Below, piece after piece: positions 1-45,163 of a stretch of DNA of 45,163 nucleotides (positions within the stretch are counted from its first letter, which is position 1; the number at the start of each line of letters is the position of its first letter). The stretch is from a virus. Its lineage: Duplodnaviria > Caudoviricetes. The notes under the pieces were generated by a model, which saw only the letters and a list, made by a program, of their open reading frames with translations, made no database searches and was not told the DNA's origin. Both the position numbers and the translations under genes were made by a program. The stretch covers positions 1-45,163 of the IMG/VR virus record IMGVR_UViG_3300030372_001396, one strand, 5' to 3'.

Positions 1-1
1 T

Positions 2-877
2 AGAAAACTAGCACGATTCGGCTACGAAAATAAACCAGAAGTGTGGTATACAGGTAAAGAAGCACCAATCAATGAAAGTGTTGCTATTGGTAATGTTCCG
101 ACTGGTTGGGAATATGTAATAGAATATTCAGACCATAAAGAGTTTGGTGAAGAGTTTGTAAACCAACAATATATGTTAAGATATATGGGTGAGCATTTTA
201 TTGCTAAAGCAAACTACGACTCTAGAGGGTTAGAAGATGTAGAGTTTGCAGCATTAGATATGAGATTTAAAAAAGACTTTGGTAATCTTGCATTATCTAT
301 GGGTGTAGCAGGTAGAAGTCACCCTGCATATTTAGATTTTAGACCTATTGATTTATGGTGGGATGAACAAGGTATAGACATAACAGAATCTATACCATTC
401 TGGGAGTTTGCATACTTCTATGGATACACAGATGAGTGGGTAGAGCAGTTTACACAATACGGTTATAGTTACTTTGATTATAAGTGGTATAATGAAGAAG
501 GTGAACTTGTTGCTAATACAGATGACCAATTTTATAAACAGATTTATGGTAGAATAGTAAGAGAGTACAACGAAGAATATGCTAAAGACCTAGGTTATCA
601 AAATGAATTATCTTTAAGTGTGGGTGCAGATTACTATAAATACACACCGAAGAATTGGTTTCACTTCTGGGCTACTGCATATCCAGTAACTAAAGGTATG
701 TCTGATTATTCATTTAACTATGATGTAGCAGAAAATGGTATGGACTATGATTTAGGATTAGTATATGGCTGGAAGCTCACTAATAAGTTTGGAGTATTTT
801 TGGAAGGTAGATATTTAAATATGTATGATGTTCAGTCCTATGAATCTAAAGTTGGATTTAACTGGTTAATATATTAA
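2..877 (+). CDS. Putative outer-membrane beta-barrel protein, C-terminal part (5' truncated)
   Basis: Frame is open from base 2 (RKLARFGYENKPEVW...). Aromatic-rich amphipathic strands. C-terminus YESKVGFNWLIY resembles a beta-signal. Probable N-terminus at 44990-45163. Confidence 0.6.
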   Translation, partial: RKLARFGYENKPEVWYTGKEAPINESVAIGNVPTGWEYVIEYSDHKEFGEEFVNQQYMLRYMGEHFIAKANYDSRGLEDVEFAALDMRFKKDFGNLALSMGVAGRSHPAYLDFRPIDLWWDEQGIDITESIPFWEFAYFYGYTDEWVEQFTQYGYSYFDYKWYNEEGELVANTDDQFYKQIYGRIVREYNEEYAKDLGYQNELSLSVGADYYKYTPKNWFHFWATAYPVTKGMSDYSFNYDVAENGMDYDLGLVYGWKLTNKFGVFLEGRYLNMYDVQSYESKVGFNWLIY

Positions 878-1167
878 TGGCTAGAAAGAAAGACCCAAGA
901 TTAAAAAGGGCTGGTGTTGCAGCTTTTAACAAGCCTAAGAGAACACCGAACCATCCAAAAAAATCTCATGTTGTTGTAGCGAGGTCTGGTGGTAAAGTTA
1001 AGACAATTCGTTTTGGGCAGCAAGGTGCCAAGACTGCAGGCAAACCTAAAAAAGGTGAGTCTAGAAGAACAAGAATGAAAAGAAAAAGTTTTAAAGCAAG
1101 GCATAGAAAGAATATAGCAAGAGGTCCAATGAGTGCAGCTTACTGGGCTAATAAGGTGAAATGGTAA
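877..1167 (+). CDS. Small highly basic phage protein
   Basis: 96 aa, K/R-rich, with KTIRFGQQG...RKSFKARH...SAAYWANKVKW motifs typical of a widespread aquatic-phage family; TAATG coupling. Confidence 0.8.
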   Translation: MARKKDPRLKRAGVAAFNKPKRTPNHPKKSHVVVARSGGKVKTIRFGQQGAKTAGKPKKGESRRTRMKRKSFKARHRKNIARGPMSAAYWANKVKW

Positions 1168-1373
1168 TGGCTAAAAGAGTACAAAGAAAAAAAATAGGCA
1201 AGAACAAATCAAGAGTAAATGAAGCAGGTAACTATACTAAACCTACTATGCGTAAAAATTTATTTAATAGAATAAAAGCAGGTGGTAAGGGTGGTAAACC
1301 AGGACAGTGGTCAGCTCGTAAAGCTCAAATGTTAGCTAAACAATATAAAGCTAAAGGTGGGGGCTATAGATAG
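1167..1373 (+). CDS. Small highly basic phage protein
   Basis: NYTKP...GQWSARKAQMLAKQYKAKGGGY motif; start taken at the TAATG overlap (1167). Confidence 0.8.
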   Translation: MAKRVQRKKIGKNKSRVNEAGNYTKPTMRKNLFNRIKAGGKGGKPGQWSARKAQMLAKQYKAKGGGYR

Positions 1374-1612
1374 TGGCTCTTAAAAAATCACAAGCAAGTT
1401 TAAAAAATTGGGGCAAACAAAAATGGAGAACCTCAGATGGCAAACCTAGTAAAGGTTTGAAAAGATATTTGCCTGACGCAGCTTGGAAGGCCTTAAGCCC
1501 AGCTGAGAAGGCAGCAACCAACAGAGCTAAAAGAAAAGGTGGAAAAAAAGGTAAGCAGTTTGTAAAGCAACCTAAGGGTATAGCAAAAAAAACTGCAAGA
1601 TATAGAAAATAA
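1373..1612 (+). CDS. Small highly basic phage protein (DUF5872-like)
   Basis: GTG start overlapping the previous stop; SQxSLKxWxKQKWRT...RYLP motif. Confidence 0.75.
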   Translation: MALKKSQASLKNWGKQKWRTSDGKPSKGLKRYLPDAAWKALSPAEKAATNRAKRKGGKKGKQFVKQPKGIAKKTARYRK

Positions 1613-1615
1613 ACA

Positions 1616-1644
1616 TTGACAAAAGTGTTAAATCAGATTATTTT
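1616..1644 (+). promoter_or_regulatory. sigma70-like promoter upstream of the lysis genes
   Basis: Intergenic TTGACA-N17-TATTTT; spacer contains AAGTGTTAAAT, shared with other late promoters. Confidence 0.5.
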
Positions 1645-1706
1645 TGAAGAGACACTTCAAGGAAGCAGTATTAGGGTAACCTAATATTAGGGATAAAGGA
1701 GAAGTT

Positions 1707-1853
1707 ATGGTAGTATTTATATGTGGATTAGTAATTGGTTTTGTATTACACAAATTGTGGTGTGATTACAAAAATAAATGTGAATGCAAGGAAGATTTTA
1801 ATTTTAAACAGATAAAAAATAAATTAGAAAAAATCAAACGAGGTAAGAAATAA
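1707..1853 (+). CDS. 48-aa membrane protein, possible lysis accessory (not in ORF track)
   Basis: AAGGAG RBS; MVVFICGLVIGFVLHKLW hydrophobic N-terminus and basic tail; TAATG overlap with the holin. Confidence 0.7.
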   Translation: MVVFICGLVIGFVLHKLWCDYKNKCECKEDFNFKQIKNKLEKIKRGKK

Positions 1854-2224
1854 TGCCTAAATTAGATATTGTAGCAGGAATCATTGATAAAGTAGCTGGT
1901 CATGTAGACAAGTTTACTTTAGATAAAGAGGAAAAAGCACAATTAATACAAGAAATAAACAAAGCACAGATAGAAGTAAACAAAGTAGAAGCTGGTTCTT
2001 CCAGTTTATTTGTAAGTGGATGGAGACCATTTATAGGTTGGACTTGTGGGGTAGCATTATGTTATCACTTCATATTACAACCATTCTTAATGTTTGTTTT
2101 ATTATCTGCTGGAAAGCCTATGGAGTTACCAGTATTTCAAATGGAAACATTGACTACAATACTTATGGGACTTTTAGGTTTGGGTGGATTGAGAACATAC
2201 GAGAAGGTAAAGAGGTCAGCCTAA
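1853..2224 (+). CDS. Holin (GTA-type 3TM family)
   Basis: NKVEA...SLFVSGWRPFIGWTCG...LMGLLGLGGLRTYEK signature. Confidence 0.85.
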   Translation: MPKLDIVAGIIDKVAGHVDKFTLDKEEKAQLIQEINKAQIEVNKVEAGSSSLFVSGWRPFIGWTCGVALCYHFILQPFLMFVLLSAGKPMELPVFQMETLTTILMGLLGLGGLRTYEKVKRSA

Positions 2225-2709
2225 TGGTAAACTCAGAACAAATAAAAGGCTTAGTGTCTGAAGTGTGTGTCAAGTTAGGAGAGAAATATTCTTCTGACAC
2301 TGCTATAGAATTAGTATACAATACAGGATTAGTGGAGAGTAAATATGAATATATTAAACAGATTGGTACAGGACCTGCAAAAAGCTTTTGGCAAGTTGAA
2401 CCAGAAACAGCCGTTGATAATTGTAAGAACTTTATTGCCAACCGCCCTGAGTTGGTTGAGAGAGTTGCTGATATACTTAACATTGACCCTATCAATATTG
2501 TTGAGCCTGACCCTGTATTTTGGGATTGGATGCTTCATAGTAATAATGCTGCTGGTATCTTACATTGCAGAATTAAGTATTGGAGGGTTCAAGAGTCTAT
2601 ACCACCAGGCGTTGACGGACTAGCCTATTACTGGAAAAAGTATTACAACACAGTAGAAGGTGCTGGAACAGAAGAACACTTTAAAGATATAGTAAAAAAA
2701 TATAATTAA
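2224..2709 (+). CDS. Putative endolysin (lysozyme/transglycosylase-like)
   Basis: TGLVES catalytic-Glu motif, GPAKSFWQVEPET and YYWKKYYNT; follows the holin; real start likely ATG 2224 rather than 2020. Confidence 0.7.
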   Translation: MVNSEQIKGLVSEVCVKLGEKYSSDTAIELVYNTGLVESKYEYIKQIGTGPAKSFWQVEPETAVDNCKNFIANRPELVERVADILNIDPINIVEPDPVFWDWMLHSNNAAGILHCRIKYWRVQESIPPGVDGLAYYWKKYYNTVEGAGTEEHFKDIVKKYN

Positions 2710-4884
2710 ATGGCAAAACAATCATTCAATGTAAGACAATTTGAGCTTGGAGTTAATAATAAAAACTCTGCAAAAGATTTATCTGATGGATTTTTAGCAG
2801 AAGCAACTAATGTTAATGTAGGTAATGTAGGTAAGATACTAACTTGTGGAAAGTTTGACAATCTTAGCAGTTCAACAACATTAACAGACGATGGTAATGC
2901 AGGAATACAAGCTGGATATGGGTTGTATAAGTTCAGTAGTGATATAGTTCCTACTGGAGGGGCAGATGGTGGGGAATACTTAGCATATACTTCTCCTAAG
3001 GGGGAAGTATTTGTTAGTACCAACACTTCATTTGCTAGTGCTGCACCCATAGACTCTGCAACTTTGATAGCATCAGGTAGTGCAACAGATGCAAAGCCTG
3101 TCTATTATTATGCAGAAGGTGGATTAAGAGTGGCAGATACTGACTTTGCAAATACTGGAAACGAACAGATAGCATTAGTTAGAATTGAAAGAACCAACGA
3201 TGTTCACCCAGATGTATACTCTGCAGCAGTTACAGACCAAATGAAATTTTATAATGGTGGATTAGCTGCTCCTGTTACAGCAGACTTTGAATCATTAGCT
3301 GCTCCTGTAGATGAAGAAGACGGTGCAGAAGATGGCTCTGCTCCATCCACTAGTGGGGCTGAGTTTAGGTTGAAGTTAGCATCTACTGGTACAGGTAGTA
3401 GTAGCTCAAGAAATGATGGTCTTTGGCCAGAGGGTGTATATGCAATAGGTGTATCTTATGTATACTTTGGAGGGCAAGAGTCTTTACTACACAATCCTTT
3501 TAGTCCAATAACCTTAGCAGATGCTCAATATTTTATAGCAAGTTTATCTATTAAAGATGATAGCATTAGTCCTTTCTTACAAGGTATGAGAATATATGTA
3601 AAAAATTATAACAATCCAGATGAAGAGTATAGATTATTATTAGATGTAAATTTTGAGAGAGGAGCCAGAGTTTCATTAGCAGATGAGTATGATGCGTTTA
3701 TAGATAAGTCAGGCTATGTAGTAACAAACGATACTAACAATCCTGATACTGACGCAACAGCTTATCATATAAAATCACCTGCGTTAGATACCTACTCTAC
3801 TATTAATGGATTTGCACCAGAAGAAAAAGCAATAACCTTTAATGGCCAAGAAGCTTATTCATATAAAGCAGCAGTAGTTGCAAACCAAAGAGCTTTTGTA
3901 GGCAATGTCTTGTATGTAGACAGTGAAGGAGTTACAAAAGAAATGGGAGATAGAATACAATATAGCCCAGTAAACAAATATGATACATTTCCACAGTCTT
4001 ATTATATAGATGTAGGAACAAATGATGGTGATAAAATAGTAAAGCTTGTAGAGTTTGAGGATAGGTTGTTTGTATATAAAGAAAACAAATTGTTTATTAT
4101 TAATATTGCATCTGGTTCTGATGCTGGTTGGTATGTAGAAGGAGAGTTTGAAAACAGAGGTATTAATCACCCAGCTGCTGTATCTAAATCTGATTTAGGT
4201 TTGGTGTGGGTTAATGATTTTGGAATGTTTAGTTTTTCACAAACTATAAATAAATTAAGTGGAGCCATAGACGAAGATACTTGGGCCAGTAATATAAACA
4301 GTGACGCTTGTGCTGTTGGTTTTGTTCCAAAGAAAAATCAAATTATTATTATAGGAGATTGTAACTCTACTGATAGTAAAGGATATTTGTATGACATAGC
4401 AACTAAATCTTTTGTAAATATAAACGATACCAATACCCTTGTAAGTAAGAAAACAACCAACCTTGTTCCATATAATAAAGAGTTGGTTTGTATGGAGTTT
4501 ACTACAGACTCAAGCAATGATGTATACACAGTGAAAAGATATGATACAGATGCTAAGGCACAAACAATAGATATACAAACAGCAGAGTATGATTTAGGTG
4601 AGCCTTCAGTAGATAAAAAGTTTTATGCAGTTTATGTTACACATAAGAATGCTGATGATTTAGTCATTACTGGTGGGTTTGAAGGTGCTGCACCAACAAC
4701 AAACATCTTTGATTCTAACACATTTTCTACAAGTGATGACATGGTGACTACAAAGTTTAAAATAGCTAGTGGGTCTAGAGTTAAAAAGAAATCTTTACAA
4801 TTAAAGATAGCAGGTAATGCACAAGCTGATTTAGAAATACAAGATATAAGTATAGTCTTTAGGTCTAGGGGGGTAAGAGGATGA
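2710..4884 (+). CDS. Tail nozzle/stabilisation protein (P22 gp10 / T7 gp12-like)
   Basis: 724 aa, beta-rich, with propeller-like segments (NDGDKIVKLVEFEDRLFVYKENKLFII) and C-terminal YDLGEPSVDKKF; precedes the ejection proteins. Confidence 0.65.
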   Translation: MAKQSFNVRQFELGVNNKNSAKDLSDGFLAEATNVNVGNVGKILTCGKFDNLSSSTTLTDDGNAGIQAGYGLYKFSSDIVPTGGADGGEYLAYTSPKGEVFVSTNTSFASAAPIDSATLIASGSATDAKPVYYYAEGGLRVADTDFANTGNEQIALVRIERTNDVHPDVYSAAVTDQMKFYNGGLAAPVTADFESLAAPVDEEDGAEDGSAPSTSGAEFRLKLASTGTGSSSSRNDGLWPEGVYAIGVSYVYFGGQESLLHNPFSPITLADAQYFIASLSIKDDSISPFLQGMRIYVKNYNNPDEEYRLLLDVNFERGARVSLADEYDAFIDKSGYVVTNDTNNPDTDATAYHIKSPALDTYSTINGFAPEEKAITFNGQEAYSYKAAVVANQRAFVGNVLYVDSEGVTKEMGDRIQYSPVNKYDTFPQSYYIDVGTNDGDKIVKLVEFEDRLFVYKENKLFIINIASGSDAGWYVEGEFENRGINHPAAVSKSDLGLVWVNDFGMFSFSQTINKLSGAIDEDTWASNINSDACAVGFVPKKNQIIIIGDCNSTDSKGYLYDIATKSFVNINDTNTLVSKKTTNLVPYNKELVCMEFTTDSSNDVYTVKRYDTDAKAQTIDIQTAEYDLGEPSVDKKFYAVYVTHKNADDLVITGGFEGAAPTTNIFDSNTFSTSDDMVTTKFKIASGSRVKKKSLQLKIAGNAQADLEIQDISIVFRSRGVRG

Positions 4885-5255
4885 CACAAGTTAAAGGAAG
4901 AACCGTAGCTGGTACAAGTAAGCAGGTTAAAAAAGGACCTGTATCTGTTCAACAAATGAAGAACGGAGAAGAGATACTACAATATCATAACGGTAGATTA
5001 AAAATTATTAGAAAAGAATTTGGTAAACTGTTTGAGTTAGAGTTTAGTAGCCCTGAGTTAAAAGAATTAAAAACATTTGCAAAACATTCCGATGTAAAAA
5101 AACCATCAAGAGATGCTATTAAAATTTTTAAAGGAGGAGTTAGAGCTGCTACTGGTAAAAGTTTTTATGGTTCTGTTCCTTCTGCTGGAGATTCTAATGT
5201 AAAAGCAGGAGAATTTGAAGTTGCACCAGACGGCGAAAGTTTGATATTAAAATGA
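4881..5255 (+). CDS. Hypothetical protein
   Basis: 124-aa ORF with ATGA overlap, in the operon. Confidence 0.7.
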   Translation: MTQVKGRTVAGTSKQVKKGPVSVQQMKNGEEILQYHNGRLKIIRKEFGKLFELEFSSPELKELKTFAKHSDVKKPSRDAIKIFKGGVRAATGKSFYGSVPSAGDSNVKAGEFEVAPDGESLILK

Positions 5256-5261
5256 TTAATC

Positions 5262-5291
5262 TTGACTTTATAGAGGAGAAAGTGTTAAATT
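5262..5291 (+). promoter_or_regulatory. sigma70-like late promoter
   Basis: TTGACT-N18-TAAATT with extended TG; near-identical to 28482-28511. Confidence 0.6.
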
Positions 5292-5333
5292 TACCCCAAA
5301 GGTTTACCATAAATTTCAAAGGAGAATACCTGG

Positions 5334-6848
5334 ATGTCCTTTAATCCTAGAGTTCATAAAAAGAATAATATAAAGTATAGTACATCCCATACTAATGCTC
5401 TATTAAATTTAGCACAAACACAAGCTGCTGAAACTATTATACTAGAAAATATGTTACAGTCTAGGCTTGATAAAATAGAGAAAGCAAAAAAGAAATCTAA
5501 AAAGTTTGGTGCATTTTCTAAGATTGTAAGTAAAATTATTCCTGGAAAAGTAGATGATGCAATATTAGGTATTGCAAACGCAGCATTTGCAGACAGGCAA
5601 AGAGCTAAAGCTTATGGTGGTATTGACATAGGACAAGTATCTTTATTAAAAGATGCAGCAAGAGAAATAAACTCACAAGCTTTAGAGTTTTCAGAAGAGC
5701 TTATGAAGGACATGACTTTCCGTGCTGGTGCTAAGAAACTTATATCAGATAAAATGATAGCTCAGATTGGAGAGCTACCTGAAATTAAAAAGCTTAAAGA
5801 AAACTTTAATGCTTTATCTTTTAAAGAACAATTAAAACCTAAAAACCTTATGAGCTTTGTAAAAGGTTCTTCTGAGGTTACAGCTAACTTTATGAAAAAT
5901 CCTATTGGGTTTATGAAAAGATATGAACGAGACCCAATCACAAAAGAATTACAATACAAAGGTACATCTGCGTTAAATAAATTCTTTAGTTCTTCAATAG
6001 AGGCAGACAGAAAAACATACCAGAATGAATTTAACAGATTAAGAAAAGAGGCTGGACTAGACATGAGTGTTTATAGCATGTTAGAAACACCAAGAGAAGA
6101 GTTACAGATAAGGATGCCTTCTATAGATGAGCAAGGATTTCCAGAAGGTTTTGCTAAGATGAGCATTCCGTCAGCAGCAGATGTTGTTAGTGATGAAATA
6201 GAAGTAGAAGATTTATTGTTAGACCGTACTTTATTAGACGATGTCAAAGAAGCATTACCTGAACCTACAAGACCAGCTATAGAACTTTCTAAGGAAATAG
6301 AAGATATGGCAGACGACCTACCTGTAGAGCCTGATAGACCTATAATATCTATACCATCAGAAGAGCCAGACATAGCACCTGATATGAGTTTAGAACCTAC
6401 GCCAGAAAGACCTTCTGTTGCTATGCCATCAGAAGAGCTAGAAGACATAGAAGGGGATATGTTGTTACCTCAACCTCAAAGAGCATTTGGTGGAGGAGCT
6501 TTTCAAACAAACCTTACATACGACCCAGTTACTTTACAACCTACTTATGGTACATCTTATATGAACTATGCAGTTGATTCAGTTGGAGATACACTTATGT
6601 ATCAAACTCCAGAGTTTAAAGCTAATACATTTGATATGAGCAGAAGAAATGCTCAAGCTTTTTATGACCTTACCCCATTAGATAGTTTATTATCTGTTAC
6701 TCAACCATCAGGAATGTCTGTAGAGGAAACACTATCACAGTTTGGTGCATTTAATGAGCCTTTTAAAAAGCAAGATATGTTTGACAGGATGAGCAAAAGA
6801 GACCAAAGAAAATTTAGAAGAAATAACCCTAACATGTTTGGAAGATAA
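5334..6848 (+). CDS. Putative internal virion/ejection protein
   Basis: 504 aa; basic helical N-half and acidic Pro-rich ~22-aa repeats; AAGGAG RBS; position in the ejection cluster. Confidence 0.55.
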   Translation: MSFNPRVHKKNNIKYSTSHTNALLNLAQTQAAETIILENMLQSRLDKIEKAKKKSKKFGAFSKIVSKIIPGKVDDAILGIANAAFADRQRAKAYGGIDIGQVSLLKDAAREINSQALEFSEELMKDMTFRAGAKKLISDKMIAQIGELPEIKKLKENFNALSFKEQLKPKNLMSFVKGSSEVTANFMKNPIGFMKRYERDPITKELQYKGTSALNKFFSSSIEADRKTYQNEFNRLRKEAGLDMSVYSMLETPREELQIRMPSIDEQGFPEGFAKMSIPSAADVVSDEIEVEDLLLDRTLLDDVKEALPEPTRPAIELSKEIEDMADDLPVEPDRPIISIPSEEPDIAPDMSLEPTPERPSVAMPSEELEDIEGDMLLPQPQRAFGGGAFQTNLTYDPVTLQPTYGTSYMNYAVDSVGDTLMYQTPEFKANTFDMSRRNAQAFYDLTPLDSLLSVTQPSGMSVEETLSQFGAFNEPFKKQDMFDRMSKRDQRKFRRNNPNMFGR

Positions 6849-8041
6849 TGGCAAACGGTATCAACAGTTTATTAGCATTAGGTAGTTTACAAGCACCAGG
6901 CATGAAGAAAAAGAAAGAGTCTGAAAGCATGTTCAAGCCTATAGATTTACAACCAATAAACAATAATCTAGAGCCTAATATGGGAGGGTTTGGACAACCT
7001 CTTATGCAGCAACCATCTTTAAATATACAAGCACCATCACAGTTATCAGCATCACTACAAATAGATGCCATAGGGGGAGGACCAGACCAGATAGGTGGAG
7101 CTGAAGGAACAACTAGGGGTGGAGAATATGGAGACATAGACATAGATGAAGGTTCAGGAGTGTCTGGACTGGGTGGTCAAGGTGGTCAAGGTGGTCAGAC
7201 TGGTTCTATGTTTGGAGGAGATGGATATACATACACACCTTTTCAAACATCTAGAGAAAGTTTATTTGAATCTTTTTATGGAGGATTGCAAGACCCTTAT
7301 AGAAGCCAGCTTGTGTCTGCAACAGCACAAGACAGTGAAGGTGGACAAGCTTTATCCTTAGAGGAGTTAGCAGACTTAGCAGGATTTGATACAAGCAAGC
7401 TATCTGCAGATGACTATCAAGCTTTACAGTCAGCTGGTATAGGACAGTTTGCAAACTACATGCAAGGAACAGGGGAGAAGTTAGAAAACTTACAAGGGTA
7501 TCGCAGTATGTTGTTAAGCCAAGCAGCAACAGAAGGAAGTTATGCAGCAGAAGGATTGTTAGGTATGGCAGAAGAAGGTTCTGTCTCTGGTTTAAGGTCA
7601 GGTAGAGAAACAACAAGAGGGAGACAGGCTCGTAAATCTTTGAGAGAAGCAATGCAAACACAATTATTAGGAGGGGAAGAGTCTTATCAATCAGAATTAG
7701 AAGGATTAAGAAGTGAAGTAGTTGGAGGCCTAAGAGAAGGGTTGGCTGGTATTGCAGATAAAGTTATTGGATTAAATGCTGACCTAGGAACAAAGTTAAA
7801 AGACTATAACTATGAGTTTGGAGATGCAAATAACCCAAGCAATAGTTATCAATACAACCCCAACGCAGGTAATCCAGCAAACTATGACCAAATATACAGT
7901 CTGTATGATATAACCCCATCAGATATGCAAGCAATACAAACATACCTAACTGAGTTTTTTGTAAACAATAATTATTACCCTACCACAGGGGCTTTAGATA
8001 GTTACATACAGACACTGGGGTATGGACAGGATGAGGAGTAG
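6848..8041 (+). CDS. Putative internal virion/ejection protein
   Basis: 397 aa, G/Q/S-rich low complexity (GGQ x3); TAATG coupling. Confidence 0.55.
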   Translation: MANGINSLLALGSLQAPGMKKKKESESMFKPIDLQPINNNLEPNMGGFGQPLMQQPSLNIQAPSQLSASLQIDAIGGGPDQIGGAEGTTRGGEYGDIDIDEGSGVSGLGGQGGQGGQTGSMFGGDGYTYTPFQTSRESLFESFYGGLQDPYRSQLVSATAQDSEGGQALSLEELADLAGFDTSKLSADDYQALQSAGIGQFANYMQGTGEKLENLQGYRSMLLSQAATEGSYAAEGLLGMAEEGSVSGLRSGRETTRGRQARKSLREAMQTQLLGGEESYQSELEGLRSEVVGGLREGLAGIADKVIGLNADLGTKLKDYNYEFGDANNPSNSYQYNPNAGNPANYDQIYSLYDITPSDMQAIQTYLTEFFVNNNYYPTTGALDSYIQTLGYGQDEE

Positions 8042-8046
8042 ATAAC

Positions 8047-9918
8047 ATGGCAACCAACCCACTAGCAGGACTATCAAGATATATTAATGTAAGGTATAGA
8101 GAGCCTAAAGAAAGCGTTGTTGATTCTATATTTGGAAGTTTCTCTGAAAGAACAGACCGTGAGATTGTAAAAGCAAACCTTGAACTAGAAAGAGAAAGGC
8201 TAAGAGGTAATGCAGACTTAGCACAAAGAAGATATAATCAAGAAAGGTTAGATAAGGGTAGAAGAAACTTAAATACAGATATAATTAATACATTAAATGT
8301 AACCAAAGGCTTACCTTACTTTATGCAACAAGAACAAATAGAAAAAATAGCTGGAAGTTATGTCCCAATACTAGGACAAGAAGTAGTAGATGAGGTAGTT
8401 GGAGTATCTAACCCTCTCAATTCAGGTAAGGGTGATGGATATGCAACAAAATCTAGAAACAATTATGAAATTACAAACAGGATTTCAAATCAAGGGCTGG
8501 TTACAACCCCTGAACAGTTATTACAATTAAATAGTTTGTTTGCTTTTGATGGTGACGGAGTAGAGGGTTACGGTGTAGCTTTAAATAAAGCATCTAAAAG
8601 AATAATGATAAAAAATAAACCTCTTGCAGAATTGTGGGAAAATGCAACCAGCATAAATCGTTCTTTTAAACTACAGTATAGTGACATCTCACAAAAACTT
8701 TTACAAGAAGAAATAAGTATCGGCTTAAAAACTGGTGGTGGTGAATCAGAGGTTGACGCACAAAACAGATTAATACAATATGTTGGAGAAGAAAAAGTAG
8801 ACAGATGGCAAGAAACAGTAAAAGGACAAAGAATTTTACAAAGAAGAAAGTTTTTATCAGATGCTGATAAGAGTATGAATGCATACAAAAGATATGAAGA
8901 TAATCCTTTCTTATTCATACAAGAAAATATTGAAATGCCTGACACAACAATGTCAGATATAAGCCAAGAAGTTCTTGATGTAGCTAGAAAAACCATTAGT
9001 GAAGCTGACAGTGTGTTGCCAAACAATGTAATGGTAAACTTAAATCTAAATAATTTACCAAACATTGAATCAGTCTTAGCTGACAGCACGGTCATTACAC
9101 CAGCCCCAGTACCAGAGCCAAAGGCAGTAAATTCTTTATTAGAAGATGATAGTTGGTTAAATGTAACATTAGATAATGATGGGTTTGCTAGTGCAGAAGA
9201 ATACTTATCAAGTCAAAACCTTATTCCAACACAAACAGATACTATGACAGTAGCACAGTCAGATACGATAGCACCAGTAGAAGTTAACCCCTTACAAACA
9301 GTAGACACTGACAATATTTTAAGTAATAATGCAGTAAAGGTACAGAGTGGAGAGTATCCTTCCCCATTACAAATGTTTGAAACTATGTCAATGGCAGAGT
9401 CATCAGGAAACCCTGACGCTGAACGAGTGAATGACAGCGGTTCTATAGATGTTGGTTTAGTTCAAATCAATTCAGATAATGTGCTAGAACCTGGTAATGA
9501 ATTTGGTGGAGACTCAAACAAAATTATTAAAAAAGGACCAGACCAAGGTAAGCCAGACTTATTATGGGCAAAGGCACAAGAAATGTTTAGACAAGAGTTT
9601 GGAGGTTTAGAAGGAGAAGGTGGTGCTGACTGGGATAAGCTAGACGATAGAGGTAAGATGAATTTTGTCAAGAGCAATTTACAAGTACAAAAGAAATTCT
9701 TTAACATGTGGTATGCACAAAGACCTGCAGATTTTAAAGCACTTGACAGAGCTATGAATATGTATAATCAAAACAGACCTGCGACTGCATTAAACCAAGT
9801 TGCTGATGTAGCTATGGGTAATGTAGGAAGTGATGACATAGTAAGAACAGAGCTAGATAGTTTAGATTTAACTGCATCATATAACTTTGAAGAGGCTTCT
9901 TCAGATAGTCTAGGGTAA
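8047..9918 (+). CDS. Ejection protein with a lytic transglycosylase/lysozyme-like domain
   Basis: AESSGNPDA...DVGLVQINS (~9394-9475) matches the ES...GLxQ motif pair. Confidence 0.7.
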   Translation: MATNPLAGLSRYINVRYREPKESVVDSIFGSFSERTDREIVKANLELERERLRGNADLAQRRYNQERLDKGRRNLNTDIINTLNVTKGLPYFMQQEQIEKIAGSYVPILGQEVVDEVVGVSNPLNSGKGDGYATKSRNNYEITNRISNQGLVTTPEQLLQLNSLFAFDGDGVEGYGVALNKASKRIMIKNKPLAELWENATSINRSFKLQYSDISQKLLQEEISIGLKTGGGESEVDAQNRLIQYVGEEKVDRWQETVKGQRILQRRKFLSDADKSMNAYKRYEDNPFLFIQENIEMPDTTMSDISQEVLDVARKTISEADSVLPNNVMVNLNLNNLPNIESVLADSTVITPAPVPEPKAVNSLLEDDSWLNVTLDNDGFASAEEYLSSQNLIPTQTDTMTVAQSDTIAPVEVNPLQTVDTDNILSNNAVKVQSGEYPSPLQMFETMSMAESSGNPDAERVNDSGSIDVGLVQINSDNVLEPGNEFGGDSNKIIKKGPDQGKPDLLWAKAQEMFRQEFGGLEGEGGADWDKLDDRGKMNFVKSNLQVQKKFFNMWYAQRPADFKALDRAMNMYNQNRPATALNQVADVAMGNVGSDDIVRTELDSLDLTASYNFEEASSDSLG

Positions 9919-9923
9919 TTCTC

Positions 9924-12900
9924 ATGCCCCATGAACCTAATCATCAATACAAAATACAAGGGATGGTAGAGTATACCGAACCTGAATTTTCTATAATACC
10001 AGAACAACAAGAAGAAGAACCTAAGTTTAGCATCTTTATGCCTGACTATCTTTCTGACATGGTAAAGAATGGATACAATCAATCTATTACTGCCAATGCT
10101 ATACACTTATTAGGTGAGGGAGAAAAAGAAAATGTAAAAAAAATGGATGCCTATGTCCCTGATATTATGAGAAAGCATCAAGTGTCTGATGATTTCAGTC
10201 AATACAATGAACAGATGTTATTTGACATAGGGTCAACTCTTGTTAGTATTGTTGCTGATGTTCCTGCAATAGCCGCTGCTACTTATGCGTCTGGTGGAGG
10301 TGGATTAGTGCCAGCTTTAGGAGCTCAGGCTGCACGGCTTACTGCTCTTGGTGCTAGGCTTGCACCAAAGGTAGCACAAGGTGTAACAAGAATGAAAACA
10401 GCTTTTAAAAGTGCAGGAGTTGGAGATAAGGTTGTTAACAAAGTTTCTAAAAGTGTGTATGAAACTCTTAGCAATCCAACTAATTTAGTAATGCAAGGAA
10501 ATACATTGGGTATATATAGTGCTACCCACGATATAATGGCACAAAAAGTATACAACGAAGACGGTGCATCATGGCAAAACAAATTAGACTATCTACAAGC
10601 TATTGATGCTGGGCTTGCAGGGTGGAAAGGTGGAGCTGCATTTCCTGTTGGTGCTTCTATAGGTAAGCCATTAGTTGGTGGAACCCTGTCTAAGTTTGCA
10701 CCTGGTACTAAATCTGCTGCGGTACTGCAAAAAGTTGGAGGAGAAGCAGGGGATATAGTGGGTGGAGGTTATGCTTTTGTTGTACCTGAATATGGATTTG
10801 CACCACCAGCCGAAGCACTATATCATTCTATTGGTGTTGTTGCAGGATTAAAAGGAATACAAGGTACGGGAACACAAATAAGAGAAAGAGTTTTAAATAC
10901 TAATAAAGCCTTTAATATAAGCCTGTCAGATAAAGAGATAGCAAAGGCACAAGATATTATAGGAGTAAAGATAGAAACAGAGGTAACAAACTCTAACTCA
11001 TTGTATGGTAAGAATGGAGTTGAGGTAAGAAAGACAGGAGTCACCGCTAAAAACAATGCTAAATATCAAGAGGTAAAGCAAGACGGAACTGTTGGCCCTA
11101 CAAAATACATGGACAACAATAAGTTTCATAAAAAATATAATGTTGAAAACATAGATGCCCTACCACTAGACACCCTAAGAAAAAGAATTATAGATTTAGC
11201 AGAAGGCTTGGGTGCTCAAAGCAACAAAGCAAAGAGTGAATTATTTTATGATGGACTACCACCAAGAGGATTAGCAGAGACACAGACTGGGTTAGGTCGT
11301 CTGTCTGCAAGTAAACAATATGAATTATTTAAAGATTTAAAAGCACAAAAGATAATGACAGAGTATCTAAGAGATATATCAGTATCAAAGCTTGAGCCAG
11401 CTAGACTACCAATGATTGGAAAAGTGTTTGACTTTCTTACTTTGGATTTACCTTTTATGCCTGAAGCTATCAAAAGAGTTAGAAGTAATGCAGCTAGATT
11501 AAACAAGAGAATGGATGCAGACCCTTTTGCTAGAGATATGTGGAGGAAGTTTAATTCTTTGCCATCTAAAATACAAGCTTTGCAGGGTAGGATTCTAACA
11601 GAGGCTGGAGTAATGGACTATCTTACAAATAAAAAAATAGATGGAACAAAACTTACGGCTGACATTTTGGGGAATGTACAGAACAATCCAGTAGTTAATT
11701 CTGTTAAAGAGGTGTATCTAGGTTTAGGTAGTAAGCTCAGAGAGAAAGGTATTATACCTAAAGATGTACCACTTGAACCAAACTACCAACCACACTACCC
11801 AAGACAGTCTGTAATGGAAGCCTTAATGAATCTGCAAACTCAGATAGCTAACAGCACTTTTAAATTTGAAGGTAAAGATACATACTTATCTTTCATTAAA
11901 GAAAACAATAAAAGTGCAAAAGATAATAAGAAGCTTTCGGAAGCAGAAACAAAACTAGTAGCAAAAGTATTACAGAATTGGCTGAAGAACGAACAATCTA
12001 CAGGAGCTGTAAAGTATGTGCAACAGTTTATAACCAAGAACACAATAACAAAGGGCGGAACAAAAGAAATACAGTGGGATGCAGCCTTTAAAGAAATAAA
12101 TGAAAACCTAGTTGCTGTTGGTAACAACCCCTTCCACAACTTTACAAAAGGTAGAACAACACAAATTAAATGGGATGTGGAAAAAGGCGGTTATGATTTA
12201 GATATTTTTGAAACCAATGCTTTTAAAAATTTAGAAAGATATAGTAAGGATGCTGCAGAAGCTTTAACAATTAATGAGTTGTTTGGTACAAATTTTGAAG
12301 TATACAATAAAGTAATAGAAAGATTGGAGATGTCAGGAAAAGACCAGGATGTGACAGCTCTTACTGATATGTATGATGCTACCTATAATTATAGAAAGTT
12401 TTGGACTAAGCCATTAAACAGTAAAGGTTGGGATTTTTTAAGAACTACAGGTAGAAAAGTAAACTATGGTATAGAAGCAGTCAACAATGTTTTCTCTGGA
12501 TTGTTAGTATCTTTTGGTTATGGTCCTATATATAACTTTACTCAACCCTTAATTTCTTACAATGCAGCTTTAGGTTATATGCCTTCTGTAAAGTCTGGAC
12601 TTAAAAAACTTACCGCAAAAGGTAGAGCAGAACAGAAAAAGATTTTAGATGAAACAGGTATGAATCTTAAAGGAGAACGAGAGTTGTTTAATTTGACACA
12701 TGGTGAATACAACACACAAAATTCTTTTCATAGAGATTTTGCAGCTTGGTCTTCCAAAAGAAGTGTAATGTCTTTAGGTATTGATGTGTCTACTAAATCA
12801 GGATTTAGAAGATTAAGTATGGAAGGTTCCACACAGAAGGTGCATGAGTCTGCTACGCTTGCTGGGTTTGAAGCAATCAACAGTTTAATGATTACTGCTA

Positions 12901-13925
12901 AAACAGGAGCTAATATTTTTGAAAGAACTTTTTACTCCGATAAAATAAAAAAGAAAATGGAAGCTGACACCTTAGGAAAAGAAGAAGTTGCAGGTTCTTC
13001 TGCTGTTGAAAGAAGAAAAGCTTGGGCTAGAGAAAAATTGCTTACAGATTTTAATATTGTTTATAGCGGTACACCACTTACAAAAAAACAAATAGGAGAT
13101 GGAGCTGTATTTTTTGCAGACAAAACACAGTTAAAAAGAAATATAGCAGATGAAGCTTTTTACATGTCACACCCATCAACTAGAAACTTTTTTAGATTAA
13201 AGTCCTTTGTTATAAAACAAACAAAGCTAACTCACGATTTAGTTGCCAGACATTTAAAGTATGGTAATGCAGTTCCATTATTAAGAATGGCTGTAGCTGG
13301 TGCTGCTGGTACACAGTTAATTAAATTTAAAAGATTGTTAGAGTCAACACTTGCTGGAGAAGATGTTATAACTAGACAAGATGAAGATAGTTTAGTTGAT
13401 GGGTTTGTAGCTATTGGTATGGGTGGTTACGCTGTTGACCTAGGAACTGCTGATGATATAAACAAAGCTCTAGCGTTTCAAATAGAGCCATTGTTTTATG
13501 CGGTTGGTACTGACATAGCTGATGACCTATGGAGATACTTTACTGAAACTAGATTGCTAGATATGGAAGGACAATTAGAATCAGCATCAGGAGAGTTGTC
13601 TAAATATTTAGGAGGACCACCAAGAGCTATGGTCAGAAGAGTTGAAGGATTTAAAAGTAAGGTAGATAGATTAGAATACATTAAAGGTTTAAAAGAAAAA
13701 GAAATTATGAACCTATGGTTTAAAGCACAAGAGATGCAAAGTGAATCAGACAAACAAAAGATATTAGACAAGGCTACAAAGAAAGCAAGAGAATGGAATC
13801 AAGCTTACGGTTCTTATGGGGTTACAATAGGTGATGACTACTTTTCTATTTATGATATGGTTAGCAAGAAAAGAATAGCTGACTATAAAGAATTACAAAA
13901 AAAAGAAAAAGAAAGAGCTAGATAA
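9924..13925 (+). CDS. Large internal virion/ejection protein
   Basis: 1333 aa with G/A-rich hydrophobic segments; last gene of the late strand, as for T7 gp16-type proteins. Confidence 0.6.
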   Translation: MPHEPNHQYKIQGMVEYTEPEFSIIPEQQEEEPKFSIFMPDYLSDMVKNGYNQSITANAIHLLGEGEKENVKKMDAYVPDIMRKHQVSDDFSQYNEQMLFDIGSTLVSIVADVPAIAAATYASGGGGLVPALGAQAARLTALGARLAPKVAQGVTRMKTAFKSAGVGDKVVNKVSKSVYETLSNPTNLVMQGNTLGIYSATHDIMAQKVYNEDGASWQNKLDYLQAIDAGLAGWKGGAAFPVGASIGKPLVGGTLSKFAPGTKSAAVLQKVGGEAGDIVGGGYAFVVPEYGFAPPAEALYHSIGVVAGLKGIQGTGTQIRERVLNTNKAFNISLSDKEIAKAQDIIGVKIETEVTNSNSLYGKNGVEVRKTGVTAKNNAKYQEVKQDGTVGPTKYMDNNKFHKKYNVENIDALPLDTLRKRIIDLAEGLGAQSNKAKSELFYDGLPPRGLAETQTGLGRLSASKQYELFKDLKAQKIMTEYLRDISVSKLEPARLPMIGKVFDFLTLDLPFMPEAIKRVRSNAARLNKRMDADPFARDMWRKFNSLPSKIQALQGRILTEAGVMDYLTNKKIDGTKLTADILGNVQNNPVVNSVKEVYLGLGSKLREKGIIPKDVPLEPNYQPHYPRQSVMEALMNLQTQIANSTFKFEGKDTYLSFIKENNKSAKDNKKLSEAETKLVAKVLQNWLKNEQSTGAVKYVQQFITKNTITKGGTKEIQWDAAFKEINENLVAVGNNPFHNFTKGRTTQIKWDVEKGGYDLDIFETNAFKNLERYSKDAAEALTINELFGTNFEVYNKVIERLEMSGKDQDVTALTDMYDATYNYRKFWTKPLNSKGWDFLRTTGRKVNYGIEAVNNVFSGLLVSFGYGPIYNFTQPLISYNAALGYMPSVKSGLKKLTAKGRAEQKKILDETGMNLKGERELFNLTHGEYNTQNSFHRDFAAWSSKRSVMSLGIDVSTKSGFRRLSMEGSTQKVHESATLAGFEAINSLMITAKTGANIFERTFYSDKIKKKMEADTLGKEEVAGSSAVERRKAWAREKLLTDFNIVYSGTPLTKKQIGDGAVFFADKTQLKRNIADEAFYMSHPSTRNFFRLKSFVIKQTKLTHDLVARHLKYGNAVPLLRMAVAGAAGTQLIKFKRLLESTLAGEDVITRQDEDSLVDGFVAIGMGGYAVDLGTADDINKALAFQIEPLFYAVGTDIADDLWRYFTETRLLDMEGQLESASGELSKYLGGPPRAMVRRVEGFKSKVDRLEYIKGLKEKEIMNLWFKAQEMQSESDKQKILDKATKKAREWNQAYGSYGVTIGDDYFSIYDMVSKKRIADYKELQKKEKERAR

Positions 13926-14136
13926 TACTTTTAAATTTTTTCTTTTGACTCTTACTCATAGATTTCCAACAATCAGGCAGCTTATCTACCTCTGCTGTTG
14001 TATTAGCAGCACCACAATATAACTTTTCTTTACCACTAAACCTTGATTTACCACAGAAGCTGCAACCTTTATTAATCTTCGGACATTTTTCAAACATTTT
14101 AAAAATTTTTGTTACGAGGATAGGGCTAGAATCCAT
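13918..14136 (-). CDS. Small Cys-rich basic protein
   Basis: CP...CSFC...C...C pattern; converges on the late operon; start uncertain. Confidence 0.55.
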   Translation of the reverse strand: MDSSPILVTKIFKMFEKCPKINKGCSFCGKSRFSGKEKLYCGAANTTAEVDKLPDCWKSMSKSQKKKFKSII

Positions 14137-14215
14137 TATCTTTTTCTTTTAGATATAACTATAGGCTAAATAATTTAAGTTGATTCTCGTTTGAATTAGA
14201 GGCTTAAACTGGTGT

Positions 14216-14392
14216 TTACCTATTTTCTGTGCTAATAAAGGCTTCTTTGATACAATCATCTATAATTACACGGATTGTATTGTTAGTTTCGTACTTCACA
14301 AAGTTAATCTTCTTAATTTTTTCTATAGCTCTGTTCCATTTAGCATTATTCTCATGCATTTCTTGTACATGTTTTAATCTATTACTTACCAT
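14216..14392 (-). CDS. 58-aa hypothetical protein (not in ORF track)
   Basis: GGAG RBS; MVSNRLKHVQEMHENNAKWNRAIEKIKK...TENR-stop. Confidence 0.6.
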   Translation of the reverse strand: MVSNRLKHVQEMHENNAKWNRAIEKIKKINFVKYETNNTIRVIIDDCIKEAFISTENR

Positions 14393-14463
14393 AATTATTT
14401 CTCCATATTATTTTTGGGGTAACTAAGTAGCCAACCATTGTATTTGCTTAAATTAAATATTAA

Positions 14464-14534
14464 AGGGTAGGCAGGATTGGTTACCTGCGACATTCCTTTT
14501 AAATGCCTTTAAGTTTAAGTAATACAGTCACCCC
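14464..14534 (-). ncRNA. tRNA-shaped 71-nt structured element (not a canonical tRNA)
   Basis: GGGGUG/UACCCU closing stem stacked on a GCAGG/CCUGC arm with an 8-nt loop; central irregular helix; no TTC, anticodon arm or CCA. Confidence 0.4.
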
Positions 14535-14541
14535 AAAATGT

Positions 14542-14604
14542 GCTGCCAGATACACAAAGGAACTCAACTGATAACAAGAGGTAATGAGAAAAGTACCTGA
14601 CAGC
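14542..14604 (-). ncRNA. Stem-closed small RNA with an anti-SD/anti-start loop
   Basis: 12-bp stem GCUGUCAGGUAC/GUAUCUGGCAGC (two G-U pairs, so fully paired only on -); 39-nt pyrimidine-rich loop. Confidence 0.55.
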
Positions 14605-14614
14605 TTGTTAATTT

Positions 14615-14878
14615 TTAGAAGGGTATATCGTCTTCTACTTCTGTCTTGGCTTGTGGTTTGGCACCACTTCTCTTAGCCTCGTATGTTTCTTTATCTTCAA
14701 AAGAGATGGAGATATACTCATTGCCATTGCTAGCTGTTTTACTCCACCCTGAAACATAACCCTCAACACCATTGAATGTTACCAACCCTATAGTTTTCCA
14801 GTTAGGTCTTTTAGGATTGTCACCTACATCATTATGAAATAGGTTTGCTGTATTTGGTTTTGGTTTAAAGTCACTCAT
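14615..14878 (-). CDS. Single-stranded DNA-binding protein (small DUF736-like type)
   Basis: LFxN...NPKRPxW...VSGW.K...G.EYISIS core and acidic C-terminal DDIPF tail. Confidence 0.7.
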   Translation of the reverse strand: MSDFKPKPNTANLFHNDVGDNPKRPNWKTIGLVTFNGVEGYVSGWSKTASNGNEYISISFEDKETYEAKRSGAKPQAKTEVEDDIPF

Positions 14879-14889
14879 TATTTTCTCCT

Positions 14890-15141
14890 TTATTTAATAT
14901 GTTCCACAGATGTAGGGTTAGCTGCTATCAGCTTCTCCTCTTCTTGTGGTCTATTTTCTGCTTCTTCTTGTAATGTATTAATTCTTTCTTCTACTTTGAC
15001 CCTGATATTTCTCAGGTCTTTTCTTATTCCATCTTCAAGCTCAGACTTTTTAGGTTGTCTTGTATACACCTCAATCATATTCTCTAGCTCCTCTAGTCTA
15101 AACTTAAATGTAATTTCTAATTTACTAAAGTCAATCTTCAT
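14890..15141 (-). CDS. Hypothetical coiled-coil protein
   Basis: 83 aa; GGAGG RBS. Confidence 0.65.
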   Translation of the reverse strand: MKIDFSKLEITFKFRLEELENMIEVYTRQPKKSELEDGIRKDLRNIRVKVEERINTLQEEAENRPQEEEKLIAANPTSVEHIK

Positions 15142-15478
15142 TGTTTCCTCCTGATGCTTCTTTTAAAATCTTTAGCATGGTTAAGTATTCTTCTAGGTCT
15201 ACAACAATCATAGGTTTAATTCTATCTGCTCTGATTACTACACCTACCTCTTCTTTTTCAGGCAGCAAATAAGATGGCAAAGACTTACGCATCTTACATC
15301 CATAGTATTTATCTTCAACAAGTATATCTCCTAGTGGGTGACAAGCACCACCTCTGTCTCTGTTGTGTGCTTCCAGCCCTATATCTTTAGCTAGGTTTAC
15401 TGCTAGTCTCTGAAGCTCTGCCCCTCTTTGCCTGTTCCTTCTCCCCATCTGTTGGGGTGTCATCTTCTTTTTCGGCAT
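15131..15478 (-). CDS. Holliday-junction-resolvase-like PD-(D/E)XK nuclease
   Basis: GRRNRQRGAELQR N-terminus, GDIL...GCK core, RADR...VVDLEEY; the second acidic residue is atypical. Confidence 0.55.
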   Translation of the reverse strand: MPKKKMTPQQMGRRNRQRGAELQRLAVNLAKDIGLEAHNRDRGGACHPLGDILVEDKYYGCKMRKSLPSYLLPEKEEVGVVIRADRIKPMIVVDLEEYLTMLKILKEASGGNNED

Positions 15479-15656
15479 TCACTTTCTCCTCTACATATTT
15501 AGTAAGCTTTTCTGTTTTGCCCTCCATGTCCAATAAAGAATTAAACAGGAAGAACATACTTTTAATTTCATTGTTCATTACTTTTACTTCTTGCCTTGTT
15601 GCTACAATTAGTTTAGCAAGTTCAGTGTAAGTTAATTTTTTGTTTTTTCTTTTCAT
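15387..15656 (-). CDS. Hypothetical protein
   Basis: 89-aa ORF in the dense operon. Confidence 0.6.
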   Translation of the reverse strand: MKRKNKKLTYTELAKLIVATRQEVKVMNNEIKSMFFLFNSLLDMEGKTEKLTKYVEEKVNAEKEDDTPTDGEKEQAKRGRASETSSKPS

Positions 15657-15804
15657 ACTTCTTGTTTGGTTTTATATAATCTTCATCACAGCCTAAGTAA
15701 GTTCTCATCCACCAACAATATTCATTAGTTAAAATGCAATACCGCATATCAAAGAGGCCATCTTTATTCTTTTGAATTAAAGATTTTAACTTGGCTCTCT
15801 TCAT
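15622..15804 (-). CDS. Hypothetical protein
   Basis: Start at MKRAK after GGAG; fills the gap between its neighbours. Confidence 0.45.
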   Translation of the reverse strand: MKRAKLKSLIQKNKDGLFDMRYCILTNEYCWWMRTYLGCDEDYIKPNKKYEKKKQKINLH

Positions 15805-16099
15805 TCTTACTCCACTCTGATAAAGATAAACCAATCTGGTCACCAAAACCTCTATTAAAAGTAAACCCTCTGTTCTCTAAGTTCACAATAGATGTATGAT
15901 ACTCTAAGCCAGTTCGTTTATCTTTTACTTTAATCTTGGTTGCTCCCATCTCTTTAGCTTTTGACAGAGCCAATTCATCAAAGGCTATTGCAGGAGGAGT
16001 ACGCAGAAAATGTTTAGAAGAATCCAATGTTTTATTTAATGTATCTCCATCAACATTTCCTACTACTTTTTTATTTACTTTAACTGGTTTAGTTGCCAT
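15764..16099 (-). CDS. Conserved phage hypothetical protein
   Basis: SKHFLRTPPAIAFD...NRGFGDQIGL...W motif; 111 aa. Confidence 0.7.
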   Translation of the reverse strand: MATKPVKVNKKVVGNVDGDTLNKTLDSSKHFLRTPPAIAFDELALSKAKEMGATKIKVKDKRTGLEYHTSIVNLENRGFTFNRGFGDQIGLSLSEWSKNEESQVKIFNSKE

Positions 16100-16130
16100 G
16101 TTATTAAGTTAATGTTTTAACTCTTGACAA

Positions 16131-16796
16131 TCAACTAAAAACCTTTTCTATGTCGTCAGCAGATAAGTCAGGACTCTTCTTATCTATCAAACCTTCTAAC
16201 CATTTCTTAGTCTTCTCAACGGTTTTAGCATTGATACGATTTGTTTCTAATCCTTCTCTTACTTTTTCCTTGACATCATCTCCTAAGTTCTTGCACATAC
16301 CACGCAGTATTACTGCATCCGTACTTGATATAGGTTCTCCCTCTACCTTCTTAGGCTTGGGTGCTGTCTTCTTTATAGGTTTTGCATCAACCTTGATAGA
16401 CTGTACATCATTGTCTTCATCACTAGCAATACCTACGAAAGCACTTAAACTGTATCTTCTATAGTAAGTTATTGCTGCACCTACTGATTGATATATATTC
16501 ATCTGTTTAGATTCTATGATTGGTGAGCATACAGTACTACGAATCCATTCTCCTGATGTATGCATATATAAAGTCTCTACACCTATCTCACTGTCAGAGC
16601 CTACTGGCATCTGGACAAATGATACACCGTGTTTAGTAAGTAATGGTCTTAGGTATTTTACTAACGCATCATAAGATGTGTAGTTGTAGCCATAACCTTT
16701 ACTATCTTTAGGCATGTCAGCAATCTCTTGTTGTATCTTAACTTGTGCTGCTGCTAAGTTCTTAATTGATTCTGACATTGTTGTTTCAGTTCTCAT
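16131..16796 (-). CDS. erf: ERF-family single-strand annealing protein
   Basis: YGYNY...LRPLLxKHG...HTSGEW...GAAITYYRRYSLSAFVGIASDEDND is the ERF signature. Confidence 0.9.
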   Translation of the reverse strand: MRTETTMSESIKNLAAAQVKIQQEIADMPKDSKGYGYNYTSYDALVKYLRPLLTKHGVSFVQMPVGSDSEIGVETLYMHTSGEWIRSTVCSPIIESKQMNIYQSVGAAITYYRRYSLSAFVGIASDEDNDVQSIKVDAKPIKKTAPKPKKVEGEPISSTDAVILRGMCKNLGDDVKEKVREGLETNRINAKTVEKTKKWLEGLIDKKSPDLSADDIEKVFS

Positions 16797-17040
16797 TTCT
16801 TTTCTCCTTTATTTTATCGTCTACTTCTTTCATTTTATTGTATAGCTTGACATACTTCTTGTCTTTGAATATAATATTATTAGGGTTAAGATGCCCCTCT
16901 TTTTTTATATCCCATGCTGTCTCTTCTTCTTGTTGTTTCATTATATCTTGCTCAATGAAGAAGTCTATGTTCTCTTCAATCTGGTCCTTGGTGAATCCCA
17001 TATCTAAAGCTTCTATCTCTTTCTTTTTGTAGTATCCCAT
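16786..17040 (-). CDS. Hypothetical protein
   Basis: 84 aa; GGAGG RBS; TAATG coupling. Confidence 0.65.
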   Translation of the reverse strand: MGYYKKKEIEALDMGFTKDQIEENIDFFIEQDIMKQQEEETAWDIKKEGHLNPNNIIFKDKKYVKLYNKMKEVDDKIKEKRNEN

Positions 17041-17315
17041 TAATCCTCCTTGTTTAAGTCATCAAAGTTTGCTCCATCATAACAGTTGGAACATATACCT
17101 GTTTGTTCTTCTTCTATAAAACTATTTCCAAAAGGTTTTGCAGTGCAACAAGTACTCTGCCAGTCTTTATCCTCACACCTATCACACTCTTCTATCTTGA
17201 TGGTGGGACTATCTCCATGAACTGCATTACCACAGTAGCTGCATTCAACTTGTGGCACATACACTCCAAAAGAATCACTGTGTTTCTTTTGTATATATTT
17301 TAAATACTCCATCAT
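17040..17315 (-). CDS. Zinc-ribbon protein
   Basis: CSYC, CDRC, CC and CSNC motifs; start moved to the ATG after AAGGAG, downstream of the promoter. Confidence 0.7.
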   Translation of the reverse strand: MMEYLKYIQKKHSDSFGVYVPQVECSYCGNAVHGDSPTIKIEECDRCEDKDWQSTCCTAKPFGNSFIEEEQTGICSNCYDGANFDDLNKED

Positions 17316-17345
17316 ACTCCTTTGTTTTATTTGTATTACACCCTT

Positions 17346-17374
17346 TAAACAATGGGAACCAAAAAAGGTTCCCA
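17346..17374 (-). promoter_or_regulatory. Early promoter, GGGAAC-N16 class (palindromic)
   Basis: TGGGAAC-N16-TGTTTA; inverted repeat TGGGAACC-N6-GGTTCCCA. Confidence 0.75.
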
Positions 17375-17380
17375 TGTTTT

Positions 17381-17701
17381 TTATCCTCTTAAATGATATG
17401 TAGCAAAGTTCCTACCTTCACCGCCACTAGTTTCTATTACATAACCCTGCTCTTTTAAAGTAAAGATTATGCCTGACAACCTAGTAGCACCATACTTTTG
17501 TATAGCTTCCCAAGAAGTTATTGTGCCATGCTCTTGCAAATGATTCAGCACAAACAATGTCTTGCTTGGTCTACCATTAACTGTTTCAATCCTACCTCTA
17601 CCTGTTTTTAGAGTAGGAACATTGGTATGTTTCTTTCTACCAGTAGCATAGGTTTTAGTATTGACAGCTTTCTTTCTGCCGTTTGCTAATGTTTTGGTCA
17701 T
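17381..17701 (-). CDS. Winged helix-turn-helix DNA-binding protein
   Basis: VLNHLQEHGTITSWEAIQKYGATRLSGIIFTLKEQGYVIET; basic N-terminal arm. Confidence 0.8.
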   Translation of the reverse strand: MTKTLANGRKKAVNTKTYATGRKKHTNVPTLKTGRGRIETVNGRPSKTLFVLNHLQEHGTITSWEAIQKYGATRLSGIIFTLKEQGYVIETSGGEGRNFATYHLRG

Positions 17702-17707
17702 TACGAT

Positions 17708-18448
17708 TCACCTCCCTTTGGTCCATTTAGTTTGACCCTTCAATCCACCTCCACAATGGTTGAAGTAGCCACAGTATTTTACATTGCACTCCCACTCATA
17801 TACTGGTGCGGTGCCAAGAGATACCTCTGGTATCCCAATTTTAAATCGTTCATTTACATCTTTCCAATACTCGTAAGCCTTGATAATAAAGGACTTAGGG
17901 ACATTGACTTCTCTCATCAGTGAGTTGTCTTTGTTGTAATAAACCAGTGCCAACTTCTTCAACTCAACACCATACTTTTGCTGATACCAATATGCATAAG
18001 TGCCTAGCTGCAACGCATAGTTCTCCGCTGGTTCAGGGTCTGGTGTTCTACCAAACAAGTTTCTCCACTTGAAACTATTACATGTCTTGACATCATACAT
18101 TGCATCATCATCCACTATACATATATCAAAGAATCCTCTGACATTTATATCCTGAATCCGTATCTCTTGTTCTATCAGAACATCAATCTTTTCTTTCTGT
18201 CCGTGCTTTACAAGTGCATCTTGTATGTCGTTGTGTACCAAGTCTCCAAGCCTAAACAATCTTAATGTATTGTCATCTATCTCTGTGCTTTCTACTTGCT
18301 CTACACTGTTATAGTATATCTTTCTCATGCACATCCCACTTGATGACGCATGAAACCAACTCTCCCTATCCTCGTATCTGTTGATACGGTTATCTTCGTT
18401 TAGTTTTTTAAGATAGCCTGCATATACTGTCTTAATATCAAGCATCAC
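17708..18448 (-). CDS. Cas4-like PD-(D/E)XK exonuclease with Fe-S cysteines
   Basis: ASSSGMCMRK, GDLVH, RGFFD...DVKT, QLxxY and C-terminal C-x4-C-x5-C. Confidence 0.85.
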   Translation of the reverse strand: MMLDIKTVYAGYLKKLNEDNRINRYEDRESWFHASSSGMCMRKIYYNSVEQVESTEIDDNTLRLFRLGDLVHNDIQDALVKHGQKEKIDVLIEQEIRIQDINVRGFFDICIVDDDAMYDVKTCNSFKWRNLFGRTPDPEPAENYALQLGTYAYWYQQKYGVELKKLALVYYNKDNSLMREVNVPKSFIIKAYEYWKDVNERFKIGIPEVSLGTAPVYEWECNVKYCGYFNHCGGGLKGQTKWTKGR

Positions 18449-18776
18449 CTAATCCCAACATATACACCTCGTCTTCATCTTGAAACTTTAACTCGTTCAA
18501 TCTGCAAACTTTTTTAATTGCATACTTTACAAGGGACATGAACTTATTTGTTTCATGTTCGTTCTCATAATTTTTTAGCACAATCATTTCTAGTTCTAGT
18601 ATATTTATAACCTCTCTACATAGCTCATTAGATTTGTTTGTATCCATCTTGTCAAACCCTACAATATGTTTACCAATATCTTCTTTGTGTAATGGAACTA
18701 CAATAGAGTATTCTCCTAGCTGCTCTAATTCTGCACGGCATTTTGATTCAATGCTCTCTGCTAAATATGTTCTCAT
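18438..18776 (-). CDS. Hypothetical protein
   Basis: 112 aa; GGGAG RBS. Confidence 0.65.
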   Translation of the reverse strand: MRTYLAESIESKCRAELEQLGEYSIVVPLHKEDIGKHIVGFDKMDTNKSNELCREVINILELEMIVLKNYENEHETNKFMSLVKYAIKKVCRLNELKFQDEDEVYMLGLGDA

Positions 18777-19001
18777 TTATTCTCCCTTCTGCCAATCTGG
18801 TTTCCATTTGTTTTCTTTTGCTAACTTTACAACATCCTCCCTTGTGCAGTATGTGTCTGTCTGATAATCATAGAACCTTAAATCACCACCATCGTCATCG
18901 TCATCTGGGTCTATCCTGTCTATGTATTGAAACTCAGCAAACTTATTTACTCTGAGAAATAATATCATGTTGTTTATATCTTTATCTGTGTATTCTTTCA
19001 T
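18777..19001 (-). CDS. Hypothetical protein
   Basis: 74 aa; GGAG RBS; ATGA overlap. Confidence 0.65.
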   Translation of the reverse strand: MKEYTDKDINNMILFLRVNKFAEFQYIDRIDPDDDDDGGDLRFYDYQTDTYCTREDVVKLAKENKWKPDWQKGE

Positions 19002-19288
19002 AGTTCAACTCCATCTTTGTTTCTTCTTAAATGCGAGTTATCAACTAAAAGTTCCCCAGTATTTTCATCAACAACATCTTGAATCTTTTGTTGTTCCTCC
19101 AACCACTCTGAGTCTTTTCGTTCATGAGTCCATGACAAGTCCCAAACTACTGAGATAAAATATGTCAACTCATTCTTTATCTCATGCGGTCTTTTGTGGT
19201 TGCAAAGCATGTCAACAAACTTTGACAGCTTGTCCATCTTTGCTCTTTGTTCTTTATCTTTCTTTGTGTGTATGTTATATCGTTCCAT
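18998..19288 (-). CDS. Hypothetical protein
   Basis: 96 aa; AAGGAG RBS. Confidence 0.65.
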   Translation of the reverse strand: MERYNIHTKKDKEQRAKMDKLSKFVDMLCNHKRPHEIKNELTYFISVVWDLSWTHERKDSEWLEEQQKIQDVVDENTGELLVDNSHLRRNKDGVEL

Positions 19289-19646
19289 TTAACCATCTCC
19301 TTATCGGTTTTGTTATGTAATATAATCCTGTCTCAAAAGTCATATGACTTACTAGTATGTGATTGTATAGTATATTACCTGCTATGGCTATATCTTTACC
19401 ATCCTCTATCTTGTGTGTCATACTCCACACTTTATTCAATCGTATCCTGTATAGGAAATTACCCATACCAAATAACTCTACATTGTAATCATTCAGCTCC
19501 ATGTCCTCATGCGTGTGCATGTCTTTACCCTCTAACTGATTGTTTAGTTCTATGTTTACCAGATTTTCAATGGCTTTTGTTTTATTTCTTGGCTCCTTGA
19601 ATCTGTATTTTGTTTTTATGTTTTCAAACTCTTTACTTATATTCAT
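19275..19646 (-). CDS. Hypothetical protein
   Basis: 123 aa; AGGAG RBS; directly after promoter 19672-19700. Confidence 0.7.
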   Translation of the reverse strand: MNISKEFENIKTKYRFKEPRNKTKAIENLVNIELNNQLEGKDMHTHEDMELNDYNVELFGMGNFLYRIRLNKVWSMTHKIEDGKDIAIAGNILYNHILVSHMTFETGLYYITKPIRRWLNGTI

Positions 19647-19671
19647 TTGTTCTCCTGTTTTATTTATCTAT

Positions 19672-19700
19672 TATACTATGTAAACCAATAAAGGTTCCCA
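19672..19700 (-). promoter_or_regulatory. Early promoter, GGGAAC-N16 class
   Basis: TGGGAAC-N16-AGTATA. Confidence 0.75.
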
Positions 19701-19713
19701 ATTATTTTTAGGG

Positions 19714-19789
19714 TTGAACCTCTGGCCGTGTTTACCAACATGTTTTATCCACCACTCCGTGATAGACTAGGCCGCCACCAAAGGCTCAA
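19714..19789 (-). ncRNA. Stem-closed small RNA
   Basis: 12-bp stem UUGAGCCUUUGG/CCAGAGGUUCAA with two G-U pairs closing 52 nt; starts 3 nt after the large RNA. Confidence 0.5.
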
Positions 19790-19792
19790 TCA

Positions 19793-20307
19793 TTTGTTTA
19801 GGGTAAAGGTTCCAACTACCTTTACATCCCTCCCCTATGCGTGGTCTATATCAAGAGACTATCATCCTAGACATTGATAATTTTTTCGTAAGTAGTATTT
19901 TCAAACTACTATCACTCATTCGGTTTCAGCGTTGTTGTCTTATATTTTTTTGGGACAACGGTATCTCCATACCCGCATCTAGGTCTATCTCCTAACCCTC
20001 AACACTTTCCTCTTGGGCATCCCAACAATAATAAATTTGGCTGGTTTCACTCCAACTCTCCCCTATTATTGTTGTAGTAGGTGAGTCCTGTCCTTATCAA
20101 TGTATAGAGCATGTTGCATACTCTATGACTTCCTGAACATCTCTATCATTCTCAATCACATAGGAACTGCTACATCTTTTTTATATCTACATGTTTCTTA
20201 TGATATAATCAAATGCGAGAGCAACACTCCTCAGCCGTAGCCTAGTAGTCCAAGTGCAACCTATACCAGAGCAACCCTCCCAACTTCGCAACAAGTTCCT
20301 AAACAAA
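19793..20307 (-). ncRNA. Large (~515 nt) ornate structured non-coding RNA candidate
   Basis: ORF-free; closed by a perfect 10-bp stem; at least eight further nested helices; G-U pairs consistently indicate the - strand; own promoter upstream. Confidence 0.7.
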
Positions 20308-20323
20308 ATTTTCAAATATCTTT

Positions 20324-20397
20324 TATAACTCGGGTGCCTTCAACCCCTAATAGCCATATCGTTGTTTTAGTATATACATAGGCACACCCAAGTTATA
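20324..20397 (-). ncRNA. Stem-closed small RNA at the start of the ncRNA transcript
   Basis: UAUAACUUGGG(UG)UGCCU/AGGCACCCGAGUUAUA 16-bp stem with a 2-nt bulge and 40-nt loop; begins 7 nt after the -10 element. Confidence 0.55.
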
Positions 20398-20404
20398 TAT
20401 TACT

Positions 20405-20433
20405 TATACAAATCTAATCAATAAAAGTTCCCA
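20405..20433 (-). promoter_or_regulatory. Early promoter driving the ncRNA array
   Basis: TGGGAAC-N16-TGTATA; no RBS or ORF downstream for ~750 nt. Confidence 0.75.
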
Positions 20434-20444
20434 ATTATTTAAAA

Positions 20445-20587
20445 CTAGTGGGGGCTTCTGAATATAATAGCCATGTAATAAGTCGTAAGATATTCTCATT
20501 TTTCGTATCCTACATTTTCTCTTACTACTTACTACCCTGACTAACACTCTTTCGCAAAGAGTGGCGACAATATCCACCACCCCCAAG
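20445..20587 (-). ncRNA. Stem-closed ~140-nt structured element
   Basis: UGGGGGU/GCCCCCA closing stem; internal CACUCUUU/AAAGAGUG hairpin; shares 10-mers with neighbouring RNAs. Confidence 0.4.
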
Positions 20588-20603
20588 TCTTTATAAATCT
20601 ATC

Positions 20604-20795
20604 TTATATCAAAGGCGTTTTCTCATTTGGGAACATAGCATTTAATACTATTGTTCTATCTCTTTCATTTTCAAAAGATAATACTATGCAATGTTGGTTA
20701 TTGTTATATCTATCTGGCTCTCTTGTTGAATAATCAACATCATTATTTTCATCAAAATAAATATATTCAATACACTTTTCATTATCTTTTACCAT
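20604..20795 (-). CDS. Hypothetical protein
   Basis: 63 aa; overlaps the upstream stop. Confidence 0.6.
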   Translation of the reverse strand: MVKDNEKCIEYIYFDENNDVDYSTREPDRYNNNQHCIVLSFENERDRTIVLNAMFPNEKTPLI

Positions 20796-21295
20796 GGCCT
20801 ACCTGTGTCAATGGTATACAGCAACTTGCTGTTATCATCCCAAGTCCTACCGCCTACGGTCCTGAATGACATAGTCCCATGATTATAACTCATGATAAAC
20901 TTGTCCTTGAATGTTGCAAGTTTATACCCTCCATCACTCGGCAAATCTTTGTTGATGCTATCAACCTTGATGCATCCAATACTACCGCTGTCCACATCAA
21001 TACCCCCAACTCTATTACCTGCTGGGCTTTTGATTGCATACCTTCCATCTCCATGTGCGGTGCCATAAATACTTATACTTCTATTGTCTGCAAGTTTTAG
21101 TTTACCTGACAACTGTATTGACTGAATCCAACTTGGATAGTCAACACCTTTACTGCCTGAGAATGGGAAAGTTAAATCACATACCTCACTCCATGCGTTG
21201 TCAATTACATAGCATAAATCTCCAATGTAATATCTACCTGCATCCATCATTTCTACTTCTTGTTCTTTATGTTTACTTTTAAATTGTATTTTCAT
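20789..21295 (-). CDS. Conserved phage hypothetical protein
   Basis: GRYYIGDLCYV...TAHGDGRY...VDSGSIGCI motif family; AAGGAG RBS. Confidence 0.8.
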   Translation of the reverse strand: MKIQFKSKHKEQEVEMMDAGRYYIGDLCYVIDNAWSEVCDLTFPFSGSKGVDYPSWIQSIQLSGKLKLADNRSISIYGTAHGDGRYAIKSPAGNRVGGIDVDSGSIGCIKVDSINKDLPSDGGYKLATFKDKFIMSYNHGTMSFRTVGGRTWDDNSKLLYTIDTGRPW

Positions 21296-21324
21296 AATGC
21301 TCCTTTGTTTTGTTATCTGTCCTT

Positions 21325-21358
21325 TAAATGTGGGAACTCAAATAAAGTTCCCACATTT
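21325..21358 (-). promoter_or_regulatory. Early promoter within a 13-bp-arm palindrome
   Basis: TGGGAAC-N16-CATTTA; AAATGTGGGAACT-N7-AGTTCCCACATTT. Confidence 0.75.
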
Positions 21359-21386
21359 CCACTTAACAAACAACAATTAATTTATT

Positions 21387-21836
21387 CTACCAACTACAAA
21401 TATAGTAGACTGCTTTGCCACTTTCAAATCTATCTCGTGCATACTCAATAAATTTTAAGTCCTGCTCTCTGTAATACTTGGCACTATCCTCCTGTGATTG
21501 ATGTCCCCAGAAGAAACCACCATCACAAAAATAGTCCATGTATCCATTGTTTACTGCCTTCTCTAATGAGTCAATGTCCTGTGGTTTCAATCTGATTCTG
21601 TTTGTCTTACCAAACTCTATCGGATACCATTCGTCATTGCCTCTGTCATACCATTTGTTTTTGATTCTCTTTCTTTTCATGTAAAGTCTTGTCATAAACT
21701 CCTGTAATCGTGCGTGTTTTCTCCACTCAAACGGCCCTACATTTGTCCATTTGTGAGTGCTTTTCTCTCCTTCTTTGTTTGTAAACTCATACTTATATTC
21801 ATGTTTTAGTTTACCTGCATTCTGGTCTAATCCCAT
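21387..21836 (-). CDS. Conserved phage early protein (MGLDQ...WRKH family)
   Basis: MGLDQ, WRKHARLQxFM, GFFWG, DLKFI and VYYxCSW motifs; GGAGG RBS. Confidence 0.8.
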   Translation of the reverse strand: MGLDQNAGKLKHEYKYEFTNKEGEKSTHKWTNVGPFEWRKHARLQEFMTRLYMKRKRIKNKWYDRGNDEWYPIEFGKTNRIRLKPQDIDSLEKAVNNGYMDYFCDGGFFWGHQSQEDSAKYYREQDLKFIEYARDRFESGKAVYYICSW

Positions 21837-22063
21837 TATATTCCTCCTGTTATTTGTTCCATATCACTATGTAAGCATAAGACTTGTATCTCGTCTGTGC
21901 TACATCCTTCACAAAAATATCTGCTGTCATCAATGTAATCTGAGAGTTCATCCGTGTTTATATATGTCCAACTTTGTTGTTGGACCTTATCACTGAAACA
22001 CTCTTTACATATATAACTTGCATCATTTTTTTCTGCTTGTTTTAAGTTTGTTATCTTGTTCAT
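21836..22063 (-). CDS. Zinc-ribbon protein
   Basis: CKEC...CEGC; start moved to MNKIT after AAGGAG. Confidence 0.7.
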   Translation of the reverse strand: MNKITNLKQAEKNDASYICKECFSDKVQQQSWTYINTDELSDYIDDSRYFCEGCSTDEIQVLCLHSDMEQITGGI

Positions 22064-22311
22064 TATACTCCTTTGTTTGTTATTTGTTCCCATACTTTTT
22101 TATCTCATCATCTACTTCACTTAACTTATGTTTAAACTGTTCCTCTAAATCTTCCCAGTCTGGTAAAAGATAAGTTTTACCTTCATCATCTGTTCTTTTC
22201 TCGCACCAAACTTCAATTTTTATTTCATAATTAATCTTATGTTTATCATAAGTATTAACAGTCAGTTCATTTATCTTGCTCACTTATACTCCTTTGTTTG
22301 TTATTTGTTCC
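22063..22311. repeat. 28-bp perfect direct repeat at gene junctions (22063-22090 and 22284-22311)
   Basis: TTATACTCCTTTGTTTGTTATTTGTTCC in both copies; spans the stop codon and RBS; similarity extends into the first codons. Confidence 0.85.
22080..22283 (-). CDS. Hypothetical protein
   Basis: 67 aa; GTG start after AAGGAG. Confidence 0.65.
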   Translation of the reverse strand: MSKINELTVNTYDKHKINYEIKIEVWCEKRTDDEGKTYLLPDWEDLEEQFKHKLSEVDDEIKKYGNK

Positions 22312-22537
22312 GTATTATTTTATAATGTTTTTTAAACGGTCCTTCTTTTACCTTTACATTATATCCTAATTCTCTAAATTGTTTTAACATCTCTTGCATT
22401 AAGGAATTATAATCACCCTTCTGCACTTTCATTGTTATGTATTCTTGTTCATGAGCTTCTACTTTATCTTCCAACTCTCTTGTGTATTCGTCATGCTCAT
22501 CTTGTGTCATCATTTTAAAAACATCTTCTCTGCTCAT
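22301..22537 (-). CDS. Hypothetical protein
   Basis: 78 aa; AAGGAG RBS. Confidence 0.65.
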   Translation of the reverse strand: MSREDVFKMMTQDEHDEYTRELEDKVEAHEQEYITMKVQKGDYNSLMQEMLKQFRELGYNVKVKEGPFKKHYKIIRNK

Positions 22538-22740
22538 TTGTTCTCCTTTTCAAATAATATTAAACCTACTTCTTGCACTTCAAATTCATCTTCATCTTCT
22601 GGCATATTACCATCTGCTATTCTTTGTTTATTATATTGTTCTAGCCACTTATCAAAGTTGTCTGTTGTAGCTTCATAAGTCATACTATTATCGTAATTAT
22701 AATAAATATTAAATAGTTTTATTTCCTTTGCATAGTTCAT
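22534..22740 (-). CDS. Hypothetical acidic protein
   Basis: 68 aa; AAGGAG RBS. Confidence 0.65.
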   Translation of the reverse strand: MNYAKEIKLFNIYYNYDNSMTYEATTDNFDKWLEQYNKQRIADGNMPEDEDEFEVQEVGLILFEKENK

Positions 22741-23030
22741 TTGTTCTCCTTTGTTTGTTCACTTCTCAGCATGTTATTCATTGACTGCACCACATAATAC
22801 AGCTCTCTCTTTGTCATCCTGTAATAAGTTATTTCTCTTGCTCCTCCGCCTTCGTTAACTATTTGTTCTAACTTACAGCCCCCATACGCTTGGCTAATAT
22901 AATAGCACCCTACATTAGAACTATATTTTCCGTCTTCTTTCTTTGTGTAGCTTTCTTGTGGCTGTCCTGTGAACTCGTTTAAGATGTCCACTTGGTTTTG
23001 TATGTGTTTAATCGTTATTCTGTTGTTCAT
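22737..23030 (-). CDS. Conserved phage hypothetical protein
   Basis: RITxKxI...N.G.YYISQAYGG..L....NEGGG...TKRELY motif. Confidence 0.75.
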   Translation of the reverse strand: MNNRITIKHIQNQVDILNEFTGQPQESYTKKEDGKYSSNVGCYYISQAYGGCKLEQIVNEGGGAREITYYRMTKRELYYVVQSMNNMLRSEQTKENK

Positions 23031-23061
23031 TATTTGTCCTTTGTTTGTTTGTTATACTCTA

Positions 23062-23090
23062 TAAACGCTGGGAACTCGTGAAAGTTCCCA
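23062..23090 (-). promoter_or_regulatory. Early promoter, GGGAAC-N16 class (palindromic)
   Basis: TGGGAAC-N16-CGTTTA; TGGGAACT-N6-AGTTCCCA. Confidence 0.8.
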
Positions 23091-23104
23091 ACTATTTATT
23101 TTAT

Positions 23105-23533
23105 TTAGTTTCTTTTGTGTTCGTCCTCGTCTTGTTTTACTATCATCTCATCGTAGTTCTTATCATCGTCTCGTGGATTCAGACTGTTGAACTCGCCGTG
23201 TTCGTATTCTAAGTCCTCGTCATACATGATAAGTTCATTTAATATTCTACTGACCAAAGCTTCTACACTATTTCCAAATTGATTTGACCTGTTGTAAAAT
23301 CGTAATGTATCCTCAAACGCTTGAAGATTCATATCTTGTATATTTCCTGTGCTAAATGGGGCGTTTCCGAATTTTTCTTTGGTCTCGTATTTTCCATCGT
23401 GCCAGTCTTTATCTTTATTCATTTTCATTCTGTAATCTGCAAATGTTGATAATTCATTTTTTATCTTTAATAGTAAATGCTCACTATTTGATAATGTAAT
23501 TTCTTTTCCGTTTGCTAATTTAACCTTTTTCAT
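23105..23533 (-). CDS. Hypothetical protein
   Basis: Start moved to MKKVK after AAGGAG; acidic C-terminus. Confidence 0.7.
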   Translation of the reverse strand: MKKVKLANGKEITLSNSEHLLLKIKNELSTFADYRMKMNKDKDWHDGKYETKEKFGNAPFSTGNIQDMNLQAFEDTLRFYNRSNQFGNSVEALVSRILNELIMYDEDLEYEHGEFNSLNPRDDDKNYDEMIVKQDEDEHKRN

Positions 23534-23563
23534 TGTTGCTCCTTTGTTTGTTGTTATATCATA

Positions 23564-23592
23564 TAAACGGCGGAAACCTTGAAAAGTTCCCG
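23564..23592 (-). promoter_or_regulatory. Early promoter, GGGAAC-N16 class
   Basis: CGGGAAC-N16-CGTTTA; imperfect palindrome. Confidence 0.8.
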
Positions 23593-23604
23593 CCAATTAT
23601 ATTT

Positions 23605-23892
23605 TTATATATATGTCCCTATGAACTTGTGAGAGTGGTTTATATTTACTTCTCTCTTATATTCATCCATTGCCATGCTGATGGCTCTTTGTCTGTCCCT
23701 TGTTAAATATCTATCTCCTTTGGTCATTGGGAATTTGACGCCGTTAAGTCTCACAATTAATCCATTGTCTTGGCTCAAATATTGTCCTTGCATGGTGCGG
23801 ACCTTCTTAATTTTCAGGGCCTGTAATCTTGCCCCATGTTTTTTATATAGTGTTCTAATTACTTTCTTTTCTTTCTTTGTTAAGTTTGCCAT
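23605..23892 (-). CDS. Hypothetical basic protein
   Basis: Start moved to MANLT after GGAGG. Confidence 0.7.
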   Translation of the reverse strand: MANLTKKEKKVIRTLYKKHGARLQALKIKKVRTMQGQYLSQDNGLIVRLNGVKFPMTKGDRYLTRDRQRAISMAMDEYKREVNINHSHKFIGTYI

Positions 23893-23928
23893 GTGGCCTC
23901 CTGTTCGTTTGTTAAATTTCATACTATA

Positions 23929-23957
23929 TATACTGGGTAAATCTGGGAATGTTCCCA
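23929..23957 (-). promoter_or_regulatory. Early promoter, GGGAAC-N16 class
   Basis: TGGGAAC-N16-AGTATA; TGGGAA/TTCCCA palindrome. Confidence 0.75.
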
Positions 23958-24097
23958 AAATAATTAAATTAATTTATTTCTATGACGACAAAATCCCATA
24001 CTGATAGCAAAGCCCCATTATAATTAGTTTTTAATGCTAACTTATGACCAAATGAGAAAACGCCGTAAAGGGCCAAAATAACGCCAAATAAGGCCTA

Positions 24098-24267
24098 TGT
24101 GTATAAGTTGTGGATATGTGTATAACTTGTGTATAACTATTAGACTGTGGATAACTTGTGGATAACTATTTTTATTATATTAATGGGAACTTTTAAAGCC
24201 CTATGGCATATATATAGTATGAACACAAGCGATAACAACCAGAACAATGTTAATAACTTGTGGATAA
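24098..24267. other. oriC-like cluster of DnaA boxes (putative replication origin)
   Basis: TGTGGATAA at 24146, 24157, 24259; TGTGTATAA at 24098, 24117, 24128; 1-mismatch box at 24109; all co-oriented, at the divergent strand switch. Confidence 0.8.
24184..24212 (+). promoter_or_regulatory. Early promoter, GGGAAC-N16 class (only + strand copy)
   Basis: TGGGAAC-N16-CATATA, between DnaA boxes. Confidence 0.7.
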
Positions 24268-24293
24268 CTTTAATTAAAAACAAAGGATATAAA

Positions 24294-24545
24294 ATGAGAA
24301 AAACACTAACAAACGCAAAGAAAGTAATTGAATTTAGAATTAAAGAAGAACAGGCAAGAATCAAAGAAGCAAGAGCAAACATGAAAAAGTTTGACAATGG
24401 AACAAACGCTTATGAGGAGGCAAGAATTATTTTCGGTGCATCTCTTCAATGGGAATCTTGTCTTAGAACTTTATTGGAGCAGGACTTATCAGATTTTAAC
24501 ATGAAATATTTTGATGAGTTGAATGAACATAAAAGTAAATTCTAA
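24294..24545 (+). CDS. Hypothetical helical protein adjacent to the origin
   Basis: ACAAAGGA RBS, ATG 24294, own promoter and terminator; the 24147 extension only reads through DnaA boxes. Confidence 0.7.
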   Translation: MRKTLTNAKKVIEFRIKEEQARIKEARANMKKFDNGTNAYEEARIIFGASLQWESCLRTLLEQDLSDFNMKYFDELNEHKSKF

Positions 24546-24563
24546 GTAGTCAGTTTTCAATCT

Positions 24564-24595
24564 GGGTTGGGGTTTTCAGAATCTCAACCCTTTTT
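24564..24595 (+). terminator. Rho-independent terminator
   Basis: GGGTTGGGGTT/AATCTCAACCC stem followed by TTTTT. Confidence 0.75.
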
Positions 24596-24688
24596 GGAAT
24601 TTCCAACCACCCGCACGGGCGGGGGGTCTTCGCAATAAAAGAACGACACACATAATCCTAAAATTTTTTTGGGAAATTTTTTTCCGAT

Positions 24689-24806
24689 AGGGTTCCCGAG
24701 TATTAGGGTCCCTAATATTAGAGGGGGGGTTAGGGTTCCCAAATAAGGTTACCCTAATAAGAATACCTTAATAAGGTTTCCTTAATAGGGTAATACCTTA
24801 ATAAGC
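24689..24806. repeat. Cluster of short quasi-palindromic repeats (CCYTAATAWGG-like)
   Basis: About six variants: CCTAATATTAG, CCAAATAAGG, CCTAATAAG, CCTTAATAAGG, CCTTAATAGGG, CCTTAATAAG. Confidence 0.7.
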
Positions 24807-24890
24807 CTTCCAAAAGAGGTCTTTTAAGATAAGACATTTAAAGGGGATAGTCAAGAAATACTTTGTTTATGACACAAATAAATTTAATTC

Positions 24891-24928
24891 TTGTATTTAT
24901 AAACAAATTGTGTATAAATTGTGGATAA
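24891..24928 (+). promoter_or_regulatory. sigma70-like promoter overlapped by a DnaA-box pair
   Basis: TTGTAT-N18-TAAATT; TGTGTATAA at 24909 and TGTGGATAA at 24920. Confidence 0.6.
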
Positions 24929-24950
24929 CTTAATCACAAACGGAGAACCA

Positions 24951-25184
24951 ATGGCAAAGAAAAAAGAAAAAAATTTACTAACATTAAACTATGGTGGGCA
25001 AGAATATAAGTTTGAACTTGAATCTTTATCACTTGAGGGGAAAGCTCATTACCACAGAGCTAATGAAGTGGCCGCAGAGTTATTAAGATTAGAGCAACAG
25101 GTTGCTGAAAAGAAATGGTTAACAGGTAAATACCTTTCTTTTATTGCATCAGAGTTAGACGATAAAGATAAAGATAAAAAATAA
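24951..25184 (+). CDS. Hypothetical protein
   Basis: GGAG RBS and ATG at 24951. Confidence 0.7.
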   Translation: MAKKKEKNLLTLNYGGQEYKFELESLSLEGKAHYHRANEVAAELLRLEQQVAEKKWLTGKYLSFIASELDDKDKDKK

Positions 25185-25387
25185 TGGAGTTAGTAAACGG
25201 TTTACAAAAAGCTAAGAAGTTAGTAAAAAGATTAAAAGATGCTGACATACTATCACCTGACCCTTTAGCACTAGAGTGGGTTATTGAACTATTTGAAACA
25301 ATAGAACAAATAGATACCCCTGAATTAATAGAGGGACAGGATATGGCTTTTACCTTTACAGATGATGGCGAAAAAATTAAAGCTTAA
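25184..25387 (+). CDS. Hypothetical protein
   Basis: 67 aa; TAATG coupling. Confidence 0.65.
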   Translation: MELVNGLQKAKKLVKRLKDADILSPDPLALEWVIELFETIEQIDTPELIEGQDMAFTFTDDGEKIKA

Positions 25388-26138
25388 AAGAGGAATAGTA
25401 TTTCCAGACATTCATTTTCCTCTTCACGATGAGAAAGCACTGTCCTGTGCATTGCAAGCAGTTAAGATAGTTAAACCAGATATTTACATTAACATTGGTG
25501 ATGTAGGTGAATGGCATAACTTTTCTGCCTGGAAGTATAAAGGAAAGAAACTTCCTTCTTTAGAATACCAAATACCATATTGTGAACAAGACATTGCTGA
25601 TGTCAATGCAGGTTTAGATATGATAGATGATGTTATGTCTAAAGAAAAAGTAAAAGAAAAGTATATGTTGCAAGGTAATCATGAGTTGTGGATGGACAAC
25701 TTTGTAGAAAAATATCCTTATATGTCTGATTATACTTTTCCTAAAGCATGTTATTTAAAAGAACGAGGGTACAAATATTATGAATACAACCTTCCATTAA
25801 AGATAGGGAAGATAAATTTTATACACGGTACCTACGCAACTACTTACCATGCTAAAAAACATCTTGAAACATACGGAGCCAATATCATGTATGGACATAC
25901 TCACGATGTTCAACGACATACTTTAACTAAATTAGACGCAGGAACCATTGGAGCTTGGGGAATAGGATGTCTTAAAGATATGTCAAGAGATAAAAACAAG
26001 TGGTTGCGTGGCCGCTTACATAATTGGAATCATGCTTTCAGCATTATTACTTGGTTTCCTAATGGCAACTTTCAAGTTGAAGTAATTGAAATTGTTAATG
26101 GGAAGTGTATCGTATGGGGTAATGTTGTTGAAGGCTAA
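25362..26138 (+). CDS. Calcineurin-like metallophosphoesterase
   Basis: DIH, GD, GNHE, HG and GHTH motifs in order. Confidence 0.9.
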   Translation: MMAKKLKLKRGIVFPDIHFPLHDEKALSCALQAVKIVKPDIYINIGDVGEWHNFSAWKYKGKKLPSLEYQIPYCEQDIADVNAGLDMIDDVMSKEKVKEKYMLQGNHELWMDNFVEKYPYMSDYTFPKACYLKERGYKYYEYNLPLKIGKINFIHGTYATTYHAKKHLETYGANIMYGHTHDVQRHTLTKLDAGTIGAWGIGCLKDMSRDKNKWLRGRLHNWNHAFSIITWFPNGNFQVEVIEIVNGKCIVWGNVVEG

Positions 26139-26872
26139 TGCATAAAAGAATTATTAAAGGTATACCTCGTTATGTATTTGATAGCGAGAAAGAATTTCGT
26201 GACATGTTTCCCGATGCAAAGCTAATAGCTGATTGGAGAAAAGCAGAAGTGAATGACTGGGTATTAACCGATGATAATAAAGTCACACAAATACTCAACA
26301 AGAAAACAATGAAGAACTCTACGATTAAAGCGTATGATGATTACTTTGTTACATTGCTTGGCCCAACCTTTGCTTCTTCCAAGATGGAAGGCACACCAAA
26401 AAAAGATTATAACTCTTTTAGTAAGAGAAAAGACATAGAAGAAAAACCGTTAACATGGAGAGAGATACGCTTTGTTAAAATGATTGCTCATGGTGAAAAC
26501 CCATTGCAAGCATATTTAGATTCGTTTGAAACAAACAATCAGCAAACAGCAAAAGTTAAATCATCTCTACTTTTAAAACAAACAAGGATAAAACAAGAAG
26601 TGGAAAAAGAAATAGAAGGAATACTAAATGAAATTGGTATTGATAAAAAATGGACACTAGAAAAAGCTAGAGATATTGTAGACAATCCAGATACATCTGA
26701 TGCTGTCAAGCTAAGAGCATTAGAAAATTTTATGAAGATACAAAGCATGTATCCTAAAGAAAAGAAAAACGAATCGTTGTTATTAGGACAAGCCTTTACT
26801 GGATTTAGTAAAGAAGAAATATTAGAAATGAGTAATATGAAACTAATTGATGATGGAAAAAAAGAAGATTAA
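26138..26872 (+). CDS. terS: Terminase small subunit with N-terminal extension
   Basis: LTxRExxFV...QAYLxSF...SSLLLKQxRI...DAVKLRALE; immediately upstream of TerL. Confidence 0.7.
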   Translation: MHKRIIKGIPRYVFDSEKEFRDMFPDAKLIADWRKAEVNDWVLTDDNKVTQILNKKTMKNSTIKAYDDYFVTLLGPTFASSKMEGTPKKDYNSFSKRKDIEEKPLTWREIRFVKMIAHGENPLQAYLDSFETNNQQTAKVKSSLLLKQTRIKQEVEKEIEGILNEIGIDKKWTLEKARDIVDNPDTSDAVKLRALENFMKIQSMYPKEKKNESLLLGQAFTGFSKEEILEMSNMKLIDDGKKED

Positions 26873-28451
26873 TATTATACCTGGACCTTCTGTTATGGCA
26901 GAAAGGGATGAGGTTTTAGCAAAAGCGTATAAAGATTTAATATTTTTTGGCCGTGTATTCTTACCTCAAGACTTTTTACATAAAAGTGAAAGTCCTCAAT
27001 TCCATTATGATTTATCTAGAAGATTAATCCAACACAAGCCTGGTGCTCGTATATGTAACATCATTCCTCGTGGTATGGGTAAAAGTATTTTATCTAAAGC
27101 TGCTATTATGCATAAGTTTTTATTTGCAGAAACAGATAAACAAAACTTTGTAGCTTGGGTATCAGAAGAAGGTGGGCAATCTATAGACCATTTAAAATAC
27201 ATACGACACCACTTTGAAGAAAATGAAATGATACGGTACTACTTTGGAAACATGGATGGTGGTAGTGTAGGTAAACGATGGACAGAAAAAGATATTGTAA
27301 CTCCAAAAGGAGATAGAATTATAGCTAAAGGTTCTAATCAAAGACTTCGTGGTAGGGCAGAAGTAGGAGTGAGATACACTGGTATAATTCTTGATGACTT
27401 TGAATCAGAGCTAAATACTAAAACTCCTGAAAGAAGAGCAGAGTTAAAGAAGTGGATTGTCTCTACTGTATATCCATCACTAGAAGAAACTCCAGGCAAT
27501 GAAGGTTGGATATGGCTGACAGGTACTATTGTTCATTATGATTCTTTTTTGCAAAACATAGTAGACGGTTATAAAGAATCACAAGCAAATAATAGAAGCT
27601 ACCCTTGGGAAGTAACATTTCATAGAGCTATTGAAAATGATAAACCTTTGTGGCCAGAACAATTTTCTTTAGCAAAATTACAAAAGAAACGAAAAGAATT
27701 TATTGAAGCAGGTCTTGTAAACAAGTTTGCACAAGAGTATATGAACGATGCTAGAGATTCTTCAGCAGCTTCTTTTAAGATTGACAGAATACAAAACTAT
27801 AATCACAGGTTTGAAAACAGAGAGAACTATGCTTATCTTGTAAATAATAAAGAAGCAATACCTGTAAATATCTATATAGGGGTTGACCTTGCAGCTACTG
27901 CTAGTGCTACATCTGACTACCAAGTAATTTTAGTTATGGCTATGGATGCAAACAAAAATAGATATGTCTTAGAATATTTTAGAGAAAAAATACCAGCATT
28001 TGATATGGCTGAACAAATTGTAGAGATGGCTAAAAAATATTCTCCTGTTAGGAGAGTAACAATAGAAACTGTTGCAGCACAAGAAATGGTTAGGGATATG
28101 ACTACAAGAATGTCTGTGAAAGATAGGCGTTTACTACCAGGAATCTTTAAAGGAGTAAAACCTCCTTATGGTATTAAGAAAGAAGACAGGCTAGAAACAG
28201 CACTAGGGCCTATAGTAAATTCTAAAAAATTATATATTAAAAAAGAAATGACTGAAATAGTGGATGAATTTTTTGAACATCCTAAACCAAAGAACGATGA
28301 CTTGATGGATGCTTTGTATTATGCTGATTATTTTGCAAAAGCTCCTAGTAGTACCGCTATAGATATAGCAGATTTAGCAGATTCTGTAGGAAAATCAACT
28401 AAACTTAAAGCAAATAAAGTCTATAATTGGATGACAGGAACAATTAAATAA
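26850..28451 (+). CDS. terL: Terminase large subunit
   Basis: Walker A PRGMGKS, RLRG, Walker B IILDDFE, GT coupling motif, LWPE, FAQEYMN, nuclease GVDLA...DDLMDAL. Confidence 0.95.
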   Translation: MMEKKKINIIPGPSVMAERDEVLAKAYKDLIFFGRVFLPQDFLHKSESPQFHYDLSRRLIQHKPGARICNIIPRGMGKSILSKAAIMHKFLFAETDKQNFVAWVSEEGGQSIDHLKYIRHHFEENEMIRYYFGNMDGGSVGKRWTEKDIVTPKGDRIIAKGSNQRLRGRAEVGVRYTGIILDDFESELNTKTPERRAELKKWIVSTVYPSLEETPGNEGWIWLTGTIVHYDSFLQNIVDGYKESQANNRSYPWEVTFHRAIENDKPLWPEQFSLAKLQKKRKEFIEAGLVNKFAQEYMNDARDSSAASFKIDRIQNYNHRFENRENYAYLVNNKEAIPVNIYIGVDLAATASATSDYQVILVMAMDANKNRYVLEYFREKIPAFDMAEQIVEMAKKYSPVRRVTIETVAAQEMVRDMTTRMSVKDRRLLPGIFKGVKPPYGIKKEDRLETALGPIVNSKKLYIKKEMTEIVDEFFEHPKPKNDDLMDALYYADYFAKAPSSTAIDIADLADSVGKSTKLKANKVYNWMTGTIK

Positions 28452-28455
28452 AAAG

Positions 28456-28511
28456 TTTTCCACATGTTATCCACATTTTTCTTGCATTTATAGAGGGTAA
28501 AGAGTTAAATT
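28456..28511 (+). promoter_or_regulatory. DnaA-box pair plus sigma70-like promoter upstream of the portal
   Basis: TTTTCCACA at 28456 and TTATCCACA at 28467; TTGCAT-N18-TAAATT at 28482-28511. Confidence 0.65.
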
Positions 28512-28557
28512 CAACTACGAAATACTGTATCGTTTTTTACAACAATAGGGCCATTGA

Positions 28558-30603
28558 ATGGAATATGACAAAAGAGCATTAAAAAACCAAGAAATATACG
28601 ATAGATACAAAAATGATAGAAAGGCTTGGGAAAGAGATGCTAGACAAGATATAGATTTTTATTTAGGAAATCATTTTACTTCAGACGAATCCAATGAATT
28701 AGCATCAAGAAACCAAGCAGATGTTCCTATGGATAGAATATCTCCTGCAGTAGAACGATTAAAAAGTATGCTTACTGCTAGACCTCCCGTGTTTACAGTG
28801 GTGCCTAGAGAAGATTCTGATTCTTCTTTGGCTTATTTATGGAGAATTATTATGGGGTTTGTGTGGCAAAACTCAGAGGGTGACGCACAAATGAAACAAG
28901 CAATACATGATTATTGTGTTGTTGGTTTGGGTTATATTTATGCTTATGTAGATTATGATTCAGATTTTGGTAAAGGAGATGTAAAGTTTTCTTACATAGA
29001 CCCTTTTAGAATTTATGTACCAGCAACATCTAGAGATAGATTTTTTTCAGATGCAGATAATATTATTTTATCTACAATACTTACGAAAGACCAAGTGTTA
29101 AATCTTTATCCAGAGTTAGGTATTAATGTAGACCCGAACACCCAAGAAGAAATAGACCCATTGATAGATATGATTTCACCGTATAGTTTAGAACAAGATT
29201 ATCCAGACAATGTAAATAAGTCTAGTGTTAATATGTATACGCCAGATAAAGTTAAAGGGTATATAGATACACACGATTCAAGATACCAGATATTAGAAAG
29301 ATTTTATAAAACAAAAGTTCCATATTACTTACTTAGAGAAAATCAATCAGGAGAAGAGTTTATTGTTGATGAAGCAGACTTTTCATCTTTCTTAGAAGAA
29401 AACAAACAGATGATAGAAATGGGACAGGTAGACATAACTCAGGTTTATCAAACAAGAATTAAAGTTACTGCAAGTATTGGAGAGGTAGTGTTATATGAAA
29501 CAGTCCTAGATACAGATGTTTACCCTATCGTACCTATCGCAAATGTTTGGACACAGACTCCATATCCTCGTTCAGACATATCAAGAGCAAGGCCAATGCA
29601 AAGACTCCTCAACAAGCTTTGGTCTTTGGCTCTATCACACGCACAAGCATCAGCAGGTTTAAAACTTATGGTGCCAATAGGTAGTGTAGAAAATGTTTCA
29701 CAGTTAGAAAAAGATTGGGCTAATCCTAATGCAGTTATAGAAGTGGACTCATCACAAGGTGAACCACACTATCCTGCTCCGCAACCTTTAACAGGTGAGT
29801 TCTACAGATTGATACAACAAGCAGAGTTTTATATTAATTTTATTTTTGGTATACCAGAAATTATGCAAGGGGTTGGAGAAAAAGCTCCTGACACTGCTAG
29901 AGGGACAGAAAGATTAATAGCTTTAGGTAGTGAAAGACCTAAATCTAAATTAAGAGATATAGAGTTTAGTATTAAAAGATTAGGAAAAGTATTATACAAT
30001 TATGGTAAAAGTCATTATTCGCATGAAAAAATATTTAGACTTGCACAGCCAAATAATGATATGTCAGAAATGATGGCACAGATTTATTCTGATAAAACAC
30101 AAACCATATTTGATTTAAAAAAAGATAGACACAATTTAGAACAACATGATGTTGGTATTGAGTCTGGTTCTACTTTACCAACAAGTAAGTATGCTGAACT
30201 TGCTGTGTATATGGAAGCATATCAGATGGGAATAGTAGACCAAGTAGAAGTATTAAAAAAGAATCCAGACATTTTTGACAAAGAAGGTGTGTTGCAAAGA
30301 ATGAATGAAAGACAGCAACTACAACAACAAATGGCTGCTATGGATGAACAGATAAAGAATTTACAGGGAGACCTGCAAACGGCTACAAGAGAATCTATCT
30401 CTGATAGAAAACGAACTGAAGTTGAGAAATTTAAGACTCGTTTAAAAGATATAGAATCTAACGCCAGTGCCGATAGGCGTGTAAATAAAAACAAACTAAA
30501 CGACAAGGTGTTGCTTGAATTGGAGAAATTGCGTGGTGAAATTAAAGTAATAGAATCACAAATGCGTAGTTCTGCTCAAGAAGACAAGACATCAAAGGAG
30601 TAA
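28558..30603 (+). CDS. Portal protein (P22-like)
   Basis: 681 aa after TerL; DIDFYLGNH, DRISPAV, YPIVP, QRLLNK motifs; C-terminal coiled-coil barrel. Confidence 0.9.
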   Translation: MEYDKRALKNQEIYDRYKNDRKAWERDARQDIDFYLGNHFTSDESNELASRNQADVPMDRISPAVERLKSMLTARPPVFTVVPREDSDSSLAYLWRIIMGFVWQNSEGDAQMKQAIHDYCVVGLGYIYAYVDYDSDFGKGDVKFSYIDPFRIYVPATSRDRFFSDADNIILSTILTKDQVLNLYPELGINVDPNTQEEIDPLIDMISPYSLEQDYPDNVNKSSVNMYTPDKVKGYIDTHDSRYQILERFYKTKVPYYLLRENQSGEEFIVDEADFSSFLEENKQMIEMGQVDITQVYQTRIKVTASIGEVVLYETVLDTDVYPIVPIANVWTQTPYPRSDISRARPMQRLLNKLWSLALSHAQASAGLKLMVPIGSVENVSQLEKDWANPNAVIEVDSSQGEPHYPAPQPLTGEFYRLIQQAEFYINFIFGIPEIMQGVGEKAPDTARGTERLIALGSERPKSKLRDIEFSIKRLGKVLYNYGKSHYSHEKIFRLAQPNNDMSEMMAQIYSDKTQTIFDLKKDRHNLEQHDVGIESGSTLPTSKYAELAVYMEAYQMGIVDQVEVLKKNPDIFDKEGVLQRMNERQQLQQQMAAMDEQIKNLQGDLQTATRESISDRKRTEVEKFKTRLKDIESNASADRRVNKNKLNDKVLLELEKLRGEIKVIESQMRSSAQEDKTSKE

Positions 30604-30605
30604 AT

Positions 30606-31346
30606 ATGAATACAGAAACATCACAAACCGATACTCAAGTTTCAGAATCTATGGATGAGGTTCAAACTGAGGGACAACAAGAAGGTACTTTAGAAGGAAA
30701 TGAAAGTATGAATTGGGAAAAAGAAGCTAAAAAGTTTCAATCTATGTATGATAGAGCTGAAGCAGATAAGAAACATTTATCTCAATACAAACCATTAATT
30801 AACTTACTAGAGCAACGACCTGACCTTGTTGAAACTTTAAGAGATAATATTGTTGGTAATAAGGGTGTAAACAAACCAACTGAAGCACAACAGTTAAACG
30901 AAGACGAGTTCAATCCGTGGGATGCGTACAATAAACCTGGTTCTTCATCATACGAAATGCGTGTGAAACAAGAAGAGTCTAGGATAAATAGTGCAGTGCA
31001 AAATGCTATGAGAGGCCAAGAGCAAAAACAGTTTCTTAATGATACTGTTAATAAGTTAAAGAGTGATTTTGGTATGCAAGAAAATGAAGTCCAAGAATTT
31101 ATGGAGTTTACTTCTGCACCGAAAGATTCTGTTCCTTTAGATAATTTGGTTAAGTTATTTAAAATGAATAAAGGTGAATACAAAGAACCTGTAATTCAAA
31201 AACCAGATACATCAAATCAAGCAAGAACCGCAGGGGTATTGCAAGGAGGAGCAGTTCCTACTAAGTCTGAACAAGACGGAATGTGGGACCAAATACTTAA
31301 TGCCGCATCTTCTGGTAGCATCAAGCAGACTATAAAAAGAAAATAA
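30606..31346 (+). CDS. Scaffolding protein
   Basis: Acidic and helical (AKKFQSMYD); between portal and capsid. Confidence 0.75.
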   Translation: MNTETSQTDTQVSESMDEVQTEGQQEGTLEGNESMNWEKEAKKFQSMYDRAEADKKHLSQYKPLINLLEQRPDLVETLRDNIVGNKGVNKPTEAQQLNEDEFNPWDAYNKPGSSSYEMRVKQEESRINSAVQNAMRGQEQKQFLNDTVNKLKSDFGMQENEVQEFMEFTSAPKDSVPLDNLVKLFKMNKGEYKEPVIQKPDTSNQARTAGVLQGGAVPTKSEQDGMWDQILNAASSGSIKQTIKRK

Positions 31347-31359
31347 ATAGGAGAATAAA

Positions 31360-32727
31360 ATGGCAATAAGCGGACAAATTAAGTCAACAAACTTGACTGC
31401 TGCTACTACATCTGCTGATTATGGAGTTGCTCCAGATAGAAGAAGGTTATATAACTTTTCTGATAGGATTGCTGAACTAGCACCTGATGAAAGTCCTTTC
31501 TTCGTTTACTTGAGCAAAACTGCAAAACTTCCTACGGATGATTCTTTGTTTCGTTATTTAGAAGATAGAACAAAGATTAATTATACAAGTAGAGAGTTCC
31601 TTTTAAAAGGTAATCACGACAGTTCAGCAACTCAAAGTTCTGGAGATACAGTATCTTTTACTGTAGACACAGCTGACGGAGCTGCAGTAGACTTCCTTGT
31701 TAAAGGTATGGTCTTTGCAGTTAGAACACTTGGAGGCTCAGAAGGGGATGCAACTTACGCTAACATCGTAGTTAGAGTAGAAGATGCACCTGTTCAGAAC
31801 TCAGCTGATACAACATTTACTGGTAAAGTAATTTCTGTATCATCAACAGCAACCAATGCAAACAAACTTTTAGATAATAAAAAATGTCAAATCATTGGTA
31901 CTGCATACGCAGAAGGTTCTGGAGCACCAGATGTATTCTCAGATAGCTTAGAAGATAATTATGGGTATACCCAGATTTTCAAAACAGCTGCTGAGATTTC
32001 AAACACAGCATACGCAACACAACTTCGTGGAGTGTCTAACGAGTTTGAAAGAGTGTTAGCTCAAAAAATGAGAGAACACAAAATAGATATGGAAAGAGCA
32101 TTTCTTTTCAATCAGAAAGCAAAAGTAGGCGGAGTACAATACTCAGAAGGTCTAGTAGGTCACATCATTAAAAACAGTACAGTAGTAGCTGGAACTGACA
32201 ACTTATCTTATGAGTCAGGTAAAGCATACTTCAGAACTGCACAAGCTTCAGAGCTTACTTATGATAGACTTTTATCAGACTTTGAAGTATTGTTTGACCC
32301 AGCTAGAGGCGGAAGTAACGAAAGATTAGCATTAGCTTCTCTTCCTGTTATCTCTTTCTTTAACAAAATGGGTAACGGCTCATTTTCTGATATATCAACA
32401 GCAAGCACACAATACCAAATTAATATGGATGAATTAGCAGGACAGTATGGTCACCAGTTAATGGAGATTAATACAGTTCATGGTTCAGTATATTTAGTGA
32501 AAGAACCTCTATTTAGAGGTCATTCATCTGGTATGATGTGTATGGCTGATATGAGTAAACTATACTACAGACCATTAGTAGGTAACGGAATTAATCGTGA
32601 TACTCAGGTTATGACAAATGTACAAAGTGCAGATGAAGACCTAAGAAAAGATATGATTCTTACTGAAGCTGGGTTAGAAGTATGTCTACCAGAATCACAT
32701 TACTTAATTAATTTAGAAGGAGTGTAA
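31360..32727 (+). CDS. Major capsid protein (DUF5309/SU10-like)
   Basis: ELAPDESPFF, GTAYAEGS, YTQIFKT, EHKIDMERAFLF and ILTEAGLEV motifs. Confidence 0.9.
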   Translation: MAISGQIKSTNLTAATTSADYGVAPDRRRLYNFSDRIAELAPDESPFFVYLSKTAKLPTDDSLFRYLEDRTKINYTSREFLLKGNHDSSATQSSGDTVSFTVDTADGAAVDFLVKGMVFAVRTLGGSEGDATYANIVVRVEDAPVQNSADTTFTGKVISVSSTATNANKLLDNKKCQIIGTAYAEGSGAPDVFSDSLEDNYGYTQIFKTAAEISNTAYATQLRGVSNEFERVLAQKMREHKIDMERAFLFNQKAKVGGVQYSEGLVGHIIKNSTVVAGTDNLSYESGKAYFRTAQASELTYDRLLSDFEVLFDPARGGSNERLALASLPVISFFNKMGNGSFSDISTASTQYQINMDELAGQYGHQLMEINTVHGSVYLVKEPLFRGHSSGMMCMADMSKLYYRPLVGNGINRDTQVMTNVQSADEDLRKDMILTEAGLEVCLPESHYLINLEGV

Positions 32728-32728
32728 G

Positions 32729-33163
32729 ATGGCTAGAGCAGCATATTTAGAACAAAACAGTGGTGTTAGTGATATGAAATTAAAATACGAACAAATTGCA
32801 GCAGCTAGAACACTAACTGCAGCTGACTCAGGAAAAGTATTCGGAGTTAATCAGGCATCTGCCTATGAGATTACTTTACCTTTAGCAGCTTCAGCTGGTG
32901 CTGGTTGGCATTGTAAATTTGTTTTATCAACAGTGGCTGCTAACGCAGTTACTATTGCAAACAATACTGCCGAGGATTCAATCGTTGGTATGGTTGCAGG
33001 AGCTGACGATGGTGCAGCTGGTAACTCAGCAGAATCTGCAGTTGATGAAATCGTATTTATCAGTGGTGCAGCATTAGGTGACACAGTAGAATTATTTTGC
33101 AATGGTATTAATTACTTTGCAAAAGCTATTGTTCACGATGTAGCACATGTTACTATATCATAA
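32729..33163 (+). CDS. Capsid decoration/cement protein
   Basis: TLTAADSGK...ITLP...G motif; directly after the major capsid gene. Confidence 0.6.
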   Translation: MARAAYLEQNSGVSDMKLKYEQIAAARTLTAADSGKVFGVNQASAYEITLPLAASAGAGWHCKFVLSTVAANAVTIANNTAEDSIVGMVAGADDGAAGNSAESAVDEIVFISGAALGDTVELFCNGINYFAKAIVHDVAHVTIS

Positions 33164-33165
33164 AC

Positions 33166-33235
33166 TAATCCGTGAGGATTAACAGTCTTGGATACTGTGG
33201 GGTTGTTCGTAGAAAGGTTCAACCCCAAAATCCAA
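33166..33235 (+). other. Intergenic three-hairpin element with a possible pseudoknot
   Basis: TAATCC-GTGA-GGATTA; ACAGT-CTTGGAT-ACTGT; GGGGTTG/CAACCCC; loop TTGGAT complementary to ATCCAA at 33230-33235. Confidence 0.45.
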
Positions 33236-33264
33236 AAAAAATTTTAAACTAATAGGAGAATAAA

Positions 33265-33456
33265 ATGGCAAATTTTGATACTGTAACAAAAGTTATTATC
33301 AATGATATTAGTGTTGCAGCAAGCACAGTTGATGGTTCTTTAGCAAAAGAAATCAATGACTATATTGAAACTATAGATGATGCAAAACTTGTAGCTACTA
33401 ATGCAGTTATGCTTGACAGAAGTAGAATTGCATATATCATCATTACTAAGGTGTAA
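33265..33456 (+). CDS. Hypothetical virion-associated protein
   Basis: 63 aa; same AATAGGAGAATAAAATGGCAA leader as the major capsid gene. Confidence 0.75.
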   Translation: MANFDTVTKVIINDISVAASTVDGSLAKEINDYIETIDDAKLVATNAVMLDRSRIAYIIITKV

Positions 33457-33713
33457 TGAAGAAGTGCCAACACTGCAACAAGCCAAACAAAGAAGGACAC
33501 TTTAATTGTCCATCTTGTGGGTTAAGAGCACATCCACCACAGTGGAGTACTCAGTTTGTTTTAAGAGATTCACCTATGGCAACTGCTATAAGAAAGGACC
33601 AAATAGATTTTGGGACTATGAGTATGGATAAACATATAGAAAAAACTAATAAAAAAAATGCTGCAGATAGAGCAAAGAAAATGGACAGCATGATATTTGG
33701 AGGAAAAAAATAA
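33456..33713 (+). CDS. Zinc-ribbon protein
   Basis: CQHC...CPSC; TAATG coupling. Confidence 0.75.
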   Translation: MKKCQHCNKPNKEGHFNCPSCGLRAHPPQWSTQFVLRDSPMATAIRKDQIDFGTMSMDKHIEKTNKKNAADRAKKMDSMIFGGKK

Positions 33714-33817
33714 TGTACGGAATGATTAAAAGCAAAAAACTAAATGGTAAAAGAAGAAAGAATGCTATGAATGGTAAAAAAAGAAAAATGAAAAAGAAAG
33801 TTTATAAAAAGAAATGA
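33713..33817 (+). CDS. 34-aa lysine-rich peptide (not in ORF track)
   Basis: GGAGG RBS; TAATG and ATGA overlaps; MYGMIKSKKLNGKRRKNAMNGKKRKMKKKVYKKK. Confidence 0.7.
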   Translation: MYGMIKSKKLNGKRRKNAMNGKKRKMKKKVYKKK

Positions 33818-34551
33818 ACGGCGATAAAAAGAAATCTAATGACATATCCTATTTAGTAGATAAAAGGTTTGAAGGAATAGAACCTGGGTATGATGAAAGA
33901 CCTGAATCTTATAGACAAAACTATTTTGATATGGCAAAGTCTTTTCAAGGTTTTTTTGGTGAGCCTGTAGAGGCTTCTGACGAAGAAAGTTTAAATTTAT
34001 TAGAGCAGTGGTTAGATAATTACTTTCCACAAACAGTAACTGAAAAATTTGAAAATGTAGATTATTACAATCCTAAATCAGGAGAGCAAGATTTAATAAG
34101 TGTTATGAAGGGTAAAGAGTTTATGAATTTTATGCAAGACCAATTTGAGGGCGTTACACCAGACTCTATAAACACAAGAAGAGAAATGAGTAAAGATTAT
34201 TTTAACAACTTAAAAAAAGAATCAGCTTTACAAGAAAGGTTGTTTAGTATAGAAAGTAAAGATTTTGACGAGTTAGATGAATCAGCTTTAAATCAATTTA
34301 ATTCTTTAGCTATTGTACAAAACATACTATCAAATCAAATGACAATGCCAGGAGAATTAGGAGTGGACCCTATGCTACCAGAAGGAATGCCAAGTGAGTT
34401 AGACTTTACTCCAAAAAGCCGTACACTTAATTTTGGTGATATGCTTAGAGAGCAGGAAGATATGATGAGAAAGTCGGATGAACTACAGAAAAAGTTTGGT
34501 CAGCAGAGTGGCTACATAATAGTGGGTGAAGATGGAAGTTTTACATTTTAA
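33814..34551 (+). CDS. Hypothetical acidic protein
   Basis: 245-aa ORF, coupled on both sides. Confidence 0.7.
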   Translation: MNGDKKKSNDISYLVDKRFEGIEPGYDERPESYRQNYFDMAKSFQGFFGEPVEASDEESLNLLEQWLDNYFPQTVTEKFENVDYYNPKSGEQDLISVMKGKEFMNFMQDQFEGVTPDSINTRREMSKDYFNNLKKESALQERLFSIESKDFDELDESALNQFNSLAIVQNILSNQMTMPGELGVDPMLPEGMPSELDFTPKSRTLNFGDMLREQEDMMRKSDELQKKFGQQSGYIIVGEDGSFTF

Positions 34552-34688
34552 TGAGAAGAGGATTTACACAACAGGTTAAACACACAAATGGAAAAAAGAA
34601 AACAAGACAAGGACATGGTAAGAATACAAAGTTTGGAAATAAACTATCACCAAAGCATTACAAGAAAAAAAGTAGAGGGCAAGGATAA
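34551..34688 (+). CDS. 45-aa basic peptide, KKTRQG...RGQG family (not in ORF track)
   Basis: TAATG coupling on both sides; MRRGFTQQVKHTNGKKKTRQG...KKKSRGQG. Confidence 0.75.
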   Translation: MRRGFTQQVKHTNGKKKTRQGHGKNTKFGNKLSPKHYKKKSRGQG

Positions 34689-36766
34689 TGGCTGAATCAT
34701 TTAAAGACCAAGTAGATGCGTTAACAGGTTTTGCTACAACAGAAAATGATGCATTATCTGATTGGTTGACTGCAGGTGCTCGTACTATTTTAAATATACT
34801 ACCTATAAATAAACTAGAAAGAGTTGCAAGCAATACAAACTTTACAAGCACTGTAGATGTAGAAGACAAAAAAATATTATCAGTATTAAGAAGAGATGAA
34901 AATAATAGTGATATAGCTATGCCTTGTAGAAAACTTTTACCTAGTCAAATGGGAACAGTGCAAGATTCATCTTATATGGAATTTGCTACAACAAGTGACC
35001 CAGCTTATATTATTTTTGATAAAGTTTTAAATGTATTTCCTACGGTGGTTAGTAGTAATCATAGTAGGCTTGTAGCTATAGATACCAGCATAACAGTAGC
35101 TCATGGTGCTACGAATATAGATAACTTTCCAGACGAAGCAGAGAATGCAGTAGTTTTATATGCAGCAAGAAATGCTATACAAAGACTAATGAATAACATA
35201 CAGTCTAATTCTGATATAACCACAGCATTGACAGCAGCTAACACAGAACTAGATGAATTACAAGCATTAGCAGACAAGATAGATACTGAGGTTGCTTTAA
35301 TAAATACGCAAGCAGATTCAGCATTAGCAGAAATAGCACTAGCCAATTTAGAAGTAGATAAAATGGCAGCTGAGGTAGACTTAGATAACGCAGAAGTAGA
35401 TTTAGCAAAAGCAGAAATTACAGAATCTGCAGGACTTGTAGATTCTGCTATAGATACTGCTACTGCGGCAATTAAAACTTCTGTAGATAAAATGAATGCT
35501 GCAATAGAATTAGCTAATCTAGAGTTTGATAAAGCAGAAACAGAAGCAGATGCAGCAGAAGCAGAAGCAGATGATGGAGCAGTAGCTACAGCATTAGGAT
35601 TGATTAACACGCAAGTAGATGCAGCAGTAGCTTTAATATCTACTGGTTCTGGAGATAATGCAATAGTAAATAAACTTGCTTTAGTTGAAACAAACATATC
35701 AAATGCTGCTACAGAAATAGGACTTGCAAAAGCAGAGGCGACAGAAATAGCAACTCAAACAGATAATAGTGGTGATATAAATACAGCATTAATTGCAATG
35801 AATGCAGCAGTAGATAAGTTTCAAGCAGCAAGTGGCGACCCAGCACTTTACGGAGATGAAGACATTTACACCACTGGTGTAGGATTTACAAAAGTAAAAG
35901 ATGCATTAGATAATGCACAAAAAATTGTAGACGATGGTGCTAACTCACCAACTGGTAATGCAGCAGGAGATGCAGCAACTTATCTATATACAGAAGAAGA
36001 TGTAGAGCTTATGAATGGTGCATTACAAATAGCATCTACAGAACAGAACAGAGCAAGAATACATTTGGAAGAATTTTCAACATCTGTTAATGGACTTCAA
36101 GCAGAAATAAATGGATTTGCTACTGAGGTTACCTCAAGGGTTAATTTAACAGGAGCAAAAGGACAGGCGGTACAAGCTTTTATTAGCACTGCACAGGCTT
36201 ATATAAACGAAGCACAAGCTAATTTATCACTAGCTAGTGGATATAATAATGCAGTAGGTGCTTATCTAAATGCAGCACAAGGATATGCAGCAGAAATACA
36301 AGCTTATGTAACTTCAAGCCAAATGTTTATAGGAACTGCAAGCAATAGAATTAATGTTGGTAATGCATTTTTAGCAGAAGCCAATGCAAGAGCAGGAGAA
36401 GCTTCAGCATATATAGGCGAGATAAACGGAAGAACAACTCAAATACAATCTCAATTAAGTGTAGCACAAGGCTATGTACAAACAGGAGCAGGATACTCAA
36501 GAGTAGCAGATGGTTATGGTAAAACAGCACAAGGATATTTAGGAACTGCAGCAACTTATTTATCAGCAGGACAAGGCTTTGCTTCAACAGCCCAAGGGTA
36601 TGTTAATGAAGTAACATCAAAAATTAATATAGCATCATCTTATTTACAAGAAATGCAAGCAAGACTTGCAGTAGATAATTCAAAGTATACTTGGTATACA
36701 CAACAATACCAAATGCTAGATGCTCAATATAAAGAACAAATAGAAACATTGCGTGGAATTATATAA
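34688..36766 (+). CDS. Head-tail adaptor-like protein with a long coiled-coil region
   Basis: Globular N-terminus (DPAY...VFP...FPDEAExAVVLYAA) followed by ~500 aa of Ala-rich heptads with AQGY repeats. Confidence 0.6.
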   Translation: MAESFKDQVDALTGFATTENDALSDWLTAGARTILNILPINKLERVASNTNFTSTVDVEDKKILSVLRRDENNSDIAMPCRKLLPSQMGTVQDSSYMEFATTSDPAYIIFDKVLNVFPTVVSSNHSRLVAIDTSITVAHGATNIDNFPDEAENAVVLYAARNAIQRLMNNIQSNSDITTALTAANTELDELQALADKIDTEVALINTQADSALAEIALANLEVDKMAAEVDLDNAEVDLAKAEITESAGLVDSAIDTATAAIKTSVDKMNAAIELANLEFDKAETEADAAEAEADDGAVATALGLINTQVDAAVALISTGSGDNAIVNKLALVETNISNAATEIGLAKAEATEIATQTDNSGDINTALIAMNAAVDKFQAASGDPALYGDEDIYTTGVGFTKVKDALDNAQKIVDDGANSPTGNAAGDAATYLYTEEDVELMNGALQIASTEQNRARIHLEEFSTSVNGLQAEINGFATEVTSRVNLTGAKGQAVQAFISTAQAYINEAQANLSLASGYNNAVGAYLNAAQGYAAEIQAYVTSSQMFIGTASNRINVGNAFLAEANARAGEASAYIGEINGRTTQIQSQLSVAQGYVQTGAGYSRVADGYGKTAQGYLGTAATYLSAGQGFASTAQGYVNEVTSKINIASSYLQEMQARLAVDNSKYTWYTQQYQMLDAQYKEQIETLRGII

Positions 36767-36945
36767 TGGCTTTAAAAAGTACATGGACAAAACATACAGA
36801 TAATATAAAATCTACATCTTGGACAGCACAATTAAATAATGCAATAGAAACATCTTGGTCAAGAGTGTTGCAACTGTTATCTGGCCTTTGGAATGACACA
36901 GAAAAAAAATGGGAAGATATAACTATAACCTATGAGGAATTATAA
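36766..36945 (+). CDS. 59-aa Trp-repeat structural peptide (not in ORF track)
   Basis: TAATG coupling on both sides; STW/TSW/TSW repeats every 12 aa. Confidence 0.7.
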   Translation: MALKSTWTKHTDNIKSTSWTAQLNNAIETSWSRVLQLLSGLWNDTEKKWEDITITYEEL

Positions 36946-37250
36946 TGGCAGCAATAGAATTTACAGTTAAAGAAATAGTAAGCAGAGTAAGACAAGCAGT
37001 GCCTAGCGTTTCAGAAAACTATGTTATTAATCTAATAAATGAAGGTTTAATTGACATGGGTAAATATTCTACAAAAGTAGAGTGGGCTAAAACAAATTTA
37101 GTGCACGACCAAATGTGGTATGGTCTTGACGATGACAGAGATGTTACTGTAAATAAAGTTTTTAAGTGTAGCATTTTAAACTCTGATGGAGAATATATAA
37201 TGATACCAAGATTATTAAACCAAGATATTAAAATAACAGATACGGAATAA
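36945..37250 (+). CDS. Putative tail adaptor protein
   Basis: EIVSRVRQ...YVINLINEGL N-terminus resembles podovirus adaptors. Confidence 0.55.
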   Translation: MAAIEFTVKEIVSRVRQAVPSVSENYVINLINEGLIDMGKYSTKVEWAKTNLVHDQMWYGLDDDRDVTVNKVFKCSILNSDGEYIMIPRLLNQDIKITDTE

Positions 37251-37253
37251 GAC

Positions 37254-37706
37254 ATGGCAGCAGTAGATAGTAATTATACAGACCCTTCAGACTCTTTTGT
37301 TTGGTGGATAGAAGGAGATAAGCTAGCAATAGCTACAACTAAAGGTGATGGAGGCACAGCTGAAACATCAGAAGGAAAATTTAAAGCAGCAAGTATAGGC
37401 TCATCTGGTGATGTTATCACCTCAGGTTTGTTAATTTCTTACTATGGTGAACCAGATAAAATAACATCTGTTAGCAGTACAATAGATTTAGATAATGTTT
37501 TACAACCAGCATTAATTGATTTTGTAAAAGCAAAAGCTTTAATGGACTTAGCAGCTAATACAGAAGACCCTAATATAGCACAAATAAAAATGGCTGCTGG
37601 ACAACAAGCTATGGCAAGTTATCAAGATGCTGTCAAAAGATATGGAAGTAGAAAAAGAGATAAGCTAGGCGGAACAAGAGCAATAGCACCATTTAGTTTT
37701 AAATAA
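37254..37706 (+). CDS. Putative tail adaptor protein
   Basis: LQPALIDFVKAK helix resembles adaptor C-terminal halves; position in the tail module. Confidence 0.5.
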   Translation: MAAVDSNYTDPSDSFVWWIEGDKLAIATTKGDGGTAETSEGKFKAASIGSSGDVITSGLLISYYGEPDKITSVSSTIDLDNVLQPALIDFVKAKALMDLAANTEDPNIAQIKMAAGQQAMASYQDAVKRYGSRKRDKLGGTRAIAPFSFK

Positions 37707-37719
37707 AGGATAAAGTAAA

Positions 37720-40700
37720 ATGGCAACATTAACAGGACAAAGAATAAAAGATAGCTATAAAGATTTATTACAAGTCTCTAATAGTAATTCTGGTATAGAC
37801 TCAACACTAAGAGCAGTATCAGATGGGGAAGCTACAGATAGTGTATTACAACTTAGCAGTGCTGCTGTTAATATATCCTCAGCAGGTGCGTTACAGTATG
37901 CTGGTGTTGCTATTACATCTACAGCTGCTGAACTTAATATCTTAGATGGTGCAACAATTACTGTATCTGAATTAAACATCTTAGACGGAGTAACTGCTAC
38001 AGCAACAGAAATAAATCTATTAGATGGAGTTACGGCAACTACTTCAGAATTAAATATCTTAGATGGTGTAACAGCCACAGCCTCTGAATTAAATATTTTA
38101 GATGGTGTGACAGCAACTGCTTCTGAATTGAATATAATGGATGGAGTGACTGCTACTACAGCAGAATTAAATTATGTAGATGGAGTAACTTCTAATATTC
38201 AAACACAGTTAGATTCAAAAATAAGTGCTACACTTACACAAGAGCAGGTAGAAGATTTTGTTGGAGGTATGTTAGATGGTACAGAAACAGGTATTTCTGT
38301 TAGCTATGATGACACAGATGGTAATATAGATTTTGTTGTAGCTACACAATCAGACAATAATTTTACAACCACACTTTTAAATAAGTTAAATGCAATAGAA
38401 GCTAGTGCAGATGTAACCGATACCTCTAATGTAACCTCAGCAGGAGCATTAATGGATTCTGAAGTTACTAATCTTTCTCTTGTAAAAGGTTTAACATCAG
38501 GTATATCTAGTGGAAATGTTTTAGTTGCTAATTCAGCAGTTGCTGATAATGATTTTTTAAAAATTGATGGAACATCAGTAGAAGGTAGAACTGCAGCAGA
38601 AGTAAGAAGTGATTTAAATGTAGAAGATGGAGCTACAGCAGACCAAACAAACGCAGAGATTAGAACTGCCGTAGAAGCAGCCTCAGATTCTAATGTATTC
38701 ACAGATGATGACCATAGCAAGTTAAATGCTATTGAAGCTAGTGCTGATGTAACAGACACTGCAAATGTAACAAGTGCAGGTGCATTGATGGATAGTGAAC
38801 TTACAAGTATTGCAGATGTAAAAGCACTAGACCAGTCAGTAGTAAGTGGAGCAACGCCTACATTTACAACTACTAATTTTACTGACGCTTCAAATAAAAG
38901 ATTAATGACTGATGCTCAAGAAACTAAGCTTGACTCAGTAGAAAGTAATGCGACTGCTGACCAAACAGATGAAGAAATACAAGATGTCGTAGGAGCAATG
39001 TTTAGTAGTAATACCGAAACTGGAATTACTGCTACATACCAAGATGGCGATGGAACAATAGATTTAGTTGTTGGAACTTTAAACCAAGATACAACAGGTA
39101 CAGCTGCTAAGGTAACAGTATCAGACAGCACTGCAAACACAAACTTTCCTGTTGTATTTCATGATGAGTCAAATGCTTTATTAGATGACACAGGGGCATT
39201 AAGATACAATCCAAGCTCAGGAACATTATTAGTTCCTAATCTTTCTGTTGCTGGTACTACAACAACTGTAGATACAGTAACAATGGAAGCATCAAATGCT
39301 ATTATATTTGAAGGAGCAACTGCAGATGCAAACGAAACAACACTATCTATTGTAGACCCTACTGGTGACAGAACAATTAATTTACCAAATGTATCAGGTA
39401 CTATACCAGTATTAGCAGCAGCTTCTACAACACAAATTTCATCTACTCCAGAAGAACTTAATATTTTAGACGGAGTTACATCAACTGCAGCTGAATTAAA
39501 TATTCTTGATGGTGTTACAAGTACCGCTGCTGAATTAAACATTCTTGATGGTGCTACAGTTGTAGTGGGAGAAATTAATTATTTAGATTTAGGTTCAACA
39601 GCAGTAGGAACTGCTATAGCTTCTAAAGCAGTTGTATTAGACTCCAATAAAGATTATACAGGCATAAGAAATCTAACGATTACAGGAGAGCTAGATGGTG
39701 GCAGTTTAGACATTAGTGGCGATGCAGACATTGATGGAACTCTAGAAACAGATGCGTTATCTATAAATGGTACAGCAGTAAGTTCTACTGCAGCTGAATT
39801 AAATGTATTAGATGGATATACTGGAAGTGTAACAGAATTAAATTATTTAGATACCTTACACGCAACTGGTGTAACAGCAACAGAGTTTGATTATTTAGAT
39901 GGAGTAACATCAAGCATTCAAACACAATTAAATGCTAAAATTGAAGCTACATTAACTACTGAACAAGTGCAGGACATTGTTGGTGCAATGTTTAGTAGTA
40001 ATACTGAAACTCGTATATCTGCTACTTATGAAGATGGGGATGGTACAATAGATTTAGTCGTAGACGATATGACTGCTGATACTAATACACAACTATCTGA
40101 TGAACAAGTTCAAGATATTGTCGGTGCAATGGTTTCCAGTAATACAGAAACAGGTATTGCCGTGACCTATCAAGACGGAGATGGCACTTTAGATTTTGTA
40201 GTTGCTACTCTTAACCAAGATACCACAGGTAATGCTGCTACAGCCACAGCTCTTGAAACAGCTAGAACAATACATGGTGTATCTTTTGATGGTACTGCTA
40301 ATATAGATTTATCTGAAGTAGTACAAGATACAGCTGGAGGAATGTTTAGTAGTAACACTGAAACATTTATTACAGCCACTTATCAAGATGCTGATGGGAC
40401 AGTAGACTTAGTTGTTCCTGTTTTAGATGAAGATGATTTATCAAGTGATTCAGCTTCACACTTAGTAACTCAACAATCAGTTAAAGCTTATATTGATGCT
40501 CAAGTTGCTGCTTCAGGCTCAGGAGATATTACAGCGGTAACTTTCCAAACAGACTCTGGTTCTGGAAGTAAAGCTTCTGACACTGGCGGTAGTGCTGACT
40601 TCTCATTGCTAGGTGGAGATGGAATAGGTATAACAAATAGTGGTACAACTATAACTGCAGCAGTTGCAGCAGCACAAACAACTATTACATCATTACTAGC

Positions 40701-43011
40701 TACTGATATTAAAATTGGAGAAGATGACCAAACAAAGATTGATTTTGAAACAGCAGATGAAATACATTTCTATGCTGCAAATGTAGAACAAGTTTATTTA
40801 GGAGATAATATATTTGGACCACAATCTGACAGTGATGTAGATTTAGGTTCTAGTTCTGTTAGATGGAAAGATGCTTATGTAGATAGCATTACAGTAACTG
40901 GAGAAGTAGACGGTGCTTCATTAGACATATCTGGTGACGCTGACATTGACGGTACATTAGAAGCTGATGCAATTACTATTGGCGGAGTAACCTTAGCAGA
41001 AACAATTAGCGATACAGTAGGAGCAATGGTAGGAAGTAATACTGAAAGTGGTATCACTGTAGCTTACCAAGACGCAGACAATACTTTAGATTTTACTGTT
41101 GGTACTTTAAATCAAGATACAACAGGTTCTGCAGCAACTCTTACAACAGCAAGAAATATTGGTGGAGTAAGTTTTGATGGCTCTGCTAATATTAATTTAC
41201 CTGGTGTAAACACTGGCGGTAATCAAGATACTTCAGGTAACGCAGCAACAGCAACAGCATTAGAAACAGCAAGAAATATAGGTGGCGTATCATTTGATGG
41301 TACAGGAAATATCAACCTACCAGGCGTAAACACAGCAGGCAATCAAGACACTACTGGAAATGCAGCCACTGCAACTGCATTAGCAACAGCTAGAAATATC
41401 CACGGTGTTAGCTTTGACGGTACAGGAAATATTGATTTAACAGAAGTTATAGAAGACACTGTAGGAGCTATGGTATCTTCAAATACTGAATCAGGTATTA
41501 CAGTAGCTTATCAAGATGGCGATGGTACTTTAGACTTTACAGTAGGTACACTTAATCAGGATACGACTGGTAACGCAGCAACTGCTACAGCTTTAGCAAC
41601 TGCAAGGAATATTCACGGTGTTTCTTTTGACGGAACAGGCAACATAGATTTATCTGAGGTAATTCAAGATACCGTAGGAGCTATGTTCTCTTCTAATACA
41701 GAAACTAGAATCACTGCTACCTATCAAGACGCAGACGGTACAATAGATTTAGTTGTTGATGATTTAGATACTGATACACAATTATCAACAGAAAATGTCC
41801 AAGACATTGTTGGTGCTATGTTCTCAAGTAATACTGAGACTAGAATCTCAGCTACATACCAAGACGGAGATGGAACGATAGACTTGGCTGTAGACGATAT
41901 GACTGCTAATGACAATACTAATCAACTTACTACATTCCAACTTGAGGATGGTGACGGCACAGAAGTTACTATTGCACACGGTAAAGAAATTAAGTTTGTA
42001 GAAGGTGGTGGTATTGATATTAATTTTACTGACACTTCTACAGGTAGTGATGGAGACCCATTTGATTTAACATTTACAGTTTCATCTCAAACTGATAACA
42101 ACTTTACAAATGCCGACCATAGTAAGTTAGACGGAATAGAGGCAAGTGCAGATGTAACTGATGCTACAAATGTAACAGCTGCTGGTGCATTAATGGACAG
42201 TGAGTGTTCTAATCTATCAGCTGTTAAAGGAATAAACCAAGCATTAACTACAAGTTCTGATGTACAATTTGGAGATGTAACTCTTGGAGGTATTGTTCTT
42301 GACGGTAATACTATTTCTGGTATTGATGATTCTGGAGAATTTACTAATAATGATGCTCACATTATGACTTCCGCTGCAGTAGAAGATAAAATTTTAGGTT
42401 ATGGATATACAACTAATACTGGAGATATTACAGGAGTAACAGCAGGCACAAACTGTAGTGGTGGAGGAACTAGTGGAGCTGTTACTATTAATGTTGATGA
42501 CGCTTTTTTAAAGAACGATGCTGATGATACGACAAGTGGAACCATAACTGCTGCTGGATACAATACAGCTTCTGGTAAAATAGGAGATGTTGATGATGAG
42601 TATATTGATTTTGGAACTGCTGGTGAAATACAATTTAAAATAGATAATGTTGAAGATTTTATGATGGCAGATGGTGGAACATTCCACGCAAACGCAGATA
42701 TTATTGCTTCTTCTGGTAGCATATCATCAGATAAAAAACTTAAAAAGAACATTGTAGATGTTTCGTATGGATTAGAGGATATATTAAAACTTCGTGGTGT
42801 AGAGTTTGATTGGAAAGAAAAACTAGATGGTAAGCACGATATTGGATTTATAGCACAAGAAGTTGAAGAGGTTATTCCAGAACTTGTAAAAGAAGTAGAA
42901 GGATTAAACGATGAAGAATCTCACTTAGTTGTAAACTATACAAATGTAATTCCAGTATTAGTTGAAGCAATCAAAGAATTAAAAGCTGAAATAGAGGAAC
43001 TTAAGAAATGA
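37720..43011 (+). CDS. Long repetitive tail fibre with a C-terminal peptidase S74 intramolecular chaperone
   Basis: ELNILDGVT, QDIVGAMFSSNTET and ARxIxGVSFDG repeats; SDKKLKKNI...IGFIAQEV...LVEAIKEL chaperone. Confidence 0.9.
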   Translation: MATLTGQRIKDSYKDLLQVSNSNSGIDSTLRAVSDGEATDSVLQLSSAAVNISSAGALQYAGVAITSTAAELNILDGATITVSELNILDGVTATATEINLLDGVTATTSELNILDGVTATASELNILDGVTATASELNIMDGVTATTAELNYVDGVTSNIQTQLDSKISATLTQEQVEDFVGGMLDGTETGISVSYDDTDGNIDFVVATQSDNNFTTTLLNKLNAIEASADVTDTSNVTSAGALMDSEVTNLSLVKGLTSGISSGNVLVANSAVADNDFLKIDGTSVEGRTAAEVRSDLNVEDGATADQTNAEIRTAVEAASDSNVFTDDDHSKLNAIEASADVTDTANVTSAGALMDSELTSIADVKALDQSVVSGATPTFTTTNFTDASNKRLMTDAQETKLDSVESNATADQTDEEIQDVVGAMFSSNTETGITATYQDGDGTIDLVVGTLNQDTTGTAAKVTVSDSTANTNFPVVFHDESNALLDDTGALRYNPSSGTLLVPNLSVAGTTTTVDTVTMEASNAIIFEGATADANETTLSIVDPTGDRTINLPNVSGTIPVLAAASTTQISSTPEELNILDGVTSTAAELNILDGVTSTAAELNILDGATVVVGEINYLDLGSTAVGTAIASKAVVLDSNKDYTGIRNLTITGELDGGSLDISGDADIDGTLETDALSINGTAVSSTAAELNVLDGYTGSVTELNYLDTLHATGVTATEFDYLDGVTSSIQTQLNAKIEATLTTEQVQDIVGAMFSSNTETRISATYEDGDGTIDLVVDDMTADTNTQLSDEQVQDIVGAMVSSNTETGIAVTYQDGDGTLDFVVATLNQDTTGNAATATALETARTIHGVSFDGTANIDLSEVVQDTAGGMFSSNTETFITATYQDADGTVDLVVPVLDEDDLSSDSASHLVTQQSVKAYIDAQVAASGSGDITAVTFQTDSGSGSKASDTGGSADFSLLGGDGIGITNSGTTITAAVAAAQTTITSLLATDIKIGEDDQTKIDFETADEIHFYAANVEQVYLGDNIFGPQSDSDVDLGSSSVRWKDAYVDSITVTGEVDGASLDISGDADIDGTLEADAITIGGVTLAETISDTVGAMVGSNTESGITVAYQDADNTLDFTVGTLNQDTTGSAATLTTARNIGGVSFDGSANINLPGVNTGGNQDTSGNAATATALETARNIGGVSFDGTGNINLPGVNTAGNQDTTGNAATATALATARNIHGVSFDGTGNIDLTEVIEDTVGAMVSSNTESGITVAYQDGDGTLDFTVGTLNQDTTGNAATATALATARNIHGVSFDGTGNIDLSEVIQDTVGAMFSSNTETRITATYQDADGTIDLVVDDLDTDTQLSTENVQDIVGAMFSSNTETRISATYQDGDGTIDLAVDDMTANDNTNQLTTFQLEDGDGTEVTIAHGKEIKFVEGGGIDINFTDTSTGSDGDPFDLTFTVSSQTDNNFTNADHSKLDGIEASADVTDATNVTAAGALMDSECSNLSAVKGINQALTTSSDVQFGDVTLGGIVLDGNTISGIDDSGEFTNNDAHIMTSAAVEDKILGYGYTTNTGDITGVTAGTNCSGGGTSGAVTINVDDAFLKNDADDTTSGTITAAGYNTASGKIGDVDDEYIDFGTAGEIQFKIDNVEDFMMADGGTFHANADIIASSGSISSDKKLKKNIVDVSYGLEDILKLRGVEFDWKEKLDGKHDIGFIAQEVEEVIPELVKEVEGLNDEESHLVVNYTNVIPVLVEAIKELKAEIEELKK

Positions 43012-44138
43012 GCTTGACTGCATCAGGACAAATATCAATGCACGATATAAGAAGTGAACTAGGAGCTAGTGGAGAAATATCTTTAATAGATGCTTCTGAC
43101 GGTAGTATAGCAACTATTAATACTAACAATGCAAGTGATGATAGACCAGACGGTAGTGCACCACACGCTATGAGTGAGTTTTATAGTTATGACCACGATG
43201 CTGCTGGTGCCACATCATTTGGTACTTGGAGTGATGCAACAATAAGATTTGTAGGTAGTAGCCCTGGTGATGGAGTAACTACACACGCACTAAGTACAAA
43301 TGATATGTCAGACCCAACTGGTAATGTAGGAATAGATTCTAACACAGATTCTGGAACAGTAAGAGGAAGTTGTTTAGTTGCTATATCAAGCACAGGAGAC
43401 CCTGGAACTGCTTCAAGTAGTTTTGGTGGTGGTACAAGTAATAGTGGTAGTGGGTATGAAACTATAGTAAATAATTCTGCTATAGGTAGTGTAAGTATGA
43501 GTTCATCAAATGATACTATTAACGCAAGATTTGCTTTTAAACCACACGCAGTACACACTGAGACGACTACTAGAACTTTAACTTGGACAGTAAACAGTGT
43601 AACTAATGATGACATGACTGTGTTTTGTAGTGTTACAAGCTTTGGTGGATTTTGTGTAGGAGAGTATGTTCCTGTAAATACACAAGGTGGATACAAACAT
43701 ATATCAGAACTAGAAGTTGGAGATTCAGTAATGTCATACAACTTTGAAACAAACTCTGTAGAAGAAGCACCTATTTTAAAAATAGAAAAACCTATGCACA
43801 CCGACTTAGTAGTATACAGATTTGATGATATGGATGATATACAATATAAACACGGTAATACTGTAACTATAAATAAAGGGATTACAATAACTAAAGACCA
43901 TCCTATATATAAAGAAGACGGAACTATGGTTTGTTTGGACCCAGCAAAAGCAAAAGAATTATATGGACTAGACGCACAAGAAATACAAAAAGGTGACAGA
44001 ATAAGATTTATGGATAAAATTAGAGAAGTTAAAGACTATTTAAATTCTCCAGAAGAATTACAAACCTATACAATATTAACAAAGAATAATAACTTTTATG
44101 CAGGTGGCGTATTAGTTCACAGTGAGATTTCAGAATAA
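43008..44138 (+). CDS. Tail-fibre-associated protein with a C-terminal Hint (intein-like) domain
   Basis: SGQISMxDIxxE N-terminus; Hint domain from Cys216 (43653): CV...ISELEVGD, TKDHP, NFYAGGVLVHS. Confidence 0.85.
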   Translation: MSLTASGQISMHDIRSELGASGEISLIDASDGSIATINTNNASDDRPDGSAPHAMSEFYSYDHDAAGATSFGTWSDATIRFVGSSPGDGVTTHALSTNDMSDPTGNVGIDSNTDSGTVRGSCLVAISSTGDPGTASSSFGGGTSNSGSGYETIVNNSAIGSVSMSSSNDTINARFAFKPHAVHTETTTRTLTWTVNSVTNDDMTVFCSVTSFGGFCVGEYVPVNTQGGYKHISELEVGDSVMSYNFETNSVEEAPILKIEKPMHTDLVVYRFDDMDDIQYKHGNTVTINKGITITKDHPIYKEDGTMVCLDPAKAKELYGLDAQEIQKGDRIRFMDKIREVKDYLNSPEELQTYTILTKNNNFYAGGVLVHSEISE

Positions 44139-44308
44139 TGTTTAATGGTCCAAATGGTGCAGGTAAAGGCGATAAACCTAGAGGTATGAAGATTTCTAGA
44201 AAAGAGTTTGAAGACCGTTGGGATAAAATATTTAACCATAAAGGGTTAGAAAAAAATATATTCAAAAACAAAGAAAAGGAAAGTAAAAGTGGCAACAGAA
44301 GTAAGTAA
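44138..44308 (+). CDS. 56-aa conserved phage peptide (not in ORF track)
   Basis: GKGDKPR...FEDRWDKIF motif; TAATG coupling. Confidence 0.7.
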   Translation: MFNGPNGAGKGDKPRGMKISRKEFEDRWDKIFNHKGLEKNIFKNKEKESKSGNRSK

Positions 44309-44582
44309 AGATAGTAAATTTACATTTAGTTTAGAAACATTAATATCTCTGGCCGTTACTATATTTATGGTTGTTGGTATGTGGTTTACTTTGCAGGCCG
44401 ATATTAAGGAAGCAAAAGAACTACCAGAACCACCAATAGGTAGAACAGAATATGATTTGAAAGACCAGATGATTAGAAATACTATCTTAGAAACAGAAAA
44501 AGATGTATCAGAAATAAAAGAACAGCAAAAAGAAATGCGTGAAGATGTTAAAAATATTGAACGCATGATGATGCAAAAATGA
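44289..44582 (+). CDS. Single-TM plus coiled-coil membrane protein
   Basis: GTG start after AAGGA; hydrophobic helix LISLAVTIFMVVGMWF followed by heptads. Confidence 0.75.
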   Translation: MATEVSKDSKFTFSLETLISLAVTIFMVVGMWFTLQADIKEAKELPEPPIGRTEYDLKDQMIRNTILETEKDVSEIKEQQKEMREDVKNIERMMMQK

Positions 44583-44591
44583 GGTATAGAG

Positions 44592-44993
44592 ATGAACTTA
44601 TATTATGGTATCTTTTGGTTACTTGGATTGTCGTTGTGGCTTACGCCATTACACTCTCAAGGTAAGTTAAAAGATTTACAACAAATACAATTATTAAGTC
44701 AAGACGAATGTGTTATAGTTCAAGTTAATGCAGACTGGAATATAAAGGCTTCTATGGATTTAGGTAGACTAAAAAATTGTAAGTGGTTTAACGCAAGCAT
44801 TGATGACAAACAATATGGAGCTATATTAGCTAATGAATGGAATATTAAATCAGTTCCAACTATTGTAATGTTTGAGTATGGAAAAGAAATAAAAAGATTT
44901 GAAGCTGGTTTGTCTTTTGATTTAGATGAAGATAAAATTAAAAGAGAAATTAATAAAGAAATAGATAAAATAATGTTAAGGAGATTTCAATGA
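44592..44993 (+). CDS. Exported thioredoxin-fold protein lacking CxxC
   Basis: Signal peptide; VIVQVNADWN in place of WCxxC; IKSVPTIVMFEYGKEIKRF cis-Pro motif. Confidence 0.75.
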   Translation: MNLYYGIFWLLGLSLWLTPLHSQGKLKDLQQIQLLSQDECVIVQVNADWNIKASMDLGRLKNCKWFNASIDDKQYGAILANEWNIKSVPTIVMFEYGKEIKRFEAGLSFDLDEDKIKREINKEIDKIMLRRFQ

Positions 44994-45163
44994 TGTATTA
45001 CTTAAGTATGTTTTACAAGCAAATATTAGCAGGGTTATTGCTACTAAGTTTTACATACGCACAAGACTTTTTTAAGTTTAGTACAATATACGGTGCGTAT
45101 AGTTTTAGTAGTCCAGTAACTAAAGAGTTGCAATACCAGGTGTCTGGTGGCCAACTACAAGAG
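44990..45163 (+). CDS. N-terminal part of an exported protein (3' truncated; probably continues as 2..877)
   Basis: AAGGAG RBS; ATGA overlap; 58 open codons to the window end; signal peptide KQILAGLLLLSFTYA|QDFF. Confidence 0.7.
   Translation, partial: MMYYLSMFYKQILAGLLLLSFTYAQDFFKFSTIYGAYSFSSPVTKELQYQVSGGQLQE

Follow-up and report, generated by a model that had tools for sequence, protein, structure and literature searches.

The DnaA boxes of the marine phage genome analysed here are best explained, tentatively and with a confidence just short of even, as host-DnaA sites built into phage promoter regions and expanded to an array in one clade. The genome, called the window below, is the whole of IMG/VR record IMGVR_UViG_3300030372_001396 (45,163 bp), from an uncultured marine virus, and is rated 100% complete by CheckV. 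As far as can be judged from sequence, the array probably lets the phage read or soak up host DnaA, and a role as replication origin is less likely. The boxes themselves are, by the alignments described below, true consensus DnaA sites under selection.

The 45,163-bp record has a GC content of approximately 35%, and neither end repeats nor tRNA genes were found in it. Rightward genes run from 24294 to the record end and on to 13925, and include those for a metallophosphoesterase, TerS, TerL, portal, capsid, adaptor, a 1763-aa fibre and holin, together with an SLT-domain protein, a 1333-aa protein and large unassigned proteins. The small early genes are leftward (23892 to 14216) and encode Erf, a PD-(D/E)XK exonuclease, a winged-helix HTH_39 protein, a weakly RusA-like protein and an SSB-like protein; no early ORF exceeds 246 aa. 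An earlier, sequence-only reading of this DNA had listed Erf, an exonuclease, an SSB with a DDIPF tail and a resolvase, and this content was recovered, the resolvase being a weak RusA-like match (E 0.003). Two of the early products bear on what follows:

14615 to 14878, minus strand: SSB-like protein of 87 aa, with C-terminal EVEDDIPF, the bacterial SSB tip motif
17381 to 17701, in the early leftward set: winged-helix HTH_39 protein, by Pfam match

The tip motif of E. coli SSB binds PriA, primase and other host partners, and the EVEDDIPF tail thus makes a PriA-type, recombination-linked start an available alternative route of replication. Polymerase, primase, helicase, AAA+ loader and Rep/O initiator were all missing among 60 ORFs searched with PHROGs; the same classes and DnaD/DnaC-type proteins were missing among 50 ORFs searched with Pfam (E up to 0.1), and NCBIfam gave no polymerase, primase, helicase, loader or initiator for 22 ORFs. 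Canonical Walker A is absent from real ORFs, its sole copy lying in a spurious antisense frame, and DnaA domain IV (PF08299) was found in none of the six frames of the window or of five relatives. The earlier statement that no polymerase, primase, helicase or O/Rep-type initiator can be recognised therefore holds under all of these checks. The window may be a phage devoid of replication genes as far as sequence profiles reach, and a small novel initiator is possible. Late proteins of 724, 504 and 397 aa have no family assignment in Pfam or NCBIfam, and tblastn with the 724-aa and 504-aa proteins as queries gave zero matches in the phage collection. The nearest named ESM Atlas clusters of the 724-aa protein are a phage stabilisation protein (0.93) and the crAss muzzle (0.91), which point weakly to tail-type clusters and are leads only. 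All three are provisionally treated as structural because they are encoded in the late operon and show no NTPase or polymerase motifs, with the Atlas lead as a further reason for the 724-aa protein. The virus has no DNA-level match in the phage collection, its TerL is at most 26% identical to anything there, neither TerL nor capsid exceeds 29% identity to those of cultured phages, and no TerL relatives were found in a scan of 185,579 species genomes.

The window contains nine exact matches to TTATNCACA (shuffle mean 3.66, sd 1.87), eight on the minus strand (24098, 24117, 24128, 24146, 24157, 24259, 24909 and 24920) and one on the plus strand (28467). Six exact boxes and two with one mismatch (ATATCCACA at 24109 and TTATTAACA at 24248) fall within 24098-24267, all co-oriented, and five pairs are spaced 11 bp from start to start (24098/24109, 24117/24128, 24146/24157, 24248/24259 and 24909/24920). 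The box sites and the elements around them are, by position:

23605 to 23892, minus strand: first leftward early gene, for a basic protein of 95 aa, with homologues in intermediate relatives that are 38-60% identical
23923 to 23956, minus strand: predicted leftward promoter, of the same type as the rightward one, with GGGAAC at 23956-23951 and TATATATAGT at 23932-23923
24057 to 24096, no strand assigned: two direct repeats of about 19-20 bp with GCC/GGCC cores, kept in pair-only intermediate relatives
24098 to 24165, minus strand: DnaA-box array, with TTATACACA three times (24098, 24117, 24128), TTATCCACA twice (24146, 24157) and ATATCCACA once (24109)
24166 to 24184, no strand assigned: AT-rich, UP-element-like spacer of 19 nt between the last box and GGGAAC
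24185 to 24218, plus strand: predicted rightward promoter, with GGGAAC at 24185-24190, an 18-nt spacer and TATATATAGT at 24209-24218
24248 to 24267, minus strand: tandem pair TTATTAACA + TTATCCACA within the leader predicted for the 83-aa gene
24294 to 24545, plus strand: 83-aa gene without family match, under the predicted rightward promoter
24564 to 24590, plus strand: terminator-like hairpin and T run, ending the short rightward unit
24591 to 24900, no strand assigned: non-coding element heading the late operon, kept across the whole family, in all three groups of relatives
24909 to 24928, minus strand: late-operon tandem pair TTATACACA + TTATCCACA, 22 nt upstream of the first late start codon (24951)
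28456 to 28475, plus strand: tandem pair TTTTCCACA-tg-TTATCCACA between terL and portal, opposite in orientation to the array

The densest 170 bp hold six boxes, compared with a maximum of two (mean 1.04) in 300 first-order Markov shuffles. Exact search and shuffles thus bear out the description, made from the letters alone, of six consensus and two degenerate boxes in 170 bp, co-oriented and mostly in pairs 11 bp apart. Its placing of the boxes at a divergent strand switch is also correct: the array lies where early and late genes diverge, with the first leftward gene (start probably at 23892) on one side and the first rightward gene (24294) on the other. The pairs at 24909-24928 and 28456-28475 are additional to those that it listed. 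All nine exact boxes are intergenic, intergenic DNA being 7.6% of the record by the gene list used, as are 10 of the 12 TT[AT]TNCACA sites; coding DNA has no exact box, versus approximately 3.3 expected. The cluster includes at least five consensus boxes within a short stretch, as do the titration loci (datA, B. subtilis clusters), and its tandem pairs have spacers of no more than 3 bp, as in the oriC basal unwinding system, five such 11-bp-phased pairs being present. The cumulative GC skew has its minimum at the array locus; it was rejected as evidence of an origin, since skew tracks the coding strand genome-wide and so carries no separate information on replication.

Selection on the boxes is apparent in an alignment of four closely related sequences, the window and loci L009, L007 and L020. 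Variable columns make up 2 of 47 fixed box positions, 2 of 6 free fifth (N) positions, 8 of 15 spacer positions and 49 of 172 positions in the left flank, and the fixed positions differ from the spacers and from the left flank with Fisher p of 7e-5 and 2e-4, respectively. Orthologous boxes alternate between TTATACACA and TTATCCACA, that is, between A and C at the fifth position, which is the sole change tolerated by the DnaA consensus. Drift confined to the position that DnaA leaves free supports a reader with DnaA specificity and, the four sequences being close kin, is evidence from one lineage. The identification of these 9-mers as canonical DnaA boxes is supported both by the consensus match and by selection on the fixed positions. 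Four sequencing runs of other studies were also consulted; among the differences listed, those inside the array are at 24107 and 24108, in a spacer, and they were not counted as evidence. The sequencing runs listed as containing the region include no RNA run.

The array adjoins a recurrent promoter-like motif. Exact GGGAACNTT sites number nine (0.94 expected in shuffles, maximum 5), all pointing toward the following gene, and downstream of each GGGAAC there is a TATA-type hexamer at 18-20 nt, followed by a Shine-Dalgarno sequence and a start codon. From this recurrence GGGAAC-N18-20-TATA is inferred to be an early promoter class; a simple sigma-70 scan gave no excess (7 sites versus 7.9 in shuffles). 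The array ends 19 nt before the sole rightward GGGAAC copy (24185), and the proximal pair keeps a distance of 17-19 nt upstream of GGGAAC in 5/5 aligned lineages, a fixed position beside a predicted promoter. The upstream DNA is A/T at 19 of 20 positions in the case of 24166-24184 and at 14-20 of 20 for all nine motifs (genome mean 13); the leftward predicted promoter has 20 of 20 and no adjoining boxes. The promoter class thus accounts for the AT-rich stretch. As a 20-mer the stretch is the fourth least stable non-overlapping one of the genome, and as a 50-mer it is in the top 0.9% only. The AT-rich DNA that the sequence-only reading noticed beside the boxes is real (24166-24184); an unwinding role is not supported, the stretch being the spacer of a promoter class and on the non-canonical side of the boxes.

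Relatives were collected through TerL: 596 of 599 candidate stretches were confirmed, the collection is estimated to contain approximately 700, and 80 loci were retained; these relatives are phylogenetically nested, and counts of presence and absence represent few independent events. The array is kept in the closest clade (L009, L007, L020). Intermediate relatives, with TerL 82-88% identical, have one pair in 4/4 aligned loci (L014, L026, L032, L039), and this pair is the orthologue of 24146-24165, 17 nt upstream of GGGAAC. The extra boxes of the window occupy a stretch that carries another GGGAAC copy in the intermediates, L014 has a second, degenerate pair ahead of a second GGGAAC-type motif, and L034, also intermediate, has no pair. 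In distant relatives, whose TerL is about 72% identical, the switch has no boxes in any locus that extends far enough upstream; TerS of the window and of the distant relatives is 37-44% identical. Conservation of the box cluster, one of the checks proposed beforehand, is thus partial: the array is kept in the closest clade and a pair in the intermediates, but the switch of the distant relatives is free of boxes.

Two complete genomes (both 100%) extend this comparison. The intermediate G001 has Erf, HTH_39 and exonuclease genes and three exact boxes in all, and the distant G002 has DUF932, HNH and exonuclease genes and ten scattered TT[AT]TNCACA sites without a cluster; no replication genes were found among the 43 non-structural ORFs of at least 90 aa scanned in the two. 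Poverty in replication genes is therefore a family trait and the array a clade trait, which removes the main argument for the array as an obligatory origin. Since replication genes are just as scarce in the distant relatives, which have no switch boxes, the boxes appear to be accessory and not the place where replication of the family starts.

The remaining pairs behave similarly. The late-operon pair (24909-24928), which overlaps a weak sigma-70-like TTGTAT-16-TATAAA, occurs in 9 of 24 sequences, perfect in 3 and with one mismatch per box in 6, and is absent in 15. The terL-portal pair is part of a 23-bp insertion directly upstream of a conserved CTTGCA...TAAATT block; the insertion is clean in 5 of 9 aligned sequences and corresponds to a clean gap in 3. 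These two distributions suggest that boxes act as small cassettes at intergenic control regions. The leader pair at 24248-24267 has a near-identical counterpart in L014, upstream of its rightward promoter motif, and is missing in L009, L007 and L020, which have another gene at that spot. The 83-aa gene is itself a variable cassette, its place being taken by other genes in close relatives, and a contig junction from 24220 to 24489, in the region of this gene, carries 229 other letters.

Other neighbours of the array are candidates for separate functions. The repeats at 24057-24096, described earlier as A-tract/GCC repeats, are present as two direct repeats of about 19-20 bp with GC cores, and could be a site for a phage protein. 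The element at 24591-24900 consists of a G6 block, a ACACACATA block, an A/T run and then clade-specific short repeats, of CCCTAATA type in the window and of TACTATATA type in distant relatives. In Rfam, no family reached its gathering score, and the single match below it, to a miRNA (E 0.17), is at chance level. At the level of the family, its conservation makes this element a stronger candidate than the array for a packaging (pac/cos) site or origin. The search for homologues of the 95-aa protein gave four proteins, all close; as a box binder this protein was set aside, because L034 keeps the 95-aa gene and has no boxes. A 143-aa gene (23105-23533) is specific to the array-bearing clade; the search with its product gave three IMG/VR contigs, each of which retains the array, and no usable ESM Atlas match. 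AlphaFold2 models of the 95-aa and 143-aa proteins (mean pLDDT 48.5 with an 8-row alignment and 49.0 with 4 rows) are too low in confidence for use of the fold.

Under the tentatively favoured reading as promoter-region sites, host DnaA would bind the boxes and raise or lower transcription from three positions: 19 nt ahead of the -35-like element, within the leader, and across the start of the late operon. Early-right and late expression would in this way be coupled to host replication and growth state, with a further regulatory site in the terL-portal gap. An increase from a single ancestral pair to six or seven sites would allow cooperative, oligomer-type binding, and accumulating phage copies may draw DnaA off the host origin. 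Several observations go against a promoter function. Six or seven co-oriented, 11-bp-phased sites exceed what is seen at ordinary DnaA-regulated promoters, and the array resembles the oligomer-forming arrays of origins, datA and the B. subtilis box clusters. The phage must initiate somewhere, no initiator was found, and a very unstable 20-mer adjoins the array. The genes under the rightward promoter are variable and without family match, and the promoter-like blocks match only weakly, both at the late operon and between terL and portal.

The array could instead be a DnaA-dependent origin, at which host DnaA would oligomerise, open AT-rich DNA and load host DnaB, with Erf, exonuclease, SSB and RusA then driving recombination-dependent replication; we regard this as a serious but rather unlikely alternative. 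At E. coli R1 and its DUE, the unwinding element is 5' of the boxes as read TGTGNATAA, which here means to the left of 24098. Orientation was set by this arrangement, and the rules for boxes, spacers and trios were those of section 13 of PMC8287927. In that section, tandem boxes with 2-bp spacers form the box part of the basal unwinding system, and the co-oriented array shares this design. An origin would also suit the absence of a recognisable initiator, helicase, loader, primase and polymerase, the phased co-oriented sites under strong purifying selection with the very unstable 20-mer abutting them, the location between divergent promoters, as for many origins, and the EDDIPF end of the SSB tail, suggestive of host replisome partners. 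On the canonical side of the outermost box the best run of NAN trios is 3, with a spacer of 15, a length reached at 40% of random positions (P 0.40), which gives no clear DnaA-trio signal there; the best run over the nine boxes tested, 6 at the leader pair, has a background P of 0.034 before correction for nine tests and is not kept in L014. An AT-rich unwinding element beyond the trios is absent from the canonical side, which holds the GC-cored repeats, and the AT-rich stretch, only 19 nt long and common to the promoter class, is opposite to the unwinding-element side of the E. coli and B. subtilis origins. Relatives that would need the same origin do not retain the array, which is confined to the window, L009, L007 and L020 and is missing in the complete, replication-gene-free G001 (three boxes) and G002 (no cluster). 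A single origin leaves unexplained the pairs at three other intergenic places, including those at 24909 and 28456, the latter an insertion between terL and portal, and a separate, family-wide, repeat-bearing element exists at 24591-24900. Of the proposal that the phage carries a mimic of bacterial oriC, the true boxes, the lack of recognisable replication genes and the recombination module with a host-type SSB tail stand, and the geometry, the relatives and the extra pairs speak against it. The promoter-site and origin readings are not mutually exclusive.

It is unlikely that the boxes are chiefly a sink for DnaA, in which some 10-12 high-affinity sites per phage copy would drain the host origin and promoter proximity would be incidental. 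Growth of a pair to an array in the window clade, the fit of all sites to the high-affinity consensus, the avoidance of coding DNA by exact boxes and the frequency of perfect tandem pairs in viral contigs (about 2500 stretches, extrapolated) are consistent with draining, but draining needs no fixed distance to a promoter, such as the proximal pair holds at 17-19 nt, and distant relatives manage without boxes. Equally unlikely is a phage protein with DnaA-box specificity that would read the sites as operator or iterons and could compete with DnaA, the candidates being HTH_39 and small proteins encoded next to the array. HTH_39 homologues do occur in box-bearing lineages (the window, G001, L032 and L033) and not in G002, which has no box cluster, and the 143-aa gene is restricted to the array-bearing clade; in the available part of PMC8477408, HTVC010P-type pelagiphages are reported to have a DnaA DNA-binding domain. 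Against such a protein are the failure to find DnaA domain IV in six frames of the window and five relatives, the improbability of a chance fit to eight fixed DnaA positions together with the same free fifth position, and the phylogenetic confounding of the HTH_39 co-occurrence, for which there are roughly two independent lineages; the AF2 models of the 95-aa and 143-aa proteins are too poor to contribute. A more far-reaching proposal, distinctly improbable in our view, makes the array a new initiator-less DnaA origin and a copy-number timer at once, in a marine lineage free of replication genes. A promoter-proximal pair would have become a phased array of six to seven boxes, the multiplying phage boxes would drain DnaA until host initiation stops and the box-covered late promoter is freed, and one host protein would both start phage replication and schedule the late genes.

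Comparison with known systems places the boxes among several classes. DnaA-regulated promoters and box clusters of cells include E. coli dnaA, nrdAB, mioC and datA, and B. subtilis sites near sda, ywlC and other genes; datA has an IHF site between its boxes and functions in DnaA-ATP hydrolysis. The window shares with these non-origin clusters the consensus boxes in promoter regions away from an origin, which have regulatory and titrating roles in cells, and differs in that its boxes are on a virus genome and its pairs behave as small insertions. P1 oriR, RK2 oriV and pSC101 are similar in having DnaA boxes beside direct repeats and AT-rich DNA, and the window has two repeats of about 20 bp beside the boxes at 24057-24096 and the CCCTAATA-type repeats 500 bp off. 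To our knowledge, such iteron origins always come with a Rep gene, whereas no Rep/O-type initiator was found in the window with PHROGs, NCBIfam or Pfam (E up to 0.1, 50 ORFs).

Among phages, lambda offers a parallel for promoter-linked boxes. DnaA footprints boxes near pO and stimulates the pR-driven activation of ori-lambda, so that host DnaA boxes adjoin phage early promoters and initiator status feeds phage development, as described in the accessible text of PMC3985674. Lambda differs in having two boxes, on the downstream side of the promoter, and in encoding an initiator and a loader of its own, O and P, whereas the window has up to seven phased boxes upstream of a predicted promoter, further pairs and no O/P-type genes. 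T5-like phages carry eight paired DnaA boxes in the injection-stop region, conserved consensus pairs in non-coding phage DNA that are not thought to be an origin (10.1101/866236, part of the text). The T5 pairs, whose partners are 3 bp apart, lie within inverted repeats of the terminal repeat and are proposed to serve in membrane tethering while the DNA is injected (10.1101/866236, same part); the boxes of the window, in contrast, adjoin promoters at the early/late switch. HTVC010P-type pelagiphages are marine podoviruses whose early and late genes occupy opposite strands, and resemble the window in the lack of DNA and RNA polymerase, the presence of an exonuclease and dependence on the host, as far as the available portion of PMC8477408 describes them. 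They differ in having a gene with DnaA domain IV (PMC8477408, same portion), which neither the window nor the five relatives has.

Host DnaA acts on phage and plasmid DNA at the P1 and RK2 origins. That it can act in this way is thus already known, and is also documented for lambda pR/pO (PMC3985674) and the T5 injection-stop boxes (10.1101/866236) in the parts of these sources used. At the level of titles and abstracts, the literature gave no tailed phage that initiates from DnaA boxes without an initiator of its own, and no promoter-linked DnaA-box cassettes in marine phages; both may exist in print. Perfect tandem DnaA-box pairs are estimated in approximately 2500 stretches of IMG/VR, extrapolated from 124 in 4 of 64 parts, some of which may be host or plasmid DNA; a rough chance expectation for 18 fixed bases, with collection size assumed, is a handful. 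With this number of stretches, the principle may be widespread and under-described.

Many abundant marine phages have no replication genes, and how their copying starts, or how their expression is timed, is the question to which these boxes relate. Here, in a phage without recognisable replication genes, clear selection acts on the recognition site of the universal bacterial initiator. Box cassettes beside promoter-like motifs, grown to an array in one clade, offer a handle on how such phages may read, drain or initiate via DnaA.

Exact GGGAACNTT motifs occur nine times at 17365-24193 of the window (0.94 expected), all pointing in the same direction as their downstream genes, and each is followed after 18-20 nt by a TATA-type hexamer. 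Several of them form GGGAAC...GTTCCC inverted repeats. In its -35-like part the motif resembles ECF-type GGAAC elements; no sigma factor gene was found. A TTATTTCTATGACGACAAAAT block (23975-23997) lies directly upstream of the leftward promoter motif and is nearly letter-identical in the intermediate relatives L026, L032, and L039; it is a possible operator.

The gene following the predicted box-linked rightward promoter is an exchangeable cassette (window 24220-24489). Unrelated small genes take the place of the 83-aa gene in the close relatives L009, L007, and L020, and a contig from another study (sequencing run X16) carries 229 other letters in place of 24220-24489. In the distant relatives, the first early gene adjoining the strand switch encodes a protein of 309-330 aa that lacks a counterpart in the window. 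Its copies are the following:

L084, 6693-7637: first early gene, product matching DUF932 (PF06067)
L086, 6402-7331: first early gene, product matching DUF932 (PF06067)
L069, 7464-8456: first early gene, product matching no Pfam family

The L069 and L084 proteins have in common a weak PHROG match (phrog_21518). An estimated 2500 viral stretches stored in IMG/VR (loci L095 onwards) contain the exact tandem TTATCCACA-NN-TTATCCACA, and several IMG/VR contigs have two or three such pairs inside 100 bp.

Downstream of the GGGAAC motif at 20432, about 670 nt of the minus strand (window 19730-20400) are free of ORFs. The predicted fold energy of this stretch is -179.4 kcal/mol, whereas 20 shuffles average -159.3 (z -3.7); no Rfam match was obtained at E up to 1. 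It may be a large structured phage RNA.

Two individual proteins of the window are as follows:

14615-14878, minus strand: SSB-like protein, 87 aa, unusually short, with the C-terminus EVEDDIPF, the bacterial SSB C-terminal tip
43008-44138, after the 1763-aa fibre: 376-aa protein that matches Hint / pretoxin-HINT weakly (E 5.5e-4, short of the Pfam cut-off)

ORFs cross both record ends in the same direction (1-877 and 44990-45163), which makes a circular or permuted assembly, with its break point inside a gene, the probable form of the record.

One non-coding element is kept in all three groups of relatives (closest clade, intermediate, and distant):

24591-24900, head of the late operon: G6 block, ACACACATA block, A/T run, then short repeats

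The short repeats are clade-dependent, being CCCTAATA / TTAGGG-CCCTAA palindromes in the window and about 20 TACTATATA-type units in the distant relatives. The TerS of the window is only 37-44% identical to that of the distant relatives. The element is a candidate for a pac/cos site or for an origin.
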